Part shown: positions 1 to 64,000 of the stretch, in pieces
Layout of the letters: every line of letters begins with the position of its first letter
How positions within the stretch are numbered: position 1 is the stretch's first letter
Source of the DNA: a bacterium
GTDB lineage: Bacteria; Synergistota; GBS-1
Reading direction: 5' to 3'
DNA: 64,000 nucleotides
Assembly (NCBI GenBank): GCA_030153785.1
Contig: JASKLF010000003.1
Span: 93,645-157,644 of the forward strand
Notes under the pieces: model-generated
The model's database searches: none
What the model was told of the DNA's origin: nothing
What the model saw: the letters and a program-made list of their open reading frames with translations, nothing else
Program-made: the position numbers and the translations under genes

Positions 1-1059
<1,059 letters not shown>

Positions 1060-1060
1060 C

Positions 1061-1909
1061 TTATATCTCCCCCTTACGACGACGCTTTCTTATTTCTTCT
1101 TCCTCTTCTTCAATATCCTCCTCAAGTTCATCAAAAACATCTGCATACTTCTCTAAAAGCTCTTCTTTCATATTTATTTCTTCCTCTTCCTGGGCCTCTT
1201 CGCTTTCTGAAACCTCCCTCATCTGAACTCCTTGCTTGCCCTCTAAAACCGCATCAGCAATGATACTCGTGATCAGCTTTATAGACCTTATCGCATCATC
1301 ATTTGCCGGGATAGGAAAGTCTATGGGATCAGGGTCACAGTTGGTATCAACAATAGCGACTACTGGAATTTCAAGTTTGTTCGCTTCTAAAACAGCTATC
1401 TTCTCCTTGCGAGAATCAATGACAAAAAGAACATCGGGAAGGTCTGTCATCCCCTTGATACCGCCAAGATATCTTTCAAGCTTACCTTTTTCCCTCTGTA
1501 ACCTTACCACTTCCTTTTTAGGGAGGACATCAAACATTCCTTCCTCTTCCATTCTCTCAAGCTCTTTAAGTCTTTCAATCCTTTTCTTGATAGTTCTAAA
1601 GTTGGTCAGAAGACCACCCAACCACCGTTGATTAACATAAAACATCTCACATCTTTCAGCTTCAGATTTTACAACATCCTGCGCCTGCCGCTTAGTTCCA
1701 ACGAAAAGCACTGTTCCTCCATTCATAACCTGCTCTTTAACGAAATTATAAGCCTCTTCAATCTTCTTTAGGGTCTTTTGAAGATCAATAATGTAAATGC
1801 CATTTCTCTCGGTAAAGATATACTCTTTCATTTTTGGGTTCCAACGCTTTGTCTGGTGCCCAAAGTGAACACCTGCTTCAAGAAGTTGCTTCATACTAAC
1901 AACAGCCAC
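1061..1909 (-). CDS. rpsB: 30S ribosomal protein S2 with acidic C-terminal tail
   Basis: [22 protein letters not shown] and [11 protein letters not shown]. Start moved from ORF-track 2038 to GTG at 1909 behind SD AAGGAGGG. Confidence 0.97.
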
Positions 1910-1924
1910 CCACTCATCCCTCCT

Positions 1925-2012
1925 TAACCTTTTGGTTTTATCTCCTCCATACCCTTCAGCGAGAAGAAGAACCCACTTTAAGGCACCCCTTCTTCTCTCC
2001 AGGTATGTGCGA
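1925..2012 (-). ncRNA. rpsB 5' leader (S2 autoregulatory structure)
   Basis: Nested stems: CATACC/GGTATG (2002-2007 with 1948-1953) and GAGAAGAAG/CTTCTTCTC (1989-1997 with 1961-1969). A GGGGTG loop, GGAGG and a downstream AAACC resemble known rpsB leaders. Confidence 0.65.
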
Positions 2013-2028
2013 TTTACAAGCTCTTTGA

Positions 2029-2037
2029 AGTATATCA
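2029..2037 (-). promoter_or_regulatory. Extended -10 promoter element for rpsB-tsf-pyrH (TGnTATACT)
   Basis: TGATATACT immediately upstream of the leader; the TGA is the hldD stop codon. Confidence 0.6.
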
Positions 2038-2985
2038 TAAACTTTCCAGAAAATCAAAATACTCCCTTATACCACTTTCAAGAGTTGTAAACTCTTCGCT
2101 ATAACCAGCTTCCTCTCTCAAAAGCGTTAAATCAGCTTCAGTAAAGCTTTGATATTTACCTTTAAGCTCTTTGGGAAAAGGAATATATTCAAACCTACCG
2201 CTCCCGTTTAGCTCTATTAATATCTTAACTACATCATTGAAACTTCGGGAAACCCCCGTTCCACAGTTAAATATCCCTCCCACCTCTCTTTCAAAGAGAA
2301 ACAAATTAACCTTAACCACATCTTTAACGTAAATAAAATCTCTTCTTTGTTCTCCAGGCTCGTATCCATCGCTTTCACCAAAAAGCCTTATTACACCACT
2401 TTCCTTAAGCTGCCTATAAAACTGATATATTACCGAAGACATTTTTCCTTTATGAGACTCTTTAGGACCATAAACGTTAAAATACCTCAAACCTGTAACT
2501 TGAGAAAAAACGCCCTTTTGGAAAACTTTTCTAACATATCTATCAAATAAGTATTTAGAAAATCCATAAGGATTCAATGGATTCTCGCATTCCGGACTTT
2601 CTCTAAAACCCTTCCTGCCATCGCCATAAACGGCAGCAGAGGAGGCGTATATAAAGGGAATCCTTCTATCGATAGCATAGTTTAACAATCTGACACTGTA
2701 TCTATAATTATTCTCTAAAAGATACTTCACATCATAACAAGTGGTATCGGTACAAGCCCCCTGATGAAAAATAGCCTCAATACTTTTCCCAAACTCTCCC
2801 CTTTCCAATCTCTCAATGAATTCGTCCTTTTCCATATAATCACCAAATTCCAAGCCAAGCAAATTTTTCCACTTCTCCGGCTTCGACATAGAATCGACAA
2901 TCAAGATATCATCGAAACCTTTCTCGTTAAGCCCTTTAACAAGGTTGCTACCTACAAACCCTGCTCCTCCCGTGACGACTATCAT
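2035..2985 (-). CDS. hldD: ADP-L-glycero-D-manno-heptose 6-epimerase
   Basis: [54 protein letters not shown]. Confidence 0.96.
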
Positions 2986-4418
2986 TCTTTCCCCTCCAAT
3001 ATCTTCTTTATAAGAGAAGTAGTAGAATAACCTTTAAACAGGGGGACGATGTGAACTTCACGAGCATACTCCCTTCCGACAACATCCTCTATTTTATAAT
3101 CTCCCCCCTTAACAAGAACATCAGGTCTTATAAGGCTTATCAGCCTTTCAGGCGTATCTTCATTAAATATAACGACACAGTCCACGAACTCCAAAGCAGC
3201 AAGCATCCTAGCTCTGTCCTCTTGTGGAATAAGCGGACGCCCCTTTCCTTTAAGTCTCCTCACGGAATCGTCAGAATTTAAACCGACTATTAGTTTATCT
3301 CCTTTCCTTTTCGCTTCTTCAAGGGAATATATGTGCCCCACATGAAGTAAGTCAAAACACCCGTTGGTAAATACTATCTTTAATCCATCCTTTCTCCACC
3401 TTCTCACAAGCTCTATCGCTTCATCAAAATTCCTTATTTTAGATTCGACACTTAACCCGGATTCTGAATTCCTTAAAGCCTCGTTAAGCTCGGAGAGAGT
3501 TATAGGAGCGGTCCCAACTTTGCCGACTACTACTCCAGCAGCAATATTGGAAATTTTCGCAGCATCTATTAATCTCACTCCAGTAGCTACACAGGCAGCT
3601 AAGGTAGCCACCACCGTATCACCCGCACCAGAAACATCAAAAACCTCTTTAGCCTTTGTAGGAATATGGTAAAAGGCCTTCTCCTCAAACAAAGTCATAC
3701 CCTTTTCGGAGCGAGTAACAAGAAGGTTCTGCAAGTTATATCTTTCCTTAACAGCAAAACCTGCCTTCTCTATCTCCTCATCAAGGTTATGAAGAGCTCT
3801 CCCGTAAGCTTCTCCAAGCTCTTTAACATTAGGAGTAACTATAAACGCCTCTTCGTATTTTCTCCAATCGGGCCCCTTGGGGTCAACTATCACAGGAAGA
3901 GCTTTCCTTTTAGATTCTTCTATAACGAAACGACACAAGCTTGGAGTGCAAAATCCCTTGCCATAATCAGATATGACAACACACCGTGCATCTTCTACCT
4001 CCTTAAGAAACCACTCTAAAACCAAGTCCTCCTCCACTCTCGATAGCGGAGATATCTCCTCGAAATCAACCCTTACAACTTGCTGTTTGCCACCGAGAAT
4101 TCTAACTTTCGTTATAGTAGGATGAGGCCGAGATATTAAACCCGATATATCGATACCTTTATTGCTTAAAAGGTCCTTAAGCAAAAAGGAGGACTGGTCT
4201 TTCCCAATGGCACCTGCTAAAAAAACCTTACAGCCAAGATTAGCAAGGTTAACTGCAACATTTCCGGCTCCACCAGGAGAAAGCTTCTCTTCACAAACCT
4301 TAACCACGGGAACAGGAGCTTCAGGGGAAATTCTACTGACCTCACCATAATAGTACCTATCAAGCATAACATCACCGATAACTAAAACCTTAGCGATAAA
4401 GGGAGATAAACTATCCAT
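2982..4418 (-). CDS. hldE: Bifunctional heptose-7-phosphate kinase / heptose-1-phosphate adenylyltransferase
   Basis: [18 protein letters not shown] and DVSGAGDTV (PfkB) plus [13 protein letters not shown] (cytidylyltransferase-like). Confidence 0.97.
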
Positions 4419-4998
4419 AGAGAGCCTTTTCTACCTCCTCACAAACTATATGGCCTATAAAAATGTGAGTCTCCTGAATCCGAGGGGTAGAGTCTGAGGG
4501 GACAACTATAGATATATCGCATAAATCTTTCAGCACCCCTCCCCCCTTACCCAAAAGCCCTACAACCTTAACTCCCTTATCTTTTGCTTTCAAAACTGCC
4601 TTTATAACGTTCTGGCTATTTCCTGATGTAGATATGGCGACAAGTAAATCGCCTTCTCCCAGCAAGGCGTCAACCTGACGCGAAAAAATCTCCTCAAAAC
4701 CATAATCATTTCCCAAAGCCGTTAAGATTGATGTATCTGTAGTTAACGCTATTGCTGGAAGAGGAGCTCTCTCTTTAGCAAACCTTCCAACAAATTCTGC
4801 AGCTAAATGCTGACTATCGGCTGCACTTCCTCCGTTCCCGATAAAAGCAACTTTACCTCCATTCTTTAATGTGCTTAATGCAAGTTCAATAAAACCCGTT
4901 ATCTGAGAATAGCATCTTTCGAACGTCTCCTTAACCACAGTTAAATGCTCTTCTAAACCCTTTCTCACGGAAATATTCACCCCATTTAATTCTACCAC
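4411..4998 (-). CDS. gmhA: Sedoheptulose-7-phosphate isomerase
   Basis: [29 protein letters not shown]. Confidence 0.97.
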
Positions 4999-5007
4999 AT
5001 TTAATGA

Positions 5008-5589
5008 CTACTTCCTCTTAGGCCAAAATAGCCTTTTAAGAAATTCTACCTTCCTAACCCCTCCGTTCGCCGGCACAGGCATTCCTACTTTAACCTCTCT
5101 AACATCCTCAATAGTATAAAAAGCTTGAGGACTAAGCTGATTAACCAGCTTAAGAAACTTTTTTATTTTCTTCCTTTCCAAGACAGCGAAGATGATAACC
5201 ACAGGACCATCTTTCCCTCTGGCATCAACCGTGGTTATGGCAAAACCTTCACCTCTCAAAGCATCGACTAAAAGGTGGGGGTCTTGACGGGTTATAACCC
5301 TTACAATCACACTCCCAAGAGCAAGCCTACCTTCAAGAACCAATCCTACATAATTACCACAAGCAAATCCACCAGCAAAAGCAACATAGTACAACGGATT
5401 TTCCATATGACTTATTATCTGAGCGGTTACCACTAACCACAGAAAAGATTCGAAAAACCCTATAAGGCTTGCCTCCAAACGATGCCCCTTTGAAAGTAAA
5501 ATTATTCGGATCGTCCCAAGGCTCACATCCAATATTCTGGCTAAAAATATCAAAATAGCAGTTTCAATAACGCCTAAGGAGCCTATCAT
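5008..5589 (-). CDS. UPF0316/DUF2179-type membrane protein
   Basis: IFLARILDVSLGTIR and AGGFACGNYVG; N-terminal TM helices plus soluble C-domain. Confidence 0.8.
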   Translation of the reverse strand: MIGSLGVIETAILIFLARILDVSLGTIRIILLSKGHRLEASLIGFFESFLWLVVTAQIISHMENPLYYVAFAGGFACGNYVGLVLEGRLALGSVIVRVITRQDPHLLVDALRGEGFAITTVDARGKDGPVVIIFAVLERKKIKKFLKLVNQLSPQAFYTIEDVREVKVGMPVPANGGVRKVEFLKRLFWPKRK

Positions 5590-5622
5590 AACCGGCGGTC
5601 AATGATAGCACAAAGATAAGCA

Positions 5623-5661
5623 CAAATCAATGGGGGTGCCCCTTTTCCAGGAGCACCCCCA
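5623..5661 (-). terminator. Intrinsic terminator after fliC
   Basis: Minus strand TGGGGGTGCTCCT-GGAAA-AGGGGCACCCCCA followed by TTGATTTG. Confidence 0.8.
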
Positions 5662-5693
5662 CCACAAAAGGCATTTATCCAGTTTTCTTATTG

Positions 5694-8198
5694 CTATCTT
5701 AAAAGCTGTAAAACCGATTGAGGTAGCTGATTCGCCTGAGCGAGCATCGCTGTTCCAGATTGATGAAGTATCTGAAGCCTTACAAACTCCATCATCTCCT
5801 GAGCTATATCGGCATCTCTTATCCTTGACTCGGCTGCCTGAACGTTGACTTCCATTATATCCAAGTTCTTTATCGTATGCTCCAACCTGTTTTGAAAAGC
5901 ACCAAGTTTAGAACGCGCGGTGGAAACCTGCTCTAAAGCCTTGGTAGCCTTTTCGATAGCAAGCTCCGCCTCTTCTCTCGTTAGAACAGTCAGATCAGCT
6001 ATTCCAAGACCATCGGTGTTTAAGGAATCGATATCAATCCTCATAAGCTCATTTTCATTGGGGCCAATGTGAAGAAATAAAGTTCCTGAAGCATCAACCC
6101 TTATATCGGCTTCCTCCCACCTTTCCCCATCTATGTCGAAGGAAAGACCCAAAGGCATCAATGTGTAGTTCACATTTGTAGGCGTGTAGTATTTATAATC
6201 CTTCACTTTCTTCTCAAGAACTACATGGGAGCCTCTTCCCTCTATTATCAAGGTATCAGGACTATTTATATCGTAGGAATTTCCATTCTCATCTTTTGAC
6301 GGCACCCTTACCTTCACATTGGTTCCAGAAGAAGCAATGGTTCCCTCCTCTATACCCTCTGTGGCGTTACTCAAACCCAGCCAGCTGAGTAAAGAGGTGT
6401 TACCTTCTACAATGATCTTGTTTGAAGAGTCGCCAGCTGCCTGAATCAAGAAAAGGTAATTGTCTCCATCAACATCTCTATTGTACGCTTTAACATTGGT
6501 ATAAGCAGAAAGATTATTTATCTTCTTTATAACATCTGAAAGCGTATCAGAGCTATCTATGTCTATTCTAACCCCATTTATATATATGGCTCCCGTAGTG
6601 CCTGCGCTTCCCGTTACAATGTCTCCACCCATAACCCATCTTCTCGGTTCATAGCGAGTATCATCATGAGCCCAATGAGTTTTAAAGCCCAACCTCTCAA
6701 GAACCGTGTTGGTATAACCACCCACCATATCTTTATCTTCAAGTTCTATCTTTGTGCCCGCAGATGCCGTCAAAGTAAGGTAAGCGCGATAGTCTCCTCC
6801 ACCAGCGTCATAAGTAGTTAACCCAGCAGTCACACCTGTTTCAGATGTCTTCGCATTTATAGCATTAACCACATCGTTAAGATCAAAGTCGTCAGCATTC
6901 CCATCACCATCAAGATCCTGAGTGGTTACGTTTATTTCAACGCCATTTATATAAAAAGTATAAGTAGTACCGGTAGCACCGGTAGTATTATCAAAGTCTA
7001 TGAACCTATTGGGATTTGTGTTATCCACATTTACATCAAAGCCGCTCATTTCCATTTGAGTTTGACTTACCTTTGTAGTATTAAAGCCTATAGCTTGAAG
7101 ATCAAGGTCATATCTCGTAAGACCAAAAAGGGTTTCTGCATCTTCTTCCAGAACCACATTTCGCTCGGAACCTTGAGCAGTTATTCTTATATAAAGCTTT
7201 CCACCTATATTAACAAGCTCAGCCCATACTTCCCCCCCCATCTGGGTGTTTATTTCATTAACCACATCTTGCCAAGTAGTCGCACCGCTCAAGTCCACTA
7301 TTGTCCCATTTATCTTAATAAGACCATCCCCTACAAAAGCTGGTCCAGTTCCAGAAAGCTCATTACTTAAGACGCTTGGAACCGCACCAAAGCCAAGGTC
7401 TTGAAGAAGGGCCTGGCTACCAGATAATATTATTTTTTCCTCAGAGCCCTCTTCTGTCTGAACAAGCTTCAAGTGTCCATTAACTCTTTCCGCCTTAACA
7501 CCGGTATTGTGAGTCTTTTCATTGATCTTGTCTATAACATATTGCAGTTTATCTAAAGCAGCTGAAAATTCTGTAGAATTAAGATAGATAGCCACACCAT
7601 TAATCACTATTTCACCTGTGTGAATCCTATCGAGTATTGACACGTTTGTGACACCCGTTAGCTCAGCTCTACTTGCTTCCTGGTATATTTTGACTTTATA
7701 AGTCCCAGGTTGGGTAGAAGGAGAGGCCGTCATATTAGAAACGTAGGCATTTCCCCCTACCTGGTTTATTATGAAGGAGAGTTCACCCGTAAGAAGCTTC
7801 CTCGTGTTAAATTGAGCACTTTCGCCAATCCTATCTATTTCAGCCTTAAGCTGGTCAATCTCCTTTTGAATTTGTTCCCTATCATAAGAAGTGTAGGTAT
7901 CATTCGCCGCCTGAATAGCAAGCTCTCTCACCCTATGAAGTATCGCTTGAACCTCATCAAGCGCTCCCTCTGCCGTTTGGATCAGAGAAATGCCGTCCTG
8001 AGCATTTCTCGACGCTTGGTGGATACTCCTTATCTGGGAGCGCATCTTTTCTGAAATGGCCAAACCAGCAGCATCATCAGCCGCACGATTAATCCTTAAA
8101 CCTGAGGAAAGCTTTTCGAGGCTTTTCTGCAGTTGACCTGAGGTAATGGTCAACTGCCTATAGGCTTCCATGGCCGCGATATTGTGGTTTATTCTCAT
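5694..8198 (-). CDS. fliC: Flagellin, 834 aa, with very large variable region
   Basis: N-term MRINHNI..LSSGLRINRAADDAAGLAISEKMR; C-term RSKLGAFQNRLE..SRIRDAD..QANQLPQSVLQLLR. Confidence 0.98.
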   Translation of the reverse strand: MRINHNIAAMEAYRQLTITSGQLQKSLEKLSSGLRINRAADDAAGLAISEKMRSQIRSIHQASRNAQDGISLIQTAEGALDEVQAILHRVRELAIQAANDTYTSYDREQIQKEIDQLKAEIDRIGESAQFNTRKLLTGELSFIINQVGGNAYVSNMTASPSTQPGTYKVKIYQEASRAELTGVTNVSILDRIHTGEIVINGVAIYLNSTEFSAALDKLQYVIDKINEKTHNTGVKAERVNGHLKLVQTEEGSEEKIILSGSQALLQDLGFGAVPSVLSNELSGTGPAFVGDGLIKINGTIVDLSGATTWQDVVNEINTQMGGEVWAELVNIGGKLYIRITAQGSERNVVLEEDAETLFGLTRYDLDLQAIGFNTTKVSQTQMEMSGFDVNVDNTNPNRFIDFDNTTGATGTTYTFYINGVEINVTTQDLDGDGNADDFDLNDVVNAINAKTSETGVTAGLTTYDAGGGDYRAYLTLTASAGTKIELEDKDMVGGYTNTVLERLGFKTHWAHDDTRYEPRRWVMGGDIVTGSAGTTGAIYINGVRIDIDSSDTLSDVIKKINNLSAYTNVKAYNRDVDGDNYLFLIQAAGDSSNKIIVEGNTSLLSWLGLSNATEGIEEGTIASSGTNVKVRVPSKDENGNSYDINSPDTLIIEGRGSHVVLEKKVKDYKYYTPTNVNYTLMPLGLSFDIDGERWEEADIRVDASGTLFLHIGPNENELMRIDIDSLNTDGLGIADLTVLTREEAELAIEKATKALEQVSTARSKLGAFQNRLEHTIKNLDIMEVNVQAAESRIRDADIAQEMMEFVRLQILHQSGTAMLAQANQLPQSVLQLLR

Positions 8199-8200
8199 AA

Positions 8201-8264
8201 GTCCTCACCCCATCCCTGTAGTCTACCGCATCCATGCGTCAGATTTTTATCCTCATCCGTGAGG
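8201..8264 (-). promoter_or_regulatory. CsrA-binding ANGGA sites in fliC 5' UTR
   Basis: Hairpins CCTCA-CGGA-TGAGG (8251-8264) and CGCA-TGGA-TGCG (8227-8238), TACAGGGATG (8211-8220) and GAGGA next to the start; csrA and fliW are directly upstream. Confidence 0.8.
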
Positions 8265-8279
8265 ACCTTTCACTTATTC

Positions 8280-8307
8280 TTATCGGCAAGGGTGAGAACT
8301 TCCTTTA
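8280..8307 (-). promoter_or_regulatory. Sigma-28 (FliA/SigD) promoter of fliC
   Basis: TAAA-N16-GCCGATAA. Confidence 0.9.
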
Positions 8308-8313
8308 GAAATC

Positions 8314-8571
8314 TTATGTTTTTTTCTTCTTCATCTTTTCAAGTTCTTTTATCACACTTTCCTCAACCTTCTTCTCCACTTGGGCAGCCAGCTGAGCAGC
8401 AAGAATATTCTCCTTTATTATGGCCTCATATACCTCTTTCCTGTGAACAGGGATCCTCTTGGGAGCCTCTATACCTATCCTGACCTGGTCTCCTCTTATC
8501 TCCAAAATCTTAATCTCTATATCATCGCCTATCATTATGCTCTGGTTAACCTTGCGGCTCAAGACAAGCAC
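8314..8571 (-). CDS. csrA: Carbon storage regulator CsrA
   Basis: [35 protein letters not shown], with the C-terminal extension typical of FliW-regulated CsrA. Confidence 0.97.
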
Positions 8572-8574
8572 GAC

Positions 8575-9012
8575 TTAAGCCCCTCCTTCCTGCGGAAAAA
8601 GAGGATACCTGACCGGGTAATCTTCGTTTAACGCTATAACCTGTTTCCCCTTCCTATTCTTAACATTTATAACGATGGGAGCCTTAAGATTTACTGTGGC
8701 CGCTTTGGGGTTACCTGCGGGTATAACCATGACAAGAAACAGTACAGCATCGCTGGGCTCTTTAAGCTCTATCTCCTCTAAATCTGAATCGCTTATGTCC
8801 ACGCTGAAATTAGGAAAAACCTCAAAGGGGTTGAGTATCGGTAAAGCCACCGTAGGCTCATCTATCGACTGAAACCATCTTATAAGCTGGCCCTCCTCAC
8901 CCACAATAAAAAAGCGTTTAAGATCGGGAAGACCTATTAGCCCATGAGGCATGAAAACGATTTTATCCTCCGGAATATCCATCTCCCCAAAACGAAGGGT
9001 ATTGATCTTCAA
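8575..9012 (-). CDS. fliW: Flagellar assembly factor FliW
   Basis: INTLRFGE, GLIGL, WFQS, TVNLKAPIVIN..GKQVI. Confidence 0.95.
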   Translation of the reverse strand: MKINTLRFGEMDIPEDKIVFMPHGLIGLPDLKRFFIVGEEGQLIRWFQSIDEPTVALPILNPFEVFPNFSVDISDSDLEEIELKEPSDAVLFLVMVIPAGNPKAATVNLKAPIVINVKNRKGKQVIALNEDYPVRYPLFPQEGGA

Positions 9013-9037
9013 ACCCCATTCCTCCTCTTCTTAAAAA

Positions 9038-10258
9038 CTATTCAAGAAAATCTATAAGACTTGTTTGGACTATACGAGCACCGGTCCTTAATGCCGCTTG
9101 ATAAATAACTTGCTGATTGCTCAAGTTCATAACTACCTCGGCTATATCCACATCTTCTATCTTGGAAAGGAGAGATGTAAGCTGAATCTTATTATCTTCG
9201 AATCTACTCTGCGTTGCCTCAAGCCTGCTAACCTTAGCCCCTACCCTCGCTCTCATCCTAAGAAGGTGATCAAGATACGCGTCGAGCTCTTCAAGTCTCT
9301 CACCAGAAAGAGATGTGTTTCGGCTATATCGCAGGTCTTCACTTATCTTCTGTAAAATATCGAAAATGTCAAGGTTACCAACATAAACCATTTCCTCCCT
9401 CTTGTCTAACAGTCCCAAATCTTGCAAGACCGTCCCGACAGAGTCAGAAAGGCTTATATGCTCATTCGTCTTCGTTTGTATGACAAGCTTAAGTCCCACT
9501 CCCTCGGGAACCACATAGGCATTTACCTTTTCTCCTGCCCTTAAATTTATCCTATCCGCTATTATGGAAACATTAGCCCCGGCGGGAATATCTACCCTAA
9601 AGACGCTATCTCCAACCCTTAAAGTAAACTCTCCGGCACCAAAAATGGAAGATGCAAGATGCATATCGCTTTCTATCCTATATTCAATTCTCTGCGTTGC
9701 AAAAACCTGATTCCCCGGAATATTAACGACTATCTTTTCACCCGTTTCTATCTCCCACGCCATCTCTCCATCGTCACCCTGATAAATGGCAACGTTTCCA
9801 TCTCCAAGAGCGTAAGGTTTCTCCTGAGTTTGAAAGCCCGCAAATATATACCTACCGCCTAAAGATGTATTGGCTATCTGAAGAACCTCCTCTCTAAGCT
9901 TATCTATCTCATCAGCTATGGCGTCCCTGTCTACCTGAGTTAATGTGTCGTTAGCTCCCTGTATCACCCTCTCTCTAACCTTATGAACTATAGAAGTCAA
10001 CTGATCAAGGGCTGACTCCGTTGCGTTTAACCATGAAATGGCTTCATCCATGTTTTTGGAAAACTGCTCGTTTTCATTGAGAATTCTGTTAAGCCTGAGG
10101 CTTCTCACAGCGCCCACAGGGTCTTCTTCTGGCATGTCGAATTTCTTACCTGTCGAAGCTTGATGCTGAAGCTTCAGCAGTTTATCCCTATTCCCCATGA
10201 GATCCGTTAGAAAGACACTTGAGAAGACTTTATCGCTAACCCTCATTAAAGAGTTCAC
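9038..10258 (-). CDS. flgL: Hook-associated protein 3
   Basis: QASTGKK..DPV, ANTSLGGRYIFAG, YQAAL..SLIDFL. Confidence 0.95.
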   Translation of the reverse strand: MNSLMRVSDKVFSSVFLTDLMGNRDKLLKLQHQASTGKKFDMPEEDPVGAVRSLRLNRILNENEQFSKNMDEAISWLNATESALDQLTSIVHKVRERVIQGANDTLTQVDRDAIADEIDKLREEVLQIANTSLGGRYIFAGFQTQEKPYALGDGNVAIYQGDDGEMAWEIETGEKIVVNIPGNQVFATQRIEYRIESDMHLASSIFGAGEFTLRVGDSVFRVDIPAGANVSIIADRINLRAGEKVNAYVVPEGVGLKLVIQTKTNEHISLSDSVGTVLQDLGLLDKREEMVYVGNLDIFDILQKISEDLRYSRNTSLSGERLEELDAYLDHLLRMRARVGAKVSRLEATQSRFEDNKIQLTSLLSKIEDVDIAEVVMNLSNQQVIYQAALRTGARIVQTSLIDFLE

Positions 10259-12351
10259 CTGCCTACAAGTCCAAGGTTATTGACTACTCGGTTATAAACT
10301 TCGTCCATGGCATTTATAAATCTTGCGGCAGCAGAAAAGGCATGTTGATACTTAACAAGCTCCGTCATCTCTTCATCGAGCGAAACCCCCATAACCTCTT
10401 GGCGCCTGTTATCCACCTGCTTTACAAGAAGCTCCTGATTGGAACTCATTCTGCTTGCCTCTTGAGACTCAACACCAAGCTTGGCTATGGTAGCCTCAAG
10501 AAACTGATTTAAATTCACCTTTCCATCCCTCATCAGGTTTCTATACCTTATAGAAGCAAGCTTATTTGCTATGGAACCATCACCAGGACCGCTATTTACA
10601 CCGTTACCGTCCGCTGCAGTGGCAATCATTTCAGGGTAATCATTTATATCATCAGAAAGAGCTATCAAAGAAGAAGCCCCCTCAACGCTATAAACTTCAT
10701 TAAAGAAGTCAATCCCATTTTTATCTTGATTCAAACCATAGCCGGCCCGGTGTTGTGCGTTAAACTCTTTAATAAGAGTATAAGAAAACTCATCAAGCAA
10801 ATTCATATAATTGATTAATATTTCGTCTCTCGATTCCAAATATCCCAAAAGCTCGCCATTTTGCGCAGGGAAATAAGGTCTGAATAGAGTAGTTCCAATT
10901 CCCTGAAGCTCAAAGAGCATACCATCAACCACCGTTTCATATTCACCCGTAGAAACCCTTTTAGCCTCCCTAAATCGATTTCTACTGCTCCTATAAATCT
11001 CACCATTAACGCTGAATATGGCATCCTGCGGAGACCAGATATCATTAGTGGCGACTCCATCCCATAATCCCAATCTCTGAGCTATGCTTACCATATCACC
11101 TAAAACGGTTATCCTGTAATCCTCACCAAGTTCATTACTCCTCAAGACGAGATAATAAGAACCGTTATCATTTCTCGCTATAGAAGCGGTCAACCACTCC
11201 TTATAAGTGGTGGGATAGGAGGAAAGGGATTCATTGTAGAAGGCCGCGTTTATTTTGTTCATAACCGTTTTTAAGGAATCCTCTCCATCTATGTAAATGC
11301 TAACCACAGGACCATCATCAACCTTAAGAGAAAAATCTCCCCTTTCATTTCTGTCAAGCCATCCTAAGGTATAAAAGGTTATATCTTCACTAACTATGGA
11401 TGCCGTCTCATCTCCTATCATGTGAGGGAGTTCATTCGCAAGCTGGATAACGCTCACTACATACTGAGTGTTTCCAACAATAGGAGAAGCATAACCTATA
11501 GCTACATCTGGATCCGAAGAAAAGCTCAATGGTTCGAAATCCCAACGAACATCGTACATACCGTTATTGGCTGGATTAGGAATGAGAACAAGGTAGTGTC
11601 TTATACCACCCCTTATTACATCAACACCGTTAACTGTTAGAACGACCCCTCCCTTAGGATCTTCAGAAACATCTACATCTATCATTTTGGATAGCTTTTC
11701 TATTAAAAGGTCCTGTTGGTCTTGAAGGTCGTTAGGGTTATCCCCAAGACCTTTAACCATCTGAATCTGACGATTAAGATCAGCTATCTGATCTATATAA
11801 GAGTTTATCTCAGAGACTTTCATGGCTATTTCCTCATTCAAATCTGTCCTATAAGTATGAAGGTTACTCGAAATATAGTTGATAAGATTAGACAGAGTTA
11901 ATGCCTTCTCTCTTACGCTCTCTCTCAACGCCGGATCCTCAGGAGTGGTATGAAGAGCCTCTAATGCAGACCAGAACTCATCGAAAGATTGACGAATGCT
12001 GGAATCAGAAGGTTCATTGAAAAATTCCTGGATTCTGGTATAAACAATATCCCTAACCTCCCACCTTCCTAACGTCTGATACTCCTCTCTGTATTGAAGA
12101 TCCAGGAACTTATCCCTTAACCGGACGATCTGGTCTATGGTAACACCTGTCCCGATCTGACCAGGAGTGGCAGGTCTATTAAGTGCAGGATCGGTATAGG
12201 GAATCATGGTGGTTAGCTCCACTCTTTGACGAGAATACCCTTCCGTTCCCGCATTAGAGACGTTATGCCCCGTTACTTCAAGTCCTCTCCTTTGAGCAAA
12301 TATGGCTCTTTTCCCAAGCTCTATACCAAAGAAGCCTCCCGGATCTCCCAT
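10255..12351 (-). CDS. flgK: Hook-associated protein 1
   Basis: GHNVSNAGTEGYSRQRV and GVSLDEEMTELVKYQHAFSAAA. Confidence 0.96.
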   Translation of the reverse strand: MGDPGGFFGIELGKRAIFAQRRGLEVTGHNVSNAGTEGYSRQRVELTTMIPYTDPALNRPATPGQIGTGVTIDQIVRLRDKFLDLQYREEYQTLGRWEVRDIVYTRIQEFFNEPSDSSIRQSFDEFWSALEALHTTPEDPALRESVREKALTLSNLINYISSNLHTYRTDLNEEIAMKVSEINSYIDQIADLNRQIQMVKGLGDNPNDLQDQQDLLIEKLSKMIDVDVSEDPKGGVVLTVNGVDVIRGGIRHYLVLIPNPANNGMYDVRWDFEPLSFSSDPDVAIGYASPIVGNTQYVVSVIQLANELPHMIGDETASIVSEDITFYTLGWLDRNERGDFSLKVDDGPVVSIYIDGEDSLKTVMNKINAAFYNESLSSYPTTYKEWLTASIARNDNGSYYLVLRSNELGEDYRITVLGDMVSIAQRLGLWDGVATNDIWSPQDAIFSVNGEIYRSSRNRFREAKRVSTGEYETVVDGMLFELQGIGTTLFRPYFPAQNGELLGYLESRDEILINYMNLLDEFSYTLIKEFNAQHRAGYGLNQDKNGIDFFNEVYSVEGASSLIALSDDINDYPEMIATAADGNGVNSGPGDGSIANKLASIRYRNLMRDGKVNLNQFLEATIAKLGVESQEASRMSSNQELLVKQVDNRRQEVMGVSLDEEMTELVKYQHAFSAAARFINAMDEVYNRVVNNLGLVGR

Positions 12352-12359
12352 TTGAGGAC

Positions 12360-12857
12360 TTAAGCCTCCTTCTCAAACAAGGAAAAGTTAGGACCAGCTG
12401 GTTTCCCCCTCGTATAGGTAACCCTCGAAAGGGTATTCATCAAGGAATCTATAAGATAGCTTATGTATTTTAACGTAGACTCAATAAGGTAACGATTGGT
12501 TTCGTTTATTTCCTTAAGCTCATCTAAAACCGTTTTAAGTTGCTTGGCCCTTTCCTCCAGGGGGGCAAAATCCTCCTCCTTAAAAAAAGATTTAAGGTCA
12601 CTTAGTTTTATATCATTCTCTTCTAAACCAAGCTCTTGAGCTAATTTCGCGATCTCCGCTATCCTCTTTGCTTCAAGCCTTTCTGCCTCAACGATAAGCA
12701 TTCTTTCCTCTCCGATGATTTTAGCCAAAAGATCAACGTTATCCTTTACCACAGCATCTCTTTTCCTTAAGGACAGCTCGCACAACTTGCGATAAAGGGA
12801 AAGTTCCTCCTCTAAAACCGAAGCTAATTCACTCAAGCTAAGCTGTTTCTCTCGCAT
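12360..12857 (-). CDS. flgN: FlgN chaperone
   Basis: Helical protein with INETNRYLI motif, between flgM and flgK. Confidence 0.85.
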   Translation of the reverse strand: MREKQLSLSELASVLEEELSLYRKLCELSLRKRDAVVKDNVDLLAKIIGEERMLIVEAERLEAKRIAEIAKLAQELGLEENDIKLSDLKSFFKEEDFAPLEERAKQLKTVLDELKEINETNRYLIESTLKYISYLIDSLMNTLSRVTYTRGKPAGPNFSLFEKEA

Positions 12858-12859
12858 CT

Positions 12860-13162
12860 TTACTCACCCGAGGAGAAAAAATGTTCTTCTAATATTTTCT
12901 TGGCTACCTCTTTAGGATCGGGATTATACTTACCTTCCTCTATAAGTTTCTTTAGCTCCTCTACCCTGTCTTTTCTAACTTCAGGAACGGAAGAAAGCGC
13001 CTCCAGTGCCACCTTTATCTCCACAGCTTTGGAAGATATTTCCACTTTATCATCCTGAGATGATACTTTAACGTCTTCTTTAAACTTTATTTTCTTTTTC
13101 GAAGGCTTTATCCCTTCAAGGTAGGCTCTAAAAACTTCTCCTATCTTCTTGCCATAATCCAC
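12860..13162 (-). CDS. flgM: Anti-sigma-28 factor FlgM
   Basis: DKVEISS and PEVRKDRVEELKKLIEEGKY..VAKKIL. Confidence 0.9.
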   Translation of the reverse strand: MDYGKKIGEVFRAYLEGIKPSKKKIKFKEDVKVSSQDDKVEISSKAVEIKVALEALSSVPEVRKDRVEELKKLIEEGKYNPDPKEVAKKILEEHFFSSGE

Positions 13163-13185
13163 TGAGGTTCACCCCCTCATTTCTA

Positions 13186-13213
13186 TTTTCGGCAAGCAAG
13201 AGGGGGTTCTTCA
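13186..13213 (-). promoter_or_regulatory. Probable sigma-28 promoter of flgM operon
   Basis: TGAA-N16-GCCGAAAA; same spacing and CTTGCCGA context as the fliC promoter. Confidence 0.6.
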
Positions 13214-13636
13214 CTCCTTCTTATCTTTTTTCTTAAAAACATCTATAATGTACATCCTTGCCCTCTCTTTCTTTTCCGCTTCCCTCTCAAGATCCTCCTG
13301 AACCGAACTTAAAGCATTTTGAAGCTCCTTAAGACAACTAGGACAATACTCTCCAGAACTTATAGGCTCACCACATCTTTTGCATCTCAATTTCCCAGCC
13401 ACATCGGTAAACTTAAGCTGAATTCTTCCCTGCTTTATAAACTCAAGAATCTCATCTTCTTCAACCTCGGTAGCCTCGCTTATCTCCTTTATGGTAGCCC
13501 TCGGATGATCCCTCAGGTAGTTATATACCTTCTCAAAATCCCTTTCCTCTTCTTCTATACACTGAGGACATACCTTCCGGCCCCCCGTCCACAAAAAAGC
13601 TCTCCCACACTTTATACAGTTCGCAAGCTCCGACAC
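13211..13636 (-). CDS. yvyF: Flagellar operon protein YvyF-like (Zn-ribbon/HTH)
   Basis: LANCIKCG..CPQC..FEKVYNYLRDHP..CKRCG..CPSC, between comF and flgM. Confidence 0.85.
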   Translation of the reverse strand: MSELANCIKCGRAFLWTGGRKVCPQCIEEEERDFEKVYNYLRDHPRATIKEISEATEVEEDEILEFIKQGRIQLKFTDVAGKLRCKRCGEPISSGEYCPSCLKELQNALSSVQEDLEREAEKKERARMYIIDVFKKKDKKE

Positions 13637-13655
13637 ATCTTACACCCCCTTTCTA

Positions 13656-14246
13656 TTAAAGGCTAACCGCTATAACGAGTTTAACAATTTTCAAGGCTCC
13701 AGCTTTTAAAAGCGCTCCCGAACATTCTTCTAAGGTAGTCCCTGTGGTAAGAACATCATCTACCAAAAGAACCCTCATTCCCCGAAGCTCTCCGTTAAAA
13801 TAAAAAGCTCCTTTTAAATTTCTCTCCCTCTCCACCTTCTTGAGGGTAACTTGGGGAGGGGTAGGTCTAACCTTAAAGAGAGAAAAGGAAACGTTTTTCC
13901 CCAACCGCAAAGCTAATTCCTTTGCAAAAAGAGCAACATGACTAAACGTCTTCCTTCTCAACGGATCCTCAGGAACCGGAACTACAAGGTCTATATCCTT
14001 TTTAAGAAAAAGTAAATCATCTTTATAGAAAGAAATAAGCTCAACTATGGGCCTACCATAACCTTTATACTTGGCGTTAAGAATTATATCCCTTAAAACT
14101 CCCTCGTATATTCCAAATGCATAAGCCTTACCGTAAAGCTTAAACCCTCCAATTTTAGACAAGCATTCTTCGCAAACCGCCCTACCCCACGTCCCACATC
14201 CCACACACTTATCAGGAAAAATAAGCTCTCTTAAAAGAGAGAACAT
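13656..14246 (-). CDS. comF: ComF/ComFC family phosphoribosyltransferase-like protein
   Basis: N-terminal CxxC..CxxC and LLVDDVLTTGTT. Confidence 0.9.
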   Translation of the reverse strand: MFSLLRELIFPDKCVGCGTWGRAVCEECLSKIGGFKLYGKAYAFGIYEGVLRDIILNAKYKGYGRPIVELISFYKDDLLFLKKDIDLVVPVPEDPLRRKTFSHVALFAKELALRLGKNVSFSLFKVRPTPPQVTLKKVERERNLKGAFYFNGELRGMRVLLVDDVLTTGTTLEECSGALLKAGALKIVKLVIAVSL

Positions 14247-14254
14247 AGGGAAAA

Positions 14255-15451
14255 CTATAGCTTTTCCGCTGCCCTCTTTAAATCCTCCGCTTTATCAGGT
14301 CTCTCCCAGGGAACATCTAAGTCCTCTCTACCAAAGTGTCCGTATGCTGCCACCTGCTTGTATATGGGTCTACGCAAACCAAGGTCCCTTATTATGGCTG
14401 CAGGACGAAAATCGAAAAACTCTTTCACGAGTTCCTCTATTTTTTCATCGGCTATCTTACCAGTTCCAAAGGTATCAATAGATATTGCAACCGGGTGAGC
14501 TACACCTATCGCATAGGCCACTTGAATTTCACATTTATCTGCAAGTCCTGCAGCAACTATGTTCTTAGCCACATATCTTGCCATATAAGCCCCAGATCTA
14601 TCGACCTTCGTTGGATCCTTCCCAGAGAAACAACCTCCACCATGTCTCACAGCTCCACCATAAGTATCAACCATTATCTTTCTTCCCGTCAATCCAGTGT
14701 CAGCGAGAGGACCACCCAAAACAAATCTACCCGTTGGATTTATAAGGTATTTAACGTCCTTCGCTAAAAACTCTGGTGGTATTACGGGTTTTATAACATG
14801 CTCAATTATATCGCCTCTAAGTTGATCAAGCTCTATAGCGGGGTGATGCTGGGCAGAAACTATCACCGTTGTAACTCTCACAGGTTTCCCATCCTCATAT
14901 TCCACAGTTACCTGAGTTTTACCATCAGGTCTAAGATAGGGAAGGATTTTTTCCTTCCTCACATAAGCAAGCCTTTTGGCAAGCTTATGAGCTAAAGTTA
15001 TAGGAAGAGGCATAAGCTCGGGAGTCTCGTTACAAGCGTATCCTATCATTATTCCTTGGTCACCAGCACCGATTCTGTCTATTTCTGCATCGCTCATTAC
15101 CCCTTCCCTTATTTCTAATGCCATGTCTACACCTTGAGCTATATCAGGAGACTGTTCATCAATTGCCGTAACCACAGCACAAGTGTCGCCATCGAACCCA
15201 TATTTAGCTCTCGTATAACCGATTTCCTTAACCGTTTCTCTTGCAATCTTTGGAATATCCACATAACACTCAGTTGTAATTTCACCAGCAACCACTACCA
15301 ACCCTGTGGTAACGAGAACCTCACAAGCAACCCTTCCCATTGGGTCTTTTTCTAAAATAGCATCAAGAACAGCATCAGAGATCTGGTCAGCAATCTTATC
15401 GGGATGTCCCTCGGTAACAGATTCTGAGGTTAACAAATACTTTCTTGGCAT
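14255..15451 (-). CDS. metK: S-adenosylmethionine synthetase
   Basis: [34 protein letters not shown]; start set at ATG 15451 behind AAAGGAGG. Confidence 0.98.
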
Positions 15452-15465
15452 TTCTTCTCCTCCTT

Positions 15466-16518
15466 TCAAATAGATTTTGACATTTCATTCTTAAGCTTAG
15501 TTATTATGCTCACAGGAGTAGGATCTACACCATTAAGATAAGCCAAATATAGGCTGACAAAGTCTCCAAAGTAAATTAAACTATAAAGAATGGCCATCTC
15601 TCTTTGGCCTCTACCTTCTACCTCTCTCCAACCTCCAATGCTATTAGATATTAAATCTCTGGTAATACCAAACCTCAAAGATGTTCTACCATATTCCTTG
15701 GAATGCCTTAAAGCAACAATCTTAAACACGTTCTTAAAATTATCGGTCATCCATCCAACAATCTCGTTATGGTCAAGTTCAGGAAAATTACAGGCATAGG
15801 CGGGTTGCTTGCTGTTTTCATTTATCTGGGTTTTCCATCTGTAAGCAGCGACCCCACTTATTCCATCGTCTCCATACATAAGTGGAACGCTTCCTTTAAG
15901 CCAAAGAGCCATATCCTTAGCTTTATTCTGAGAAACAGGAACTTCTGGAGAAAGCTCCTCCTTTAACTCCCGAAGTACTGAAATGGTTTCCTCAAATTCT
16001 TTCTCAAAATTAGCCACGCCATACCTATACATAAAGGCCAAAAGAGGGACTGAAAGATAACCCAAAGCTCCTCTCGGCTGAAAACCCGTAGGAACCTTAA
16101 AGCAGGATATCCCTTTCGACCGTGCCATTTCTTCAAGCCTACCGCCACTGGTTAAAAATAAAGGCTTTACACCTCTTTTTAACCCTTCCTCACATGCTGA
16201 AAGGGTCTCCTCCGTATTTCCAGAATAACTTACCCCTAAAAGAAGTGTATCCTCGTCAACCCAAGAAGGAAGTTCATACCCTCGAACAACATCGATGAAA
16301 ACCTTAGACCTTTTCTTCAAGAGAGCTTTTAAGATATCCCCTCCAACAGCTGACCCCCCCATTCCCACTACGATAGCATTTTTAAAATTAAATTTGGGCA
16401 AATCAAAATCTAAAGCCCTTTCAAGTGCATCCCTAAACTGCTCGGGGAAGGACAAAAGAGTATTCATACTACCACCAGGGTCGCATAAAGACAAATCTAA
16501 CGAATCCAAGTTTATCAC
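15466..16518 (-). CDS. Bifunctional phosphoglucose/phosphomannose isomerase (archaeal-type SIS)
   Basis: [38 protein letters not shown] start at 16518 behind AAGGAGGGG. Confidence 0.9.
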
Positions 16519-16540
16519 AATTATCCCCTCCTTAAAATAC

Positions 16541-17263
16541 CTAAAAAACAAACTTCTCTCCTAAGTAAAGCTTCCTTGCCACCTTACTCCTTGCTATAAC
16601 ACCAGGAGGACCTTCTATCAAAATTTTCCCACTATGAATAAGATAAGCCCTGTCCGTAATAGAGAGAGCTTCTCTAACATTATGGTCCGTTAAAAGTATC
16701 CCTATTCCTCGCTCTTTCAAGGAGATTATCATTCTCTGTATATCATAAACCGTGATGGGATCTATGCCAGAAAAGGGCTCATCAAGCAGAAGAAATAACG
16801 GCGCCCCTACCATTGCTCTTGCTATCTCTACCCTCCTTCTTTCTCCACCGGAAAGAGAACACCCCTCATAGTTAGCTATTTCTCTAAGGCCAAACTCATC
16901 CAAAATTGCAGATAAAAGCCTTTTACGCTTAGATAAAGGAACACCTATACCTTCCATTGCAAGAAGAAGATTCTCCTTAACCGTTAAATCCCTAAAAACA
17001 GATGGCTCTTGCGGTAAGTAGGCTATTCCCGCTTGAGCTCTTCGATACATCGGCATATCAGTAATATCAACATCATCCAGAAAAACCTTTCCGCCGTCCG
17101 GTCTAACCAAACCAACAATCATATAGAAAGTAGTAGTTTTACCTGCTCCATTGGGACCAAGTAAACCCACTATCTCTCCCTCGCTAACCGATATGGATAC
17201 TTCCTTCACTACCTCCCGCCCACCATAAATCTTGATTAATCCTTCTCCTCTAAGAACTACCAT
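16541..17263 (-). CDS. lptB: LPS export ABC ATPase
   Basis: GLLGPNGAGKTTTFYM, YLPQEPSVFR, LSGGERRRVEIAR, LLDEPFSGIDP, TDHNVRE. Confidence 0.95.
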   Translation of the reverse strand: MVVLRGEGLIKIYGGREVVKEVSISVSEGEIVGLLGPNGAGKTTTFYMIVGLVRPDGGKVFLDDVDITDMPMYRRAQAGIAYLPQEPSVFRDLTVKENLLLAMEGIGVPLSKRKRLLSAILDEFGLREIANYEGCSLSGGERRRVEIARAMVGAPLFLLLDEPFSGIDPITVYDIQRMIISLKERGIGILLTDHNVREALSITDRAYLIHSGKILIEGPPGVIARSKVARKLYLGEKFVF

Positions 17264-17266
17264 TTT

Positions 17267-18055
17267 CTAGTGGATTATCATTCTGGTCTCTCCCACAGCC
17301 CTCATAACTCCTGTAGCAAGATTATATAATATCTCATCCGCTTGAAGCTCAGTTTTATCCTTCACAGCAGAGGCCCTTCCATAAACCTTGACTAAACCCG
17401 CATCAGCATCATAAACTCCTTCATCCCCTTTTGCTTGAAAGGTGCTTTTATTCTTGACATGTTTAACAGAAACGCTACCCGAACATAAAATTGTCTTTAT
17501 TTTCCCATCGCCTCCAAAAACCACCTTTGCTGAAGATGATGCTATATATAGTTTTTTTTCGCTATCCTCATACTTTGGTAATTTCACTTTCGCCTCACCG
17601 TTCTCATAAACTATCTCCTCAGCTATTAAAACTGCTCCGTTCTTCACTATCTTTGGCTTCTCATAAGCTCTAAACCTACTTTTACCCTTAGCTTCAAGCT
17701 TCCCACATTCAAGCCTTACTCCCTCTTTAGTCACAAGCACAACCTTTTCTTCAGCCAAATAGGTTTCGGAAGCAGCATCAAAGCTAACCTTAAAAGCTCT
17801 CAATGTCCCTCTCTCATCTTCTATGACCACGTTTCCCTCAAGAAAAGCATCACGGCTCTTAAAGTTGACCCAACCTTTGTCAGCAGTAGCCTTTCTGCCA
17901 CCCCAGAGAAGAGTCACATTTCCAACAGCTTCCATTAAATCTTTTTCAGGGTAATAGAGAACCTTATCAGCATTAAGCTTTATCTCTAAGGCGAAAGAGA
18001 AGGAAGATAGAAAAACGAACAGGAACACAACGGTAACTATTCTACCTTTACTCAT
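17267..18055 (-). CDS. OstA/LptA-like beta-jellyroll periplasmic protein
   Basis: Signal peptide, repeated 'AD...A.GNV' beta motifs, adjacent to lptB. Confidence 0.75.
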   Translation of the reverse strand: MSKGRIVTVVFLFVFLSSFSFALEIKLNADKVLYYPEKDLMEAVGNVTLLWGGRKATADKGWVNFKSRDAFLEGNVVIEDERGTLRAFKVSFDAASETYLAEEKVVLVTKEGVRLECGKLEAKGKSRFRAYEKPKIVKNGAVLIAEEIVYENGEAKVKLPKYEDSEKKLYIASSSAKVVFGGDGKIKTILCSGSVSVKHVKNKSTFQAKGDEGVYDADAGLVKVYGRASAVKDKTELQADEILYNLATGVMRAVGETRMIIH

Positions 18056-19177
18056 GACGCCACCTTCCTACCATCCATAGCCAGCCAGCGAAGATAAGCA
18101 TCTATAAAGGGATCTATATCACCATCCATAACGCTTAAAGCGTTCGTAACTTCAAAGCCCGTTCTATGGTCTTTAACCAAGGTGTAAGGATGGAAAACAT
18201 AAGATCGGATCTGGCTACCCCATGCTATTTCCCTCTTTTCCCCTTTCAACCTCTCTATCTCCTCCATTTTCTTCCTTCTTTCCAACTCGTATAACTTACT
18301 TTTTAATATCTTTAGAGCGGTCATTTTGTTTTGATACTGGGACCTCTCATTTTGGCAAGAGACAACTATACCAGTAGGAATGTGAGTTATCCTTACCGCA
18401 CTGTCAGTGGTGTTAACATACTGGCCTCCCCTACCACTCGCCCTAAAAGTCTCTATCTTTAAATCTTCCTCCTTTATCTCAATGTTAACATCCTCTGGTA
18501 TCTCGGGAACTACCTCAACAGAAGCGAAAGAAGTATGCCTCCTTTTTGAAGCATCAAAAGGAGAGATTCTTACCAGTCTATGAACCCCATTCTCTCCCTT
18601 AAGGAGACCATAAGCATACTCACCCTCAATCAATATGGTTACGCTTTTTATACCTGCATCTTCAGCCTCCTGATAATCAAGCACCTTTACCTCAAACCCT
18701 TTATCCTCTGCCCACCTCATATACATTCTAAGAAGCATATAAGCCCAATCTTGAGATTCTGTTCCCCCCGCACCAGGATGAATGGAAAGTATTGCATTCG
18801 CCTTATCAAACTCATCAGCCAGAAAAACCTTTCTTTCCCAGCTTACCAAATCTTTCTCTAAATCCTCTATGCTTTTTAGTAACTCTTCCCCCAATGCCTC
18901 ATCATATCCCTCCATTAAAAGATCAATCATCGCTTGAATATCTTCTATTTTGTTTTGGGTTTCCTCAATGGAAAATAGAATCTTCTCTACCTCTTTTAGC
19001 CTCCTCGTTATTCTCTGGGCTTCTTGTGCATCCTCCCAAATTTCAGGAGAAGCTACCTTCTTCTCAAGCTCCTCCCTCTCGGCAGACAAAAGGGATGTGT
19101 CAAAAACAGCTCCGGATGCGCCCCCAGCGCCCCAAAAGCTCCTCAAAACGAATAGTGACCTCATCCATCTTAAGCAT
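18052..19177 (-). CDS. prfB: Peptide chain release factor 2, programmed +1 frameshift
   Basis: SPF (RISPFD) and GGQ motifs. ORF1 from ATG 19177 (SD AAGGGGGG) reads MLKMDEVTIRFEELLGRWGRIRSCF-TGA; the +1 frame continues D-T-S-L-L into the long ORF. Confidence 0.95.
19099..19114 (-). promoter_or_regulatory. prfB +1 frameshift site CGG AGC TGT TTT TGA C
   Basis: In-frame UGA at codon 26 (19102-19100) preceded by UUU and a weak SD-like GGAG. Confidence 0.85.
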
Positions 19178-19194
19178 AGCAGTTTCCCCCCTTG

Positions 19195-19836
19195 TTACTT
19201 CCTATACTGCATAACAATAACCTTTGTCTCCTTGGGAAGGGTATATGCATCTACCTCTAACCAGCTTCTGTCAAGAACCTCAACATTACTCAAGCCAGAG
19301 ATAAAGGGCTCAACCCCACTGATAGGAAAATTTAAAACGGGCGTCTTAAAATGCATCGGAATTGCAATCTTTGGTTTAAGCTCCGCTAATATCTTTTTGG
19401 CTTCAGCCCCATCTATAGTATAAAAGCCGCCCACGGGTATAAAGAGAATATCAACGCTTCCAAAGCTTGCAAGCTGAGCGGGTGAAGGAACATGGCCGAG
19501 ATCTCCAAGGTGAACAAGTCTTAAACCATCAGTATCTATTATAAAGGCAATATTTTTGCCCCTCTCCCTTCCTCCCGATTTATCATGAAAAAGCTCAACT
19601 CCTGAGATACTCACTCCTTTAACCGTTCTGAGCTCGGGAGTCATAACTACATGAGGTTTTCCTTTAACTCCATCAACATAGTTGTGATCGAAATGGTCAT
19701 GGCTTACCAAAACTATATCAGCCTCATAAGGAATAGGAGTGTAACCCAAAGTGGGATCATAAGGATCTGTGATGATCCTCACCCCATCTTTGGTCTCTAT
19801 AAAAAAGCAGGCATGCCCTAACCACTCTATTCTCAT
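19195..19836 (-). CDS. Metallo-beta-lactamase-fold hydrolase
   Basis: WLGHACF, TDPY, SHDHFDH, HLGDLGH, IPMH. Confidence 0.9.
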   Translation of the reverse strand: MRIEWLGHACFFIETKDGVRIITDPYDPTLGYTPIPYEADIVLVSHDHFDHNYVDGVKGKPHVVMTPELRTVKGVSISGVELFHDKSGGRERGKNIAFIIDTDGLRLVHLGDLGHVPSPAQLASFGSVDILFIPVGGFYTIDGAEAKKILAELKPKIAIPMHFKTPVLNFPISGVEPFISGLSNVEVLDRSWLEVDAYTLPKETKVIVMQYRK

Positions 19837-19851
19837 CCATCATCACCTCAC

Positions 19852-21732
19852 TCAATAGAAATCAGATAACCTGGAACCCTCTTCTTCCTCCTCTTTTAAA
19901 AGAGAGGGACTATGAGCATCCTCCCTTGTTGCCCAAGGTGTCAATGGAAACTTCACAGTCATGGGAACTCTCAAAAAGGGTTGGTCCACTATCAGCTCTC
20001 CTTGAAGCAAGGTTGAAGCTTTCTCTCTTTGAGATCCAAAGAGGTGAGCATATTCATCTTTCTTTAACTCCGCGATCTTCTGATGACCAACAACAACGGT
20101 CGACGCCTGAGTTATAACCCTATAATCTACCTCCGAAGCAGTTTGTTCAGCTCCTATCATTATTATTTTAAAAGACCTTCCCCTTTCGGCTATGTCACGG
20201 AATATGGCACCTAACGGACCTCCGCCAGCTCTTGGGGCATACTTATTAAGTTCATCAAGAAAGACGAAAACCGGCTCCGGTCTTTCCGCATTCTCCTTAC
20301 GGTAAAGAATCTCCTTCAAAATGGCACCAACCACAAACACCTGGGCACGATATCTAAGCTTAGCTATATCTACGACAGTAACCCTACCACTCACATCCCA
20401 GTCTATCTTATAAGAGGGTGGAACATACCTCTCAACCACTTCTCCAAATTCTAAACCCTCGATAGGCTTCCATACCCTGTCTAAATCAAGCTTGCGCGCT
20501 GCCTTTAGCCTTCTTACCATAGCCTTAACTGTTCTTTCTTCAAGCTCCTCCTCACTTAAAAGCCTATTTCTAACTTTATCTGACTTTATAAAACTTTCTA
20601 AGGAAGGAAAATCTGGAGGAATGCCTTCATCATTCAAAACATCATTAGGATCTCTTCCACAAACTTTAAGATAAAGCCTAACCTTTTCTTCATCGCTGAG
20701 AGAATCAGGGTCTACTCTATAATTCTGTCTAAGGTTGGGAAGTTCTTTCTTAACCTTTGCTACAAATTCTCTATAATTTTCCTCAAGTATATCAGATAAC
20801 GCTGACACTGCAAGCTGTAGGTTAACATTTTTAGATAACTCCTCGGGGTCGAACATAAGCTCAAGAAGACCCAGCTTAATTATATCAATTACATCCCACC
20901 CAAACGTCTTAACACCGTAGGTTCTGTGTGTCACATCTGGCGAAAAGTCTCCGCGTTTTGATGGGGCATAATAGCATACATTTTTAAAGGGCTCGGGTAA
21001 AAGCTCCATCTTACGGAACATCTCTTCCCACTCTTCTCTTTTGGGGTTCTTAAACCATTCCGTATTCCACTCGTCCAAAAACAAAAGTCCTTCCCCTTTC
21101 ACATTAAAGATTATGGCTCTTGAGTTAGCAAGTATTCTCAAGGAAGCATCTTCACAGGCCAATCTCTCCCCGGTCTTTAGAAGAGAATAAAGCAAGAAGG
21201 TAGCATACGATGTTTTGGCAGCAACTCCTGAAACGCCAGATATATTTATGTGAGCACCATTATCACCAAGGATGTAAGACAAATCCAGGTAAGCCACACC
21301 GCCGTTCAGGAGAATGCCAGCAGGAAGCGCCCTTTTCTTCCTTTTAAGAGAGACAAAATCGTAGACTTGATCGGTATCTCTTTCATCAACAAGAAAAACT
21401 GGAGACCCGGGGGGAGGAGGAACGGAAATGAAAGGATCTATTCGTGTTACCACAATACGAGCAAGATAAACGGGTAATGTAAAACTCCTATTGGTAGTAA
21501 CTAAAGCCTCCTCAAATCCCTTCATTCCATCCCTATCCCATTTCGTTTCTATCTCAACCACTACACCATAGGTAGTTACCTCCTTAAATCTATCGTAGCT
21601 AAAGCTAATTTTAATCATGTCGTCTATCTGAAGCATCCTGAGAGGCTTCCCGGTTTTCTCATCGAGCTCCACCCTTACCCAAAACTCATAAGGGGTTATA
21701 GGCTTAAGACCACTCACACTACCTATCTTCAA
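19852..21732 (-). CDS. herA: HerA-family ATPase/DNA translocase (Deinococcus/Thermus-like)
   Basis: N-terminal HAS-barrel-like region, variant Walker A HINISGVSGVAAKTS, FNVKGE, Walker B VFLDELNKYAP, RGRS..GAEQ. Confidence 0.85.
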   Translation of the reverse strand: MKIGSVSGLKPITPYEFWVRVELDEKTGKPLRMLQIDDMIKISFSYDRFKEVTTYGVVVEIETKWDRDGMKGFEEALVTTNRSFTLPVYLARIVVTRIDPFISVPPPPGSPVFLVDERDTDQVYDFVSLKRKKRALPAGILLNGGVAYLDLSYILGDNGAHINISGVSGVAAKTSYATFLLYSLLKTGERLACEDASLRILANSRAIIFNVKGEGLLFLDEWNTEWFKNPKREEWEEMFRKMELLPEPFKNVCYYAPSKRGDFSPDVTHRTYGVKTFGWDVIDIIKLGLLELMFDPEELSKNVNLQLAVSALSDILEENYREFVAKVKKELPNLRQNYRVDPDSLSDEEKVRLYLKVCGRDPNDVLNDEGIPPDFPSLESFIKSDKVRNRLLSEEELEERTVKAMVRRLKAARKLDLDRVWKPIEGLEFGEVVERYVPPSYKIDWDVSGRVTVVDIAKLRYRAQVFVVGAILKEILYRKENAERPEPVFVFLDELNKYAPRAGGGPLGAIFRDIAERGRSFKIIMIGAEQTASEVDYRVITQASTVVVGHQKIAELKKDEYAHLFGSQREKASTLLQGELIVDQPFLRVPMTVKFPLTPWATREDAHSPSLLKEEEEEGSRLSDFY

Positions 21733-22789
21733 CTAAATCCCTCCTTTCGAGAAGGGAACTTAGATAGTCACTGGGCAAGAAAAATGAAGAAAGCCAAGAC
21801 TCCAGAGAAGCAACTATTGGGAGATTTTCAGGACTTCTCGGAAGATCACACCCTCTAATGGTCATCTTGGAAATAAAGGACGCTAAAAAGTCAAAGGCTT
21901 CCAAGATTTCCTGCTTTAGAAACTCTCTTCTATCATCGTTTTCGAAATCCCTTTTTAAAATCAAGGTTTCCAAGCGCACTATCCCCTTTAAAGGGTTCTC
22001 CCCACTCTCAAGTTCAACAAGCCTTAAGTAACACATTATCCTTAAGATATCTTCCGGATCCCTAAGATAAACAGCATAAAATGGAGTTCTTTGACCCTTC
22101 CTTAGGCCCCTCACCAAGCTCATAAAGGATGTAGGTAGGTGCTCCCTAATAACTCGCTTGACGAGCCCCACCGGTCCGTAATCCTTCCCCCCAAAAAGAG
22201 GAGAACCAGGGTGAATCGTCCCATCTTTAACAATAAAGCCATCTCTACTCGAAACCAAATTCCTCAAATAAGCTCCTTCCTCGCTAAGGAGTAAATTGTT
22301 AACCGTTGCTGAAACCCTATCCTCTCCCTCACGGGAAAGCTCTCTTATCTCAAAAGGAAAAGCCTCAAGGGTAGGAAAGTAAGTTTCTCTTTCAAGAATT
22401 TCTTTCGTTCTATTCTCAGGCAAAACTATAAACCTTCTTATAAGAGGGGATTCGCACGTTTTAACCCCACCTTCACTCCATACGATATGACCTATAACTA
22501 TCTCCGCAATTCCTCCCACGACCCCATCAAAGCCTTGTAATCTCTTATGTATTTTTCTAACACCATCGACAAAGATAACTTTCTTAACCTCCTCACGTCT
22601 CCTTTCCTCGCCTATCCACTCCCTCCAAACCTCGGGTTTTAAGGGTATCTCGTGAAATTCCTCTTCCTCCGCAAGTCGAAACTCCCTTTCCACAGGATAA
22701 TGATAAAAAGGAACGTCCTCCCCCGTGTGCCAATGATCGGGATACATTCTCGCATCGCTTAAAAGCTTCAACATATTTAAGCCCACCAT
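21719..22789 (-). CDS. nurA: NurA-like 5'-3' nuclease
   Basis: IFVDGVR, VKDG, GLVKR, GQRTP, GIVRLE, PRSPENL motifs; overlaps herA. Confidence 0.7.
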   Translation of the reverse strand: MVGLNMLKLLSDARMYPDHWHTGEDVPFYHYPVEREFRLAEEEEFHEIPLKPEVWREWIGEERRREEVKKVIFVDGVRKIHKRLQGFDGVVGGIAEIVIGHIVWSEGGVKTCESPLIRRFIVLPENRTKEILERETYFPTLEAFPFEIRELSREGEDRVSATVNNLLLSEEGAYLRNLVSSRDGFIVKDGTIHPGSPLFGGKDYGPVGLVKRVIREHLPTSFMSLVRGLRKGQRTPFYAVYLRDPEDILRIMCYLRLVELESGENPLKGIVRLETLILKRDFENDDRREFLKQEILEAFDFLASFISKMTIRGCDLPRSPENLPIVASLESWLSSFFLPSDYLSSLLERRDLVEDR

Positions 22790-25095
22790 GCTCTACCTCC
22801 ATTCACCATAAGCTTCGTTGTAAAGTAATCAGCAAAAACAGGGTCATGCGTTATGATTCCTACAAGCTTGCCAGTATTATCAAGCTCCAAAAGTTCATGA
22901 GCAACCATTCCCAAGTTCTCCCTATCCAACGGAGAGAAGCCCTCGTCTATGAAGAAAGCCTCAAGCCCTCCCGCCAACACCTCCGCGATACCCAACGCCA
23001 GAGAAAGTGATATCAAAACTCTCTCTCCACCAGATAAATCTTTTATACTCCTTCTCCCCCTTCCTATTTCCTCATCAATCACAAAAAGCTCCAATTCCTC
23101 AGTAGCTTCTATAGAATACCTCCCTCTCGTTAAGCGTGAAAGATACTCGTTCGCTCGCTCTGACGCCTCAATTAGATAATGGGAAACCAGAAACTTAGGG
23201 AAATTGCTATCTGATAGGTTCTTCTTAAGCTCACCTAATAAAGCAACCTCCTCTTGCAAAATTTCAACTTTTTTCTTAAGAGAGACATAATTTTCAATAT
23301 CCCTTTCTATGATTTCAAGCCTGCTTTTCTTCGCCCAGACTTCAGAGTTCAAAGAAATTTCTTTCTGCCTTAATGATCTTAGCTCAGATTCGCATGACTC
23401 TATTTCTCCCTGTATCTCCCGGAGATCCGCTGACGAACCCAGCTTTGCCTCCATATTAACTATCCTCTCTGACAATAGTAAGATTTCCTCATCCAACCCC
23501 TTTAGGTCTTCTTCTAATCTCGACCTTTCCTTCTTCAGGCTCCCCAAGGATGCCTCAAGAGCACTTAGTCTGTTTCTCACCCCTTCCTTCTCTTTGCGCA
23601 ACTTCTCAACTACCTGCTCTTTCTCCTTCTTAAGGGAATCTATACTTTCCTGACCAAATCGCTCCACAATAGAAGCAAGGATTGACTCCGCCTCCCTTTC
23701 CTTCCTCTGAACATCGCTTTTCAAAGATGCTATTTCTTTAAGATACTCTTCCCGCGACATTTCCTTTTCCTTGACCTCTTGTTCAATTCTTGCAAGCTTC
23801 TTTTGCCCTTCCTGCAGTCTCTTTAGAGCTTCATCATGAAGCCTCTTACATCTCCTCAGCTCCTCATACCCCACCTCGTAACTTTCCGATGGTAAAAAGG
23901 AAACCACCGAGCCACATAAAGGACACGTATCTCCCACCTTTATGTTCTTTCTAAGCTCATGTATAAAATATCTATCACGAGCATTCTCGTAGTCTTCTTT
24001 GAGCTTCTTCTCTTCTTCCGCAAGCTTTTCACAACTCCTCTTCTGCAACTCAAACCTATTTTTGAGCTCCACCAAGTCGTTATCTAACTTTTCAAGTTTC
24101 ACCGATCTATTTTCAAGCTCACCCTTTAAAGAATAGAGCTCCGCTCTTAAAGGCAACAATTTACCCCAAGCTTCTTCAACTTCATCAGATATCTTCTTTG
24201 CTTTCTCATATTCCCTTTCCAATTCATCCAAAAGAGAAAGAAGTCGTTCCCTTTCTTCCAACTTAACCCGAGTTTCCTTCTCTATCTCTGAAATCCTGGA
24301 TACTATTGCCCTTTTCTTCTGCTCCCATCTTTCTTTCAGCTCTTTATCTTTTACCAATTCCTTAACTAAGCCTTCTCGAACTCTAAGAATATCCAGCTTC
24401 TCTTCCAACAGCCTTATTCTTTCCCTAATTTCCTCCATCTCACCATCTATGTTTCTTATCTCGAATGAGAGGCTTTCTTTTTCTTTATTAAGCTTTTCTA
24501 AATCTATAGGTTTTATTTGCTCCATATAGCTTCTTAATTCCCCATCCTTGCTCTTTAAGTCTGAATCCACGTATTCTATGACACGTAAAAGCTTGGTGCC
24601 CCCCAAAAGCTCTTTCAAAACCTTCATTCTTCTGGTTCCCGTAAGCTCCAAAAAGCTTGTAATCTCCCCTTGAGGAAGCAAAACGGTGGTTTTAAAGGTA
24701 TCACTGGTTAAACCTAATAGCTTCTCGAGCCTCCTTGAAGCCTCTCTTGAAGAGCTCACTCTCTCAAGAGAATCAAGGCACTCCAGATAAACAGCGCTAT
24801 TCCTTCTTTCGCCAGAAACGTAAACTTCCCTCTTTATTCTCCATCTCTTGCCGTGGTGTGAAAACTCCAGCTCCACTAAAGCCCTCCCCTCATTAGATGC
24901 GCGGTTTATCACCCCCTCGTATCCTATACCATGCCTAAGGGTTTCACCATACAGTGCAAAAAATATGGCCTCAAGAATACTGCTTTTGCCAGCCCCGTTT
25001 GGCCCTTGTATTATAAAGAGTCCCTTTCCTTCGAAAGATATATCTAACTCGCGAATCCCTATAAAGTTCTTTACAATGAGCCTAAGAGGCCTCAT
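22777..25095 (-). CDS. sbcC: SbcC/Rad50 SMC-like ATPase
   Basis: GPNGAGKSS, LPQGE Q-loop, CPLCG zinc hook between coiled coils, LSGGE, FIDEGF, ITH. Confidence 0.95.
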   Translation of the reverse strand: MRPLRLIVKNFIGIRELDISFEGKGLFIIQGPNGAGKSSILEAIFFALYGETLRHGIGYEGVINRASNEGRALVELEFSHHGKRWRIKREVYVSGERRNSAVYLECLDSLERVSSSREASRRLEKLLGLTSDTFKTTVLLPQGEITSFLELTGTRRMKVLKELLGGTKLLRVIEYVDSDLKSKDGELRSYMEQIKPIDLEKLNKEKESLSFEIRNIDGEMEEIRERIRLLEEKLDILRVREGLVKELVKDKELKERWEQKKRAIVSRISEIEKETRVKLEERERLLSLLDELEREYEKAKKISDEVEEAWGKLLPLRAELYSLKGELENRSVKLEKLDNDLVELKNRFELQKRSCEKLAEEEKKLKEDYENARDRYFIHELRKNIKVGDTCPLCGSVVSFLPSESYEVGYEELRRCKRLHDEALKRLQEGQKKLARIEQEVKEKEMSREEYLKEIASLKSDVQRKEREAESILASIVERFGQESIDSLKKEKEQVVEKLRKEKEGVRNRLSALEASLGSLKKERSRLEEDLKGLDEEILLLSERIVNMEAKLGSSADLREIQGEIESCESELRSLRQKEISLNSEVWAKKSRLEIIERDIENYVSLKKKVEILQEEVALLGELKKNLSDSNFPKFLVSHYLIEASERANEYLSRLTRGRYSIEATEELELFVIDEEIGRGRRSIKDLSGGERVLISLSLALGIAEVLAGGLEAFFIDEGFSPLDRENLGMVAHELLELDNTGKLVGIITHDPVFADYFTTKLMVNGGRAWWA

Positions 25096-26245
25096 CTTCC
25101 CTTTCCACCCTTTCATAGTAATTCTTGAATTTCTCCAGAAGGGAAGGGCTCTGTATTCCTCTCATCTTTAGATACTCTTCAAAAATCTCAACAAGCCCTT
25201 TATTTCTTAAAGTGGCTATTTTCTTCTCCTCCCTGGCCCTTTCCCTTTCCAAAACAACCTTTACTATTCTCTCATCCATAGAAAAAACGTTATTAATATA
25301 GTATGAGGGGCTAAAGGTTGTACCCCCGGAGATGTCTATAATAACCCTTATATAGGCATCTTCTTCATAACTTTTTAAGAGATCTTTCAACCCAACAATT
25401 TCAGAAACCGACAGTTTAAAAGTTTTAAGAGGCTTAGAACTAACACTTATAGGATCAACTTTTACCCCTTCCCCATCACGAAGCTCTACCCACAAAGCAC
25501 CTACGGTATTATTCTCCTCACCAAAACCCACTCTAACTAAACTTCCGCAATAATAAGAGGGAACAGAAGCTCCAGGGATCCGCCGTTGAGAATGTATATG
25601 GCCCAAGGCAGCATAGTCAAAAAGCTCGCTACTTAAGAAATCCTTGGGAACAAAGAACTCGGAAGAAAAGGTAATTTCGTTTTGATAAGAAACCCCCTCA
25701 ACAGAAAAATGACCCAAAAGTATATTCCATCTATCTAGTCTTGAAAAAGATTTATATTTATTTTTATAGATAGATAGAAATTCCCTTGCTCTATCCTGAA
25801 GTTCAGAGACCTGAAACTTCTTTAACAAATTCCTTAAGGAAAAATAGGGAAAGTAATAGAGCCTGAGGTTCTCTATAGCTTCGAGAGGTTCCTCACCAAG
25901 TGTTGACAAAATATATATGCCCATACGTGAAGAAAAAGGATTATAAGTAGCAAGCCCACGCCAATCGTGGTTACCTAAAACTATAGCGACAGGAGCTATC
26001 TTAGAAAACTCTATTATACGGGACAAAACTTCCTTCGCATCGTTTTCAGAGGGAGCAACATAGTGGTTAAAGAGATCACCACAAATCAAGATACAATCGG
26101 GCTTATTAGAAAAAGCGTACTCGTATATCTCATCTAAAGCCTTCCTTATCTCTGGGTTTCTATCCACAGACCGAGGAGATTCTTTCCAAGAAACAAGTCC
26201 CCAGTGCCAATCACCAGTATGAAGAAGCCGAAGAGGAGCTCTCAC
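25082..26245 (-). CDS. sbcD: SbcD/Mre11 nuclease
   Basis: LHTGDWHWG, GDLF, GNHD, YAALGHIH, YCGS. Confidence 0.95.
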   Translation of the reverse strand: MRAPLRLLHTGDWHWGLVSWKESPRSVDRNPEIRKALDEIYEYAFSNKPDCILICGDLFNHYVAPSENDAKEVLSRIIEFSKIAPVAIVLGNHDWRGLATYNPFSSRMGIYILSTLGEEPLEAIENLRLYYFPYFSLRNLLKKFQVSELQDRAREFLSIYKNKYKSFSRLDRWNILLGHFSVEGVSYQNEITFSSEFFVPKDFLSSELFDYAALGHIHSQRRIPGASVPSYYCGSLVRVGFGEENNTVGALWVELRDGEGVKVDPISVSSKPLKTFKLSVSEIVGLKDLLKSYEEDAYIRVIIDISGGTTFSPSYYINNVFSMDERIVKVVLERERAREEKKIATLRNKGLVEIFEEYLKMRGIQSPSLLEKFKNYYERVEREDEAS

Positions 26246-26265
26246 AACTCATCACCTCAACGGCC

Positions 26266-26274
26266 ATTATACCA
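26266..26274 (-). promoter_or_regulatory. Extended -10 promoter of sbcD-sbcC-nurA-herA
   Basis: TGGTATAAT in the 39-nt gap, followed by SD GAGGTGA. Confidence 0.6.
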
Positions 26275-26284
26275 TAACAAAAAT

Positions 26285-27685
26285 CTAAATCTTAGTTTTT
26301 ATCTTGAAAGCGTCAAAGGAAAGGGTAGCATCCTCAATAATTTCGATCCTTTTGCTGTAAGCCTCTTCCCATTCTAATTTAACCCTGTCCAGAAAAGCTT
26401 TAAAAGCAGGATTAACCCTTATTTCTAAAACACGGTCCTCACCGAGCATAAGAAACTTCTTAAGTCTTCTCTTGATATCCATAAGAAGAGTGTCTTCACT
26501 TAAAACCCAGCCCCTTCCACTACAGTAAGGACAAGTCATGCCAAGTCGCTCAATGAGATCAGGTCCTTCTCTTTCTCTCGTAAGTTCAAGAAGCCCAAGG
26601 GGACTGAAGGAGCATATTTCCACTTCTCTTTTGTCTTTCTTTAACTCCGAAGCTAATTCCTTTATCAAAATTTCCTTGCTCTTCTCATTCCTCATATCGA
26701 TAAAGTCTATTATAACTATGCCCCCTATTCCTCTTAATCTGAGCTGACGAGCTATCTCTCTTGCCGCCTCGATATTCGTAGTTAAGGCGGTTTTTTCGAA
26801 GTTCTCTCCCCCAACAAAACTCGAGGTATTGACATCTATAACTGTTAAAGCCTCAGCTCTATCTATGACTATCTCTCCACCACAGCTTAAGGGAACCCTT
26901 CGCAATAAAAGCTTGTTAAGCTCATCCTCAACTCCATAGGCTTCAAATAAGGAAATCGTCTCAAAATTGTGATAAAGAAATTTAACTTCAGGTTCACCTT
27001 TACCCCATTTCCCCAAAATCCTCTTAACCTCAGATAAGGCTTCCAAGCTATCCGAACAAATTTCCTCCACCTCAGGAGAAAACCAATCTCTCAAGACCTT
27101 TTCTATCAAAGGAGGCTCGGAGTAAAGCAATGAAGGAGCAGGAGAAGCATAAAACTTTTCCATTATCTCTCCCCACAAAGAAAGAAGCTCCGAAAGATCG
27201 CCAAGAATGACTCTTTCGTCTTCACCCCCTGCCACCGTTCTAGCCACAGCTCCAAAGCTAGGAGGCAAGGATTTCTTAAGCAGTTCCTTTAACCTCTTCC
27301 TTTCCGAAGGCTTGCTTATCCTTCTCGAAACCCCCACTCTGTTAGAGCCAGGAAGGAGAAGCACATAATGACCTGGAAGAGAAACCTTCACAGTTAACCT
27401 TGGACCCTTCAAATCCTTACCTTCTCTAGCAACCTGAACTATGACCTCATCCCCTACCCTAAGTTTTCCATCTACATCCTTAAGAGGAAGAAAACCGTTT
27501 TTCCCTATACCTATGTTTATAAAAGCTGCTCCCATCCCTGGGAGAACCCTTTCTACCTTTCCCTTGTATATATTCCCCACTATATCCTTCATCCAAGGTC
27601 TCTCAATAAAAAATTCTATTAACGCCCCATCTTCAATCAAAGCTATGCGAGTCTCTTCATCTACGCTGATCAATATCCTAATCAA
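26285..27685 (-). CDS. rng: Ribonuclease E/G family
   Basis: VGNIYKGKVERVLPGMGAAF (S1), VIDVNT, RLRGIGGIVIIDFIDM, CPYCSGRG; start uncertain. Confidence 0.93.
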   Translation of the reverse strand: MIRILISVDEETRIALIEDGALIEFFIERPWMKDIVGNIYKGKVERVLPGMGAAFINIGIGKNGFLPLKDVDGKLRVGDEVIVQVAREGKDLKGPRLTVKVSLPGHYVLLLPGSNRVGVSRRISKPSERKRLKELLKKSLPPSFGAVARTVAGGEDERVILGDLSELLSLWGEIMEKFYASPAPSLLYSEPPLIEKVLRDWFSPEVEEICSDSLEALSEVKRILGKWGKGEPEVKFLYHNFETISLFEAYGVEDELNKLLLRRVPLSCGGEIVIDRAEALTVIDVNTSSFVGGENFEKTALTTNIEAAREIARQLRLRGIGGIVIIDFIDMRNEKSKEILIKELASELKKDKREVEICSFSPLGLLELTREREGPDLIERLGMTCPYCSGRGWVLSEDTLLMDIKRRLKKFLMLGEDRVLEIRVNPAFKAFLDRVKLEWEEAYSKRIEIIEDATLSFDAFKIKTKI

Positions 27686-28268
27686 GGTGCTCAACCTCCC
27701 CAAAGGGATTAATTAAAACCTCACCCTCAAACCTCCATGAACCAATTCTCCTTATTAGAAAAACCTTCTCCCAAGAAAGCCCAGAAGAGAAAAGAAGCTT
27801 AACTATGCCCACAGTATTTGCTTCTTGAAAAAGATAAAGCCTAACAACCTTCGAGGATAACCTATCCACCCTGTGAAGCTTTGCTCCGAAATTTGTAAAG
27901 TCAAGAGGCTCTTCCTCTCTTAAGAAAAGGTCATAAACCGCAAAGTTAACAAATTTTGAGATTTCAAAGGCAGGTGCAATCTCACATCTCGACATCCTTA
28001 GCTCCTCAGGAAGCTCTCTATTTAACTTTTTAAGCACCTCTTCTGAAGACATCTCTCTCTCAAGCTCTAAGTCTAAGTATTCCCTTAAGCCCTCAACACC
28101 GATTGGTAAGGGAATCCCTAACATAACCTTCATCTGTGGAGAAAAACCCAAGGTGTAACTTACAGGTATAGATGCCCTTCTTATGGCTTTTTTTAAAGAG
28201 TTAAGCCAATCAAGATGGGATATAAACCTAAAGGGACCGATTTTTCTGTATTCCAGCCGCAATCTCAT
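27678..28268 (-). CDS. Radical SAM-linked protein (TIGR03936/DUF2344-like)
   Basis: RFISHLD..RRASIPVSYTLGFSP..PLPIGVE; adjacent to the radical SAM gene. Confidence 0.85.
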   Translation of the reverse strand: MRLRLEYRKIGPFRFISHLDWLNSLKKAIRRASIPVSYTLGFSPQMKVMLGIPLPIGVEGLREYLDLELEREMSSEEVLKKLNRELPEELRMSRCEIAPAFEISKFVNFAVYDLFLREEEPLDFTNFGAKLHRVDRLSSKVVRLYLFQEANTVGIVKLLFSSGLSWEKVFLIRRIGSWRFEGEVLINPFGEVEHLD

Positions 28269-30027
28269 TTTTTATACCCCACTTATGACAGACTCCACAC
28301 AGTGAGCACGACCCAAACCTGCAATCCTCGGTAACTTTTCCCCTGATAGCCTTCCTATGCTCCGATATAAGAAAGTCTTTTGATATTCCAATATCTATGA
28401 AGTCCCACGGCAAATCTTCAGAATAAGAAATCTTTCTTTGAGCATACCAGTAAGGGTCAAGCCCTTCTTCCTCAAAAGAGGAAAACCATAAATCCATTTT
28501 CAGCGCTTCATTCCAGCCATCAAATCGCGCTCCCTTTTTCCATGCCCTTTCAATTACGGAAGCGATCCTGCCGTCTCCCCGCGCTAAAACTGCCTCCAAA
28601 AAGCTAAGATTAACATCATGATAATGAACTTCTATATCCCTACCCTTTAAAGATCTTTTAATGAACTTTAGATTCTCGCTGAGATAACTTAAACTGTACT
28701 GCCCCTCCCACTGAAAAGGAGTATGAGCTTTTGGAACAAAGGAGGCAAGACTAACGGAAAGAGAAAATCTTCTATTAAACTTCTTCCCAAGCCTATGAAT
28801 AGCCTTAACGAGGGACACCAAACCCCTTATGTCTTCATCGGTCTCAGTAGGCAATCCAACCATAAAATAAAGTTTAACTCTATTCCAGCCCCTTTTAGAT
28901 AGTTCCTCGACCGTTCTAAATATATCGCTTTCGGTCAGGTTTTTATTTATTACATTCCTAAGTCTTTGAGTTCCCGCCTCGGGTGCAAAAGTCAATGTAG
29001 TTTTTCTTCCCCCATTTATCATCTCATCAGCCAGCTTAATTGAAAAGGCATCCATCCTAAGCGAGGGAAGAGAAAAGGTTATCCTCATTCCTCTTTTATC
29101 CATCTCACTTTTTATAATTGCTAAGGCGCTTTCGATCATCGAATAATCACAGGAAGCCAAAGAAGTCAAAGACAACTCTTCATACCCCGTAGAACAAATT
29201 AAACTCTTAGCAAGATCAACAACTTTTTCTAAACTCCTCTCGCGAACAGGCCTGTATATCATACCCGCTTGACAAAACCTACATCCTCGCGTACATCCTC
29301 TAAAAACTTCAATAGAAACTCTGTCGTGAACTATCTCGCTCCAAGGCACAAGGTCAACGCAAGGATAAAAGGCCTCGTTTAGGTCTGGAATTATATGCCT
29401 TTTAACAACTTTCTTATTGGAGATCAAGGGAACCCACAGCCAAGGAAACCTTTTATCCGCTTCTCTTAAAAACTCACTTCTCCTTAACCCATGTTTTTTA
29501 CAATCTCTGTATAGCTTTAAAAGCTCTAAAAAGGATTCCTCTCCATCTCCTAATAGAAAACAATCGAAGAACGGGGCATAAACCTGGGCAGTAAAGGCCC
29601 CTGGTCCCCCTCCAATTACTATAGGAGCATCCTCCTCTCTATCCTCCGCTCTTATAGGAATGCCACCAAGATCAAGCAAAGTCAGTATATTAGTAGCGTT
29701 CATCTCATACTGCAAGGTTATACCAACAAAGTCAAACTCCTTAAGAGGCTTAAAACTCTCAAACGACCTAAGAAAGTCACCCTGACTCCTGATGTAAGAC
29801 TCGGCATCTATCCAAGGGGAAAAAGCCCTCTCAACGGCAAGCCAGTAAAAACTATTGAGATACCAGTAAAGTATTTTATAACCAAGGTAAGACATGCCTA
29901 TCTCATAAGTATCTGGATAAGCCAAACAAACCTTAACTTCCGCCTTGTCCCAATCCTTTGAAGGGGTATTCCACTCCCTACCTATGTATCTCGATGGACG
30001 AGAAACATAAGAAAGCCATTCTACCAA
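28228..30027 (-). CDS. Radical SAM protein (TIGR03960-like)
   Basis: PSRYIG, YPDTYEIGMS, RGCTRGCRFCQAG, FAPEAGTQRLR. Confidence 0.9.
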   Translation of the reverse strand: MVEWLSYVSRPSRYIGREWNTPSKDWDKAEVKVCLAYPDTYEIGMSYLGYKILYWYLNSFYWLAVERAFSPWIDAESYIRSQGDFLRSFESFKPLKEFDFVGITLQYEMNATNILTLLDLGGIPIRAEDREEDAPIVIGGGPGAFTAQVYAPFFDCFLLGDGEESFLELLKLYRDCKKHGLRRSEFLREADKRFPWLWVPLISNKKVVKRHIIPDLNEAFYPCVDLVPWSEIVHDRVSIEVFRGCTRGCRFCQAGMIYRPVRERSLEKVVDLAKSLICSTGYEELSLTSLASCDYSMIESALAIIKSEMDKRGMRITFSLPSLRMDAFSIKLADEMINGGRKTTLTFAPEAGTQRLRNVINKNLTESDIFRTVEELSKRGWNRVKLYFMVGLPTETDEDIRGLVSLVKAIHRLGKKFNRRFSLSVSLASFVPKAHTPFQWEGQYSLSYLSENLKFIKRSLKGRDIEVHYHDVNLSFLEAVLARGDGRIASVIERAWKKGARFDGWNEALKMDLWFSSFEEEGLDPYWYAQRKISYSEDLPWDFIDIGISKDFLISEHRKAIRGKVTEDCRFGSCSLCGVCHKWGIKNEIAAGIQKNRSL

Positions 30028-31112
30028 CTTCTTCCACCCTCTTTAGCAAATCTCCATCTATAAACGCTTAAGACCAAACCGGCAGAAATAAAGAAGGAAA
30101 GGGTCGCACTCCCCCCGTAGCTGAAAAACGGCAATGGCAACCCCTTTACAGGAATAATACCCACGGTCATCGCTATATTTACAAAAATATGCAAGAAGAA
30201 AAGAGAAATAACTCCACAAACTATATAAAAACCTTCTTTATCCTTCGCAAGAAGAGCCACCTTATACATCCTCCACAATAGTAAAAGATAGAGGGAAAGT
30301 AGAACAACTACACCAACAAAACCAAACTCTTCTCCCCAAACACAGAAAATAAAATCCGTGTGATGCTCTGGCAGGAATCTTAGTTTATGCTGAAGTCCCT
30401 TGAGAAAGCCGACTCCGAAAAGACCCCCTGAGCCCAAGGAAATCTTAGACTGAAGAAGGTTATACCCTACCCCTAAGGGATCATAATCCGGGTCCAAAAA
30501 AACGAGTAACCTTCTTTTCTGATAGTCCTTTAAGAACTCCCATAAAACAGGAAGAAAACCTAAGGAAGAAAAAGTGACGATAAAAAAATATTTCAAGTGA
30601 GAGGATGCTACAAACAAATATACCAGAAAGAGAAATAACATAACTACAGCGGTACCCAAATCCGGTTGCTTAGCTATAAGCAGAGCAGGAAGAAGTGCAT
30701 ACAAGCCAAGTTCAAAAACCTTTCCCCATGTTTTAACCTCTCCCCGCACCGAGAGAAGGCGAGAATAAAGCAAAATCATGACTGGTTTCATCAGTTCCGA
30801 AGGCTGAAAGGAAAACAAACCGATGGAAATCCACCTTTTTGCTCCTCCGGTACCCCTCCCGTATACCAATACCAAAAGGAGAAGCACCAAGAAAAGGACG
30901 TAAAGGAAACTACTATATTTCATTAAGCGATGATAATCGTAAAAAGCAAAAAGGAAAAGACAAGTTAAACCTATTATATTCCAAATAAGCTGTTTATAAA
31001 AGAAGGTCTCCTTTTGTGGAATGGTTGCACTATATAAATTCAGTGTGCCTAACCCTACCAATAACAAAATAACGCCAATAAGATAAAAATCTGTTTCCTT
31101 AAACCTAAACAA
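30021..31112 (-). CDS. rodA: Rod shape-determining SEDS protein
   Basis: GAKRW, FQPSELMK, QPDLGT, FLPEHHTDFIF, GLPLPFFSYGGS. Confidence 0.95.
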   Translation of the reverse strand: MFRFKETDFYLIGVILLLVGLGTLNLYSATIPQKETFFYKQLIWNIIGLTCLFLFAFYDYHRLMKYSSFLYVLFLVLLLLVLVYGRGTGGAKRWISIGLFSFQPSELMKPVMILLYSRLLSVRGEVKTWGKVFELGLYALLPALLIAKQPDLGTAVVMLFLFLVYLFVASSHLKYFFIVTFSSLGFLPVLWEFLKDYQKRRLLVFLDPDYDPLGVGYNLLQSKISLGSGGLFGVGFLKGLQHKLRFLPEHHTDFIFCVWGEEFGFVGVVVLLSLYLLLLWRMYKVALLAKDKEGFYIVCGVISLFFLHIFVNIAMTVGIIPVKGLPLPFFSYGGSATLSFFISAGLVLSVYRWRFAKEGGRSW

Positions 31113-31116
31113 GACT

Positions 31117-31401
31117 TTATCTCTCCAAGCTCCTTGAAGATGGCTTCCCTATCACAGGCACGCTAATAAAAAGAAATGTCTCTCCTTTTTCCCTTTTAAC
31201 CTTCATTTCAACTCGATTCCTGTCATAGCTAACGTAATCTCTAAGCACCATAAGAATTCTATCCATCATCTCCATCATTTCACTTCTTGTAAGTTCCGCC
31301 CTATCATGTTTAAGCATTATCTCAAGCCTGCTTTTAGCTATCTGAGAAGAACGCTCTCCTTTCCTGAAAAAGTTCCTAAACAGGGAGAACAAGTTCATCA
31401 C
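31117..31401 (-). CDS. minE: Cell division topological specificity factor
   Basis: SSQIAKSRLEIMLKHDR; follows minD. Confidence 0.88.
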   Translation of the reverse strand: MMNLFSLFRNFFRKGERSSQIAKSRLEIMLKHDRAELTRSEMMEMMDRILMVLRDYVSYDRNRVEMKVKREKGETFLFISVPVIGKPSSRSLER

Positions 31402-32198
31402 CTTCCACCGAAAAGCTTAAAAAGCTTGCCCAAGAAGCCGGCGTCCTTCTTTGGTGAAAATTCTAACAAAGGAATATCCTCACCCTCCAGCCTTGCAACT
31501 ATGTTTTTAAATGCCTTCGATGCTTCACTGTTTTCCCTTAATATGACAGGTTCTCCCTTATTAGTAGCCACTATAACCTCCTCATCTTCGGGAACTATTC
31601 CCAAAAGAGGAATAGCAAGTATATCTAAAACATCTCTAACGCCAAGCATGTCTCCCCTTTCAACCATATCCGCCCTAAGTCTATTAATAATAAGCTGCGG
31701 TGTCCCCTTGCCCATAGCCTCGAGCAATCCTATAATTCTATCAGCATCCCTTACGGCAGAAACTTCCGGAGTAGTTACCACTATACCTTTATCAGCTCCT
31801 ATAGCAGCATTCCTAAAACCCGCCTCTATTCCAGCTGGGCTATCTATGAGCACATAATCAAAAACCTCTCTAAGCTTAGAGCAAACTTCTATCATCTGCT
31901 CCGGCGAAACCGCTTCTTTCGTCCTTGTCTGAGCGGCAGGAAGCAAAAACAGATTTTCTACCCTCTTATCTCTCACAAGAGCCTGCTCAAGCCTACAGTT
32001 TCCCTCAACCACGTCAACAATATTGAAAACAACCCTATTTTCAAGCCCAAGAACAACGTCAAGATTCCTCAACCCTATGTCAGCGTCGATAGTAACAACT
32101 CTTGAGCCCCTAAGAGCTAAACCTATTCCTAAATTAGCTGTAACGGTGGTCTTCCCTACTCCTCCTTTTCCAGAAGTTATAACATAAACTTCCCCCAT
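31398..32198 (-). CDS. minD: Septum site-determining ATPase
   Basis: TSGKGGVGKTT, DIGLRNLD, DSPAGIE, C-terminal amphipathic FLGKLF. Confidence 0.97.
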   Translation of the reverse strand: MGEVYVITSGKGGVGKTTVTANLGIGLALRGSRVVTIDADIGLRNLDVVLGLENRVVFNIVDVVEGNCRLEQALVRDKRVENLFLLPAAQTRTKEAVSPEQMIEVCSKLREVFDYVLIDSPAGIEAGFRNAAIGADKGIVVTTPEVSAVRDADRIIGLLEAMGKGTPQLIINRLRADMVERGDMLGVRDVLDILAIPLLGIVPEDEEVIVATNKGEPVILRENSEASKAFKNIVARLEGEDIPLLEFSPKKDAGFLGKLFKLFGGR

Positions 32199-32202
32199 TT
32201 AA

Positions 32203-32835
32203 TCACCCTCCTCTAATAAGCTGAAAACTAACCTGGTCACCAGAAAGAACAACTAAAGCAGGTTTACCTTTTGAGAATTCCGATGGGAGCGAAATAACTT
32301 TATTTTTCATAACTAAAAGGGAAGGAGAAAGCTTCAATGCAGCAACCACAATATCTTTCTCATGGCTATTCATACCCACATAGACACTTCCCCTTAAAGC
32401 TCCAAAAACCACAAGATTACCACCTACCTTAACCTCTGCCCCAGGGTTAATGTCTCCTATAACTACAAGGCTTCCGTCGCACTGTAAGGAGCTTCCTGAA
32501 CGCAAAGTGCCCATGTGAAAATAAGAAGAAACTCTACCCTCATCTACCGGATAAATCTGTGGAAGGTATTTCCTAATCACATCTCTCGTAAAAGGGTCAA
32601 ATGCCTCTACACCAATTAGCTTCAAATAGGGTTTATCCTCAAAAAGCTTATCTACAGCCTCATATTCCTTTTCAGTGACCCTCCTATAACCGAGCTCTAA
32701 GAAAACCTTACCCTTGTCGAAAAAGGATAGGCTGAGCTTCTCCTTGAGCTCTTTTACTACCTCCTTCCAAGAAGCCTTATCATCTATTATTATCCTTATA
32801 CCTCCCTTAGCCCCCTTTACCTTTATTGCTTCCAT
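32203..32835 (-). CDS. minC: Septum site-determining protein
   Basis: TLRSG..GDINPGAEV..GALRG; start set at ATG 32835 behind GGAGGT. Confidence 0.88.
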   Translation of the reverse strand: MEAIKVKGAKGGIRIIIDDKASWKEVVKELKEKLSLSFFDKGKVFLELGYRRVTEKEYEAVDKLFEDKPYLKLIGVEAFDPFTRDVIRKYLPQIYPVDEGRVSSYFHMGTLRSGSSLQCDGSLVVIGDINPGAEVKVGGNLVVFGALRGSVYVGMNSHEKDIVVAALKLSPSLLVMKNKVISLPSEFSKGKPALVVLSGDQVSFQLIRGG

Positions 32836-34582
32836 ATGCATACCTCCCAAAGAAAAACTCCAAAACTTTCTTAGCCACCGGAACAGCAGCTGATCCGCCT
32901 GCACCTCCCTCTTCTATCAGAACAACGATAGCTATCTCTGGATTATCATAGGGAGCGAATCCCATAAACCAAGCATGTTCCTGACCACTAGGGTTCTGCG
33001 CACTACCGGTTTTGCCCGCCGCTCGTATAAAACTATCAGATAGAAGCTTAGCCGTCCCTTCAGTGACAGCCAACCTCATTCCCTTTTTAACTTCTTCTAT
33101 AATACTTTTGGAAAAGGGAAGCTTACCACAGCTTTTTGGAGAAAACTCTTTAATCACATTACCATCTCCATCCGTTAAAGCCTTGGCCAACATGGGCTGA
33201 TATAGCATACCACCATTGGCTATAGCAGAAACGAAAGTTGCCATTTGAATAGGAGTAACAAGCAAAAAACCTTGACCTATCGATAGATTTACTGTGTCCC
33301 CAGGATACCAAAACTCTTTAAAATACTTTTCTTTCCATTCTGGTGTAGGAACGAAACCTTCAGACTCAGAAGGAAGGTCTATGCCCGTTTTTCTTCCAAA
33401 GCCACAGTTTTCAGCATATTCCGCTATTTTTCTAACTCCCAGCTGAATACCCAAGTTATAAAAATATACATTACATGAATGAGCTATCGCCCGATAAAGG
33501 TTGACAAACCCATGTCCCCCCTCTTTCCAACACTTAAAAACTCTATTTCCAACCTTCATAAAACCGGAACAATAAAACTGCTGCTTCGGAGAAACTATTT
33601 TCTCGGACAGGGAAGCAAGAGCTACCAAGGTTTTAAAAAGAGACCCTGGAGGAAGCTCCGCTTGTACCGCTCGGTTATACATGGGTCGTAAAGGATCGCT
33701 TATAAAGCTTTTCCATTCCGATGGGGATACCCCCCAAACAAAATAATTAGGGTCATAAGAAGGTTTGGAAACCAAAGCCAAAACTGCCCCGTTCTTTGGG
33801 TTCATTAATATAACAGCTCCTCTTCTGTCGCCCAAAGCATCATAAGCTACCTTTTGAAGATGCTTATCTATATTCAGCAACAAATTAAAACCATTTTTAG
33901 GAAGAACCTCTTTGATGACAGAAACTCTTCTTCCCAAAGCATCAACCTCTATTTCCTGATAGCCGTCTACACCTCTTAGGTAATCTTCGTAGAGTTTTTC
34001 AAGACCGGTCTTCCCTATATGGTCTCCTCCTCTATATCCTTTACCGCTATAAAGCTTAAGCTCCGCCTCAGATATTTCAGCTGTATATCCTATAACATGA
34101 GAAAAAATTTCACCCCAAGGATAAAATCGCCTCGTATCTACCTCTAAATTTAAAACCCCTTGAGGCATTAACCACTCCCTTATATCTATTACTTGAGTGA
34201 GCGGCAAGCCATCAATTACAAGCACAGGCCAGTAGGTTGAATAAAATCTTCTTTTATAGTTCCTACAGAGCTCATCATAAGGAATCTTAAGCTCCCCAGA
34301 TAGTTCTTTTAAAAAATCTTCAACGGAGGAATATCTTCCCTTTAAAGACGCGGGAACAAAAGAAAGCCCATAAGACGGCAGATTAAAAGCTAAAACAGAT
34401 CCATTTCTATCATAAATCGTTCCTCTCGTAGCCTTAAGGAGAACCAACCTAACCCTATTTTCCTGCGCAGCAGCTTTATAGTGTCTCTCCATTAAAACCT
34501 GTATATACCATAACCTTGCAAGAAGAATAAGAAAAAATAAACAATAAACGGCCATCAACATAAGTAACCTGTTAAACCTCAA
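32807..34582 (-). CDS. mrdA: Penicillin-binding protein 2
   Basis: RGTIYDRNG, PGSLFK (SxxK), SCN, KTG. Confidence 0.95.
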   Translation of the reverse strand: MRFNRLLMLMAVYCLFFLILLARLWYIQVLMERHYKAAAQENRVRLVLLKATRGTIYDRNGSVLAFNLPSYGLSFVPASLKGRYSSVEDFLKELSGELKIPYDELCRNYKRRFYSTYWPVLVIDGLPLTQVIDIREWLMPQGVLNLEVDTRRFYPWGEIFSHVIGYTAEISEAELKLYSGKGYRGGDHIGKTGLEKLYEDYLRGVDGYQEIEVDALGRRVSVIKEVLPKNGFNLLLNIDKHLQKVAYDALGDRRGAVILMNPKNGAVLALVSKPSYDPNYFVWGVSPSEWKSFISDPLRPMYNRAVQAELPPGSLFKTLVALASLSEKIVSPKQQFYCSGFMKVGNRVFKCWKEGGHGFVNLYRAIAHSCNVYFYNLGIQLGVRKIAEYAENCGFGRKTGIDLPSESEGFVPTPEWKEKYFKEFWYPGDTVNLSIGQGFLLVTPIQMATFVSAIANGGMLYQPMLAKALTDGDGNVIKEFSPKSCGKLPFSKSIIEEVKKGMRLAVTEGTAKLLSDSFIRAAGKTGSAQNPSGQEHAWFMGFAPYDNPEIAIVVLIEEGGAGGSAAVPVAKKVLEFFFGRYAYGSNKGKGG

Positions 34583-35069
34583 GCTTCCTTAAACCACCCA
34601 CCCTCATCAAAACCAATACAAAGCAGAATATTAAGGCATCAAGTAAAACCCTGCCTATTAGCACAATAAAGCTAACATCATACTCAATTCCTAAAAGCCG
34701 ATAAACCCCAAACTTGAAAAGCTGAAAAAATACCAGCGCCCCTATACCTAACAACACCATTTTGAAACCAAACTTAAAGCGAGCTTTCTTCGGGAAAAAG
34801 CTTAAAATGTAGCTTGCGCAAACCAGATAAAAGGAACTCAACCCAACGATAGACTGCCATCTAAGGTCTAACAATATGCCCCCTAAAAAAGCGAAGAGCA
34901 AACCTTTTACTTCTTCCAAACAACACATGGACGCTATAATTACCACTACAGCAAGGTCGGGCGTCAAGAAGCCCAGAAAGGGAGATAAAGCACCCTCAAC
35001 GCTCAAAGCCCCAAAAAGCAAAAAAAGCCAAAATATGAGAGATTCACCCCTCTTTAAGTATCCAAACAT
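34572..35069 (-). CDS. mreD: Rod shape-determining membrane protein
   Basis: Hydrophobic, with PDL and GILLD motifs, between mreC and mrdA. Confidence 0.75.
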   Translation of the reverse strand: MFGYLKRGESLIFWLFLLFGALSVEGALSPFLGFLTPDLAVVVIIASMCCLEEVKGLLFAFLGGILLDLRWQSIVGLSSFYLVCASYILSFFPKKARFKFGFKMVLLGIGALVFFQLFKFGVYRLLGIEYDVSFIVLIGRVLLDALIFCFVLVLMRVGGLRKLEV

Positions 35070-35814
35070 ACCTAAGCTTACTAAAATCTTCGACCGGCTT
35101 AACCTTTATCTCCAACACATCCCCTCTCTTCGATACATTAACAACCTCTCCTATGGGAATACCCGCTGGTATCTTTTCCCCCATCCCTGCAGTAACTATC
35201 TCATCTCCCGTCGAAACGTCACCCTCCTCTGGAATGTAAAGAAGCTCGCAATAAGGGGTCCCCGTGCCTCTCAAAACTCCAAAGCTTCTTGACCTAACGA
35301 CGAGAGCTCCTACCACAGAGCCATAAGAAGTTATAAGTTTAACCCTCGAAATTTTAGCGCCAACCTCTATAACTTCTCCAATTAGACCCCTTTCTCCCAA
35401 AACAGCCATGCCAACAGCAACCCCATCTTCCATTCCCTTATCTACAACCATCTCGCCAAACCATCTATCAGGAAAGCGGTAAACTACCTTGCAGGGGATA
35501 AATCCCTCCCTTGGAGAAATATCTCCATTGAGATTAGACCGCAAAAGGGAAAGCTGATATCTCAATAAGGCAACCTCTCTCTTTAACTCTTCGTTTTCAC
35601 TAAGTAGGTCAGCCCGAAAATACAAAAAAGAAAAAAAATCCCTCACTTTAAAAAGCGGGAAAGATATAACCTTTTCCACCGGAAGAGCCAAAGAAATATA
35701 ATGGTTTTTGAGAAAGTCAATACCCGACCATCCTCTTAAACTCAAAGAAGCTAAAAAGAGAGAAGAAAAGAGAAGAACTCCAACCAAAAACCAGCCTTTA
35801 AAAACCCTCTCCAA
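35044..35814 (-). CDS. mreC: Rod shape-determining protein
   Basis: TM plus coiled coil ENEELK, DKG..DGV, TAGMG..PAGIPIG. Confidence 0.92.
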   Translation of the reverse strand: MERVFKGWFLVGVLLFSSLFLASLSLRGWSGIDFLKNHYISLALPVEKVISFPLFKVRDFFSFLYFRADLLSENEELKREVALLRYQLSLLRSNLNGDISPREGFIPCKVVYRFPDRWFGEMVVDKGMEDGVAVGMAVLGERGLIGEVIEVGAKISRVKLITSYGSVVGALVVRSRSFGVLRGTGTPYCELLYIPEEGDVSTGDEIVTAGMGEKIPAGIPIGEVVNVSKRGDVLEIKVKPVEDFSKLRYVWILKEG

Positions 35815-35815
35815 A

Positions 35816-36856
35816 CTATTCTTCTCCCCTTTTCACACTTAAAAGCACCCTTCTTAAGGTATCAAGCTCCTCAAGCACCCTTCCGGCACCCAAAGCCACG
35901 CAATACATAGGGTCTTCGCTCAAGTAGGCTGGAACACCTACCCCCTTACTTATCATTTTATCCAAGCCCTTAAGTAGAGAGGTCCCTCCTGTCATCACTA
36001 TCCCTCTATCTATGATATCAGCAGAAAGTTCAGGTGGGGTTTGCTCAAGCACCATTCTGACAGCCTCAACAATCTTTTGAGCAACAGGCTTCAAAACCTC
36101 TCTTATTTCAGAAGAGCTTATCTCTTTGACCTTTGGAACCCCATTCCTGAGATCTCTACCCTTAACTTCCATGTAGACCTCTTCCATATCATCATCCACA
36201 TTTCCTATCGTCTTTTTAATACTTTCAGCCATCTGTTCCCCTATAACCAGCTCATGCACTCTATTCATATATTCTATTATCGCACTATCCATCTCATCTC
36301 CAGCTACCTTTATAGACTCCCTGACAACTATACCACCCAAGGAAATAACAGCCACCTCAGCCCTTCCCCCACCTATATCTAATACCATATTACCCCTTGG
36401 CTCATGTATGGGAAGACCTGCACCTATAGCAGCAGCTAATGGCTCTTCTATTAAATAAGCCTCACGAGCACCCGCCTGAAGAGTCGCATCAACAACAGCC
36501 CTTCTTTCCACCTCGGTTATCCCCGCAGGTACACAAACTATCACCCTTGGCTTAAACATGGTTTTCCTGCCATGAACTTTACTCATAAAATACCTTAACA
36601 TCATTTTCGTAACATCGAAGTCAGCTATAACACCATTTTTCATCGGTTTTATAGCCTCTATGTCTTGTGGGGTCTTCCCCAACATTTTCTTAGCTTCCTC
36701 CCCGACAGCTATTATCTCTTTGGTAGCTTTCTGGATAGCCACAACTGAAGGTTCAGAAATAACTATACCCTTTCCCCTGACATAAACCACAGTGTAAGCC
36801 GTTCCCAGGTCTATCCCCATGTCCTTGGAAAACAAGCCTGCTATAAGGTCAAACAC
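35816..36856 (-). CDS. mreB: Actin-like MreB
   Basis: GIDLGTA, GVIADF, EEPLAAAIGAG, DIGGG; GTG start at 36856 behind GGAGGG. Confidence 0.97.
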   Translation of the reverse strand: MFDLIAGLFSKDMGIDLGTAYTVVYVRGKGIVISEPSVVAIQKATKEIIAVGEEAKKMLGKTPQDIEAIKPMKNGVIADFDVTKMMLRYFMSKVHGRKTMFKPRVIVCVPAGITEVERRAVVDATLQAGAREAYLIEEPLAAAIGAGLPIHEPRGNMVLDIGGGRAEVAVISLGGIVVRESIKVAGDEMDSAIIEYMNRVHELVIGEQMAESIKKTIGNVDDDMEEVYMEVKGRDLRNGVPKVKEISSSEIREVLKPVAQKIVEAVRMVLEQTPPELSADIIDRGIVMTGGTSLLKGLDKMISKGVGVPAYLSEDPMYCVALGAGRVLEELDTLRRVLLSVKRGEE

Positions 36857-36860
36857 GTTG

Positions 36861-37553
36861 CTATCCCTCCTCCAAAACCGCCCTTGTGGCAAAACTATAA
36901 AATCTTCCCCTTCCCACTATTATATGATCATCAAGCTTTATATCAAGCTCACCAAGCAATTTTTTAAGCTTGTCGGTTATATAAAGGTCTTCCTGACTTG
37001 GAGCTGGATCACCGGATAAGTGATTGTGAGCTAGTATAACCTTCGAAGCATTGGCTCTCACAACAACACTTACTATCTCTCTCGGATAAATCGGGCTCTC
37101 CGTTAGCGTTCCCTGAGATACCTTTCTCACTCCCAAAACCATTCCCTTAGCGTTAAGCAATAAAACGAAAACCTCTTCTCTTTCCCATGAAAAAACCCCT
37201 TTTAGGAAAGAATACGCCTCAAAGGGATTTGAAACCCTAAGGTTGGGAGAAAAACCCAATCTGTGAATTCTTTTCACAATCTCTCCTATAGCCTTTATTT
37301 GACAGGCTTTTGCAAAACCAACGCCGTTTATCTCTTCCAGCTCCTTCAAACTTGCTTCAAAAAGTCCCTTTAGTCCACCAAAAGTATCAAGAAGCTTCTC
37401 GCAAAGCTCCAAAACGCTTTTATTGTGAGAGCCAGTTCTCAGAATTATTGCTAAAAGCTCAGCCTCAGATAAAGAAGAAGCACCATACAGTTTAAGTTTC
37501 TCCCGAGGTTTCTCCGAACCAGGTCTGAGTTTAAACGAGGAACGGGTTTCCAT
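36861..37553 (-). CDS. radC: RadC/JAB-domain protein
   Basis: PREKL..LSEAELLAIILRTG, HNHLSGD, DHIIVG. Confidence 0.93.
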   Translation of the reverse strand: METRSSFKLRPGSEKPREKLKLYGASSLSEAELLAIILRTGSHNKSVLELCEKLLDTFGGLKGLFEASLKELEEINGVGFAKACQIKAIGEIVKRIHRLGFSPNLRVSNPFEAYSFLKGVFSWEREEVFVLLLNAKGMVLGVRKVSQGTLTESPIYPREIVSVVVRANASKVILAHNHLSGDPAPSQEDLYITDKLKKLLGELDIKLDDHIIVGRGRFYSFATRAVLEEG

Positions 37554-38160
37554 ACATCTCCTCCTCTATGGTGGTTTCCTCACCATGACCAGGGTAAACT
37601 TTAGTAGACTTGGGAAGCTTAAATAGCTTATTTTTTATAGAACTTATCAAGAGCTCCCAAGAACTACCAGGGAAATCTGTCCTCCCTACGGACCTACAAA
37701 ATAGGGTGTCTCCCGAAAAGAGGATATCAAAGCCCCTAACATAAAAGCAAACACTTCCAGGAGTGTGCCCAGGGGTATGAATAACCTCTATTTTAAAATC
37801 ACCAAGCTCTATAATATCGCCATTTTCAAGGTAGAAGTCGGCTTTTGGAGAGGCTATAACGCTTCCCAACCATATGGAGAGGTTTAAAGCAGGAGAAGAA
37901 AGCATGGAAGCATCCTCCTTATGAATAAAAATCTTAGCATCCTTAAAAGCTTTCTTCAAAAGAGCGTTACCAGCTATATGATCAGCATGCCCATGAGTAT
38001 TGAGAATATACTTAAGCTCAAACTCTTCTTTCTTTATAAAATCTATTATATCTTTAGGATCCCCTCCGGGATCTATCACCAGAGCAACTTTATTCTTTTC
38101 ATCCGCCAAAAGATAGGCGTTTGAAGCTAATTCTCCTAAAATCCAGCGCTTCAAGATCAT
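37531..38160 (-). CDS. MBL-fold hydrolase (glyoxalase II/YcbL-like)
   Basis: [24 protein letters not shown]. Confidence 0.9.
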
Positions 38161-38621
38161 CCCCTTCGTGGCCTCCTTCTATCCTCGCTATCCAGCATAA
38201 TCGTGACCGGCCCATCGTTATAAATCTTAACAAGCATCATTGCCCCAAACTCACCCGTTTCCACTTTAATCCCTTTCTCCCTGAGCTTATTCACAAAAGC
38301 TTCATACATCTCTTTGCCCTTTTCAGGGGGAGCCGCATCGGTAAAACTTGGCCTCCTTCCTTTCCTGCAATCAGCATACAAGGTAAACTGAGAAACAACC
38401 AAAGCCTCTCCTCCCACATCGATCAAAGAGAGGTTCATTTTCCCTTCCTCATCAGAAAAAATCCTAAGGTTAACAACCTTATCTACTAAATAATCCAAGT
38501 CCTCCATCGTATCCCCCTGACCGACACCTAAAAGAACCACTACACCTTTTCCTATCTTACCTACCTCTCTCCCATCTATAAGGACAGCACCTTCCTTGAC
38601 GCGTTGGACAAGAGTCCTCAA
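38157..38621 (-). CDS. dtd: D-aminoacyl-tRNA deacylase
   Basis: VQRV, SQFTL, NDGPVT. Confidence 0.97.
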
Positions 38622-38628
38622 TTTATGA

Positions 38629-40854
38629 CTAACCCTCCCTTTGAATATTTATTACACTGTTAATTTCCCTTATTCTGCCAAACAAATTATACAAGAAGTT
38701 TAGATCCTTAACCCTTATTGTCATAGAGATCTCCGCCATACCGCTACGCCTTACCTTAACATTCATAGAGTCGATATTCAAACCAAAGGAAGCTATCTCT
38801 CTGGAAATATCAGCCACCAAACCAGGGCGATCGAACGCCTCGATCTTAATCCTTACAGGGAACGTCCCCTCAATAGCCCTTTGCCATCTAACAGCGATTA
38901 ATCTATTGGGATCAAAACTCTTAAGGGATTTACAATCAACTCGATGAACGGTTATCCCCCGCCCCTTGGTCACATAACCTATGATGTCATCCCCTGGCAC
39001 AGGATTACAGCACCTGGCCAAATTAACTTGAACACCATCAACACCGCCGACCTCTACCCCAACAGGTCCATGAGATTTGCGCTCAGGTTCCTTCTTCTCC
39101 TCAACTATCCTGAACCCCAAAAGCTTCTGAAGAATACTAGTTACAGAAATAGTCCCCTCCGCTATTCCCAAAAGTAAGTCTTCCTCGCTTAAAAAGCCAA
39201 ACTCCTTCGCCACCGCATTAAGCTTGCCAGAAGCTAAAACCTTCTGATCATCTTCCCCTCTCTGTTTTATATCCCTTATTAAGATTTCACGTCCCTTTTT
39301 AACAAGGGACTCTCTCTCCCTTAACTCCTTTTTTCTAAACCATTGCTTTATTTTCGTTTTTGCCCTTGACGTTTTAACAAACTTAAGCCAGTCTCTGCTT
39401 GGCGTTCCATGAGAGGAGGTAAGAATTTTCACAATATCCCCGTGCTGTAGCTCATAGTCCAATGGAACTATTCTATTGTTCACTATAGCTCCCACACAGG
39501 TATTACCTACATCGGTATGAATAGCGTACGCAAAATCGACGGGCGTGGAGCCTTTCGGCAAGGCCAATATATCCCCTTTTGGCGTGAATACATAAACTTC
39601 GTCTATCTCAGAAAGCTCGGTTTCGATACTTTCGCTAAATTCGTCGATACTTATTACATCCTTTTGCCAATCCAATAAGCTCCTTAACCAAGAAATCTTC
39701 TCTTCCATACTATCTATTCTTCTTTTACCTTCCTTATATCTCCAATGGGCAGCAATTCCATACTCAGCCACCCTGTGCATGTCCCATGTTCTTATCTGAA
39801 CCTCAAGGGGCTCTCCTCCTGGCCCCACCACTGTTGTATGAAGAGATTGGTACATATTGGACTTAGGCATTGCTATGTAATCATCAAAGTGACCGGGAAT
39901 AGGCCTCCATAAGCTATGGACAACTCCCAAAACGGTGTAACACTCCGCTACCGTATTTACTATAACCCTTACGGCATGCAAATCCATAACCTCGTTAAGA
40001 CTTAAATTCTTTCTCTTCATTTTTTGATATATACTATAAAAGTGCTTAGGTCTACCTTGAACGAAGGCATTTATACCCAACTTTTCAAGCTCAGCAAGAA
40101 GAATTCTTTTGACCTCTTCTATGTAAAGCTCCCTTTCCTTTCTCGTTTTCATAACATGATTTGAAATATTCTCATACATCTCTGGATTCAAAACCTTAAA
40201 GGAAAGGTCCTCAAGCTCCCACTTTATCCTATAAATTCCCAATCTATGAGCTAAGGGGGCATATATTTGAAGGGTTTCCATAGCTATTCTTTCCCTCTTT
40301 TCGGGAGGAAGATAATCTATGGTCCTCATGTTGTGAAGCCTATCAGCGAGCTTTATCAAAACAACCCTTATATCATGAGCCATAACAAGAAACATCTTTC
40401 TCAAATTTTCAACCTGGTAAGAGTGCTCATCCTTAAAAGGTATTTGGCTTAGCTTGGTAACGCCCTCCACGAGACGAGCTATCGTCTCACCAAACTCCCC
40501 TTGAAGCTCCTCTCTAGAGCATATAGTATCTTCCAGAAGGTCGTGAAGCAAAGATGCCGCTATCGTCTCCTCGTCTAAACCGAGTTCCGCAAGTATTTTA
40601 GCAACAGCAATAGGATGCACTATATAAGGCTCCCCTGAGAGCCTCTTTTGGTCATTATGATACTTTCTTGCGAAATCAAACGCCTTGTCTATCAAAGATA
40701 AGTCGACATTCTCCTCCCTTTTTCGGAGAATTTCCTTTAACTCCTCAAACTCCTTAGTTACCTTATCTAAATTAGAACTGGATAATGCTATAGACGTCGT
40801 ATCCTCTAAGGGCTTCCCTTCCGTTGAGGTCTCTGAGTTCAATGAGGAATACAA
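38629..40854 (-). CDS. relA: Bifunctional (p)ppGpp synthase/hydrolase Rel
   Basis: HD domain [28 protein letters not shown] and ACT domains; start uncertain. Confidence 0.96.
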
Positions 40855-41287
40855 AGCCTACCACCTCCCCACCAAGCTGTTCAACGAGCCTCTTCGTGGC
40901 AAGAACTGTGCCTCCTGTAGCTAATAGATCATCCACTATTAAAACCCTCTCCCCCTTAGATATAGCATCAACATGAACCTCTAAATGCTCCTCACCGTAC
41001 TCGAGTGTACATCTTTCCGATATCTTCTCCGCCGGTAGCTTTCCCGCCTTTCTCACAGGAACAAAACCAGCTCCTAATATATAAGCTAAAGGAGCACCGA
41101 AAATAAAACCTCTTGCTTCAATAGCAGCAACCTTATCTATTGCCTTTCCTTTAAAAGGTTCAGCCATCCGCTCCAAAGCTTCTTTGAAAGCCTCGTCATC
41201 CTTTATAAGTGTAGTTATGTCCCTGAAAAGAATCCCCTTCTTAGGAAAGTCAGGTATAGATCTTATTTTCTCCTTGAGATCTATCAA
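40772..41287 (-). CDS. apt: Adenine phosphoribosyltransferase
   Basis: PDFPKKGILFRDIT, EARGF, RKAGKLP, VDDLLATGGT. Confidence 0.97.
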   Translation of the reverse strand: MIDLKEKIRSIPDFPKKGILFRDITTLIKDDEAFKEALERMAEPFKGKAIDKVAAIEARGFIFGAPLAYILGAGFVPVRKAGKLPAEKISERCTLEYGEEHLEVHVDAISKGERVLIVDDLLATGGTVLATKRLVEQLGGEVVGFVFLIELRDLNGREALRGYDVYSIIQF

Positions 41288-42930
41288 GACAAACCACCTC
41301 CACCGTTGAATAAAGCTTCAACCCTGAAACAGGGCATTCCTGTCCAGCTATCAATTCCCCAGAAACCAACCAATACTACCTTTTCCCCACTCAAGCCCGA
41401 GAGGTCCTCCTTCGGAGAATATATATTAAAGACAACATCATTCTTAATTCCCCTAAAAACCTTATAACCATTGCTTCCGCTGACTTGTAAAATCACATCC
41501 TCTAATAAAAACAGCGGACGAGGGTTCCCCTTCCCCCACGGGGAAAGGCTGGAAATCTCCTTCGCCAAGGAATCAGTCAGGTCCTTACCTTCCAACCTTC
41601 CATCTATCCACTCCTCAGCAAAGGGAGAAAAAGGTTTGCTTTTAGAAAACTCCAAAAGTAAATCTCTAAAATCCTGAAGCCTTTCTTCCTTTAAAGAAAA
41701 GCCGCCAGCAAGCTCATGTCCACCAAAGGAATCCAGAACTCCTGAACAATAAGCTAATGCCTCATCTATTCTAAATCCTTCAACTCCACGAGCAGACCCC
41801 TTCACCTTCTTTCCACTCTTGCACATTAGAAATGCTGGCTTACCATATCTTTCAACAAGTCTTGAGGCTACTATACCCAAAACCCCCAAATGCCATCCAC
41901 TCTTATACAGAAATATTATAGGTGATCCATCAACCTTATCTTGAGCTTCCATCAATATTTTCTCTTCGATCCCTTTTCGCTTAGAATTTAACTCATTAAG
42001 CTTTTTGGAAAGCTCTCTTACCCTGAAATATGATGAACTTAAAAGAAGGTTCACACTTAGGTCAGCTATGTCTATCCTTCCCGCTGCATTGAGCCTCGGC
42101 GCCATTATAAAGGAAACCAACCATTCATCTATTTTTCGGAACGGCCTTACCCCAGCTTCCCTAAGCAATTCCCTTATGCCAGGCCGAATTCCTCTCTCAA
42201 GAAGCTTAAAACCTTCCTTAACTAATATCCTGTTTTCTCCTACTAAAGGAACAACATCAGCTACCGTTCCTAAAGCTACAAGGTCAAGAAACTCAACTAA
42301 GGGCTTACCTGCAAATGCGGAAGCAAACTTCCATGCTACACCAACACCCGCAAGCTCTTTAAAAGGATATTTACACCCTTTGATTTTAGGATTTATGACA
42401 ATCGCTCCCTCAGGCAATTTTTCTCCCGGAATATGATGATCAGTTATAATAAAATCTATCCCCATTTTAACAGCTTCAGAAACTACATCCCCATTGTTTA
42501 TTCCACAATCTACAGTTACAACTAAAGAAAACCCCTTATCACGAGCATATTTTATTATCTCGTAATGAAGCCCATATCCCTCCTTCACCCTGTGAGGGAT
42601 AAAGTAACTTATCCTATCACCAAAAGCCTTCCTTAAAACTAAAAGCAAAAGGGCCGTTCCAGTGACCCCGTCCACATCATAATCTCCATAAACTAATACC
42701 TTTTCCCCATTAGCTAAAGCCCGCTTGAGTCTTTCAACCCCCTCGCTAACCCCAGATAAAAGAAAAGGATCATAAAGCTTATCAAGCGTAGGATAAAGAA
42801 ACAGCTCTACATCCTCCTCTTCCTCTATTCCCCTGTTTATAAGAAGGGAGGCCGTAATCGGAGAGATCCCAAACTTTGCACTTAGCAGTTTACTCTTTAA
42901 GGAATCAGCTTGCTTAAAAATCCAAGGCAT
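41284..42930 (-). CDS. recJ: ssDNA exonuclease RecJ
   Basis: YGDYDVDG, TVDCG, TDHH, PRLNAAGR, GGHELAGG. Confidence 0.96.
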   Translation of the reverse strand: MPWIFKQADSLKSKLLSAKFGISPITASLLINRGIEEEEDVELFLYPTLDKLYDPFLLSGVSEGVERLKRALANGEKVLVYGDYDVDGVTGTALLLLVLRKAFGDRISYFIPHRVKEGYGLHYEIIKYARDKGFSLVVTVDCGINNGDVVSEAVKMGIDFIITDHHIPGEKLPEGAIVINPKIKGCKYPFKELAGVGVAWKFASAFAGKPLVEFLDLVALGTVADVVPLVGENRILVKEGFKLLERGIRPGIRELLREAGVRPFRKIDEWLVSFIMAPRLNAAGRIDIADLSVNLLLSSSYFRVRELSKKLNELNSKRKGIEEKILMEAQDKVDGSPIIFLYKSGWHLGVLGIVASRLVERYGKPAFLMCKSGKKVKGSARGVEGFRIDEALAYCSGVLDSFGGHELAGGFSLKEERLQDFRDLLLEFSKSKPFSPFAEEWIDGRLEGKDLTDSLAKEISSLSPWGKGNPRPLFLLEDVILQVSGSNGYKVFRGIKNDVVFNIYSPKEDLSGLSGEKVVLVGFWGIDSWTGMPCFRVEALFNGGGGLS

Positions 42931-42950
42931 GCCTCATTCACCTCAAAAAA

Positions 42951-42959
42951 ATTATATCA
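42951..42959 (-). promoter_or_regulatory. Extended -10 element upstream of recJ
   Basis: TGATATAAT (TGA = comEC stop) followed by SD GAGGTGA. Confidence 0.55.
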
Positions 42960-44117
42960 GAGATTAATCGATGGTAATAGCTTCAGAAAGAGGTATGATG
43001 TAAAAAATATAAACTCCACAACGAAGCTCACCGTGGGAGCCAAGAACTCCCCTATAAAAGGAATCAAAGAGAAAAATCCTAAAGTAAAAGCAAAAGAAAA
43101 AAGCGGTATAGCGAAAAGGTTAGACAAGAAGGAAGCCAGGGGCAAATAACCAAAGCGAAGAAGAAGTATTGGAAAGGTTCCAAGCTGGGGAGCAAGATAA
43201 ACCCAATAGTAAGGAAGCTTGGATTCTAAAGTCAGGGCAATAAAGAAGAAAGCTGCGAAAGATAACTGAAAGCCCGCATCCCACACCACAAAGGGATTCC
43301 AAACCGCAAGGATAAGACCACAAGCTCCAAGAAGATTTAGATAGCTCACTCGAAGCCCCAAAAGCTTACCGAAGGATAAAAAAATAAAAAGAAAATAAGC
43401 CCTTAAAGCCGAAGGTTGAAATCCTATATAGCCAAGATAGATAGAAAGACCAAAAAGCGAAAGCACTATAGCAAAACGAGGGGAAAAGGTTAAAAATCGC
43501 AAAACCAAAAATAAAATGCCTGCCAAAAGAGTTACATGAAAACCTGAAACAGCAAGAAGGTGCCCCAACCCAGAACGGTAAATAACACTCCTTAGATCGG
43601 CTGGTAAACCCCTTTTATCACCCGATATCGCACCATACAAAAAATAAGCCACATCTTCAGGATAAAGGTCTTTAAATCGCTTTAGCAATGGATCTTTCAA
43701 TGCCCTTACAAGGGTGAAAGACTCTATCTTCAACATTTTATAAAAACCTCTACTCCAAAGGTAACTTCGTTTATGTCCAGGGGGAATTACATCTATGCTT
43801 CCTTTAATCTTATATATACCATCATTGAGATATCTGGAAAGATAAAACTTGCCTTGGTCACCGGTAGAAAGGGAACCATAGACCTCAAAGGTCCCTTCTA
43901 TCTTCTGGGGGTAAATCTCGGGTGGCATGCGAAGCTGGGAATAAAACATACCCAAAAGGGTCAAAGCGAAAAGCAAAAATACTTGCCACCTTAAAGAGAG
44001 AAAAACAGACAATAACAGACAAATAAAAAGAGGAAATAAACTAACCCTATAAAAATAGCTTAAACCTATACCCAGGCTAATACATCCAAACGTTATAAGA
44101 AGAGGATAACCCCTCAA
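42957..44117 (-). CDS. comEC: ComEC/Rec2 competence protein (Competence domain only)
   Basis: SGLGHLLAVSGFHV, PSALRA, GFQLSF, SNLFAIP. Confidence 0.9.
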   Translation of the reverse strand: MRGYPLLITFGCISLGIGLSYFYRVSLFPLFICLLLSVFLSLRWQVFLLFALTLLGMFYSQLRMPPEIYPQKIEGTFEVYGSLSTGDQGKFYLSRYLNDGIYKIKGSIDVIPPGHKRSYLWSRGFYKMLKIESFTLVRALKDPLLKRFKDLYPEDVAYFLYGAISGDKRGLPADLRSVIYRSGLGHLLAVSGFHVTLLAGILFLVLRFLTFSPRFAIVLSLFGLSIYLGYIGFQPSALRAYFLFIFLSFGKLLGLRVSYLNLLGACGLILAVWNPFVVWDAGFQLSFAAFFFIALTLESKLPYYWVYLAPQLGTFPILLLRFGYLPLASFLSNLFAIPLFSFAFTLGFFSLIPFIGEFLAPTVSFVVEFIFFTSYLFLKLLPSINL

Positions 44118-44725
44118 AAGGATATCATGTCCCTTATTTTCTCGAGCTTTTTCTCTCCTATTCCCTTAACCTTAAGCAAATCCGCCGCTGTCCTAAAGGG
44201 ACCGTTTTTCTCTCTATATTCTATAATCCTTTCAGCTATGGTCTTCCCAACGCCTGGTAACTTCTCAAGCTCCTCCAATGAAGCCTTGTTAACATTAATC
44301 AATCTGGACTTCCCTTCCAAAGTCCTGCCTTTACCGCTTTCGCCTATTGAAGCTCCATTTGAGGGCTCCTTTATACTCGAGATGTAAATCTTTTCCCCGT
44401 CCTCAACCACACGCGCCAAGTTTACCGTTCTGGAATCTGCATCAGGAGAAAGCCCTCCCGCCATATCGACCACCTCAAAAAGCCTTGTCCCTTTCTTAAC
44501 TTTATAAACACCCGGATTTTTAACGGCTCCGCAAAGTTGAACGTAAAGGAAGGAAGAAACGGGGGAAACTTGTCCCTTAACTTCCTTCTTATCCTCGTTT
44601 CCAGCTTTTACTATTATTCCACCAGGGGGAGGGCTAAATCTCTCATAAAGATGAAAGGCAAAACCTGCAACCAAAACTAAAAGGATTATCAAGAGTAAAC
44701 CTTTCTTCTGGTTGTCAGAGAACAA
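44114..44725 (-). CDS. comEA: ComEA DNA receptor
   Basis: SLBB-like GAVKNPGVY and HhH INVNKAS..LPGVG..VKGIG. Confidence 0.93.
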   Translation of the reverse strand: MFSDNQKKGLLLIILLVLVAGFAFHLYERFSPPPGGIIVKAGNEDKKEVKGQVSPVSSFLYVQLCGAVKNPGVYKVKKGTRLFEVVDMAGGLSPDADSRTVNLARVVEDGEKIYISSIKEPSNGASIGESGKGRTLEGKSRLINVNKASLEELEKLPGVGKTIAERIIEYREKNGPFRTAADLLKVKGIGEKKLEKIRDMISF

Positions 44726-45499
44726 TCACTTTCCCCTCCAAATAGGCTTTCTCTTCTCCAGAAAAGCCCTTATACCCTCTTTAGCATCTTCAGTTTGAGT
44801 AAGAACGGTAAAAAGCTCACTTGCGTAATCCAAAGCCTGATGATAAGGAAGGTCTTCAGAGGCATAAATCCCCTTCTTCGCAAGCTCTATAGCAAAAGGA
44901 TTCCTCTCGGACAACTCTAAGGCGAACCTCTCCGTCTCCCTCTCCAATTCTTCATCAGGAACTACCCTATTAACCAAGCCAAGTCTGTAAGCTTCGTGAG
45001 CATCAATCCATTCTCCCAAAAGGACCATTTCAAGCGCTCTCTTTCTTCCAAGGCATCTCGAAGCTATAACTCCTGGACCTATGCATGCCAATCCAACCCT
45101 AATTGCCGTTGTCCCTATCGTGGCAGTTTCCGAAGCTATAGCGAAATCGCTGGCCATCATTAAACCCGCCCCGTTAGCAAGAACGTAACCCCTGACAGAG
45201 GCCACCACGGGTTTTCTCATATCAGCTATCGTGTGACTATGAAGCTCCATAAGTTTAACGAACTCCCTTAATTCCTTACCCTCCCTTTTCAAAAACTCAT
45301 TGAGGTCTATACCAGCTGAGAAATTTTCTCCTTCCGACCTGATCACGATAACACGAACTTCAGGATCCTCTTCAAAATCAAGTAAGGCCTGATTAAGCTG
45401 AGTAGCTAAGGGAATATTAAAGGTGTTCATTCTTTCTGGCCTATTTAAAGAAATAAAAGCTATCGGTGGTTTCCTTTCTTTCAATATCTCCATCTTCAA
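44726..45499 (-). CDS. Enoyl-CoA hydratase/isomerase (crotonase) family
   Basis: LNRPERMN, FSAGIDL, KPVVASVRG, GLVNRVVP, EGIRAFLEKR. Confidence 0.92.
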   Translation of the reverse strand: MKMEILKERKPPIAFISLNRPERMNTFNIPLATQLNQALLDFEEDPEVRVIVIRSEGENFSAGIDLNEFLKREGKELREFVKLMELHSHTIADMRKPVVASVRGYVLANGAGLMMASDFAIASETATIGTTAIRVGLACIGPGVIASRCLGRKRALEMVLLGEWIDAHEAYRLGLVNRVVPDEELERETERFALELSERNPFAIELAKKGIYASEDLPYHQALDYASELFTVLTQTEDAKEGIRAFLEKRKPIWRGK

Positions 45500-45511
45500 C
45501 CACCCTTTTAA

Positions 45512-45520
45512 ATTTTATCA
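45512..45520 (-). promoter_or_regulatory. Possible extended -10 element upstream of the crotonase gene
   Basis: TGTGATAAAAT (TGA = larC stop). Confidence 0.4.
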
Positions 45521-46624
45521 CACTAACTTTTTTATGTCTTCAAACTCCAGTTTTACCTTTCTAATATCCTTAAAAGAGCTTATCTTAACTGTAAGTTTAG
45601 GATCTGCACTGACAATCTTACTTTCCCTATCCATTTCCACCTTCGTAAGAGGAACAATTCTAATACCTATAGTAGAGGTCCATCTGAAAATGGACTCTAT
45701 AACCTCCTCCAAGCTTCCTTTCGAGGCTATGGCTCCAAGTTTATAAGCAGGTCTTCCCTTTTTCATATAAATAGGGGTAAAATAAACATCTACAGCACCG
45801 CTTTCCATAACTTTTTCAAGAGCTAAAGCCATTTCTTCCCCAGTCATATCATCTATATTGGCAAAAATCTCAAACCAATCCTCACATGGTCTCTCATCTT
45901 CTCCTAAAATGGCCCTCAAAACGTTAGGAATAGGTAGCTTTTTTGTTCCAGCTCCATAACCTATGCTCTTTATCCTCATATACGGCATAGAAGTGAAACC
46001 TTCGGAAACGATAGCGGCAATTCCAATCCCTGTAGGAGTAACAAGCTCGCTCTCAATATCAAGGCTACCCAAGGAAATACCCTTCATCCTCGCTATCTCA
46101 AGAACTGCGGGAGCAGGAACTGGGATTAAACCGTGCATGGAATTGGTAAAACCTCTACCGTCAAAGAGGGGAGAAAATAAGACCTTTTTGGGCTTTAAAT
46201 AGCTCATGCAAAGAGAAAAGCTAACCACATCAACTATGGAATCGTCGGCACCAACTTCATGAAAAGCCACATCCTCAACTTTAACTTTATGCACCTTGGC
46301 TTCAGCTTGAGCTATAACCTCAAAAATTCTTAGAGACAGATCTTTTACTTCCCCACTAAGAGAACTTTCCTCTATCAGTCTTACTATATCCTTATAAGTC
46401 CTATGGTGGTGGTGGTGGTGATGGTGAGCTTTCTCTTTACTTTTAACAATAAATCTTTTCGCTCTTATCCCATTTACAAAATTCTCTTCCAGTTTAATTT
46501 CCACCTCTAACTTCAAAGAGCCTATCTCAGAAAGTAAATATTCAAAATCAACTCCTGCATCTATTAAAGAAGCAACAAGCATATCTCCTGCAACTCCAGA
46601 CTTCGCATCGAAATATAAGATCAT
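45518..46624 (-). CDS. larC: Nickel-pincer cofactor Ni-insertase LarC
   Basis: SGVAGDM, poly-His tract, FHEVGADDSIVD, HGLIPVPAPA, ELVTPTG, NIDDM, MKKGRP. Confidence 0.93.
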   Translation of the reverse strand: MILYFDAKSGVAGDMLVASLIDAGVDFEYLLSEIGSLKLEVEIKLEENFVNGIRAKRFIVKSKEKAHHHHHHHHRTYKDIVRLIEESSLSGEVKDLSLRIFEVIAQAEAKVHKVKVEDVAFHEVGADDSIVDVVSFSLCMSYLKPKKVLFSPLFDGRGFTNSMHGLIPVPAPAVLEIARMKGISLGSLDIESELVTPTGIGIAAIVSEGFTSMPYMRIKSIGYGAGTKKLPIPNVLRAILGEDERPCEDWFEIFANIDDMTGEEMALALEKVMESGAVDVYFTPIYMKKGRPAYKLGAIASKGSLEEVIESIFRWTSTIGIRIVPLTKVEMDRESKIVSADPKLTVKISSFKDIRKVKLEFEDIKKLV

Positions 46625-46642
46625 ACAGAAATCTCCTCCCCG

Positions 46643-47404
46643 TCAAAGGTTACCATTTACAAGAGAGTTAATCATATGAGCAAAAACCGCAGCTCCAAAG
46701 CCATTATCTATATTAACCACGGCAACACCGCTTGAACAAGAGTTAAGCATCGTTAAAAGAGCAGAAACTCCCCTAAAGTTAGCCCCATATCCTACAGAAG
46801 TAGGAACAGCAATAACAGGTTTAGAAACAAGGCCAGCCACAACCGATGGAAGAGCTCCCTCCATTCCTGCAACCACTACTATTGCACTGGAAGACTGAAG
46901 ATCATCGATATAAGGAAAGAGGCGGTGAACCCCCGCAACTCCAACATCGTATATCCTTTTAACGTTGTTCCCTAATATTTCTAAAACCACAGCTGCCTCC
47001 TCAGCAACGCTAAAATCAGCAGTTCCAGCCGAAACAACAGAAACATGACCTTTTATGTTTTTTATCCCCTCTCTTCTTCTAAGGCATATCAGCCGCGCAT
47101 CTTCGTAATATAGAATTTCGTCTCCTATCTTTTCCTTCAGATACTCATATAAATCTTTACTTGCCCTTGTGCCAATTATATTTACCGCATCACTTTGGAG
47201 CATATGCTCAAATATCTTTAAAACCTGTTCCTTCGTCTTACCTTCACAGAAAATAACTTCGGACATTCCCCTTCTAAGCTTTCTGTGATGGTCAATCTTC
47301 GCGAAATCCAAATCCTCAAAGGGAAGCTTCCTTAAGATATTCACTCCTTCATCAACAGACAGATCCCCTCTTTTAACCCTTTCTAAGAGCTCCCTGACAT
47401 CCAA
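46643..47404 (-). CDS. larB: Nickel-pincer cofactor biosynthesis carboxylase/hydrolase LarB
   Basis: FAKIDHHR, AGTAD, DVGVAGVHRL, AGMEGALPSVVAGL, PTSVGYG, NSCSSG, NIDNGFGAA. Confidence 0.96.
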   Translation of the reverse strand: MDVRELLERVKRGDLSVDEGVNILRKLPFEDLDFAKIDHHRKLRRGMSEVIFCEGKTKEQVLKIFEHMLQSDAVNIIGTRASKDLYEYLKEKIGDEILYYEDARLICLRRREGIKNIKGHVSVVSAGTADFSVAEEAAVVLEILGNNVKRIYDVGVAGVHRLFPYIDDLQSSSAIVVVAGMEGALPSVVAGLVSKPVIAVPTSVGYGANFRGVSALLTMLNSCSSGVAVVNIDNGFGAAVFAHMINSLVNGNL

Positions 47405-47421
47405 CTATTGAACCACCCTCC

Positions 47422-48717
47422 TTACATAGTATCTATGATTGTGTAACGACCATAAGGGATGAAAGCCACCTTAGCATCAGCTCCATGCTTATCTAAAGCA
47501 GCACGATAGGCCTCTTCTATGGTTTTAAACACGCTAAAGCCCACTTGCCTCGCCATATCGAAATTCTCCTCTCGAGTAATTAAGTAGATATCGGCATGGA
47601 GCATAGCTGTATAGATTTTATACCATATACAACCAGCCCACAACTCGCGCGTCCTATCGTAGAAGGCTTTTAAAACCTTTTCATGATTTTCATCCGTGGG
47701 GGGCAGAAAATCAGCCATCAAATCCATTAAAGCAAACCCTGGCCAAGAACCATAACCAGGACAAGGAGTAGCGAAAATGATGGTTCCACCCTTTTTAACC
47801 ACCGGCAAAGCATTAACTACCGCCCACCCTGTATGAAAGAATAGATGATCCGTAGGGGCTGAGGAACCCACTATCGCGATATCAGCCTTCTTATCCTTAA
47901 ACTCACTCGCCTTAAAACGGTATACATTGTCGTAAAACCTGATAGCCTCCTTATGGGCTTCCACAAAATCTCCAGCGTTAACATAAATTACATCGTAAGC
48001 ATTACTGACTATCAAATTAATTCCCATGGAGACCCCAGCCATACGTGCCGCCTCATATTTATCCTGTTGCATTTTACATTCATTGTTTCCCGGCAAACAA
48101 TCGGGAGCTAAAGACATTATGTGGTTTATCTCTATAGTTTCGTTACCGGATACAGCAGGTATGATCATTCCAGAGCCCCCATATCCCCAAAGCGTAGCCT
48201 GTGTGGTAGCTATTGTAATTATCACATCTGCCTCTTTAACCTTTCTATGTATCCAAAGCGGAGTCCCATATGACGTTATCCCAACAAAAACATAATTCTC
48301 GGGCTTACTAACATCGTTACAATAAATCTCCACGCCGCTTTTCACTACCTCGTGACCAAGCTTCTCTTCTATCTCCGAAGGAGACAAGGGAGGAACCTTA
48401 CCACATCCTATTACTATGGTCGCTTCTGCACCTGCCTCTTTCACTTTGGGTAAAAGCCAGGGCAGGATCTCATAAACCGGCGCCTGACGAAATTGATTTT
48501 CAGTAATTATGGTCACCCTTTTGGCCCCCTTAAGTAAGCTGGAAAGCTTCTCCCCACCTACCGGATTTTCTACCGCTTCAGATACGGCCTCCACTAAATT
48601 AGGAATAGCTGGGGGTTCCTTAGGAATAAAACTAGCCACAAGGTTAGATTCTTCCACTTCCAACTCTAAAAATACCCCTCTTTCCTCCGCACTCTCATAT
48701 GGAACTTTAAGAACCAA
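47422..48717 (-). CDS. Divergent LarA-superfamily (lactate racemase fold) protein
   Basis: LarA layout (AVENPVGGEKL, GITSYGTP, EADVII, VKKGGTII..CPG.G, IPYG) next to larB; TTG start at 48717 behind GAGGGGG. Confidence 0.8.
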   Translation of the reverse strand: MVLKVPYESAEERGVFLELEVEESNLVASFIPKEPPAIPNLVEAVSEAVENPVGGEKLSSLLKGAKRVTIITENQFRQAPVYEILPWLLPKVKEAGAEATIVIGCGKVPPLSPSEIEEKLGHEVVKSGVEIYCNDVSKPENYVFVGITSYGTPLWIHRKVKEADVIITIATTQATLWGYGGSGMIIPAVSGNETIEINHIMSLAPDCLPGNNECKMQQDKYEAARMAGVSMGINLIVSNAYDVIYVNAGDFVEAHKEAIRFYDNVYRFKASEFKDKKADIAIVGSSAPTDHLFFHTGWAVVNALPVVKKGGTIIFATPCPGYGSWPGFALMDLMADFLPPTDENHEKVLKAFYDRTRELWAGCIWYKIYTAMLHADIYLITREENFDMARQVGFSVFKTIEEAYRAALDKHGADAKVAFIPYGRYTIIDTM

Positions 48718-48742
48718 TTTCCCTTCCCCCTCAAATAATCTT

Positions 48743-49846
48743 TTATACCCTAAACAAATCATTTGGGTAATCGGTCAAAATCTCATTTTTTTCTTCACCC
48801 ACATAAATTACATCAGTTATTCTCGGACCACCAATATCCTTGTTGTAAAGGGTTGGAAGAAGGAGATCAACCACCATACCAGCCTCTATAATATCGCCTC
48901 TGTTTTTGCCTATGATAGGATAAAACTCCGACTGTCTCAGACCAACCCCATAACCCACCACATCTAAGTAATATTTTTCATAACCGGCCTTCTTTATCAC
49001 CTCTCTTGCCGCAGCATCTACCTCCGAAGATTTTACACCCGGTCGCAATGTATCTATCGCTCTCTTTTGAGCCTCCAACAAAAGATAGTATGTTTTCTCT
49101 CGCTCTGGAGATATCTTGCCAACGGCCACTGTCCGGCACATCTTAGCACAATACCCTTCATACGTAGCCCCTATATGGATAACGACAACTTCTCCCTCCT
49201 TTATTTTCTTGTGACTTGCACAGGGATGACTTAAAAGAGTTCTTTCTCCTGAAATAATGTGAGGACGGAAAGGAGAACCGCCAGAACCCGCCTTCAGCAT
49301 AGCATACTCTGCCTCAGCCAACACATCAAGCTCGCTTACACCAGGCTTTACCGCTCTTACAGCAGCATCCATACCTTTACACAAAGCCATGGCAGCCTTT
49401 CTTATTTTCTCCACTTCCTCAGGTTCCTTTACAGCTCTGACGCGATAAAACAGCTCCCCCGCCCCAACAAAATTCTTTTCGGGGAAAGCTTGACGAAGTG
49501 CATCATACAAAGCATAATCCACAAAATATCTCTCAAACCCTATGCGAGGAGATATATAACCCATGGATTTTATTACCTCTACCACCTTGCTACCTAAAGT
49601 TTCCCGCGGGAAAAAATAACCAAACGTTTTTATCCCAGATTCTCGCTCAACATAATCAGCATCAAGCCAAAGCGTAACTGCAATAGGTTCTCCTTCATTC
49701 GGTATAATAATAGCTAAACACTCTATCTGAGTTAAACCGGTAAAATATATTAGATTCTCCCTATTAACTACGAATAAAATATCAAGCTCCTTCTCCCCCA
49801 TCAACTTCTTAATTTTCTCAAATCTTTGAGCATATCGAGGAGCCAT
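48743..49846 (-). CDS. M24 (Xaa-Pro peptidase/creatinase) fold protein lacking metal ligands
   Basis: Creatinase-N-like NLIYFTG, RAVKEPEE, GYxxxxxRT, GxGVGL layout. Confidence 0.85.
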   Translation of the reverse strand: MAPRYAQRFEKIKKLMGEKELDILFVVNRENLIYFTGLTQIECLAIIIPNEGEPIAVTLWLDADYVERESGIKTFGYFFPRETLGSKVVEVIKSMGYISPRIGFERYFVDYALYDALRQAFPEKNFVGAGELFYRVRAVKEPEEVEKIRKAAMALCKGMDAAVRAVKPGVSELDVLAEAEYAMLKAGSGGSPFRPHIISGERTLLSHPCASHKKIKEGEVVVIHIGATYEGYCAKMCRTVAVGKISPEREKTYYLLLEAQKRAIDTLRPGVKSSEVDAAAREVIKKAGYEKYYLDVVGYGVGLRQSEFYPIIGKNRGDIIEAGMVVDLLLPTLYNKDIGGPRITDVIYVGEEKNEILTDYPNDLFRV

Positions 49847-49858
49847 AGTTATCCCTCC

Positions 49859-50461
49859 TTAAGCCCTATTTCTCAAAGACATCGTTGCACCTGCCACTTC
49901 GGCCACTCTTAAGCCAAGCCTCCGAGCCCTCTCTATAGCAAACTCATCCTTATCTGATGGCTCCTGAGAGCAAGAGCCATGATGCCCAGCATCTGCCTCT
50001 TTATATCCGTTACCTACTATAATCATCCCCTGGATTATCATCATATCGAATAAGGCCTTTAAAGTAGTCTCCTGCCCACCAAACCGAGAGCGAGCCACAG
50101 TTATAGCACCGCCAACCACATTAAGAAGAGCCTTTTCTTTGCGCAATATCCTTGTTCTATCCCAAAAGGCCTTAAGCTGAGCGGAAACCGTTCCAAAGTG
50201 AACCGGGCTTCCCACAATAATTCCGTCCGCCTTTCGTAATACATCGAAGGCTTCTCCCAAAGCGTTATTCTTAGAACAGCGCCCCTCGCAAGGATTACTA
50301 CACACTACACAAAAAGGAGATTCTTGTCCAACCAAAGCGTCAACCGCATGAATAAGGTGGGTTTGAGCTCCAAAGCTTTTAGCAGCTTCCAAAGCGACAC
50401 CTAACAAGAAAGCGGTATTTCCGTTTTTCCGCGGACTTCCGTTAATACCTACTATAAGCAT
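49859..50461 (-). CDS. Iron-sulfur flavoprotein / flavodoxin family
   Basis: GINGSPRKNGNT, CVVCSNPCEGRC, GSPVHFG, RFGGQE; ATG 50461 behind AGGAGGTGG. Confidence 0.9.
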   Translation of the reverse strand: MLIVGINGSPRKNGNTAFLLGVALEAAKSFGAQTHLIHAVDALVGQESPFCVVCSNPCEGRCSKNNALGEAFDVLRKADGIIVGSPVHFGTVSAQLKAFWDRTRILRKEKALLNVVGGAITVARSRFGGQETTLKALFDMMIIQGMIIVGNGYKEADAGHHGSCSQEPSDKDEFAIERARRLGLRVAEVAGATMSLRNRA

Positions 50462-50510
50462 GTAATAACCACCTCCTCGCCTCATAGTATAGAGGAAGGG
50501 AAAATACATT

Positions 50511-50540
50511 AAAAGGGAGAAGGATTAAACTCCTTCCCCC
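50511..50540 (-). terminator. Intrinsic terminator after benE
   Basis: GGGGGAAGGA-GTTTAA-TCCTTCTCCC-TTTT. Confidence 0.75.
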
Positions 50541-50550
50541 TTATACACTA

Positions 50551-51831
50551 TTATCGTTGATTTTGAGCCTTAAAATCCTGAGGCTCCAAAATCATGGAAG
50601 CTATGACCCCTCCAACAAGAGCCCAGAAAGGCGAACTAATCTTGAACAGAACTACACCAGACATTGCTATAACTAAAGCGAAGAAGGCTCCATACCTAAA
50701 TCTCCTTGGTGAAAATGCCCCTTCAAAGGCATTAAGTAAAACTCCTATCATAGATAATCCTGCAAGCAAACTTATAAGCGGTCCAGGAAGCGCCCTCACA
50801 AAAGGAACAATGAGGCTCGCAAATAATCCAAAACCACCGAAAAGAATACCATTAAGCACAGTAGCAGCATAGCGTCCCGATTTATCAGGGCCTGCCACCT
50901 CAGAACTACATATGGCTGTCATCGGCCCTGCTATGTTGGCGTTATGTCCACCGAATATAGAAGTAACAATACCTCCTACACCGCTTATTACAGTCATAGC
51001 ATTCATAGGAGCCTTATACCCCTCAGCAGTTAACACACCGTAAGCTTGAGCATTTTCAGCCCCTATAACGAGAATCGCAAGCGGAATAGCTATAGCAACT
51101 AAAGCCTCTACTGAAAAAGATGGAGAGAAAACCTGAGGAGATACCCAACCTATTTTAGTCCCCGCCAATTTAACGCTCCCTGTTAGGAAAGCCATGGCAA
51201 CACCCACGATTAAAGCCCATAAAATGGGAGATATTTTCTTGCTAAATCTATATCCCCAGAAATAAGCTATTATGACAGCTATCCCTATTAACGGAGCTTT
51301 TTGAGTTGAGGTAACTATCCCCAAGCCAAATCTAAACATGGCTCCCGCTATCATTGCCATAACTATGGGCAGAGGAATCCACCTCATCGCTCTACCTATC
51401 AAGCCAGAAATTCCCAAGAATAAAACAATTATTCCCGCCACCAAATAAGATCCAACAACCTGATCAAAGGGAAAGAGTGGAAGCGCTGAAGCCATCATTA
51501 CTGCACCAGGGATAGACCATGCACCGTTTATGGGCATTTTGTAATACAAAGCCAAGATAACGCTTATCAATCCCCCGAAGAAGTAAACGGAAAACAACCA
51601 CGAAATAGTTTGAACATCCGTAAGTTTCCCATTTTGAGCCGCATTCATTATGATTAATGCGGGACCCGAACACCCAAAAATAGTAGCTACAACTGCCGCC
51701 GTTACAGTATTAGCATTCAGTTTATTTTTAAGATCCTTAATTCCTTCTGCAAAGCCCGGTCCCTTTTCCCAAATGGTAAAATTACTTTTAGAGATACTTC
51801 TCTCCTCTCTTGAAACCTGAACTTCTGACAT
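50551..51831 (-). CDS. benE: BenE-family aromatic acid/H+ symporter
   Basis: About 12 TM segments; YKMPINGAWSIPG, AMIAG, GGHNANIAGPMTAIC, FWALVGG. Confidence 0.85.
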   Translation of the reverse strand: MSEVQVSREERSISKSNFTIWEKGPGFAEGIKDLKNKLNANTVTAAVVATIFGCSGPALIIMNAAQNGKLTDVQTISWLFSVYFFGGLISVILALYYKMPINGAWSIPGAVMMASALPLFPFDQVVGSYLVAGIIVLFLGISGLIGRAMRWIPLPIVMAMIAGAMFRFGLGIVTSTQKAPLIGIAVIIAYFWGYRFSKKISPILWALIVGVAMAFLTGSVKLAGTKIGWVSPQVFSPSFSVEALVAIAIPLAILVIGAENAQAYGVLTAEGYKAPMNAMTVISGVGGIVTSIFGGHNANIAGPMTAICSSEVAGPDKSGRYAATVLNGILFGGFGLFASLIVPFVRALPGPLISLLAGLSMIGVLLNAFEGAFSPRRFRYGAFFALVIAMSGVVLFKISSPFWALVGGVIASMILEPQDFKAQNQR

Positions 51832-51860
51832 CTTTTCGTCCCCCCTTTTTCTAAGCAAAT

Positions 51861-51886
51861 ACCCCCCGAGCTGCCCCTCGGGGGGT
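51861..51886 (-). terminator. GC-rich hairpin (terminator or mRNA-stabilising stem) before benE
   Basis: ACCCCCCGAG-GGGCAG-CTCGGGGGGT followed by ATTTGCTT. Confidence 0.55.
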
Positions 51887-51902
51887 AAACTTATCCTAAT
51901 TG

Positions 51903-53369
51903 TTACATGCTAACAGCATACTTTTTACCTACCTGATCCCTTATCCTTATATCTACTCCTCTCTGCCTTAACCACTTAGGCAATAGCTCATTTTCAACTT
52001 TCTCGTTAACTTCAGGAGCTTTTTTCAAGAGATATTCAGCTAAAGGTTCACTTAAGTTTATTCCACCTATGGCGCCATCAAAGATGAGCACTTTCCTTGT
52101 TCCCGTAACCTTATAGGCGAACTCCATTGCAGTTTCAAGGTCATCTGCTATTAAAGCATGCTTCATATAGTTTAGGTTCTGAGGATCACGGTTAAACAAA
52201 TCAGCCTGTTCCCTTCCCACAACCACAGTAGGTATATGCTCACTAAAGAAGGCACTCGGATAACCCACCCATGCATAATTATGGATACACATCTTTATCG
52301 CAGGATTGAGAGGAGGAATGTCCTCTAAAAGGGGCTTCCCGTTCTTACCATAGAAAGCTTCCGTATACCACGTATAACTGGGTAAAGGCACACTATCCAA
52401 ATCATAAAGGTCCGTATTAGCTCCAGCAAAATTAGCATATATAACCCCTCCAGCAAAAACATAAACTACGGGGCATGGAAAATCTAAAGCAACTATGCAC
52501 TCATCGATAGAGCCTAAAAGCGTCATCATCTTGCCATAATAGCGACAACCGATAAATGTTATGCGATCATTTAAGGCATAAAGATCGTTATCAGCATCTA
52601 CTCCAATAATTCCGTGGGGAGCCACTGTAAGGAAACAAGCAAAAGCAAACTTCTTTTGAACAAAAGGAGAATCAAAAATGGCCCTAGCTACAAAATTAGC
52701 TGCCCTTGGCCCCATATTTTGATGATAAGTAGATCTGGTTTCAATGCGAGCATAGGACATACCAAAGGGCTTTACCGCTCGATCAACTTGTCTGTGAAAG
52801 TGAACTTCACGCACATCAGAATTATGGGCGTGGACGATCCAATCGGCATCATAAGCCCTCTTTATGCCGTAAAGCGTTCCTATCTCCGTTTCAATAGGTA
52901 CTCCCTCATCAATCGGTGCTATGCCTATAGCTTTACCATTAAAGTACTTATCGAGACCATACCGCTTAATATATTCTTCCGTTTCCCTGAATCTTAAACC
53001 AACACCGGCCCTTAGCCGAATATCCTTACAACCTGTTTTAGCTTGAATTACATCTTTTAACGTTTTAAGCATTTCAGCGTAAGGTTCTCCCCCTAAAAGA
53101 GTGAACCCATGATGGGAAGCTAAGATATTAACCGAGTGCTCGGGTTTTATCATGCTCATATCTACGTGCTTTAAAGCCTCCTCCGTAGCTTTACGAACTG
53201 CCTCGATACCCTTATCAGTTGGATAGATTATATCAGGCATATCAGGAAAGAGCTCCTTTATAAGAACGGAAGTCATGCCCGGAAGTTCCGAAACCCTCTT
53301 TTTGACCAAAGATGGGTCAATGCCATATTGGGACTTACGTGGAGGTATAGGCGGTATAGGAGAACGCAT
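51903..53369 (-). CDS. Hypothetical 488-aa protein, distant LarA-N/DUF2088-like
   Basis: IKPEHSVNILASHHG and AYDADWIV..VKPFGMS..H resemble the IKPG..AITAGSRG / AYEADGII..KM..G..H layout of LarA-N-domain proteins; by-eye match only. Confidence 0.5.
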   Translation of the reverse strand: MRSPIPPIPPRKSQYGIDPSLVKKRVSELPGMTSVLIKELFPDMPDIIYPTDKGIEAVRKATEEALKHVDMSMIKPEHSVNILASHHGFTLLGGEPYAEMLKTLKDVIQAKTGCKDIRLRAGVGLRFRETEEYIKRYGLDKYFNGKAIGIAPIDEGVPIETEIGTLYGIKRAYDADWIVHAHNSDVREVHFHRQVDRAVKPFGMSYARIETRSTYHQNMGPRAANFVARAIFDSPFVQKKFAFACFLTVAPHGIIGVDADNDLYALNDRITFIGCRYYGKMMTLLGSIDECIVALDFPCPVVYVFAGGVIYANFAGANTDLYDLDSVPLPSYTWYTEAFYGKNGKPLLEDIPPLNPAIKMCIHNYAWVGYPSAFFSEHIPTVVVGREQADLFNRDPQNLNYMKHALIADDLETAMEFAYKVTGTRKVLIFDGAIGGINLSEPLAEYLLKKAPEVNEKVENELLPKWLRQRGVDIRIRDQVGKKYAVSM

Positions 53370-53371
53370 CT

Positions 53372-53992
53372 TTACTTCACCCCCCTTCCCTGCAAAGGTG
53401 CTGTTCTAACTCTATCTAACAATTTTTCATCTTCATCAAAATAGAAACCTCTTGAAGAGTGTTTTTCCCGAACCTTTTTAGGGATTTCCCACACAGTCAC
53501 AGTTCTACCATACCATTGCCATCCACCCTGTGGTGGAGTCGATTTAACCCCTGCAGCCTCAAGAAGCCTCAAAATAGGCTGTATACACTCCACCTTACAA
53601 CCCGTTCTAGCACCTGTCATAAAAGAAATATCTTCTGGAGATTTAGCCCCTTTCAGAATTGCAGCAGCTATTTCCTCCGCTCTTGTTCCCGTACAATAAC
53701 AAACTACCTGTTCAGGATGTAAAAGTGCATTGCTACACAATTTCAGTATTTCATCATAATTGACAGAGGCAATATCAACGCTCACTAAGAGCGGGTTATC
53801 TCGCTTTTGCATTGATATAGCGTAAACAGGGCATCTCTGCTCACACGCAGCGCATCCTCTACATCTATCTACATCCACTTCCGCCTTTCCATCCACAACC
53901 TTAATAGCAAGCACAGGACAGACTTTCTCACAGGTTTTACATCCCACACATTTTCCCCTATCAACCTGCGCTATCAAATTAACGAGCTTCAT
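53372..53992 (-). CDS. 2x[4Fe-4S] ferredoxin fused to BFD-like [2Fe-2S] domain
   Basis: CVGCKTCEKVCP, CRGCAACEQRCP, then CYC...CKVEC. Confidence 0.88.
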   Translation of the reverse strand: MKLVNLIAQVDRGKCVGCKTCEKVCPVLAIKVVDGKAEVDVDRCRGCAACEQRCPVYAISMQKRDNPLLVSVDIASVNYDEILKLCSNALLHPEQVVCYCTGTRAEEIAAAILKGAKSPEDISFMTGARTGCKVECIQPILRLLEAAGVKSTPPQGGWQWYGRTVTVWEIPKKVREKHSSRGFYFDEDEKLLDRVRTAPLQGRGVK

Positions 53993-54014
53993 TTTTGCCA
54001 CCCCCCTCAAGCTT

Positions 54015-55034
54015 CTAACCTTTTTCCCTTCTTTGAGAAAGATAATATGCTACATCGATAATCATGTCTTCCTGTCCACCAACCATTTTCCTTCTACCAA
54101 GTTCAACCAAAATATCCCTCGGGTCTAATCCAAACTTTTCAGCTGCCCTATAAGTGTGAAGGAGAAAGCTTGAATATACCCCAGCATAACCCAACATCAA
54201 AGAAGCGTTCTTGATAACCTGTGGCCTCCTCATGACAGGCTCAACGATCTCCTCAGCAACATCCATAATCTTGTAGAAATCAATTCCCGTTTCGTATCCT
54301 GCCTTATCCAAAACGCCGACTAGAACCTCCGTTTGAGTGTTACCAGCTCCCGCACCCAACCCCCTGCAAGTAGCATCTAAAAAGGTTGCTCCTCCCTCAA
54401 GAGCTGCGAGACTGTTAGCAACAGCTAAAGCTAAATTATTATGGGCATGAAATCCCACAGGTATGCTAACCTTATCAACTACGGTTTGAACGTAAACCTT
54501 AACATCTCCAGGAAGCATGGCTCCTGCCGAATCCGCCAAATACACATAATCAGCGCCATAGGACTCAAAAAGCATTGCCTGTTCTGCAACCTTTTCAGGG
54601 GGAACCATGTGAATCATCATCAAGAAACCAAAGGCTTCCATTCCCATTTCCTTAGCCATGCGAATATGCTGTTCACCAATATCCGCCTCTGTAACATGAG
54701 TAGCAATTCTTGCAGCCTTTGCCCCGCAATCCAGCGCAAGCTTGAGCTCCTTACGAGTCCCAATCCCAGGAAGAAGAAGGACGGTTAATTTCCCTTTTTG
54801 AATTACCTCTCCCGCAGCTCTTAACATTTCCTCATCGGTTAACTTAGAAAACCCATAATTGTAAGAAGAACCTCCCAAACCATCCCCGTGCGAGACCTCT
54901 ATATACTCAACTCCAGCTTCATCAAGACCTTTTGCAATTGCCTTTATATCATCTTCAGTAAATTGATGGGAAACAGCGTGACTACCATCACGCAGAGTGG
55001 TATCTACTATGTGAACAAGTTTTTTCCTCGACAC
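54015..55034 (-). CDS. dmpG: 4-hydroxy-2-oxovalerate aldolase
   Basis: [50 protein letters not shown]. Confidence 0.96.
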
Positions 55035-55908
55035 TCCTCATCCCTCCCCTTAACATTCTTATCGCTAACCGTTCAGCCACTGCAACGGCAGCCGCGGTAA
55101 TAATATCGAGGTTACCAGCATACTTGGGTAAGAAATCCCCAGCTCCTTCAACCTCGATTATCGTAGTAACCTTATTCCCGTCCAAAATAGGAGGAACCCT
55201 GAGGCGATATCCAGGAACATATTCTTGAACCTTCTTTACCATGTTAAAAACCGCCTCCTTAATCTTCTCCTCGTTGGGGTCCTCAACCTCCACATAAATG
55301 GTGTCAGTCATTATTATCGGCGGTTCCGCAGGGTTAAGAATTATTATTGCCTTGCCTTTCTTCGCCCCTCCAAGTTTACAAATAGCCTCAGCAGTAGCCT
55401 GGGTAAACTCATCTATATTTTGGCGCGTTCCTGGTCCAGCGCTTTTACTCGCAATAGCCGCAACTATTTCAGCATATTTCGCTCCTGCAACTTGCCCTAT
55501 GGCATAAACTATCGGGATCGTAGCCTGCCCCCCACAAGTAACCAGGTTAAAATTAGAAGCTTCATAAACCTCATCCAAATTAACAACCGGGATAACCTGA
55601 ACACCAATAGCCGCAGGCGTCAAGTCGATGGCTATTTTGCCAGCATCCTCAAGTAGAGGTGCATGTTTAAGATGAGCTTTAGCCGTCGTGGCATCAAAAA
55701 CTATCCTTATATCATCTCTTTCTAAGACCGCATCTATACCCCTCGTGCTCGTTTTAATACCCAGCTTTTCAGCCCTTTTTATACCCTCGGATTCGACAAT
55801 ACCAACCATCATTTCAAGTTGTAGATATGGACTCCTCATTATTTTAAACATTAGATCGGTTCCTATGTTTCCAGGACCCAATATGGCTACTTTTACCCTT
55901 TCTTCCAT
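54988..55908 (-). CDS. dmpF: Acetaldehyde dehydrogenase (acylating)
   Basis: [48 protein letters not shown]. Confidence 0.96.
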
Positions 55909-55933
55909 TCATCTCGCCTCCTAAAAAGCTGAA

Positions 55934-56707
55934 TTATTCAAACAGCACGCTAACTGAACCAAGCTCATAGAAAGAGACAGTAAAAACGTCTCCCTTCTGA
56001 GCATCGAGAGCAGCGGTGAGAGCCCCCGAAAGAATTATCTCCCCAGCCTCCAAACCGATGTCGAACTCGGCAAGCTTGTTTGCCAGCCAAGCCACCGCAG
56101 CAGCAGGATGACCCCATACAGCAGCACCTGCACCTGTGTTCATAACTTTTCCGTTCTTTTCTAAAACCATCCCTATAAGCCTCAAATCCATGTTTTTAAC
56201 CGGCGTAACTTTACTCCCTATAACAAATCTTGCACTGGAAGCATTATCTGCTATTGTATCCTCAAGCTTTATCTTCCAGTCGCGAATTCGGCTATCGACT
56301 ATCTCTATGGCAGGAACGACAAACTCCGTTGCCCTCAGAACATCGGTGATGGTCAATCCTGGCCCCTTTAAGTCACTCTTCAAAACGAAAGCAATTTCTC
56401 CCTCCACCTTAGGTTGAATAAGGTCATCCCTCTTACAAGGCTCACCGCACAAGACAAGCATATTATCTAAAAGGTGACCATAATCAGGCTCGTTCACGCC
56501 AAGCAATTCCTGCATCGCCTTGCTCGTAAGGCCTATTTTCTTGCCGACCACTTTCCTGCCCCGTTCCAGCTTAATCTTTATACCCTCCAACTGAATCTTA
56601 TACGCATCAACCACGCTCAATCCTGGATAGGTCGAAGTAAGAGGCTCGATGGGCTTTCGACTGTTTTCCGCTTCAATCAACCTTAAGGCAACTTCCCTGT
56701 GGTCCAT
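55934..56707 (-). CDS. mhpD: 2-keto-4-pentenoate hydratase (FAH superfamily; 4-oxalocrotonate decarboxylase paralogue not excluded)
   Basis: GKKIGLTS, PDYG, VEGEIAF, EIVDSR, DTIADNAS, WLAN. Confidence 0.88.
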   Translation of the reverse strand: MDHREVALRLIEAENSRKPIEPLTSTYPGLSVVDAYKIQLEGIKIKLERGRKVVGKKIGLTSKAMQELLGVNEPDYGHLLDNMLVLCGEPCKRDDLIQPKVEGEIAFVLKSDLKGPGLTITDVLRATEFVVPAIEIVDSRIRDWKIKLEDTIADNASSARFVIGSKVTPVKNMDLRLIGMVLEKNGKVMNTGAGAAVWGHPAAAVAWLANKLAEFDIGLEAGEIILSGALTAALDAQKGDVFTVSFYELGSVSVLFE

Positions 56708-57602
56708 GAAAATCAGCTCCCTTCCTTGTTTTAGCTTGCCAATGCCTCCTCAAGGCGTTAGCAATTCCCTGAGCTAAGGTTTTATCGTCAACTTCCTTTA
56801 AAAAACACTCCTTGATCACTTGACAAGCAATCTTAACCTCCTCATGGGGCCCCGGTAAAGCTATCAATCTTGTCAAACCTAAACGACCAACCGCTATACG
56901 CACACCCTCTTTATGATGGCGTTTTTTATCCACCTCAAACTTTAGTATCCAAGGAGTATGTGCCTTTGGGTCGAGCCTCAATATGGCCTCTATATTACAA
57001 TCCTTATCTTCCGCCCCAACGCCACCTGTGATGACTATTAAACCAAATCCCTTACTTATAGCATCGTTTAACCTACTTACTACACTGCGAACATCGTCTT
57101 CTAAAACTCCCCCAAACCTCACACTAAACCCCAAATCCTCCAAAAGGCTAATTATGTAAGGAGAGTTTAAATCCCGTATTTTCCCCGATATCAACTCACT
57201 TCCGGATGCAAAAACCAAAGCTCTCATAGAAACATTACTAATTATCTCCGAAGCCATCTGAGCTGACCTTGCAATAACGTCGCTCGCTTCCTCCTCATCC
57301 AGCGCAATAAGGCCTAAAATCCCCTCTGAATGGACTTTAGCTTCAGGAGCCAAGGTCACCCCACTAATGGAGCCCAAGCGCTTTAGCAACTCTCTCTCTT
57401 TTCCAACTATGGCTTCAGCCAATACTTCTTTTTTTAAAACATCGAAAACCACTAAACCTGGTCTTACATCAACAACTATAACTTCACCCGGTTTAAATCC
57501 GAAAACAAAACCTGCCTCCCTTGATAGGTCTTCCAAGTTTACATTAGATAGCTCAATTCCTTCTACCCAAAAAGTAGTTTTCTCTAATAAATCCCATTTC
57601 AT
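56673..57602 (-). CDS. Protein with C-terminal MoCF_biosynth (MogA/MoeA/CinA-N-like) domain and unknown N-terminal domain
   Basis: SGSEL..G...D.N, TGGVGAEDKD, ALPGP. Confidence 0.8.
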   Translation of the reverse strand: MKWDLLEKTTFWVEGIELSNVNLEDLSREAGFVFGFKPGEVIVVDVRPGLVVFDVLKKEVLAEAIVGKERELLKRLGSISGVTLAPEAKVHSEGILGLIALDEEEASDVIARSAQMASEIISNVSMRALVFASGSELISGKIRDLNSPYIISLLEDLGFSVRFGGVLEDDVRSVVSRLNDAISKGFGLIVITGGVGAEDKDCNIEAILRLDPKAHTPWILKFEVDKKRHHKEGVRIAVGRLGLTRLIALPGPHEEVKIACQVIKECFLKEVDDKTLAQGIANALRRHWQAKTRKGADFHGPQGSCLKVD

Positions 57603-57607
57603 TACCC

Positions 57608-58411
57608 TCAGCCTCCCAAAACATCCAAGCTAAAATCCAAGATAGGAGCATCTATGATGGCTCTTCCCACATCAACAATATCAGCACCAGCTTCTATAAC
57701 CTCCTTAAGATTATCTTCTTTTACTCCTCCGCCAAAGGCAATTTTAACTCTATCCCGAAATCCTTTCATAAAAACTACCTTTTTAACATAACTGAGGTCC
57801 CCTAGATTTCCCGTATCCACCATTATTACTCCTGCCCCTTCCCTCAATGCTTCAACAACTTCCTCTTGTAAAGGTGCCGTCTCACCACGTAATTGAACTA
57901 CCACTATCCTACCTTCCACTTCCTTCGCCTTCCTTATAGCGGGAGTTAGTCCCCCAAACATGCGAATATAATTTTTATCCAGATAGACAAACGGCTCTTC
58001 TAAAATCCGAATGCCCGCTCCTCCGATCTTTATAGCTTCCCTGAAATCCTGCCTCACTTCCGGAGGAACCTTCTTCCACGCTCCACAAACAACCCTTATT
58101 CTTCCCTCCGCAATCTTTATCATACGCGCACTTGCTGTAGCTATACCTGATACCTTACCTATCATTCCTAAAAGCCTTTCTTCAGCTAAAGCTATCTGCC
58201 AGGCATTACCCTTTCCTCGAAAAACAACGTCCCCCTTTTCTAAAACTGCACCCTCCTTCTTAACATAATCCACAATTAGACCTATTTTTCCCGCTTCTTC
58301 TGTAAGCCTTTTAATACCTGCTAATACTCCATTCTCCTTCACCCTTATTTCAAATGTATAAAATCTTCCAACCAATGGCTCGAACAGAAAATCCCTTATA
58401 TCCATCTTCAT
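57608..58411 (-). CDS. NadC/ModD-like type II phosphoribosyltransferase
   Basis: GVLAG..EG..GD..G...AEE..SGIAT, AIKIGG, VDTG, GGV, GADIVDVG. Confidence 0.8.
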   Translation of the reverse strand: MKMDIRDFLFEPLVGRFYTFEIRVKENGVLAGIKRLTEEAGKIGLIVDYVKKEGAVLEKGDVVFRGKGNAWQIALAEERLLGMIGKVSGIATASARMIKIAEGRIRVVCGAWKKVPPEVRQDFREAIKIGGAGIRILEEPFVYLDKNYIRMFGGLTPAIRKAKEVEGRIVVVQLRGETAPLQEEVVEALREGAGVIMVDTGNLGDLSYVKKVVFMKGFRDRVKIAFGGGVKEDNLKEVIEAGADIVDVGRAIIDAPILDFSLDVLGG

Positions 58412-58421
58412 CCCCTATTTA

Positions 58422-58448
58422 TTCTACATTATAGAAATACTTTCTATA
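58422..58448 (-). promoter_or_regulatory. Overlapping palindromic operator(s), probable IclR site
   Basis: TTCTACATTATAGAA (58422-58436) and TATAGAAA-TAC-TTTCTATA (58430-58448) between promoter and RBS. Confidence 0.6.
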
Positions 58449-58464
58449 TTACCCCCCCGATATA

Positions 58465-58493
58465 ATAATAGCAACCTGCCTACTAAAAGTCAA
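58465..58493 (-). promoter_or_regulatory. Sigma-70/A promoter of the nadC-like..larC operon
   Basis: TTGACT-N17-TATTAT. Confidence 0.75.
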
Positions 58494-58587
58494 CTACCTC
58501 GCAAAAACCAGAAAAACGATGCTTCAGGTATAAGAGAAACCCTATCAAACTATGTCTCACGTAATAATCGCAATAAACCTCTTAGTG

Positions 58588-59013
58588 CTATAATCTCAAA
58601 TCTATTATGGCGCTCACTCCCACTCCCTGAACCCTTCTAAATCTCTCCAACGGATTTTCAGAGTCTATGGGAATCATTATGTTTACTCTAAATTTACCCT
58701 GAAAAGATACATCAAGTCTTGCAACAGCTTTGGTTTTTGCAACAGCATCACGAGGCCCTGAAACTTGAGCAGCTCCTATATAAACCCCACTTCCAACGCT
58801 TACGATAGGAACTACCTTCGTAGCATACGCATTTTTAACTCCCTTGTTTATCGTTACTTCGTTAATGAAAGAGTTGATTGGCTCAGCAAAGGTTTTTACC
58901 AACAATCCCCCTCCAACTACACCTATCAGCTCTTTAACCCCAACAGGATAAGCAATACTTGAAACTAAAAGAATCATGACCAAAGCTAACAGAACCAGCT
59001 TTCTCTTAATCAT
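58588..59013 (-). CDS. Hypothetical exported protein
   Basis: N-terminal signal peptide; TKVVPIVSVG..IGAAQVSGP..GVGVSAIID; good SD. Confidence 0.75.
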   Translation of the reverse strand: MIKRKLVLLALVMILLVSSIAYPVGVKELIGVVGGGLLVKTFAEPINSFINEVTINKGVKNAYATKVVPIVSVGSGVYIGAAQVSGPRDAVAKTKAVARLDVSFQGKFRVNIMIPIDSENPLERFRRVQGVGVSAIIDLRL

Positions 59014-59034
59014 TAAGGGTCACCTCCACTAAAG

Positions 59035-59065
59035 AAAATAAAAAGGGGAGCTCAAAGCCCCCCTT
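59035..59065 (-). terminator. Intrinsic terminator after the IclR gene
   Basis: AAGGGGGGCT-TTG-AGCTCCCCTT-TTTATTTT. Confidence 0.75.
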
Positions 59066-59106
59066 GAGTTTCACAAAACTCAAAAGCCAGAAGGAAAAAA
59101 CTAATT

Positions 59107-59889
59107 TTAATGAGCGTCCCCCATTGGTCTATAACCCATCTCCATAGATATGGCAGAAGCTGTTGCCACAACCAGCTCTACAGCCTTTTTAAGTTTCTCC
59201 CCCCTTAAACGAGATGTAGGCCCCGAAATGCTTATAGCTGCGCAGACCTTACCCGTATAATCTCTTATAGGAGCAGCAATACATTTTAACCCCTCCATAA
59301 ATTCCTCGTTATCAAAGGCATATCCCTGTTCTCTAATTTTCGCAAGCTCAGCCTCCAATACCTCTGGATCAGTAATGGTGTTTCTGGTAAATCTCTTTAA
59401 ACCCTTTTCAGCTATTATTTTTTTGCGCTCCTCGGCAGGCAAAAAGGCTAATAACACCTTACCTACTCCCGTACAATGAGCGGGAAGTCTCGCCCCAACC
59501 CTTGAAGCTATCCTTATAGATTGCTGGCTCTCACGTTTATCTATGTGTAGAACCTCCCCCTTGTCAAGAATGGTTAAATGAACAGTCTCCTCCATTTCCT
59601 CCACAAGCTTTTGAATATAAGGAGCAGCGATATTTTTTATTTCCAACCTTTGAGCCACTATATTGCCTAACTCAAAAAGCTTAAATCCCAGCTTGTATTT
59701 TCCGGTTATAGGAGATTGGTCAATATATCCAAAATCACAAAGAGTGGAAATGAGACCATGGGTAGTGCTCTTGGGCATTCTCATCTTCTCTGCTATCTCT
59801 CCCAAGGCCATCTCTCCCGCATCTTTAGCCAATATTTCAACTATTTTTAACGCTTTAGCTACCGATTCTATTCGATACTCCTTCTCCAT
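59107..59889 (-). CDS. IclR-family transcriptional regulator
   Basis: SVAKALKI..MPKSTTHGL HTH, HCTGVGKVLLA, GYAFDNEE, AAISISGP. Confidence 0.96.
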   Translation of the reverse strand: MEKEYRIESVAKALKIVEILAKDAGEMALGEIAEKMRMPKSTTHGLISTLCDFGYIDQSPITGKYKLGFKLFELGNIVAQRLEIKNIAAPYIQKLVEEMEETVHLTILDKGEVLHIDKRESQQSIRIASRVGARLPAHCTGVGKVLLAFLPAEERKKIIAEKGLKRFTRNTITDPEVLEAELAKIREQGYAFDNEEFMEGLKCIAAPIRDYTGKVCAAISISGPTSRLRGEKLKKAVELVVATASAISMEMGYRPMGDAH

Positions 59890-59961
59890 GACTTTATCGT
59901 AAATAATTATACTATTAAGAAGGGCATTTTTTCTACCCCTTCACAAAAAATTTTTTAAGTT

Positions 59962-61203
59962 TTATTCTCTAACAAATCTTTTCGCTTTACCAGGCGATCT
60001 CTCAAGGCTACCCGGTGGTAGCAAAGTAATATCTACTGTCACTCCGAGTTTATCCTTCAAGGTCTTAGAAACCCTCGCCGTAAGCTCGCCTACATCCCCA
60101 CTAAAACCATTGGAAAGCTCACATCTAATTTCAAGTCTCTTTAAATGTTTTCTTTCTCCAACCACAAGCTGGTAGTTCAAGCTTAGCTCTCTAAATGTGC
60201 CTAATATCGACTCTATCTGCTGTGGGAAAACATTAACACCTCGGATTATAAGCATGTCATCGGTCCTTCCCTTTACTCTTTCCATCTTTAGTCCAGAAAG
60301 CCCACAAGCGCATTCATCGCGGAATAATCTCGTTATGTCTCTCGTCCTATACCTTATCATGGGAGTTGCTTCCCTATTAAGCGTAGTTATAACAAGCTCT
60401 CCTTCCTCCCCTAAGGGAAGGGGTTTTAAGGTGTGTGGGTCAATAATTTCCATTATGAAGTAATCCTCCCTTATATGCAATCCGTTTTTACAAGGACACT
60501 CAATAGCAACCCCTGGCCCCCATATTTCACTTAAACCATAGCAATCAAGCGCAATTATTCCCAAGCCCCTCTCTATCTGAGCTCTCATCTCTTCGCTCCA
60601 GGGCTCCCCGCCAAATATTCCTAAGCGAAGCTTAAGTTTATCCGGAGATATTCCTTTTTCAGCCAAAACTTCGGCAAGATAAAGGGCGTAACTGGGAGTG
60701 CAAGTGAGAGCGGTAGTTCCCAAATCCAGCATGAGCTCTATCTGTCTTTCAGTATGACCTCCAGAGGCCGGAATTATACAGCAACCGATACGCTCAGCTC
60801 CATAGTGATAACCGAAAGAACCTGTAAAAAGACCGTAATTATAAGATATCTGAAATATGTCCTCCTTCTTCAAGCCCGCTATCTGAAGACACCAAGCCAT
60901 AAGCTCGGCCCATTTATCTAAATCACCATGGGTATAGCTTACAACAGTAGGTTTTCCGGTAGTTCCCGAAGAACAATGGATTCTAACTACATCATCGAGG
61001 TCAACCGCCGTTACTCTCCATGGATACCCCTTTCTCAAATCATCCTTCGTCATGAAAGGAAGATATTTAATATCATCAAGGCTCTGAATATCTTCAGGTT
61101 TAATCCCAGCCTCGTTCATCTTCTCCCTATACCAGGGATAACCATTATAAGCCTTTCTGAGACTTTCCTTAAAGGCATTAAACCGATTATTAGGATCAAC
61201 CAT
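59962..61203 (-). CDS. paaK: Phenylacetate-CoA ligase family (arylacetate-CoA ligase)
   Basis: LPFMTKDDLR, SSGTTGKP, YGLFTG, YGLSE, RYRTRD, GRTDDMLIIRGVNVFP, GKAKR. Confidence 0.92.
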   Translation of the reverse strand: MVDPNNRFNAFKESLRKAYNGYPWYREKMNEAGIKPEDIQSLDDIKYLPFMTKDDLRKGYPWRVTAVDLDDVVRIHCSSGTTGKPTVVSYTHGDLDKWAELMAWCLQIAGLKKEDIFQISYNYGLFTGSFGYHYGAERIGCCIIPASGGHTERQIELMLDLGTTALTCTPSYALYLAEVLAEKGISPDKLKLRLGIFGGEPWSEEMRAQIERGLGIIALDCYGLSEIWGPGVAIECPCKNGLHIREDYFIMEIIDPHTLKPLPLGEEGELVITTLNREATPMIRYRTRDITRLFRDECACGLSGLKMERVKGRTDDMLIIRGVNVFPQQIESILGTFRELSLNYQLVVGERKHLKRLEIRCELSNGFSGDVGELTARVSKTLKDKLGVTVDITLLPPGSLERSPGKAKRFVRE

Positions 61204-61228
61204 ATTTTAAAACCCCCTCTTCTCATAT

Positions 61229-61271
61229 AATTAAAGCCGGGGGCTCCACCCTTTGATGAAGCCCCCGGCTT
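61229..61271 (-). terminator. Attenuator terminator hairpin upstream of paaK
   Basis: AAGCCGGGGGCTTCA-TCAAAGGG-TGGAGCCCCCGGCTT-TAATT. Confidence 0.75.
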
Positions 61272-61308
61272 ATCTCGGCTTAATACGAAGCCAGCCTTAC
61301 CCGCCCTC

Positions 61309-61377
61309 TTAAGCCGGAGCCCCTTTATGCCTATAATAATAAAAATAATAGCGACCGCTTCCCTTTACCACCCACAT
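61309..61377 (-). CDS. Tyr/Phe-rich leader peptide MWVVKGSGRYYFYYYRHKGAPA
   Basis: 22-codon ORF between promoter and terminator with TAT TAT TTT TAT TAT TAT. Confidence 0.75.
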   Translation of the reverse strand: MWVVKGSGRYYFYYYRHKGAPA

Positions 61378-61387
61378 CTTAAACTAA

Positions 61388-61417
61388 ATTATATACTCAA
61401 AAAGAAAAATTTGTCAA
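61388..61417 (-). promoter_or_regulatory. Sigma-70/A promoter for leader-paaK
   Basis: Consensus TTGACA-N18-TATAAT. Confidence 0.85.
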
Positions 61418-61429
61418 CGGAAGGAAAGG

Positions 61430-62188
61430 CTAAAAGAACATTCTAACCAATAGAAAACCAACGGAGGGGATCAGCAAACAACCCAACCCAGTGTAGAAAG
61501 TAGCAGTCATTGCACCATAGGGAACAAGCTTAGGATCTGTGGCAGCTAACCCGCCAGCTACGCCACTGGTCGTTCCCATTATTCCTCCATAAACCATTGC
61601 CGCAGTTGGATTATTTAGTCCGACTTTAGGAGCAACGAATGGAGTCAAAGTCATAGTAATAACAGATTTTACGACCCCAGCCGCTATGGAAAGAGCGATA
61701 ACCTCAGAACTTGCGCCTATAGCCGAACCTGTAACAGGTCCAACTATGAAAGTGCAAGCTCCACCTCCTATGGTTGTTATAGAGACAGCATCTCTATAGC
61801 CAAGCAGAATAGCAAAGAGGCATCCAATGAAAAAGGAAAAAAATATGCCTACAAACAAGGATATCGTTCCCACTAAGCCAGCCTTCTTAAGATTTTCCCA
61901 TTTAGCTCCATAAGCTGTGGAGATAATAGCATAATCTCTAAGCATAGAACCACCTAAAAGGGCCATCCCAGAAAAGAGCGGGACATCAGCTATTCCCTTT
62001 TTCCCGCCCGTATAAACACCTCCAATGTAAGCTAAAATCAGACCAAATATTATAGCAAGGGAAGATCTCATTCTCTCCTGTTTTATTAAATCTGCACACT
62101 TTCTCGCCAAAAACATCATAATTGCCACAACCACAAAAGCCGTAACCAAATTGTTTTTGATTAATATCTTAACCAATATCTCCAGCAT
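61430..62188 (-). CDS. madM: Malonate transporter subunit MadM
   Basis: GGKKGIADVPLFSG, GGSMLRDYAI, GPVTG, GTTSGV, VPYGAMTATFYTGLGCL; ATG 62188 behind GGAGGG. Confidence 0.92.
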   Translation of the reverse strand: MLEILVKILIKNNLVTAFVVVAIMMFLARKCADLIKQERMRSSLAIIFGLILAYIGGVYTGGKKGIADVPLFSGMALLGGSMLRDYAIISTAYGAKWENLKKAGLVGTISLFVGIFFSFFIGCLFAILLGYRDAVSITTIGGGACTFIVGPVTGSAIGASSEVIALSIAAGVVKSVITMTLTPFVAPKVGLNNPTAAMVYGGIMGTTSGVAGGLAATDPKLVPYGAMTATFYTGLGCLLIPSVGFLLVRMFF

Positions 62189-62213
62189 CCTTTTCCCTCC
62201 TCTCCGAGATAAA

Positions 62214-62576
62214 CTACTTCCCCTTACCCATCTTTGCAATAAGAGGAACTAAGAAAAAGGACAAAAGAGTTGCTCCTCCTCCCGCTAAAAGGGCGGTTAA
62301 ACCACCTTTCACTGCTGCAACCACATTTTGTATGGAAGCCATAGCAACTACTACAGGAATATACATGGCAGATACGAACTCTATCCCCCTACCAACACGC
62401 TCGGGCAATGGCTTTCCCTTTAACTCGAGATAGTTGGTTAGAAAAACCAGAAACAACATAGCAAATCCAACCCCACCTACATTGCTATTTAACCCAATCA
62501 ACCTTCCTAACAAGTTACCCACGAAAAGTCCAAGTATCATACAGCCTCCCAAGATACCTAAACCGAATATTTCCAT
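62214..62576 (-). CDS. madL: Malonate transporter subunit MadL
   Basis: NVGGVGFAML and AMYIPVVVAMASIQNV. Confidence 0.92.
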   Translation of the reverse strand: MEIFGLGILGGCMILGLFVGNLLGRLIGLNSNVGGVGFAMLFLVFLTNYLELKGKPLPERVGRGIEFVSAMYIPVVVAMASIQNVVAAVKGGLTALLAGGGATLLSFFLVPLIAKMGKGK

Positions 62577-62594
62577 AATTCATCACCCTCCCTT

Positions 62595-62622
62595 AAAAAA
62601 ATGAGGCGGGGAACCCCGCCTC
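62595..62622 (-). terminator. Intrinsic terminator between CoA-transferase and madL
   Basis: GAGGCGGG-GTTC-CCCGCCTC-ATTTTTTT. Confidence 0.8.
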
Positions 62623-62633
62623 CCCTTAAACGT

Positions 62634-63872
62634 TTATTTGATTACTCCTTTATTGCGCAAGGAAGAGATCTTCTGTTCTCCCAAGTTAAGCAGGCTTCTT
62701 AAAATCTCCTCAGAGTGTTCCCCTAAAAAGGGAGCCCGTTCTCTGACCTCTCCCGGCGTTTCAGAGAGCCTAAAGGGCGAACCAACCATCTTTATCGTGC
62801 CAACCTTGGGCTGTTCTACTTCTACAAACATCTTTCTATAATTTATGACAGGGTCTGAAACCACCTTATCAACCGTATTAACGGGAGAATAGGGAACCCC
62901 ATATTTATCAAATATCTCAAACCACTCCTTTGCTTTCCTCTTCCTTATCTCCGTCTGAAGTATCGGTATAAGTTCAGCTCTGTTTTGTGTTCTTAAAGGA
63001 TTGGTTTTAAAGCGAGGATCATCAATAAGATCGGGTCTACCAATGGCATTACAGAACTTGGCCCAAAGGCTATCATTTCCAACGGGAATGACAATCCATT
63101 CATCTGCAGCCTCGAAAGCTTGGAAAGGTGTGATAGTTGGATGAGCAGTTCCCAAGGGTTTTGGAATCTCCCCTGCCAAAGTGTATCTTACTATCGCGTT
63201 CTCCAAAATATAGACCAACCCATCAACCATGGAAATATCTATTCGTTGTCCCTGCCCCGTTCTCTCCCTATACCACAACGCCGCTAAAATGGCTATGGCA
63301 GCCTGATGCCCTGCCACGATATCTCCAACAGAGGTTCCTACCCTACAAGGTGGGCCACCTTCAGGTCCCGTGATACTCATCAATCCACTATAAGCCTGTG
63401 CTACCATATCGTATGCAGGTTTACCCTGGGCTTCCGGTGGAACATCGTGCCCAAATCCCGAAATGGAACAGTATATTATATCAGGCTTAATCTCCTTTAA
63501 CTTCTCGTAGGAAAACCCTAACTTCTCCATAGTGCCGGGTTTATAATTTTCTACCACAACATCGGATACGGCTATAAGCTTTCTCAGGATCTCTTTACCT
63601 TCCTCGGTCTTAAGATTTAAACAAATGCTCTTTTTGTTTCTGTTTATACTGATGAAATAGCCACTTTGCATGTTACCATCGGAGTCTTTTACGAAAGGAC
63701 CAAACTGACGAGAGTCATCTCCACTTGGAGGTTCAACCTTTACCACCTCTGCGCCCAAATCCGCTAATATCATTGTGCAAAATGGACCAGCCAAAACATG
63801 GGTGAGATCAAGAACCCTGATATTTTCTAATGCCCTCCTCATCACTCCCATTCCTCCTTTCCCATCTTTCAT
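62634..63872 (-). CDS. CoA-transferase family III (CaiB/BaiF)
   Basis: RVLDLTHVLAGP, LGAEVVKVE, NRNKKS, ENYKPG, AYD..QAYSGLM, VGD; start uncertain. Confidence 0.95.
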   Translation of the reverse strand: MKDGKGGMGVMRRALENIRVLDLTHVLAGPFCTMILADLGAEVVKVEPPSGDDSRQFGPFVKDSDGNMQSGYFISINRNKKSICLNLKTEEGKEILRKLIAVSDVVVENYKPGTMEKLGFSYEKLKEIKPDIIYCSISGFGHDVPPEAQGKPAYDMVAQAYSGLMSITGPEGGPPCRVGTSVGDIVAGHQAAIAILAALWYRERTGQGQRIDISMVDGLVYILENAIVRYTLAGEIPKPLGTAHPTITPFQAFEAADEWIVIPVGNDSLWAKFCNAIGRPDLIDDPRFKTNPLRTQNRAELIPILQTEIRKRKAKEWFEIFDKYGVPYSPVNTVDKVVSDPVINYRKMFVEVEQPKVGTIKMVGSPFRLSETPGEVRERAPFLGEHSEEILRSLLNLGEQKISSLRNKGVIK

Positions 63873-63876
63873 CTTT

Positions 63877-64000
63877 TCATCCTCCCAACACAGCGAGCAT
63901 TACGCCCGCTGCAACAGCCGTTCCTATTACTCCCGCTACATTGGGCCCCATAGCATGCATCAATACAAAGTTACTTGGGTTCTCCTTTTGAACCACCCTC
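63877..64000 (-). CDS. Na+-translocating decarboxylase beta subunit (OadB/GcdB/MmdB/MadB family), C-terminal fragment
   Basis: Not in ORF track. Hand translation [40 protein letters not shown] contains the [12 protein letters not shown] signature. Confidence 0.93.

Follow-up and report, generated by a model that had tools for sequence, protein, structure and literature searches.

What controls the gene for the PaaK-like aryl-acetate CoA ligase at 59962..61203, and which pathway does this enzyme serve? The gene lies on the minus strand, as do all features of the leader described below, of a 64,000-nucleotide stretch of DNA (the window, meaning the whole stretch analysed) from a bacterium of GBS-1, which we take to be a deep group of the Synergistota. 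A sequence-only reading had proposed that a Tyr/Phe leader peptide attenuates transcription of this gene, and had assigned the ligase to biosynthesis. The promoter that it named, TTGACA-N18-TATAAT, occupies 61388..61417, is of the sigma70 type and scores 12/12 against the consensus. The near-leaderless start codon was likewise recovered: the ATG at 61377 stands 10 nt past the -10 box without an SD sequence, and a transcription start 6-7 nt past that box would fall 3-4 nt 5' of the ATG. It opens a leader ORF of 22 codons plus TAA (61309..61377), translated as MWVVKGSGRYYFYYYRHKGAPA and a stop, in which codons 10-15 (61333..61350) form the expected sensor run Tyr-Tyr-Phe-Tyr-Tyr-Tyr. For this leader, scarcity of tRNA-Phe is likely to matter less than that of tRNA-Tyr.

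The end of the leader ORF had been described as complementary to the 5' arm of a terminator, and folding bears this out. Segment A (61311..61323), the 5' strand of the predicted antiterminator, comprises the last four leader codons and part of the stop codon. When the transcript reaches no further than the 5' arm of the terminator (from 61271) and the ribosome stands on Tyr10-Tyr15, it pairs with that arm at a probability of 0.88-0.95, and the pairing is kept in 7 family copies. The terminator is a hairpin of 17 bp at 61234..61271 (5' arm 61271-61255, loop 61254-61251, 3' arm 61250-61234). The U-rich tail at 61228..61235 is weak in sequence, with 5 U of 8 against a mean of about 7 of 8 in copies of other families; 3' of the stem the tail reads UUUAAUUA, and a consensus terminator scanner called no terminator at the window leader. 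In the minimum-energy fold of the full leader, segment A has an alternative partner at 61274..61283, and this hairpin is compatible with the terminator, both being present in that full-length fold. The SD-like purine run of the ligase gene (61213..61220) lies 3' of the terminator and, by sequence and fold, outside both helices.

Growing transcripts were folded with the ribosome modelled as a mask that extends 12 nt, counted from the A-site codon's first base, which is an assumed footprint. With this footprint, the antiterminator strand begins just past the stalled ribosome, and antiterminator and terminator are mutually exclusive. On the shorter transcript that stops at the 5' arm, with the ribosome on Arg16, one codon past the run, the probability of antiterminator pairing is 0.10, and further on it is 0. 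On the full transcript the terminator is favoured at equilibrium (0.98) whatever the position of the ribosome, and antitermination must therefore be kinetic. The protector-like hairpin with 61283-61274 was seen solely in longer transcripts of the window leader. The leader region as a whole folds with z = -4.4, and 0/200 shuffles were equally stable. Across seven family copies, the terminator is paired in 105/105 cells, with compensatory change at four pairs; the antiterminator is paired in 90/91 cells, with one-sided changes only and no two-sided compensatory change among these seven copies. Since segment A resembles the terminator 3' arm, part of its pairing with the 5' arm follows from this likeness.

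We consider it highly probable, judging from sequence and predicted folds, that leader and helices constitute a ribosome-stalling transcription attenuator of the ligase gene that is switched on when charged tRNA-Tyr is scarce. A shortage of tyrosine would make a ribosome that has initiated at the SD-less ATG pause on the Tyr/Phe run. Segment A, still uncovered, could then pair with the 5' arm of the terminator once this arm emerges. The antiterminator helix would have to hold kinetically until the polymerase has passed the U-tail, and the ligase gene would be transcribed. With tyrosine plentiful, the ribosome would move on and cover segment A, and the terminator would form. In Escherichia coli, pheL-pheA, pheM-pheST and trpL likewise combine a short ORF carrying a run of cognate codons with mutually exclusive antiterminator and terminator, and are on at starvation. 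The window leader shares the cognate-codon ORF, the exclusive helices and, by prediction, the response to starvation with these systems. Unlike them, it is dominated by Tyr, precedes an aryl-CoA ligase gene, lacks an SD sequence and has no match in Rfam. A 1:2 hairpin enclosing the codon run, as in the trpL kind, is not clearly seen, and without a ribosome the window leader is predicted to form the antiterminator first (0.92), which is the opposite of trp superattenuation. A search of the 64 kb window at Rfam gathering scores, covering Phe_leader, T-box and others, gave no match, and a T-box was ruled out by this result and by length.

The regions upstream of homologous ligase genes show the same plan as the window leader, which we refer to as the RNA frame. 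To exclude the sensor codons, a profile built from 28 copies was made to begin 2 nt 5' of the GGG core. The resulting model (R1) holds only 5 base pairs, the alignment registers having differed; it works as a sequence profile and lends no support to the structure. The profile search returned 357 matches in 97 of 150 Synergistota genomes, with three copies at profile threshold in the window genome. The copies analysed were the best 150 of these 357 matches plus the window copy, minus two duplicates. All 149 carry a leader ORF running through the core, compared with a mean of 36 and a maximum of 49 in 200 shuffles under a codon-blind rule. A strict scan of the window genome for a 10-nt motif had found a terminator 3' of only two copies, both at paaK. 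A looser IUPAC pattern, run over 151 genomes, was rejected except as a lead, chance matches swamping the GC-rich genomes and controls being as high as the signal.

The codons of these leaders follow the pathway of the gene behind them. Over the 10 codons 5' of the core, the paaK copies (n=47) hold 3.9 Tyr+Phe codons per 10 in frame versus 1.2 off frame, and 1.1 for Ile+Leu+Val; orthologous leaders thus keep their Tyr/Phe codons in the reading frame. The ilvH copies (n=47) hold 7.2 Ile+Leu+Val and 0.0 Tyr+Phe codons. One paaK copy (L035), placed in the wrong frame by the automatic rule, stays in the n=47 counts, where it lowers the paaK mean; it was left out of the counts of spacing and codon usage (n=46), and its frame was set by hand in the ligase table. 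Codons and target agree in all 29 genomes that have both paaK and ilvH copies, these genomes being kin and hence not independent. Agreement extends to the 123 non-seed copies, with a paaK mean of 3.7 Tyr+Phe and at least two Tyr/Phe codons in 30/30. Synonymous codons are both used in the paaK leaders (TAT 48, TAC 21, TTT 67, TTC 46). An antiterminator of at least 5 pairs is predicted with a stalled ribosome in 44/46 paaK copies, and the Tyr/Phe run ends 8 nt 5' of the antiterminator strand in 41/46, compared with 9 nt in the window. Among the analysed copies, Met/Cys codons precede NlpA/MetQ-type genes (metQ, n=5), Leu codons LeuC-type genes (n=3), Val codons panB (n=2) and Ile codons threonine dehydratase-like genes (n=4). 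Phe codons precede a gene for a solute-binding-fold protein beside tyrA (n=3) in genomes without prephenate dehydratase (PDT), and this protein is probably PheC. The exchange of Tyr/Phe for the cognate codons before ilvH, metQ, leuC and panB supports the attenuator that the sequence-only reading had proposed. These smaller target classes are all supply genes with the same geometry, which argues for the same sign of control, that is, on at starvation.

Which substrate the ligase activates is suggested by the leaders themselves. The window enzyme (413 aa, Ser129 and Gly199 in our residue table) is homologous over its full length to Burkholderia cenocepacia PaaK1/PaaK2 (2Y27, 2Y4O) and a Bacteroides ligase (4R1L), with E values of 1.5e-119 to 4R1L and 8.9e-116 to 2Y27. 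It scores 487.2 bits against TIGR02155, the PaaK equivalog, below the cut-off of 646.3, and by this measure it is a PaaK-like homologue and no certified PaaK. The same genome holds a paralog with 73% identity, preceded by a Phe-dominated, SD-less leader (contig C1:143254-143350, minus). Among 50 leader-bearing ligases, residue 129 (in FTG-A/S) is Ala or Ser in 22 and Gly in 28. A Tyr-Tyr run is found in the leaders of 20/22 Ala/Ser129 enzymes and 0/28 Gly129 enzymes, and at least two Tyr codons in 22/22 versus 2/28; residue 199 is Gly in 17/22 versus 2/28. All 14 genomes with two ligases combine one Tyr-run leader with Ala/Ser129 and one Phe-dominated leader with Gly129. Residues 129 and 199 presumably correspond to positions lining the aryl pocket in the PaaK1/PaaK2 structures. 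According to the accessible parts of the literature on the two Burkholderia paralogs, differences in this pocket go with substrate range (PMC4498308, PMC9493321, PMC9516798).

In the ligase tree, the window enzyme groups with its Phe-type paralog, apart from the other Tyr-type enzymes. The tree of 57 rows gives two origins of the Tyr type and a subset of 24 rows three changes; a single origin is rejected (p-AU 1e-43, for a group named after the first tree had been seen). On these trees the Tyr type has arisen at least twice, and the correlation between pocket and leader, resting on two (up to three) independent events, is suggestive and not proof. We therefore predict, from Ser129 and the Tyr-run leader, that the window enzyme is a ligase for 4-hydroxyphenylacetate and passes the CoA ester on to IorAB for tyrosine salvage. 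We rate a preference for the 4-hydroxy substrate at somewhat better than even. The window ligase should then favour 4-hydroxyphenylacetate and the paralog phenylacetate; residue 129 (and 199) should decide between the two. If so, leader codons would reveal the substrate of an enzyme, here a dedicated 4-hydroxyphenylacetate-CoA ligase for tyrosine synthesis.

The route by which such a ligase would supply amino acids is known from rumen bacteria and methanococci, where a ligase, IOR and an aminotransferase lead from aryl acids to aromatic amino acids, and IOR takes part in the conversion of phenylacetate to Phe. Synthesis of Phe from phenylacetate in rumen anaerobes is cited in the accessible part of a published account (PMC7356843). 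The window genome encodes the iorAB pair that the sequence-only reading had suggested looking for: iorA (C13:104767-106554) scores over the TIGR03336 cut-off and has an iorB-like gene adjacent. IorAB would carboxylate the aryl-acetyl-CoA ester to the 2-oxo acid, which an aminotransferase would convert to the amino acid; the window ligase would activate 4-hydroxyphenylacetate and its Phe-leader paralog phenylacetate. The genome also encodes PDT, prephenate dehydrogenase (PDH) and EPSP synthase, and the arylacetate route would therefore be one of salvage and not the sole source. The proposed biosynthetic role thus stands as a plausible one in this narrower form. Chorismate synthase was not found in the window genome (95.7% complete) and is present in all three family relatives. 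We surveyed 40 hand-picked genomes, 32 of them with a paaK leader, and found IorA in 40/40, PDT in 23/40, PDH in 25/40 and chorismate synthase in 24/40. None of PDT, PDH and chorismate synthase was found in 12 of the 32 paaK-leader genomes (two of the 12 being single-contig and 99% complete, and one having a broken paaK), where the arylacetate route could be the sole internal source of Phe and Tyr and could underlie cross-feeding on aromatic acids. Control that is on at starvation, together with IOR, fits the salvage reading. We regard a role of the ligase in salvage for aromatic amino-acid supply as fairly likely, and attenuation combined with tyrosine salvage through this ligase as probable and the best explanation of the locus as a whole. 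In this phylum, whose members ferment amino acids, genes annotated as phenylacetate catabolism would then probably serve amino-acid supply.

The gene neighbourhoods contain further observations. On the 3' side of the ligase gene, a block at 51903-59889 (minus) encodes an IclR regulator, NadC-like, MoeA-domain and 2-oxopentenoate hydratase-like proteins, acetaldehyde dehydrogenase, 4-hydroxy-2-oxovalerate aldolase, a ferredoxin and a 488-aa protein without an NCBIfam match, and is partly conserved in two relatives. Directly 5' of iorAB lies a gene for a YbgC/FadM thioesterase (locus with iorAB at contig C13:104188-106958), which is itself preceded by tRNA-like and SRP-like RNA sequence, these RNAs having been identified by eye.

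It is conceivable, and in our view unlikely, that the attenuator is real while the ligase serves catabolism, detoxification or recycling of aromatic acids, perhaps together with the downstream IclR, hydratase, aldolase and acetaldehyde dehydrogenase genes. These genes resemble a lower meta-cleavage pathway, the window genome probably allows de novo synthesis of Phe and Tyr, and an acyl-CoA thioesterase 5' of iorAB, which in this genome has no leader of the RNA frame, suits the catabolic direction. However, a hairpin with a U-tail follows iclR, and the neighbourhoods of the paralog and of homologues from other families are unrelated. Moreover, none of three families of ring-attacking enzymes (paaA, bcrB, hcrA) had a match in the window genome at 95.7% completeness, and the geometry of the leader predicts expression at starvation, like that of the ilv, leu and met copies. 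Burkholderia PaaK1/PaaK2 belong to a catabolic paa pathway; the window ligase differs in its score below the cut-off, in the lack of a paaA match and in its amino-acid-starvation leader.

Whether an SD-less leader can support attenuation is the second point to be weighed. In the window genome's family, all seven paaK leaders lack an SD sequence, with the ATG 10-14 nt past the -10 box of a similar promoter. In other families, an SD-like word stands 5' of the chosen start in 41/43 paaK and 43/43 ilvH leaders, a generous count, the start having been chosen partly by that word. Seen against the other copies of the RNA frame, the window copy is divergent, with a degenerate palindrome, an early stop, no SD sequence and a weak U-tail. 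A survey of consensus promoters in the window genome showed no general leaderless trend, its 37 sites being too few to judge. No RNA was listed among the sequencing runs, and three runs of contigs, probably DNA, gave no coverage of the leader, which speaks neither for nor against its transcription. The leader might thus be poorly translated or vestigial and the hairpin a leaky, fixed terminator, with the ligase unregulated by amino-acid supply. Both the absence of an SD sequence in seven of seven copies and the weak U-tail with a terminator favoured at equilibrium would agree with this. We nevertheless consider it quite improbable: despite their diverged sequences, all seven copies keep the ATG, an open frame of 17-24 codons, the Tyr/Phe run and both helices, and Tyr-run versus Phe-dominated leaders track the ligase clade within the family. 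The leader also goes with the ligase, the upstream gene differing between relatives. The leaders show no conservation of residues other than those of the run, and in one orthologue the leader stops two codons past the Tyr run, where the terminating ribosome still sits on segment A. If the starvation-responsive attenuator operates here, its SD-less form would show if the coupling of leaderless-type initiation with transcription can be tight enough for attenuation.

The RNA frame is very probably the PBC-10 motif (Stav 2019, PMC6429828), matched here by its description and not against the published consensus. In the accessible part of that source, PBC-10 is a motif of Synergistaceae consisting of a terminator with alternative structures and a palindrome at the base of the first stem. 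It occurs in several copies per genome, most commonly before ilvH and phenylacetate-CoA ligase genes. In its Table S1, 1252 nt separate the end of the seed region from the region listed next, and the upstream gene of the latter is a phenylacetate-CoA ligase gene. The RNA frame shares the ilvH and paaK targets, the strand, the presence of several copies per genome (three in the window genome) and the terminator with alternative structure and first-stem palindrome, which is degenerate in the window copy. This fit supports the placement in the Synergistota. The published examples number 53-58 in the part available, versus the 357 matches found here. PBC-10 was read there as protein-binding, and the accessible text mentions no leader ORF. 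A literature search, with most subscription journals outside its reach, found no leader peptide for PBC-10 and no Tyr/Phe attenuator on paaK. The suggestion that such an attenuator had not been described has to be narrowed to the leader-peptide reading; the RNA itself very probably entered the 2019 catalogue, where paaK is among the main targets.

In the protein-binding reading, a protein dimer bound at the first-stem palindrome (or at the UAU/UUU repeats) would block the terminator. It was put forward in the accessible part of PMC6429828, and the palindrome GGGWCCC is conserved in many copies. It leaves unexplained, however, why in-frame codon runs change with the target pathway, why both synonymous codons are used and why ORFs run through 149 of 149 analysed copies. 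In the window, moreover, the palindrome is degenerate, and its pairing with the terminator arm is enough to explain it. We regard protein binding as very improbable here. Scarcely credible is a tnaC-like arrest of the nascent peptide that responds to a surplus of aromatic amino acid by inducing a catabolic ligase: PaaK is usually catabolic according to the part of PMC4498308 available, but a ribosome at or near the stop codon would cover segment A and favour termination, a strong intrinsic hairpin is present, and the unconserved residues outside the run and the early-stopping orthologue both speak against it.

Ribosome-mediated attenuation would explain how a published RNA motif works. Predicted uORFs with Phe/Tyr codons and terminators have been reported before, namely uORF-12 and uORF-13 in Firmicutes (PMC6429828) and uORFC-13-1 in Acholeplasma (PMC8632094). 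As far as the accessible parts of these sources show, they resemble the window leader in lying 5' of genes for aromatic amino-acid supply; they belong to other phyla and precede shikimate or transporter genes and not a CoA ligase gene, a comparison made without their RNA structures. The mechanism itself is textbook, and the new parts are the SD-less form and the Tyr/Phe pairing of paralogs with repeated pocket change. Tentatively, and at a little under an even chance, we posit a paired salvage in Synergistota, in which a Phe-attenuated phenylacetate ligase and a Tyr-attenuated 4-hydroxyphenylacetate ligase operate together. Sensor codons and pocket residue would have undergone joint change in at least two independent events, the second of them in the deep family of the window genome, in which a nearly leaderless form of the leader arose as well.

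Several minor observations were made alongside. Upstream of paaK homologues in other phyla, a Tyr/Phe-rich short ORF was found at 2 of 74 loci, one of them with hairpins; this locus, in a Syntrophobacteraceae genome, has a Phe-rich short ORF and a different RNA frame. Small ORFs of 46-75 aa lie directly 3' of Ile/Leu/Val-leader copies at 20 loci in 19 genomes and end in an almost invariant RGPFEG-x-R-stop. None occurs in the window genome, and they gave no Pfam match (three tested) and no atlas match >0.81; the fixed C-terminus suggests, speculatively, a small regulator or an arrest peptide. In one genome (G125:C1:2316538-2316873), two tandem copies of the RNA frame, 241 nt apart, precede a short ACT-domain gene. 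The RNA frame also precedes genes for uncharacterised membrane proteins without a Pfam or NCBIfam match; their leaders are of the Ile/Leu/Val, the aromatic (Phe/Tyr/Trp) or the Ile kind and give a hint of the cargo. Within the window genome, an SD-led Ile/Leu/Val leader in the RNA frame precedes ilvH-ilvB-ilvC-leuA (contig C1:11325-11433, minus), and three consecutive Trp codons with hairpins, below the profile threshold, precede trpE (contig C9:70302-70397, minus).
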